Assembly: GCF_006345805.1 (NCBI RefSeq)
Contig: NW_021825013.1
Location: forward strand, 1 to 17,026
DNA length: 17,026 nt
Direction of reading: 5' to 3'
DNA from: Octopus sinensis
Lineage: Eukaryota
Shown in pieces: positions 1 to 17,026 of the stretch. Numbering within the stretch: the stretch's first letter is position 1; every line of letters begins with the position of its first letter. The translations under genes were made by a program, and so were the position numbers. Under the pieces are notes generated by a model, which made no database searches, was not told the origin of the DNA, and worked only from the letters and a program-made list of their open reading frames with translations.

Positions 1-720
1 TCCACCCCCCTCCAAGTACGCCCCCCCATCTCCGCCGCTCTGCCGTCCTAGCCTAAGCGTTTGCAAGGTGCAGTAGTGCTGCAGTATGGTCTTTGCATGC
101 GGTGGGTCCTGGTGCCCTCATGTTCGTGGTGGCGGCGCGGCAGTGCTGCAACAGAACCGCGCGTGGGCCGCAGTCGCGGAATGAACGATTCCATCAAGAA
201 ACTGGTGTTGTGGTTGGTGGTGTTTGGTTGTTGTGTTGTGGTGGTGTAGTGGTGGTAGTAGTGGTGGTAGTTGGTGGTGGTGGTGGTAGTGGTGGCGGTG
301 CTGGTTGTGGTGGTGGTGGTGGTAGTGGTGGTGGTGGTGTAGTGTGCGGTGCTGGTAGTGGTGGTGGTAGTGTGGTGGTGGTGGTGGTAGTGGTGGCGGT
401 GCTGGTTGTGGTGGTTGGGTCCTTGGTCCGCTCGTAAATTACATGCTCCCCCGCCTGCTCCTCCTTCACCTCCCCCTCCACTGCCCCCTCACGCCACTCC
501 CACCCTTCCCTAAAGTCCTTAAGGAATTTTGACTTCCATCTGTTAAGTTATGGATTCTCGGCTTTTATATCCCCCTTATTTATTCGCCGGGGAGGGGGTT
601 GAAGGGGGGGCATAGGGTGCGAGAGATGGGTTTGGTCGGGTTGGTTGTTCTAAGCATGGAAGGGTTAGATGTTTGGGGTCAGGGTGACTCTGACGGCAGT
701 GGTTTCTCCATGATTTGGCT
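1..720. other. GC/CpG-rich non-repetitive block (with an embedded GGT tract); possible regulatory region
   Basis: About 17 CpG counted in the first 190 nt, against an AT/microsatellite background. C-rich run at 445-510 and G-runs at 589-617. No recognisable protein in any frame. Confidence 0.4.
226..420. repeat. Degenerate (GGT/GTA)n trinucleotide tract
   Basis: gtggtggtagtggtggt... repeated; source of the poly-G/V/T/P ORFs. Confidence 0.9.
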
Positions 721-793
721 TCACTTCTTCTCGGGCTTTAGGGGGCTGTAGGGCTGTTTTTTTTATGTTGTTTTTTATTTCTAGCCCTTCACA

Positions 794-1615
794 TATGTGT
801 GTGTGTGTGGTGTGAGTGTGTGTGTATGTGAGCATGTGGTGTGTGTGTGTGTCATACATGTGTATATGTGTGTGTGTGTGTGTGTGAGTGTGTGTGATGG
901 TGAGCATGTGTGCGTGTGTGTGCATGCATGTGTATATGTGTGTTTGTGTGGCGTGGTGCGTGGTGTGTGGTGTGTGTGTGCATACATGTTTATATGTGTG
1001 TGTGCATGTATGTCTGTGTTTATGTGTGTGGTTTTGTGTGCATGTATGTGTGTGCACGTGTGTGTGGTGTGCATGCATGTGTGAGTGTGTGTGTATGTGA
1101 GCATGCGTGCGTGTGTGTGCATGCATGTGTATATGTGTGTGTGTGTGTGTTTGTGCGGGGTGCGTGCGTGTGTGTGTGTTGCATGCATGTTTTATATGTG
1201 TGTGTGCATGCATGCATGTATGTGTGTGTTTGTGTGCATGTATGTGTGTGCACGTGTGTGTGGGTGCATGTCTGTGTGTGTTTGTGTGTGCATGCATATG
1301 TATGTGTTTGTGTGTGCATGCATGTGTGTTTGTGTGCATGCATGTGTGTGCAAGGATGTGTGTGTGTGTGTTTATGCGTGCATGTGTGTGTGTGTGCATG
1401 CAAGTGTTTGAGTGTGTGTGTTTCCGTCTGTATGTGTGTGTGTTTTTGTGAGCATGCATGTGTGTGTGTAAGCATGGGTGTGCATGTGTGTGTGTGTTTT
1501 TTCAGTGCACAGATGCTTTTCCTTGTGTGTGTGTTTCCATGTGTATGTGTGTGTGTTTCCATATGTGTGTGTGTGTGTGTGTGTTTTTGTGTGCATGCTC
1601 GTGTGTGTATGTGTG
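794..1615. repeat. Compound (TG)n microsatellite with TGCA interruptions and an internal ~197-bp duplication
   Basis: gagcatg at 902 and 1099; gcacgtg at 1054 and 1250. Confidence 0.9.
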
Positions 1616-1696
1616 TCTATATATTGCTATTTTCGTTATGCATTTTTATGAGTAAATGGGGTCTTTTGTTACCAAGTGCAAGTATTTTCATATAAG

Positions 1697-1740
1697 AGGT
1701 GCCCCAGCATGGCCACAGTCTAAATACCAAGACTTGTAGA
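1697..1740 (+). mobile_element. Isolated SINE 3'-tail fragment
   Basis: gaggtgccccagcatggccacagtc resembles ggcggtgctccagcatggccgcagtc at the 3' end of the SINEs at 3254 and 12174. Confidence 0.5.
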
Positions 1741-1827
1741 AATGTACACACACACACACATATGTATAATATACACATACACATATATTTATGTATATAT
1801 GTAGTGTGTGTATGTGTGTACATATGT

Positions 1828-1951
1828 GGAAGCATGTGGCTAAGTGGTTAGGGTGTTGCATTGCTGATCACAAGATTGAGGTTTCGATTCCTGGACCAAG
1901 CAATAAATTGTGTTCTTCAGCAAAACACTTCATTTCACCTTCTCCAGTTCA
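1828..1951 (+). mobile_element. 3'-truncated tRNA-derived SINE (head plus CORE/V-like central segment)
   Basis: A-box-like TGGCTAAGTGG and B-box-like GTTTCGATTCC, followed by ttgtgttcttcagcaaaacacttcatttcac. Confidence 0.7.
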
Positions 1952-1983
1952 TATAAGTGGCTTCTTGTCTTTTTGGCACTTTT

Positions 1984-1985
<2 letters not shown>

Positions 1986-2017
<32 letters not shown>

Positions 2018-2051
2018 CGTATATATATGTATATATTGTATATTTATATAT
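1986..2051. repeat. (TA)n microsatellite
   Basis: Direct reading. Confidence 0.9.
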
Positions 2052-2054
2052 TGT

Positions 2055-2293
2055 GGAGGCACAATGGCCCAGTGGTTAGAGCAGCGGTCGTAGGATCGAG
2101 GTTTTGATTCCCAGACCAGGCATTGTGAGTGTTTATTGAGCGAAAACACCTAAAGCTCCACGAGGCTCCGGCAGGGGGTGGTGGCGAACCCTTATCAGAC
2201 GGGTAGTCATGTTGGGTATACTGGGCTTCGTATATTTTACCCCAGTGTCACTTTGATGGCATCCACTGCTCTCTCACTCAATTATGATAATAA
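2055..2293 (+). mobile_element. tRNA-derived SINE, probably chimeric or internally deleted near 2192
   Basis: Head ggaggcacaatggcccagtggttagagc (A box) and gttttgattccc (B box). Ends in ctctctcactcaattatgataataa, an (AAT)-type retroposon tail. Confidence 0.7.
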
Positions 2294-2297
2294 ATAT

Positions 2298-2675
2298 AAC
2301 AACAAGAGCACTCAGAGAGTACAAACCTCTGCCAAGGCAACACGCATGTCCTCTCAATGATTAGCCAGAGATTATTTTTAAAATGAGAATATCTGAAATA
2401 AACTCGACTGCTCTCACAAATGAGAATAATAAAAATTAACCTGACTGCTCTCAAAACTTAAGCAAAAAAGAAAAAAAATGGTAAAATAATCCAGAATCCT
2501 TGTCTGGTACCAAAGTGATCCTAAAATGTAATCAGTTTGTGCCAGTGACAAGGCCAAACATCCCTGAAAGTTTCATCTGAATCCATCCAGCGGTTCTTGA
2601 GATATCTTGTCCACGAACATACAAACAAACATGACTGAAAACAATACCCCTGATTTCACTAAGGCAGAGGTAATT
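2298..2675. mobile_element. Non-autonomous Helentron-type element (HINE/DINE-1-like)
   Basis: Subterminal inverted repeat ACCTCTGCC (2325-2333) / GGCAGAGGT (2663-2671). Terminal stem-loop tacccctg (2645-2652) / cagaggta (2665-2672). Internal 37-bp tandem (aaatgagaat at 2381/2418, gactgctctca at 2406/2443), a short (CAAA) tract near 2620 and the typical tttcatctgaatccatccagcggttcttgagatat core. Confidence 0.7.
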
Positions 2676-2886
2676 GGTTACAAATTTTTCCACAAAGGCA
2701 GCAATTTGTGAGGAGAGGATGTCGTGATTACATCGACCCCAGTGTTTCGCTTGTACTTATTTTATTAACCCGAAAAGAATGAAAAGCAAAGTCGACCTCG
2801 GTGGAATTTGAACTCAGAACATATTACTGTTGAAATGCCGCTGAGCATTTCGTCCAGTGTACAAATGATTTTGCCAGCTCATCACC
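2676..2886 (-). mobile_element. Short tRNA-derived SINE, family 2 (octopus OK-like), antisense copy
   Basis: Reverse complement reads ggtgatgagctggcaaaatc...gttctgagttcaaattccaccgaggtcgactttgcttttcattc...ggggtcgatgtaatc (B box gagttcaaattcc). Confidence 0.8.
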
Positions 2887-2912
2887 TTAATAATAATAAT
2901 AATAATAATAAT

Positions 2913-3113
2913 TGGTAAATTCATGAGCACACCAGACAAAATACTTAGTAGTATTTTCTCCAAATTCGTGTCCTGAGTTCAAATTCCACCCAGGTCGATT
3001 TTGCCTTCCATCCTTTCAGGGTCAGTAAAATACATACAATCTGAGCATGTGGGTTGATCTAGCTGACTTAGCCCCTATTCCAAAATTGCTGGCCTTGTGC
3101 CAAAATTTGAAAG
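2913..3113 (+). mobile_element. Short tRNA-derived SINE, family 2, sense copy (more decayed)
   Basis: ctgagttcaaattccacccaggtcgattttgccttccatcctttcagggtc...aaattgctggccttgtgccaaaatttga is collinear with the reverse complement of 2676-2886. Confidence 0.8.
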
Positions 3114-3253
3114 CAGGAGTTAGCATAAGTGACAGAGCGACTCGGGGGCCACAAGTTTTGTCCATTTCGAAGTTTGGTGAGTTCCTGGGCACGAAACCCT
3201 CAGCCCTTGATTTCCTCTGAAACTTCTACCGATTATTAACAATAAAATATATA

Positions 3254-3652
3254 GGTGCAGGAGTGGCTGTGTGGTAAGTAGCTTGCTAACCAACCACATG
3301 GTTCCAGGTTCAGTCCACTGCGTGGCATCTTGGGCAAGTGTCTTCTTCTGCTATAGCCCTGGGCCGACCAATGCCTTGTGAGTGGATTTGGTAGACGGAA
3401 ACTGAAAGAAGCTGTCATATATATATGTATATAATATATATATGTGTGGTGTGTGGTTGTTTTCCCCCTAGCATTACTTGACAACCGTGCTGGTGTGTTT
3501 ATGTCCCTGTAACTTAGCAGTTCGGCAAAAGAGACCAATAGATTAAGTACTAGGCTTACAAAAATAAGTCCCGGGGTCGATTTGCTCGACTAAAGGCGGT
3601 GCTCCAGCATGGCCGCAGTCAAATGACTGAAACTAGTAAAAGAGTAAAAGAG
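3254..3652 (+). mobile_element. Full-length ~400-bp tRNA-derived SINE, family 1 (CORE-like segment, internal TA/TG tract, agtaaaag tail)
   Basis: ggtgcaggagtggctgtgtggtaag (A box), ggttccaggttcagtcc (B box), cttgggcaagtgtctt, ending gactgaaactagtaaaagagtaaaagag. Collinear with three other long copies in the window. Confidence 0.9.
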
Positions 3653-3859
3653 TCTATCTGTCTGTGCGTATTTGCGTATGTTTGTAAGGTGTATATTCGC
3701 ATGTATGTATGTATGTGTGCGGCAATTATATATACGCTCGTGAATGTGTGTGTGTCTGTGTGTTATGTTATGTAGGGGCGTATGTGGGAATGAAATTGTA
3801 AAACTAAATGTTTCGCGAAAGCAATAGCTGTGCAGGGTGGTTGTTTACATTTTATCAAT

Positions 3860-4095
3860 TTTCCTGTGTTTATTTAAAACATCAAATCTAAATAAATATA
3901 AGCAAGCAAATAAAAAAATAATAAAAAAAACTAATAAGAAAAAGTTTAAAAAAGAGAAAATGCAAAAAAATAAAAAAGAACCCAAAAATGCTGATTGAAA
4001 TTTTATGTTATCAAAATTAAGTAAATAAATAAATAAATAATAAATCGCTAAATAAATAAAAAAAAAATGAAAGAAAGGCAGAGAGAAGAGAAAAA
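3860..4095. repeat. A-rich low-complexity tract
   Basis: Runs of A with (AAAT)n. Confidence 0.8.
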
Positions 4096-4135
4096 TGTAT
4101 GGCATGGATAACTATGATATACATTTATTTTTGTG

Positions 4136-4174
4136 TATGTATACACACCCACATATATATACACATATATAGAT

Positions 4175-4211
<37 letters not shown>

Positions 4212-4326
4212 CATATATAGATATACATATATATATTGGGTATATAAATATATATAATATATATATATATATATATGTACTTAAGTGAGTTTCTGTATAC
4301 ATTGCGTATTTGTATGTACATGCATG

Positions 4327-4377
<51 letters not shown>

Positions 4378-4436
4378 TAGATATACATACATATATATAT
4401 ATATACACAGACTCTCATATATATATGTACAAATAA

Positions 4437-4488
<52 letters not shown>

Positions 4489-4530
4489 CATATATATATA
4501 ATTTGTTTATGTGAGAGAGAGAGAGAGAAG
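4136..4530. repeat. (TA)n/(CA)n/(GA)n compound microsatellite
   Basis: Direct reading. Confidence 0.9.
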
Positions 4531-4569
4531 GAAATATGTTTTATTACTTTGCACAAGTGAGGCATGTAC

Positions 4570-4665
4570 AGTGATGATGGTAACGTTGGTGAGGATGTTG
4601 GCGACAGTTGCGGTGATGGTGGCAGTGGTGGCGATGGTGGCGGTGGTGGTGGTGGTGGTGGGCAT
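4570..4665. repeat. Degenerate (GGT/GAT)n tract
   Basis: Direct reading. Confidence 0.75.
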
Positions 4666-5179
4666 GTTGGGAATTGAGGAAAATGCAAAAAAGAAAAAAA
4701 AGAATAAAAAATAATAATAATCATTTCGGCGAGGGCGTTTATTTAAATTTAAAGTGTTTCGATGAAGGTATTTGATTAACCTTTTCGAAGAATTTCGGTT
4801 GTAAAACAACACCAAAAAAAAAAAAAGTTTTATAATAAAAAAAATTTAAAAAAAAACAAAAAAAAAAAAACCTTCCCTCAATATCTAAACTTTAATCTAT
4901 GAAAACACCCCTCACCCTTCTTTCCCTCCCTCTCTCTCTCTCTCTCTCCTCAATCTCTTCACCTCCTTCTCCTCCTCTCCCCCCCCTCCTCTTTTTGTGT
5001 ACCTTTAGTTTTGTTTTTTTTTTCTCTCTGCTTCTTTCCGTTGTTTTTCGTGGCAATGATGATTGTTGTTGTTGTTGCTGTGGTTGTTGTTTACGTCGTT
5101 GTTCCTCCTTGTTTCCCTTTCTGCCCCCTTTTGCTGCATCACCCATTTCGCTCTGTCCGTTTTGCTTTTCATCGTGTGT

Positions 5180-5221
5180 GCCTTTCTCTACCTATCTATC
5201 TACCTATCTGTTTGTTGTCTA

Positions 5222-5271
<50 letters not shown>

Positions 5272-5548
5272 GCTATCTATCTATCTATCTATCTACCTAT
5301 CTCCCTGTTTGTCTATCTATATATCTATTTATCTATCTATCTAACAATCTATCTCCCCCCCCCCTTTTTTTTTAAATCTTCCCCTTTTTTTGTCCTCTTT
5401 CTTTCCTTTTACGATACCTTTTGATCGAAAACCAACCCCCAAAAGAAAAGCTCTACCTTGTAATTTGTTCTGTCTGTGTGCAGCCCTGTGTGGCTAATAA
5501 AGAAACATATCTCCCTATTTGTCTATCTATATATCTATCTATCTAACA

Positions 5549-5580
<32 letters not shown>

Positions 5581-5756
5581 GTCTATCTATTTGTCTCTCT
5601 GTCTATCTATCTCTCCATCTATCTATCTATTCATATATATATATATATATGCATATATATATATATATCTTTCTCTCTCACTCTCTCTCTTATATATATA
5701 TCTATATGTGTGTGTGTGTGTGCCTTTCTCTACCTATCTATTTGTTTGCCTGTCTG

Positions 5757-5804
<48 letters not shown>

Positions 5805-5950
5805 ACAACTATCTATCTATTTATCTATTTGTCTGTCTGTCTATCTATCTCTCCATCCATATATATATATATATATATAATATAATTTATATCTATATCT
5901 CTCACTCTCTCTCTTTCATATACATATATGTGTGTGTGTGTGTGTGTGTG
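5180..5950. repeat. (ATCT)n-based compound microsatellite with duplicated cassettes
   Basis: gtgtgtgcctttctctacctatcta at about 5175 and 5717; ctccct(g/a)tttgtctatctatatatcta at 5301 and 5511; ctctccatc..(TA)n..ctcactctctctct..(TG)n at 5611 and 5851. Confidence 0.85.
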
Positions 5951-6252
5951 TATAATTATACCATATGTTTCATATTTATTATATCATACCTATATCATAC
6001 CTTGATATTCTGTGGATTAAGATCCCTGCTGTCACACCACTGGTATTTATAGCATGCTAAACACTTTCTGTATACAAATTAGGAACTCCTTCATAGAGCA
6101 ACTGCTGCATTTGTTGAGTATAAAAACAGTTTGGCTGATTGTCTCTCTCTGGAGACTGTCAGAATGATGTGGACCCCTCTGATGAGAACCCAATTAGGTT
6201 CGAACATCAATGAAGGTTGTTCAGGTTGTGGAGAATTTGCTAAAATTTGCCC

Positions 6253-6675
6253 TCTCTTTACTCTCTTTTACTCTTTTACTTGTTTCAGTCATTTGACTGC
6301 GGCCATGCTGGAGCATCGCCTTTAGTCAAGCAAATCGACCCCGGGACTTATTCTTTGTAAGCCCAGTACTTATTCTATCGGTCTCTTTTTGCCGAACCGC
6401 TAAGTGACGGGGACGTAAACACACCAGCATCGGTTGTCAAGCAATGCTAGGGGGACAAACACAGACACACAAACATATACACAACACCTTATACATATAT
6501 ATACATATATACGACGGGCTTCTTTCAGTTTCCGTCTACCAAATCCACTCACAAGGCATTGGTCGGCCCGGGGCTATAGCAGAAGACACTTGCCCAAGAT
6601 GCCACGCTGTGGGACTGAACCCGGAACCATGTGGTTGGTTAGCAAGCTACTTTACCACACAGCCACTCCTGCGCC
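6253..6675 (-). mobile_element. Full-length family-1 SINE, antisense, ending about 165 nt upstream of the NFI exon
   Basis: Reverse complement of the 3254-3652 element; ends ...cttttaccacacagccactcctgcgcc. Confidence 0.92.
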
Positions 6676-6725
6676 TGTTTATAATTGTTCTTAACACTGG
6701 CTTTTTTTTTTTACCTTTGTCCTTC

Positions 6726-6788
6726 ATCAACATCATCATCATCATCACCATCATCATCATCACTATCATCATCATCATCATCATCATC
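6726..6788. repeat. (CAT)n microsatellite abutting the NFI polypyrimidine tract
   Basis: catcatcatcatcatcaccatcatcatcatcactatcatcat... Confidence 0.9.
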
Positions 6789-6789
6789 T

Positions 6790-6840
6790 ATTTCTTATCA
6801 TTTTTGTTTCCATTTGTTTTTTTTTTTTTTGTCCTTCCAG
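6790..6840 (+). promoter_or_regulatory. 3' splice site (T-rich polypyrimidine tract + CAG) of the NFI exon
   Basis: tttgtttttttttttttttgtccttccag directly precedes the first conserved NFI codon (AAT GAA AAA CCA). Confidence 0.92.
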
Positions 6841-7216
6841 AATGAAAAACCAGAGATTAAACAGAAGTGGGCTTCAAGGCTATTAGCGAAACTGCGTAAG
6901 GACATAACGCAGGAGTGCCGCGAGGATTTTGTTATGAGTATAACTGGGAAGAGGCCACCAGTTTGCGTTTTGAGCAATCCGGATCAGAAGGGCAAAATGC
7001 GTAGGATAGATTGTCTACGACAAGCCGACAAGGTGTGGCGACTAGACCTTGTCATGGTAATTCTCTTCAAAGCCATACCCTTGGAAAGTACCGACGGCGA
7101 GCGCCTGGAGAAGTCACCCGAGTGTTTGCACCCGTCACTCTGCGTCAACCCACAACACATAAGCGTCTCTGTGAGGGAGTTAGATCTTTACCTGGCGAAT
7201 TTCATACACAGCTATG
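6841..7216 (+). CDS. NFI: Internal coding exon of Nuclear Factor I (CTF/NFI DNA-binding and dimerisation domain, MH1-like fold)
   Basis: Translates [125 protein letters not shown] plus 1 nt. It aligns without gaps to the vertebrate NFI domain as recalled ([20 protein letters not shown]...ELDLYLAYFVHAA). Bounded by poly-pyrimidine...TTCCAG (6840) and G|GTGAGT (7217). The flanks of track ORF 6685-7344 are intronic read-through. Confidence 0.97.
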
Positions 7217-7222
7217 GTGAGT
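7214..7222 (+). promoter_or_regulatory. 5' splice site ATG|GTGAGT of the NFI exon (phase 1)
   Basis: Consensus donor at the point where NFI similarity ends; same codon position and phase as the end of the vertebrate DBD exon. Confidence 0.92.
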
Positions 7223-7254
7223 ATTTCAAAACAGTTTTTATTATGTTTTTGTTG

Positions 7255-7454
7255 CTCTTTTACTTCTTTCAGTCATGTGACTGTGGCCATGCAGGAGCAC
7301 CGCCTTTAGTCGAGCAAATCGACCGCAGAACTTATTCTTTGTAAGCCTAGTACTTATTTTATCGGTCTCTTTTTTTGCCGAACCGTTAAGTTACAGGAAC
7401 GTAAACACACCACCATCGGTTGTCAAGTGATGTTGGGGGGACAAACACAGACAA

Positions 7455-7485
<31 letters not shown>

Positions 7486-7648
7486 CATATATATATACAT
7501 CAGGCTTCTTTCAGTTTCCGTCTACCAAATCCACTCACAAAGCTTTGGTCAGCCCGAGGCTATAATAGAAGACACTTACTCAAGGTGCCACGCAGTGGGA
7601 CTGAACCCAGAACCATGTGGTTCGTAAGCAAGCTACTTACCACACGCC
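7255..7648 (-). mobile_element. Near full-length family-1 SINE, antisense, starting about 38 nt after the NFI donor
   Basis: Collinear with 6253-6675; small deletion in the tRNA head (cttaccacac|gcc). Confidence 0.9.
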
Positions 7649-7817
7649 TGTTTTTTTTTTATTTTTTAAATTAATAAACTCTTGTATGCAGTTGAATAGC
7701 TGTGAAAACAACTGTGAAAAAATCGGGTAAAAAAAACCCTCTATAGATGGTAAAACATGGCTAGCAGCTGCTACTGAGAATTGATCTCTGTTCCTCTCGT
7801 ATTCTAGCTTAGTGTTA

Positions 7818-7902
7818 CTCTCTTTTACTCTTTTACTTGTTTCAGTCATTTGATTGTGGTCATGCTGGAGCACCGCCTTTAGTCAAGCAAATCGACCCTA
7901 GG
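7818..7902 (-). mobile_element. 5'-truncated family-1 SINE (3' ~85 bp only)
   Basis: ctctcttttactcttttacttgtttcagtcatttgattgtggtcatgctggagcaccgcctttagtcaagcaaatcgaccc matches the tail of the other copies. Confidence 0.85.
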
Positions 7903-7939
7903 ATCTGTCTATCTATCTATTTCTTTATATATAAGGCAG

Positions 7940-8212
7940 CACACACACACACTCACACTCACACACACACGTGCGCGCACACACACACACACACACACAC
8001 AACACACACACAACACACACACACACAACTCTCACAACACACACACAACACACACACACAACACACACACGAACACACACACACAACACACACACACACA
8101 CACACAACACACACACACAACACACACACACAACACACACACACAACACACACACACAACATACACAACACACACACACACAACACACACACACACACAT
8201 GCACACAACACA
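7940..8212. repeat. (CA)n/(CAA) compound microsatellite
   Basis: Direct reading. Confidence 0.9.
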
Positions 8213-8220
8213 CAGTAGAC

Positions 8221-9367
8221 CAGTGGTTTTCAACCAGGGTTCCGCGGAACCTTAGGGTTCCGCCAGTACAGTCCAGGGGTTCCGCAAGAAGTTACAAAAC
8301 TGCTAAAATCGACAGTAATTTTTAATTCTCCTGTGCAGATATGTGTGCATAAGACTATCAAATTTTTGCACAGGGGTTCCTCAAGCCAGTGGAATGTTTC
8401 TTTGGGGTACCGCTCCAGCAAAAAGATTGAAAAGCACTTGTCTAACTAGTGTCTAACTGACTGTGTCTAACTCAGTGGTTTTCAACCAGGGTTCCGCCAG
8501 CACAGTCCAGGGGTTCCACAAGAAGTTACAAAACTGCTAAAATCGGCAGTAATTTTTAATTCTCCTGTGCAGATATGTGTGCATAAGACTATTAAATTAT
8601 TGCACAGGGGTTCCTCGAGCCAGTGGAATGTTTCTTTGGGGTTCCGCTCCAGCAAAAAGATTGAAAAGCACTGGTCTAACTAGTGTCTAACTGACTGTGT
8701 CTAACTCAGTGGTTTTCAACCAGGGTTCCGCCAGCACAGTCCAGGGGTTCCACAAGAAGTTACAAAACTGCTAAATGCGGCAGTAATTTTAAATTCTCCT
8801 GTGCAGATATGTGTGCATAAGACTATTAAATTATTGCACAGGGGTTCCTCGAGCCAGTGGAATGTTTCTTTGGGGTTCCGCTCCAGCAAAAAGATTGAAA
8901 AGCACTGGTCTAATAGTGTCTAACTGACTGTGTCTAATCAGTGGTTTTCAACCAGGGTCCGCCAGCACAGTCCAGGGGTTCCACAAGAAGTTACAAAACT
9001 GCTAAATGTGGCAGTAATTTTAAATTCTCCTGTGCAGATATGTGTGATAAGACTATTAAATTATTGCACAGGGGTTCTCGAGCCAGTGGAATGTTTCTTT
9101 GGGGTTCCGCTCCAGCAAAAAGATTGAAAAGCACTGGTCTAACTAGGTCTAACTGACTGTGTCTAACTCAGTGGTTTTCAACCAGGGTTCCGCCAGCACA
9201 GTCCAGGGGTTCCACAAGAAGTTACAAAACTGCTAAATGCGGCAGTAATTAAATTCTCCTGTGCAGATATGTGTGCATAAGACTATTAAATTATTGCACA
9301 GGGGTTCCTCGAGCCAGTGGAATGTTTCCTTGGGGTTCCGCTCCAGCAAAAAGTTGGAAAAGCACTG
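8221..9367. mobile_element. Tandem array of five hAT (Charlie-like) MITE copies: 8221-8439, 8473-8673, 8707-8907, 8939-9136, 9169-9367
   Basis: Each unit starts CAGTGGTTTTCAACC and ends (GATT/TTG)GAAAAGCACT(G/T), whose reverse complement is CAGTGCTTTTCAATC. Subterminal GGGTTCC motifs; period about 234 bp; identical 8-mer CAGTAGAC at 8213-8220 and 9368-9375. Confidence 0.9.
8440..8472. repeat. Inter-MITE spacer GTCTAACT-AGT-GTCTAACT-GACTGT-GTCTAACT (recurs at 8674-8706, 8908-8938, 9137-9168)
   Basis: Direct reading; later copies have 1-2 single-base deletions. Confidence 0.9.
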
Positions 9368-9454
9368 CAGTAGACACATAAGACCATCAAATTTCCAACT
9401 CCGACAATAATGAAGGCGAGGATAACACAGAAAGTACAACCAGAACACAAACAT

Positions 9455-10230
9455 GCATGTGCACACACACATACATACACACACACATATACACACACAC
9501 AACACACACACACACAACGCACACACACACAACACAGCCAACACACACACACAAACACACATACACACACACACAAACATACACACACAACACAGCCAAC
9601 ACACACACACATACACACACACATACATACACATACATACATACACACATACACATACACACAACACACACACAACGCACACACACACAACACACACATA
9701 CACACACACATACACATACACACATACACACACACACAACACAGCCAACACACACACACATACACACACACATACATACACACACATACATACACACATA
9801 CACATACACACAACACACACACAACGCACACACACACAACACACACATACACACACACAGACAATACACACATACACACACACACAACACAGCCAACACA
9901 CACACACATACACCACAACATACATAACACCCACAATACAATCATATACACATACACACAACACACACACAACGCGCACACACACACAACACACACATAC
10001 ACACACACATACACATACACACACACATACACACACACATACATACACACACAACACAGCCAACACACACACACAGCCAACACACACACACAGCCAACAC
10101 ACACACACATACACACACACACAACACAGCCAACACACACACACAGCCAACACACACACACAAACACACATACACACACACATACATACACACATACATA
10201 CACACACACACATACACACACACACACACA
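9455..10230. repeat. (CA)n compound microsatellite with ~150-bp higher-order period
   Basis: Rare CG anchors (caacgc) at 9518, 9676, 9825, 9973; recurrent cacagccaacac. Confidence 0.88.
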
Positions 10231-10454
10231 CTGCTCCTCTTGTGCCTGCTCACGTAATGTTGATGAAACTCCAAATACCTTCAGAATGAAACCCAGCACC
10301 AATTCTGCAAGTGGTAGGAACCAATTTCATCATCTCCGCCGCCGATGCCACCACATCCACATCCACATCCACAGTGATGACGATGACGATAACCACACCA
10401 AAAAAATACAAGCACCTCATATAACAGTATCACAGACATACTACTTCCACCTGC

Positions 10455-11590
10455 ACCACAACCACTACCACCTTTACCGCCACCACCACCACCATCACCA
10501 TCACCATCATCACTTCCACCGCCACCGCCATCACCGCAACCACCACCACCACCATCATCATCATCACCACCACCAAAACCATCATCATCGTCACTCTCAC
10601 TACTGTAACCACCACCACCATCACCACCACCACCACCATCACACCACCAAAACCATCATCATCTCTCTCACCACCATCACCTCCACCACCACCACCATCA
10701 TCATCATCATCGTCACTCTCACTACCGTCACTTCCACCGCCACGACCACCACCATCATCACCAACCACCACAACCACCACAACCACCACCAAAACCATCA
10801 TCGCTCTCACCACCATCACCTTCATCACCACTGCCACCACCACCACCAAAACCATCATCATCGCTCTCACCACCATCACCTCCACCACCACCTTCATTAC
10901 CACTACCACCAAAACCATCATCATCGCTCTCACCACCATCACCTCCACCACCACCTTCATTACCACTACCACCAAAACCATTATCATCGCTCTCACCACC
11001 ATCACCTCCACCACCACCTTCATCACCACTACCACCTCCACCATCATCATCATTCTCACCACCATCACCTCCACCATCACCTTCATCACCACTACCACCT
11101 CCACCATCATCATCACTCTCACCACCATCACCTCCACCACCACCTTCATCACCACTACCACCTCCACCATCATCATCACTCTCACCACCATCACCTCCAC
11201 CACCACCTTCATCACCACTACCACCTCCACCATCATCATCACTCTCACCACCATCACCTCCACCACCACCTTCATCACCACTACCACCTCCACCATCATC
11301 ATCGCTCTCACCACCATCACCTCCACCACCACCTTCATCACCACTACCACCTCCACCATCATCATCACTCTCACCACCATCACCTCCACCACCACCACTC
11401 ATCACCACTACCACCTCCACCATCATCATCGCTCTACCACCATCACCTCCACCACCACCTCATCACCACTACCACCTCCACCATCATCTCGCTCTCACCA
11501 CCATCACCTCCACCACCACCTTCATCACCACTACCACCTCCACCATCATCATCACTCTCACCACCATCCTCACTGCTACCACCACCACCA
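10455..11590. repeat. (CAC/CAT)n tract containing a 63-bp minisatellite (about 10790-11560)
   Basis: tctcacc recurs at 11054, 11117, 11180 (63 bp); ctctcacc at 10864 and 10927; one 60-bp unit at 10804-10863. Confidence 0.92.
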
Positions 11591-11674
11591 CCCACAGACA
11601 TTTCACATTTCAACAGATTCTCTTCTGCCGAAATCTAAGAATTCTTCTCCAGACTTTTTGTGGTTTCTTCTCTC

Positions 11675-11930
11675 ATGTCATTCCTTCTTTTTCTTCTTCT
11701 TCCAATTCTTCTTCTTCTTCTTCTTCTTCTTCTTCCAATTCTTCTTCTTCTTCTTCTTCAATTCTTCTTCTTCTTCTCCTCCTCCTCTTCTTCATCTCCT
11801 CCTCTTCTTCTTCTCTTCTTCTTCTCCTCCTCCTTTTCTTCTTCTTCTTCTCCTTCTCCCCCTCCTCCTCCTTCTTCTTCTTCTTCTCCTCCTCCTCCTC
11901 CTCTTCTTTTCTTCCTTCCTTCCTTCTTTC
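11675..11930. repeat. (CTT/CCT)n polypyrimidine tract
   Basis: Direct reading. Confidence 0.9.
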
Positions 11931-12007
11931 TGATTCCGCAGACATTACAAGAAGAGAAACTTTAGAATCTTCCTTCTTTCTTTTCTCCTTATTTTTTTTT
12001 TGTTGGT

Positions 12008-12032
12008 GGGGGGGGGGGGGGGGGGGGGGGGG
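12008..12032 (+). repeat. Poly-G run (about 25 nt)
   Basis: Direct reading. Confidence 0.85.
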
Positions 12033-12173
12033 TTTTGGTTTTCGGATCAGCTGAGTGTATATATGTAGACTGTGTGTTGATGCGTGTTTGTCTGTTTTTA
12101 TATCCGTATCTCTCTCCCTCTCCCATTACATCTGTATACACACTTTTGTATATGTGTGTGCATATGGGTGTCT

Positions 12174-12576
12174 GTAGGAGTGGCTGTGTGGTAAGTAGCT
12201 TGCTTACCAACCACATGGTTCCGAGTTCAGTCCCACTGCGTGGCACTTGGGCAAGTGTCTTCTACTATAGCCTTGGGCCGACCAAAGCCTTCTGAGTGGA
12301 TTTGGTAGACGGAAACTGTAGGAAGCCCGTCGTATATATGTATGTGTGTGTGTATATGTTTGTGTGTCTGTGGTTGTCCCCCCCAACATCGCTTAACAAC
12401 CGATGCTGGTGTGTTTACGTCCCCCGTCACTTAGTGGTTTGGCAAAAGAAAGAAACTGATAGAATAAATACTAGGCTTACAAAGAATAAGTCCTGGGGTC
12501 GATTTGCTCAACTAAAGGCGGTGCTCCAGCATGGCCGCAGTCAAATGACTGAAACAAGTAAAGTTAAAAGAGTAAA
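12174..12576 (+). mobile_element. Full-length family-1 SINE, sense copy
   Basis: gtaggagtggctgtgtggtaagtagcttgcttacc...gactgaaacaagtaaagttaaaagagtaaa; collinear with 3254-3652. Confidence 0.92.
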
Positions 12577-12690
12577 TCTCATCAGTATTGTTAAGAATGG
12601 AGAAACTTGAGAAAAAATAGAATTTTCCTTTTTAAGTTCTTTGTATTATGGTTTCTTTCTTCCCTGCACTGAAGCGCACGTTGATAGTTA

Positions 12691-13202
12691 CTGTAAATCC
12701 TGAAGTATAGTCCACCCTTGAGTATAATACGCAGGGGAGATTTAGGGGTCTGTACCTCTGAAAAACCTAAACCTTGTGTATAATATGCACCCCTTCCCTA
12801 ACTTGAGTCAAGGAGGTCTATATAACATCCTTGGTTTGTAAAAATGTATAGGGTAATGTCCTTTATTATTATTGTACATATAACAATGCAAACATGTAGC
12901 TTTTTTGTGCATTTTGTTTGCAGAAAATAAAGAAATAACAGTAAAAACTTTTTATAAATGTTGCTTACAGCAAGTTATGGATGATTCTTTTATGACTTCA
13001 TTGCTTTCAGGCTTAGCTTAAGATATTTTCGCGACCGACATCACAAAATGCGTCTGAATAAACATTGTTGGACAGCAAATAGAGACTCGGATATTGCTTA
13101 GAAAATATTTTTTTATTTTTAACCTCGTATATAGTACGCACTAGGGATTTTGATCTTTAAATTTTGGGGAAAAAAATGCGGATTATACTCAAGGATTTAC
13201 GG
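12691..13202. mobile_element. Tc1/mariner-superfamily (pogo/Tc2-like) MITE, 512 bp
   Basis: 25-bp TIRs: CTGTAAATCCTGAAGTATAGTCCAC vs reverse complement of 13178-13202 CCGTAAATCCTTGAGTATAATCCGC (20/25). TA on both sides (12689-90, 13203-04); internal gtataatacgca-like repeats; no transposase ORF. Confidence 0.82.
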
Positions 13203-13374
13203 TAATTAATTTAATTCAATCATGAAATTTATATTATCGTTGTTATGTCTTTGTACGAAATAATCATCTGCAAGAATTAAACTTCTTATAAATTTGAACA
13301 ACTTGTTTCCTCCATTCTTAACAAAGTTGTTGGAATTTATGGAACTTTATTCTGTTAGTTCATCAATCATTATA

Positions 13375-14035
13375 TACATGAAGGCTGAGGGTGTCTTGGC
13401 ATCACTCACCAAGTCCTTTGTGAGCCACTCTCCAGCTATCTACCTGCGACCTCAACTGGAATTTGCATCACCGGTCTGGAACCCCTACCTTGCCCAGGAT
13501 ATTAATCGTCTGGAAGCCGTTCAGCGAAGTGCAATCAAGAGAATACCCTCCATCAGGCATTTGCCATATTCTGAATGCCTTACTTCCCTGGGCATGGATA
13601 CATTGAAACTCCAACATCTGGCAGCTGACTTGGCAGACGCCTATAAAATTATTAACCATCTTACAAACAATAACTCTGAGCACCTTTTCAAACTCCACCT
13701 ATCTAACACCCGTGGACATGTTTACAAAGTCAGAAAACAGCACAGCTCCCATGACTTTCAGAAACATTTTTTCCGCTAAAGTTGCTGAAGCATGGAACAA
13801 ACTGCCGGCATCAGTTGTTAGTTATCGGAGCACTGCATCCTTCAAAACTTCCATGCTTCCTGAGATTCGCCAACACTACACCTGATTTTCTCCCCTCCAT
13901 ACACGTGCAAGCATGTATTTGACTCATACATTGTTCGCTTTCCAGACATTTGTACATTACTGCATATGCTTTATACGCACTTTTGACAAGTTGTGGTGCA
14001 CCTGAGCACTGTATACAATAATTTCTTTATATATT
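13375..14035 (+). mobile_element. 5'-truncated, decayed CR1-group LINE (ORF2 C-terminus plus 3' UTR)
   Basis: KAEGVLASLTKSF...LRPQLEFASPVWNPYLAQDINRLEAVQRSAIK...PYSECLTSLG...DLADAYKII...TRGHVYKV...HFF, then a frameshift near 13775 to AKVAEAWNKLPASVV...TGA (13885). Matches the RPxLEY..VW.P / LE.VQR / TRGH / FF..RV...WN.LP signature of CR1/L2-type ORF2 ends. Confidence 0.88.
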
Positions 14036-14399
14036 ATATAAGTACTACTTTCGTATCTTCGCAAATTTACACCTGTAAACTTCCAGCAAAGTATGACGAA
14101 TCAACATTAGAAATCTTTGGTGGAAACTTCCAATTAAAGGATGAATCCTCATACAACCTTTATGCACCTATATTACATATATGCACATATATATATGTGT
14201 GTGTGTGTGTGTGTATGTATGAGAGAGTTGAAGGGCAAAATCTGAACTCAGAACATTAGGTTCTGGAACTGAATATGGTCAGATTTTGTTGTATATGTGT
14301 TGCACTGCCGATTCTTTTGAATGCATCTCACCGCAGTTTGAACTCTGTAGGTCTGCATGCTATCTCAAACTTACTACAACCGCTGCTGTCACTACTAGA

Positions 14400-14784
14400 A
14401 CTGATGGTGCAGATGATGATGGTGATGATGATGATGATGATGATCATGATGATGGTGGTGGTGGTAATGATGATGATGATGATAATGATCCTCATGATGA
14501 GGATAATGATGACAATAGTTATGATGATGATGACGAGGAGGAGGAGGAGGATGATAGTGATGTACTCTAGTGGTGATCATGGTGATGAAGAAGACGATGA
14601 TTCTGGTGTTGATGATGATGGTGATGGTGTTGATGACGACGACAACGACGATAGCAATGAGTAGTTATGATGATGATGATGGTGATGATGGTGATGATGA
14701 GGATGACGTCTATGATTGCGCTATTTTATTTTATTTTTTTTTTGTGTGTTTTTTTTTTTAAAAATTTCTGCTGTTTCTTTATCA

Positions 14785-14852
<68 letters not shown>

Positions 14853-14860
14853 GTTATTAT
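14400..14860. repeat. (GAT)n degenerate tract (14400-14706) and (ATT)n microsatellite (14781-14860)
   Basis: Direct reading. Confidence 0.88.
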
Positions 14861-14962
14861 TTAAAATAATTTGTGTTTCTATTTGAAAAATTTCAACAAT
14901 TGCTTAATTGGCCTTTATCCAAAATTTGAGTTTGAATAATTTTGAGAGGCGCTAACTGATGC

Positions 14963-15139
14963 CCACACACACACACACACACACACACAACACACACACA
15001 CACATGTGTAAACACATACATACGTACATCACGCATGCACTTATACATACATACACATATATATATGTATATATCGATAAAGAACTGTAACACTTTATAG
15101 ATTTATCATTAGATTTATCATTATTAACTTAAACGGCGA

Positions 15140-15197
<58 letters not shown>

Positions 15198-15207
15198 ATA
15201 TATGTGC

Positions 15208-15247
<40 letters not shown>

Positions 15248-15483
15248 ATGTATATTGAATGTATATGCATGTATATATATATTGTATGTGTGTGTGTATA
15301 TATTTTTATAGACATGTATGTGTATGTATATAGATATGCATATGAATACTTACATACACATACACACACACATATAAATACATACATACATGTGTAAATA
15401 CATATATGCATATATATGAATATATATATGTACATTATGCATGCATATATATATGTGTGCGTATGTATACATATACACACATT

Positions 15484-15514
<31 letters not shown>

Positions 15515-15536
15515 CACACATATGTATATATGTATG

Positions 15537-15592
<56 letters not shown>

Positions 15593-15691
15593 AATATATA
15601 TATATGCATACATATATACATACATATATATGTATGTATGTATATATATATAATATATATATATATTATATATACACACACACACACACAT
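14963..15691. repeat. (CA)n and long (TA)n/(TG)n compound microsatellites
   Basis: Direct reading. Confidence 0.9.
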
Positions 15692-15794
15692 ACAAAATAT
15701 TCCAGTTTACTTTGATAATCAACCAACTACGGTTTCCTGCAATGGCAGCTAATTTTCTTTCTACTTCAAATGTTTTCAAATCTCTTCGCTTCCT

Positions 15795-16290
15795 TCTCAC
15801 TCTCCCCATCTCTCTGTCTGTCTGTCTGTCTCTGTCTCTCTCTCTTTTCTCTCTTCATATCGACCCCTTCCTGCTTCTCTCTCCCTTGCCTTCTCTCTCT
15901 GTTTCTATCGCTCTCTCTCTCTCTCTCACTTTTCATCTTTGCTTTGCTTTCAGTTTCACTTTCACCCTCTCCTCTCTCTTTCTCTCTCTATCTTCAAAAC
16001 TTTTTGCTGTATTATTGCTTGAACTTCACCAAAAGACACAGATATATGTACTTATGCATATATGAATGTGATTTTACATAAAGAGAGAGAGAGAGAGTGG
16101 GGAGAGAGATTATGGGAACAAGCATATACATACATACATATAATATAGATAGGCAGACAGACAGATATGCCTAGATTGATGGATGTATGGATGGATAGAT
16201 GGATAGATAGATAGATAGATGAAAAGATAGTTAGACAGAGAGACAGATAGATAGATATGGGTAGATGGATGTATGGACGGGTGGATGGAT
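15795..16290. repeat. (CT)n tract followed by (GA)n/(GATA)n/(GGAT)n tract
   Basis: Direct reading. Confidence 0.8.
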
Positions 16291-16324
16291 GGATAGATAA
16301 ATTTTTATCAGTTTTTCTATCCAC

Positions 16325-16515
16325 TTTACTATCTATCTCTCTATCTATCTGTCTGTTTGTCTGTCTATCTATCTGTCTGTCTATCTATCTATCTATCTAT
16401 CTATGTGTTTGTCTGTCTTTCTCTTTCTGACCATCTCTCTCTTTCTCTCCCTCTCTCTCTCTCTCTCTCTCTTTCTCTATCTATCTATCTATCTATCTAT
16501 CTATCCACCAGTCTG

Positions 16516-16553
<38 letters not shown>

Positions 16554-16563
16554 CACCAGTCTG

Positions 16564-16613
<50 letters not shown>

Positions 16614-16686
16614 CACCAGTCTGTCTATCTATCTATCTTATCTATCTATCTATCTATCTATCTATCCACCAGTCTGTCTATCTATC

Positions 16687-16731
<45 letters not shown>

Positions 16732-16741
16732 CACCAGTCTG

Positions 16742-16827
<86 letters not shown>

Positions 16828-16870
16828 CACCAGTCTGTCTATCTATCTATCTATCTATCCATCTATCTTT
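16325..16870. repeat. (CTAT)n array punctuated by six copies of CCACCAGTCTGT
   Basis: Anchor at 16505, 16553, 16613, 16666, 16731, 16827. Confidence 0.9.
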
Positions 16871-17026
16871 CTGTTTCTATATCCATTTATGATTCTGTCT
16901 TTTTCTGTCTCTCTCCTTCTCTCTCTCTCTTTCTCCCCCCTTCTCACTCTCTTTTTCACTGCCACTCTCTCTCTCTTTCTTACCATTCCTGTCTCTTCAA
17001 GACTCTTTTATGTAACTTTCTCTGCA

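What the first reader, a model, noticed from the sequence alone, without database searches (positions are those of the whole stretch)
8213..9375. Five-copy hAT MITE multimer carrying one shared 8-bp target-site duplication
Seen: five complete TIR-to-TIR units head to tail, with CAGTAGAC on both outer sides. None of the four internal junctions has that 8-mer; they carry GTCTAACT instead. Established: hAT transposases make 8-bp TSDs, and Charlie-type elements prefer sites with a central TA (both 8-mers have one). Inference: a dimer or multimer was assembled at a GTCTAACT site, moved as a composite using its outermost TIRs into CAGTAGAC, and expanded as a ~234-bp repeat. This would be a snapshot of MITE-to-satellite conversion inside an NFI intron.
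Basis: partly seen in the sequence, partly recalled or inferred. Interest (0 to 1): 0.75.

Follow-up and report, generated by a model that had tools for sequence, protein, structure and literature searches.

The report
Five-copy transposon array that probably moved whole
Five head-to-tail copies of a tiny hAT-type transposon sit in an intron of an NFI gene, bracketed by a single 8-bp insertion scar, so the block probably jumped in as one piece; it is a tidy example of processes that are already known.

Summary
Window 8221-9367 contains five complete TIR-to-TIR units of 198-219 bp with a 234-bp period. Four near-identical 31-33 bp junctions separate them. CAGTAGAC lies immediately outside both ends and nowhere else in the 17 kb.

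The unit is a SPIN/Charlie-like hAT MITE. Its TIR is CAGTGGTTTTCAACC. Elements with the same ends in more than 100 contigs from other hosts have 8-bp duplications whose consensus is GTCTAGAC. Both 8-mers here score as good target sites (99th and 98th percentile), and neither belongs to the element.

The best reading (about 0.6) is that a multimer formed at a GTCTAACT-rich donor site and was then moved by its outermost ends, as a hAT macrotransposon, into CAGTAGAC. It may have grown afterwards.

The decisive tests could not be run, because no available collection holds the host genome (probably an octopus). These are a genome-wide junction census, an empty site in relatives, and spanning reads.

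The underlying processes are documented: the hobo tandem array, Ac macrotransposons and MITE-derived satellites. With 4.8 copies, this is not yet a satellite. Interest is moderate to low.

The parts
8213..8220 (.). Left copy of the outer 8-bp target-site duplication, CAGTAGAC.
   Evidence: one of only two occurrences in the window; 99.3th percentile on the family's target-site matrix.
8221..8439 (+). Unit 1, the long (ancestral-type) MITE copy of 219 bp. It carries an extra 18 bp that completes the palindrome GGTTCCGCGGAACC. Its last base is mutated (CACTT).
   Evidence: outgroup MITEs L073 and L115 share the 18-bp segment, so units 2-5 carry a deletion between AGGGTTCCGC direct repeats.
8440..8472 (+). 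Junction 1, 33 bp: GTCTAACT-AGT-GTCTAACT-GACTGT-GTCTAACT.
8473..8673 (+). Unit 2, 201 bp, short form.
   Evidence: It shares three sites with unit 1 against units 3-5.
8674..8706 (+). Junction 2, 33 bp, identical to junction 1.
8707..8907 (+). Unit 3, 201 bp.
8908..8938 (+). Junction 3, 31 bp: the same sequence with two 1-bp deletions.
8939..9136 (+). Unit 4, 198 bp, with three 1-bp deletions.
9137..9168 (+). Junction 4, 32 bp: the same sequence with one 1-bp deletion.
9169..9367 (+). Unit 5, 199 bp, with private changes near its 3' end. It supplies the right outer terminus ...AAAGCACTG.
9368..9375 (.). Right copy of the outer 8-bp target-site duplication, CAGTAGAC.
9377..9394 (+). Flanking 18-mer CATAAGACCATCAAATTT, 17/18 identical to unit 1 internal 8348-8365. 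Unexplained.
   Evidence: 0/5000 shuffles and 0/787 other window 40-mers reach the score.
6841..7216 (+). Context: an NFI (CTF/NF-I) DNA-binding-domain exon. The array lies about 1 kb downstream of its splice donor.
   Evidence: ORF; MH1, E=2e-12; CTF/NF-I proteins, up to 98% identity; splice signals.

Best explanation
The unit is a roughly 200-bp non-autonomous hAT element (MITE) with SPIN/Charlie-like ends. At some other locus, at least two copies came to lie head to tail: a long one like unit 1 and a short one carrying the 18-bp deletion. A 33-bp spacer made of three copies of the good target 8-mer GTCTAACT separated them.

A hAT transposase supplied in trans then paired the 5' end of the leftmost copy with the 3' end of the rightmost copy. 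It excised the block as one macrotransposon and integrated it into CAGTAGAC in the NFI intron, which duplicated that 8-mer.

The block either arrived with five units or grew after arrival on its 234-bp period, by unequal exchange or replication slippage. That would explain the ladder of similarity: unit 1 differs most, then unit 2, and units 3-5 are closest.

Shown: the anatomy, the hAT signature, the quality of both 8-mers as target sites, and the exclusion of in-place dimer formation.

Inferred: the donor site, the composite jump, and the order of growth.
For: - The array begins exactly at a 5' terminus and ends exactly at a 3' terminus. It is bracketed by identical 8-mers found nowhere else in the window.
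- Elements with the same termini in other hosts are bounded by CAGTG...CACTG plus 8-bp duplications. 26 have both ends and a TSD. The 82 distinct 5' flanks give the consensus GTCTAGAC. So neither 8-mer is part of the element.
- CAGTAGAC scores at the 99.3th percentile as a target and GTCTAACT at the 97.6th.
- All four junctions are one sequence, so they descend from a single junction.
- No junction contains CAGTAGAC, so the dimer did not form at this site.
- Unit 1 matches outgroups L073 and L115 in carrying the 18-bp segment. At least two different family members were therefore joined.
- hAT macrotransposons that excise and reinsert with 8-bp TSDs are documented for Ac/Ds (PMC9910405 and PMC3260210).
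- A hAT (hobo) dimer expanded to about 16 tandem copies with one identical junction motif (PMC5932611).
Against: - This is a single locus. No second copy of the junction, no donor site and no empty site was available. The junction is absent from the 120 related loci and from the prokaryotic and viral collections, none of which contain the host.
- The junction is 33 bp with three 8-mers, not the single TSD that simple double insertion predicts. The donor history is therefore more complicated than modelled.
- The 18-mer next to the right TSD resembles the inside of the unit. The model does not explain this, and it hints at an earlier history of the family at this site.
- Unit 5's outer TIR has 12/15 matches and unit 1's own 3' base is mutated. 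Present-day mobility is doubtful.
Confidence: 0.6

Rival explanations
1. Solo insertion followed by ectopic repair. One MITE inserted into CAGTAGAC and made the TSD. Later a break inside it was repaired from a junction-bearing array elsewhere in the genome (gene conversion or SDSA with out-of-register annealing), which copied in four extra periods.
For: This gives the same final anatomy. Unit 1 (most of its length) and the 3' end of unit 5 are the divergent parts, while the interior is homogeneous. That is what a resident copy split by an imported tract would look like.
Against: Unit 1 differs from the others right up to its last base (positions 189 and 219), so extra private mutations are needed. 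It still requires a junction-bearing array elsewhere, so the multimer must exist independently. A four-period register shift in a single repair event is less economical than one transposition.
Confidence: 0.15
2. An ordinary copy of an established composite family. MITE-plus-33-bp modules are the normal internal structure of a longer non-autonomous hAT family with variable module number (a tandem-repeat-containing MITE). This locus would then be a routine insertion rather than a rare event.
For: MITEs carrying internal tandem repeats are known, for example Xstir/Xmix and miDNA4 in Xenopus and pearl/CvA in bivalves (PMC9659126). The clean outer TSD fits any ordinary insertion.
Against: The repeated module here is a complete element with both termini, not an internal motif. 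None of 120 related loci in other hosts shows a multimer. Unit 1 and units 2-5 are different family variants.
Confidence: 0.15
3. Assembly artefact. The copy number, or some of the differences between units, is produced by mis-assembly or poor polishing of a repeat.
For: All seven indel-type differences in units 3-5 and junctions 3-4 are deletions. That pattern is typical of unpolished long-read consensus inside repeats.
Against: Every unit also carries its own substitutions, and units 1, 2 and 3-5 form an ordered ladder. This is hard to obtain by collapsing or inflating identical repeats. The array is only 1.15 kb, shorter than ordinary long reads. The neighbouring NFI exon keeps its reading frame.
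Confidence: 0.05
4. Formation in place at this locus. Repeated insertion into the same target here, or rolling-circle or sister-chromatid events acting on a resident solo copy.
For: The right flank 18-mer resembles the unit interior. The reverse complement of the junction aligns weakly with the reconstructed empty site (23/5000 shuffles).
Against: Any in-place dimerisation would leave CAGTAGAC, or flank sequence, in the junctions, and none is there. The similarity between junction and empty site is largely what two good GTCTAGAC-like target sites would share.
Confidence: 0.03

Closest known systems
hobo (hAT) tandem array in Drosophila melanogaster line I03, and TE dimers formed by double insertion (McGurk and Barbash 2018, PMC5932611).
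   Same: Head-to-tail copies of a hAT element with intact termini. One identical junction motif recurs through the array, so all copies descend from a single dimer. Growth is by unequal exchange.
   Different: There the junction is exactly one 8-nt TSD and equals the TSD of the locus where the array sits. Here the junction is 33 bp with three copies of an 8-mer, and the array is bracketed by a different 8-mer, which implies relocation. The unit here is a 200-bp MITE, not a full-length element.
Ac/Ds macrotransposons of maize (Huang and Dooner 2008; Wang et al. 2022; cited in PMC9910405 and PMC3260210).
   Same: Two hAT elements in direct orientation act as one transposon, using the outer 5' and 3' ends. 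Everything between them is carried along and a single 8-bp TSD is made.
   Different: Those cases were shown genetically, with known donor and footprint. Here it is inferred from sequence alone. The cargo here is only more copies of the element plus a 33-bp spacer.
MITE-derived tandem repeats and satellites: Xmix/Xstir and miDNA4 in Xenopus, pearl/CvA and BIV160 in bivalves, and MITE-related satellites in Messor ants (review PMC9659126).
   Same: A non-autonomous DNA transposon supplies the monomer of a tandem array. Arrays can be carried between loci inside TIR-bounded units.
   Different: In those families the repeated piece is usually an internal segment of the MITE, and the mollusc cases are Helitron-related. 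Here the whole TIR-to-TIR element plus a target-site-derived spacer is the monomer, and the array has only 4.8 copies.
SPIN and related Charlie-like hAT MITEs (for example SPIN_NA and hAT-N1_AC in Anolis, PMC3014272 Table 1).
   Same: The TIR CAGTGGTTTTCAACC is close to CAGYGGTTCTCAACCT (14/15). The TSD is 8 bp of type NYYTARRN or NTCTAGAN. The elements are short and non-coding, and the ends are conserved across distant hosts.
   Different: Homology beyond the termini was not tested against SPIN. The host here is an invertebrate, probably a cephalopod.

Membership tests
hAT superfamily, non-autonomous element (MITE) | 8-bp target-site duplication. | tested here: met
   Identical CAGTAGAC on both outer sides. 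26 related elements in other hosts have 8-bp TSDs with at most one mismatch.
hAT superfamily, non-autonomous element (MITE) | Short terminal inverted repeats beginning YARNG. | tested here: met
   CAGTG at the 5' end and CACTG at the 3' end. 13/15 TIR identity in units 2-4, 12/15 in units 1 and 5 and for the outer pair. The YARNG rule is as quoted in PMC3014272.
hAT superfamily, non-autonomous element (MITE) | Small size with no coding capacity. | tested here: met
   Units are 198-219 bp. The longest ORFs are 57-76 aa and have no homologue in 5.8 billion proteins.
hAT superfamily, non-autonomous element (MITE) | Many dispersed copies in the host genome, and a cognate autonomous hAT transposase. 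| not testable with these tools
   No collection available here contains the host genome. The window holds no other copy. Related copies exist in other hosts.
Charlie/SPIN-like hAT group | Target consensus NYYTARRN / NTCTAGAN with a central TA. | tested here: met
   82 flanks of elements with this TIR give GTCTAGAC (T 64/82 and A 62/82 at the centre). CAGTAGAC has a perfect right half-site and GTCTAACT a perfect left half-site, scoring at the 99.3th and 97.6th percentiles.
Charlie/SPIN-like hAT group | TIR sequence CAGYGGTTCTCAACCT. | tested here: met
   CAGTGGTTTTCAACC matches 14 of 15 positions of the published SPIN TIR (PMC3014272 Table 1). Internal or transposase homology was not tested.
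TE tandem array formed by double insertion at one site (McGurk and Barbash model) | The junction is exactly one TSD-length motif between intact termini. | tested here: not met
   The junctions are 31-33 bp and contain three GTCTAACT copies separated by AGT and GACTGT.
TE tandem array formed by double insertion at one site (McGurk and Barbash model) | The junction motif equals the TSD of the locus that holds the array. | tested here: not met
   The outer TSD is CAGTAGAC and the junction 8-mer is GTCTAACT.
TE tandem array formed by double insertion at one site (McGurk and Barbash model) | All junctions are identical, indicating descent from one dimer. | tested here: met
   The four junctions are the same sequence apart from 1-bp deletions.
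hAT macrotransposon (composite transposition) | Two or more elements in direct orientation, bounded by one 5' and one 3' end and by a single 8-bp TSD. | tested here: met
hAT macrotransposon (composite transposition) | The same composite at other loci with other TSDs, a donor-site footprint, or an empty site in relatives. | not testable with these tools
   The host genome and its relatives are absent. The closest NFI loci found (L121-L123) align only over the exon, at 75-76% nucleotide identity.
Satellite DNA | Long homogeneous arrays and high genomic abundance of the monomer. | tested here: not met
   There are 4.8 copies spanning 1.15 kb at this locus. Genome-wide abundance is unknown.

The most novel reading that the evidence does not exclude
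Whole-MITE multimers are mobilised as macrotransposons in a cephalopod genome and seed the same 234-bp array at new loci. This would be a transposase-driven route for spreading a nascent satellite. On this reading the triple GTCTAACT junction records repeated insertion and excision at one hot spot. Its first spacer, AGT, makes the palindrome ACT|AGT that is expected from hairpin opening after hAT excision.
Probability: 0.3. Interest if true: 0.55.

Novelty: new member of a known kind. Interest (0 to 1): 0.35.

Why it matters
How dispersed transposons turn into tandem satellites, and how short arrays of one satellite end up at many loci, is still argued mainly from a few Drosophila, Xenopus and bivalve cases. 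An array whose inner junctions and outer duplication are two different target sites is direct sequence evidence that a multimer can itself be a transposon. A genome-wide census could confirm this by finding the same junction with other outer 8-mers. That would give a simple mechanism for seeding arrays at new sites, here in a cephalopod genome with a SPIN-like hAT family. As a single locus it is a neat illustration, not a new principle.

Tried and rejected
- Finding other copies in the host genome. The TIR 23-mer and the junction 24-mer gave nothing in viral or prokaryotic collections. The single metagenome scan returned 120 loci, but all come from other hosts and share only the MITE.
- Using the MITE's open frames as a protein query, to catch ORF calls on read assemblies of the host. 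There were no hits.
- Reaching an orthologous intron through the NFI exon. The best hits are 98% identical in protein but only 75-76% in DNA, and they align over the exon only. No empty-site test was possible.
- Looking for multimers in the related loci. There are none. An apparent dimer in L059 is one locus seen in two contigs (L008 = L059) and is not a dimer. L012 is not a tandem either.
- Literature search for the TIR, SINE and junction strings. Only the SPIN-type TIR was found.
- Reading units 2-4 as recombinants with a unit-5-like 5' part and a unit-1-like 3' part, as a single unequal crossover in a dimer would give. Only three sites (181, 206, 208) fit and two (189, 219) do not, so this is not decisive.
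- In-place origin. Rejected because the junctions lack CAGTAGAC.
- Vertebrate host, my own first guess. Rejected because the NFI DNA-binding domain is split at a non-vertebrate position and the window is full of a SINE that I recall from octopus. That recollection was not tested.

Full report
**What is there**

- CAGTAGAC occupies 8213-8220 and 9368-9375 and occurs nowhere else on either strand of the 17,026-bp window.
- Between the two copies lie five units, each starting CAGTGGTTTTCAACC and ending AAAGCACT(G/T): 8221-8439 (219 bp), 8473-8673 (201), 8707-8907 (201), 8939-9136 (198) and 9169-9367 (199).
- Four junctions of 33, 33, 31 and 32 bp separate them.
- Tandem Repeats Finder independently reports a 234-bp period, 4.8 copies, 96% matches and score 2046.
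- The array starts exactly at a 5' terminus and stops exactly at a 3' terminus.

Each junction is GTCTAACT-AGT-GTCTAACT-GACTGT-GTCTAACT, so it carries three copies of the 8-mer rather than one.

Unit 1 is a different variant from the rest. It carries 18 extra bases that complete a GGTTCCGCGGAACC palindrome, and it differs from units 2-5 by 8-14 substitutions. Two full-length relatives from other hosts (L073 and L115, 70-81% identical over 194 bp) also carry this segment. The long form is therefore ancestral, and units 2-5 share a deletion between AGGGTTCCGC direct repeats.

The variable sites form a ladder that follows position: unit 1 is most different, then unit 2, and units 3-5 are closest.

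All seven indel-type differences in units 3-5 and junctions 3-4 are deletions. This pattern suggests unpolished long-read consensus rather than biology.

**What kind of element it is**

- The termini are CAGTG...CACTG, which fits the YARNG rule. TIR identity is 13/15.
- No ORF is longer than 76 aa, and none has a homologue.
- The TIR matches the published SPIN hAT TIR CAGYGGTTCTCAACCT at 14 of 15 positions. SPIN's target type is NYYTARRN (PMC3014272 Table 1).
These share only the MITE with the window, so they come from other hosts.
- In 26 of these contigs both ends and an 8-bp duplication can be read.
- The 82 distinct 5' flanks give a palindromic consensus GTCTAGAC, with T in 64/82 and A in 62/82 at the centre.
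- On that matrix CAGTAGAC scores at the 99.3th percentile of all 8-mers and GTCTAACT at the 97.6th. Each has one perfect half-site.

Neither 8-mer is therefore part of the element, and both look like real integration sites of this family.

**Host and context**

An NFI (CTF/NF-I) DNA-binding-domain exon lies at 6841-7216 on the + strand, with an AG acceptor and a GTGAGT donor. The array sits about 1 kb downstream of the donor, and (CA)n tracts run on both sides of it. Since the DNA-binding domain is N-terminal, an intronic position is very likely.

The host is not a vertebrate. The domain is split at a non-vertebrate position, and the best protein hits are invertebrate. The window contains five copies of a roughly 390-bp SINE that I recall as the abundant octopus SINE. 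That recollection could not be tested. Octopus genomes are reported to hold hAT and MITE families with recent insertions (PMC13282606).

**How it most likely arose**

In-place dimer formation is excluded. Any second insertion or sister-chromatid event at this site would leave CAGTAGAC or flank sequence in the junctions, and none is there.

The four junctions are one sequence, so the array descends from one junction. This parallels the hobo array of Drosophila line I03 (PMC5932611).

The junction is built from a good target 8-mer that differs from the outer duplication. The economical reading is that at least two family members, a long one and a short one, became linked at a GTCTAACT-rich donor site. 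A hAT transposase then used the outermost 5' and 3' ends to move the block into CAGTAGAC. Such macrotransposition is documented for Ac/Ds, including excision and reinsertion with 8-bp duplications (PMC9910405 and PMC3260210).

The positional ladder of differences suggests stepwise growth on the 234-bp period. Whether that growth happened before or after arrival cannot be told. I put this explanation at about 0.6.

**The junction itself**

Simple double insertion predicts one 8-mer, and the observed three do not fit it. Two readings are open.
- The donor site already carried a short tandem repeat of GTCTAACT, and two copies inserted 25 bp apart. This is plausible in a window that is about half microsatellite.
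- The same growing target was reused in repeated cycles of insertion and excision. The first spacer, AGT, forms a perfect palindrome with the preceding ACT. That is what hairpin opening on flanking DNA produces after hAT excision, according to the established mechanism for Hermes and Ac. The chance of this is only 1 in 64, and the second spacer, GACTGT, does not fit the pattern.

Both readings are inference.

**Rivals**

- A solo insertion later extended by ectopic repair from a junction-bearing array elsewhere gives the same anatomy. It also fits the divergence of unit 1 and of the 3' end of unit 5. It needs extra private mutations and still presupposes multimers elsewhere (0.15).
- The multimer may simply be the normal form of an established composite family (0.15).
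- Copy number or small differences may be assembly artefacts (0.05). Unit-specific substitutions argue against collapse or inflation.

**Unexplained**

One base after the right duplication, 9377-9394 (CATAAGACCATCAAATTT) matches the inside of unit 1 at 17 of 18 positions.
- No shuffle (0/5000), no other window 40-mer (0/787) and no site in 611 kb of related loci comes close.
- The matching segment lies in the roughly 23 nt that the outgroup MITEs lack.

It could be a relic of an older copy, filler DNA captured during gap repair, or chance. It needs the family consensus from the host genome.

A weaker similarity between the reverse complement of the junction and the reconstructed empty site is mostly what two GTCTAGAC-like sites would share.

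**What could not be done**

None of the collections holds them.

**Verdict**

The feature is real and cleanly built, and the composite-transposition reading is the best available but rests on one locus. The component processes are all known: TE dimers that expand, hAT macrotransposons and MITE-derived tandem repeats. I file it as a new member of a known kind, with moderate to low interest. Calling a 4.8-copy array a satellite in the making is premature.

Noticed in passing
window 9377-9394 versus 8348-8365: The 18-mer lying one base beyond the right TSD is 17/18 identical to an internal segment of unit 1. That segment falls in the roughly 23 nt missing from outgroup MITEs L073 and L115. The match is statistically unusual (0/5000 shuffles) and unexplained.
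   Followed up: partly
window 3269-3644(-), 6271-6660(+), 7255-7645(+), 7828-7897(+), 12186-12562(-): Five copies, 85-91% identical, of a roughly 390-bp SINE with an internal microsatellite. From memory it matches the abundant octopus SINE, which suggests a cephalopod host. A literature string search found nothing.
   Followed up: partly
window 6841-7216 (+): An NFI DNA-binding-domain exon whose 5' boundary splits the domain at a position not used in vertebrates. The closest database proteins are 98% identical, but the DNA is only about 76% identical, so no close relative is in the collections.
   Followed up: yes
window 10747-11568: A 63-bp CAC-rich minisatellite, 13 copies at 93% identity, inside a longer (CAC)n tract. 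It creates a long His-rich pseudo-ORF (9410-11638).
   Followed up: no
window 13264-13776 (+): An ORF fragment resembling the C-terminal end of a non-LTR retrotransposon reverse transcriptase (motifs such as ...SPVWNPYL...LEAVQR...). It has no Pfam hit at E<=0.01.
   Followed up: partly
loci L001-L120 (metagenome contigs): The first 65 bp of unit 1 (TIR plus palindrome) are 80-93% identical to elements in more than 100 contigs from other, unidentified hosts. The elements there are 194-744 bp long. Such conservation of the ends across hosts is typical of SPIN-like hATs known for horizontal transfer.
   Followed up: partly
window 8939-9168 and 8908-8938, 9195-9200: All indel differences among units 3-5 and their junctions are deletions of 1-2 bp, several of them in short homopolymers. 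They may be consensus errors from long-read assembly inside the repeat.
   Followed up: no
window 7940-8214 and 9462-10231: The array plus 86 bp of unique sequence is embedded between two large imperfect (CA)n tracts. About half of the whole window is microsatellite.
   Followed up: no
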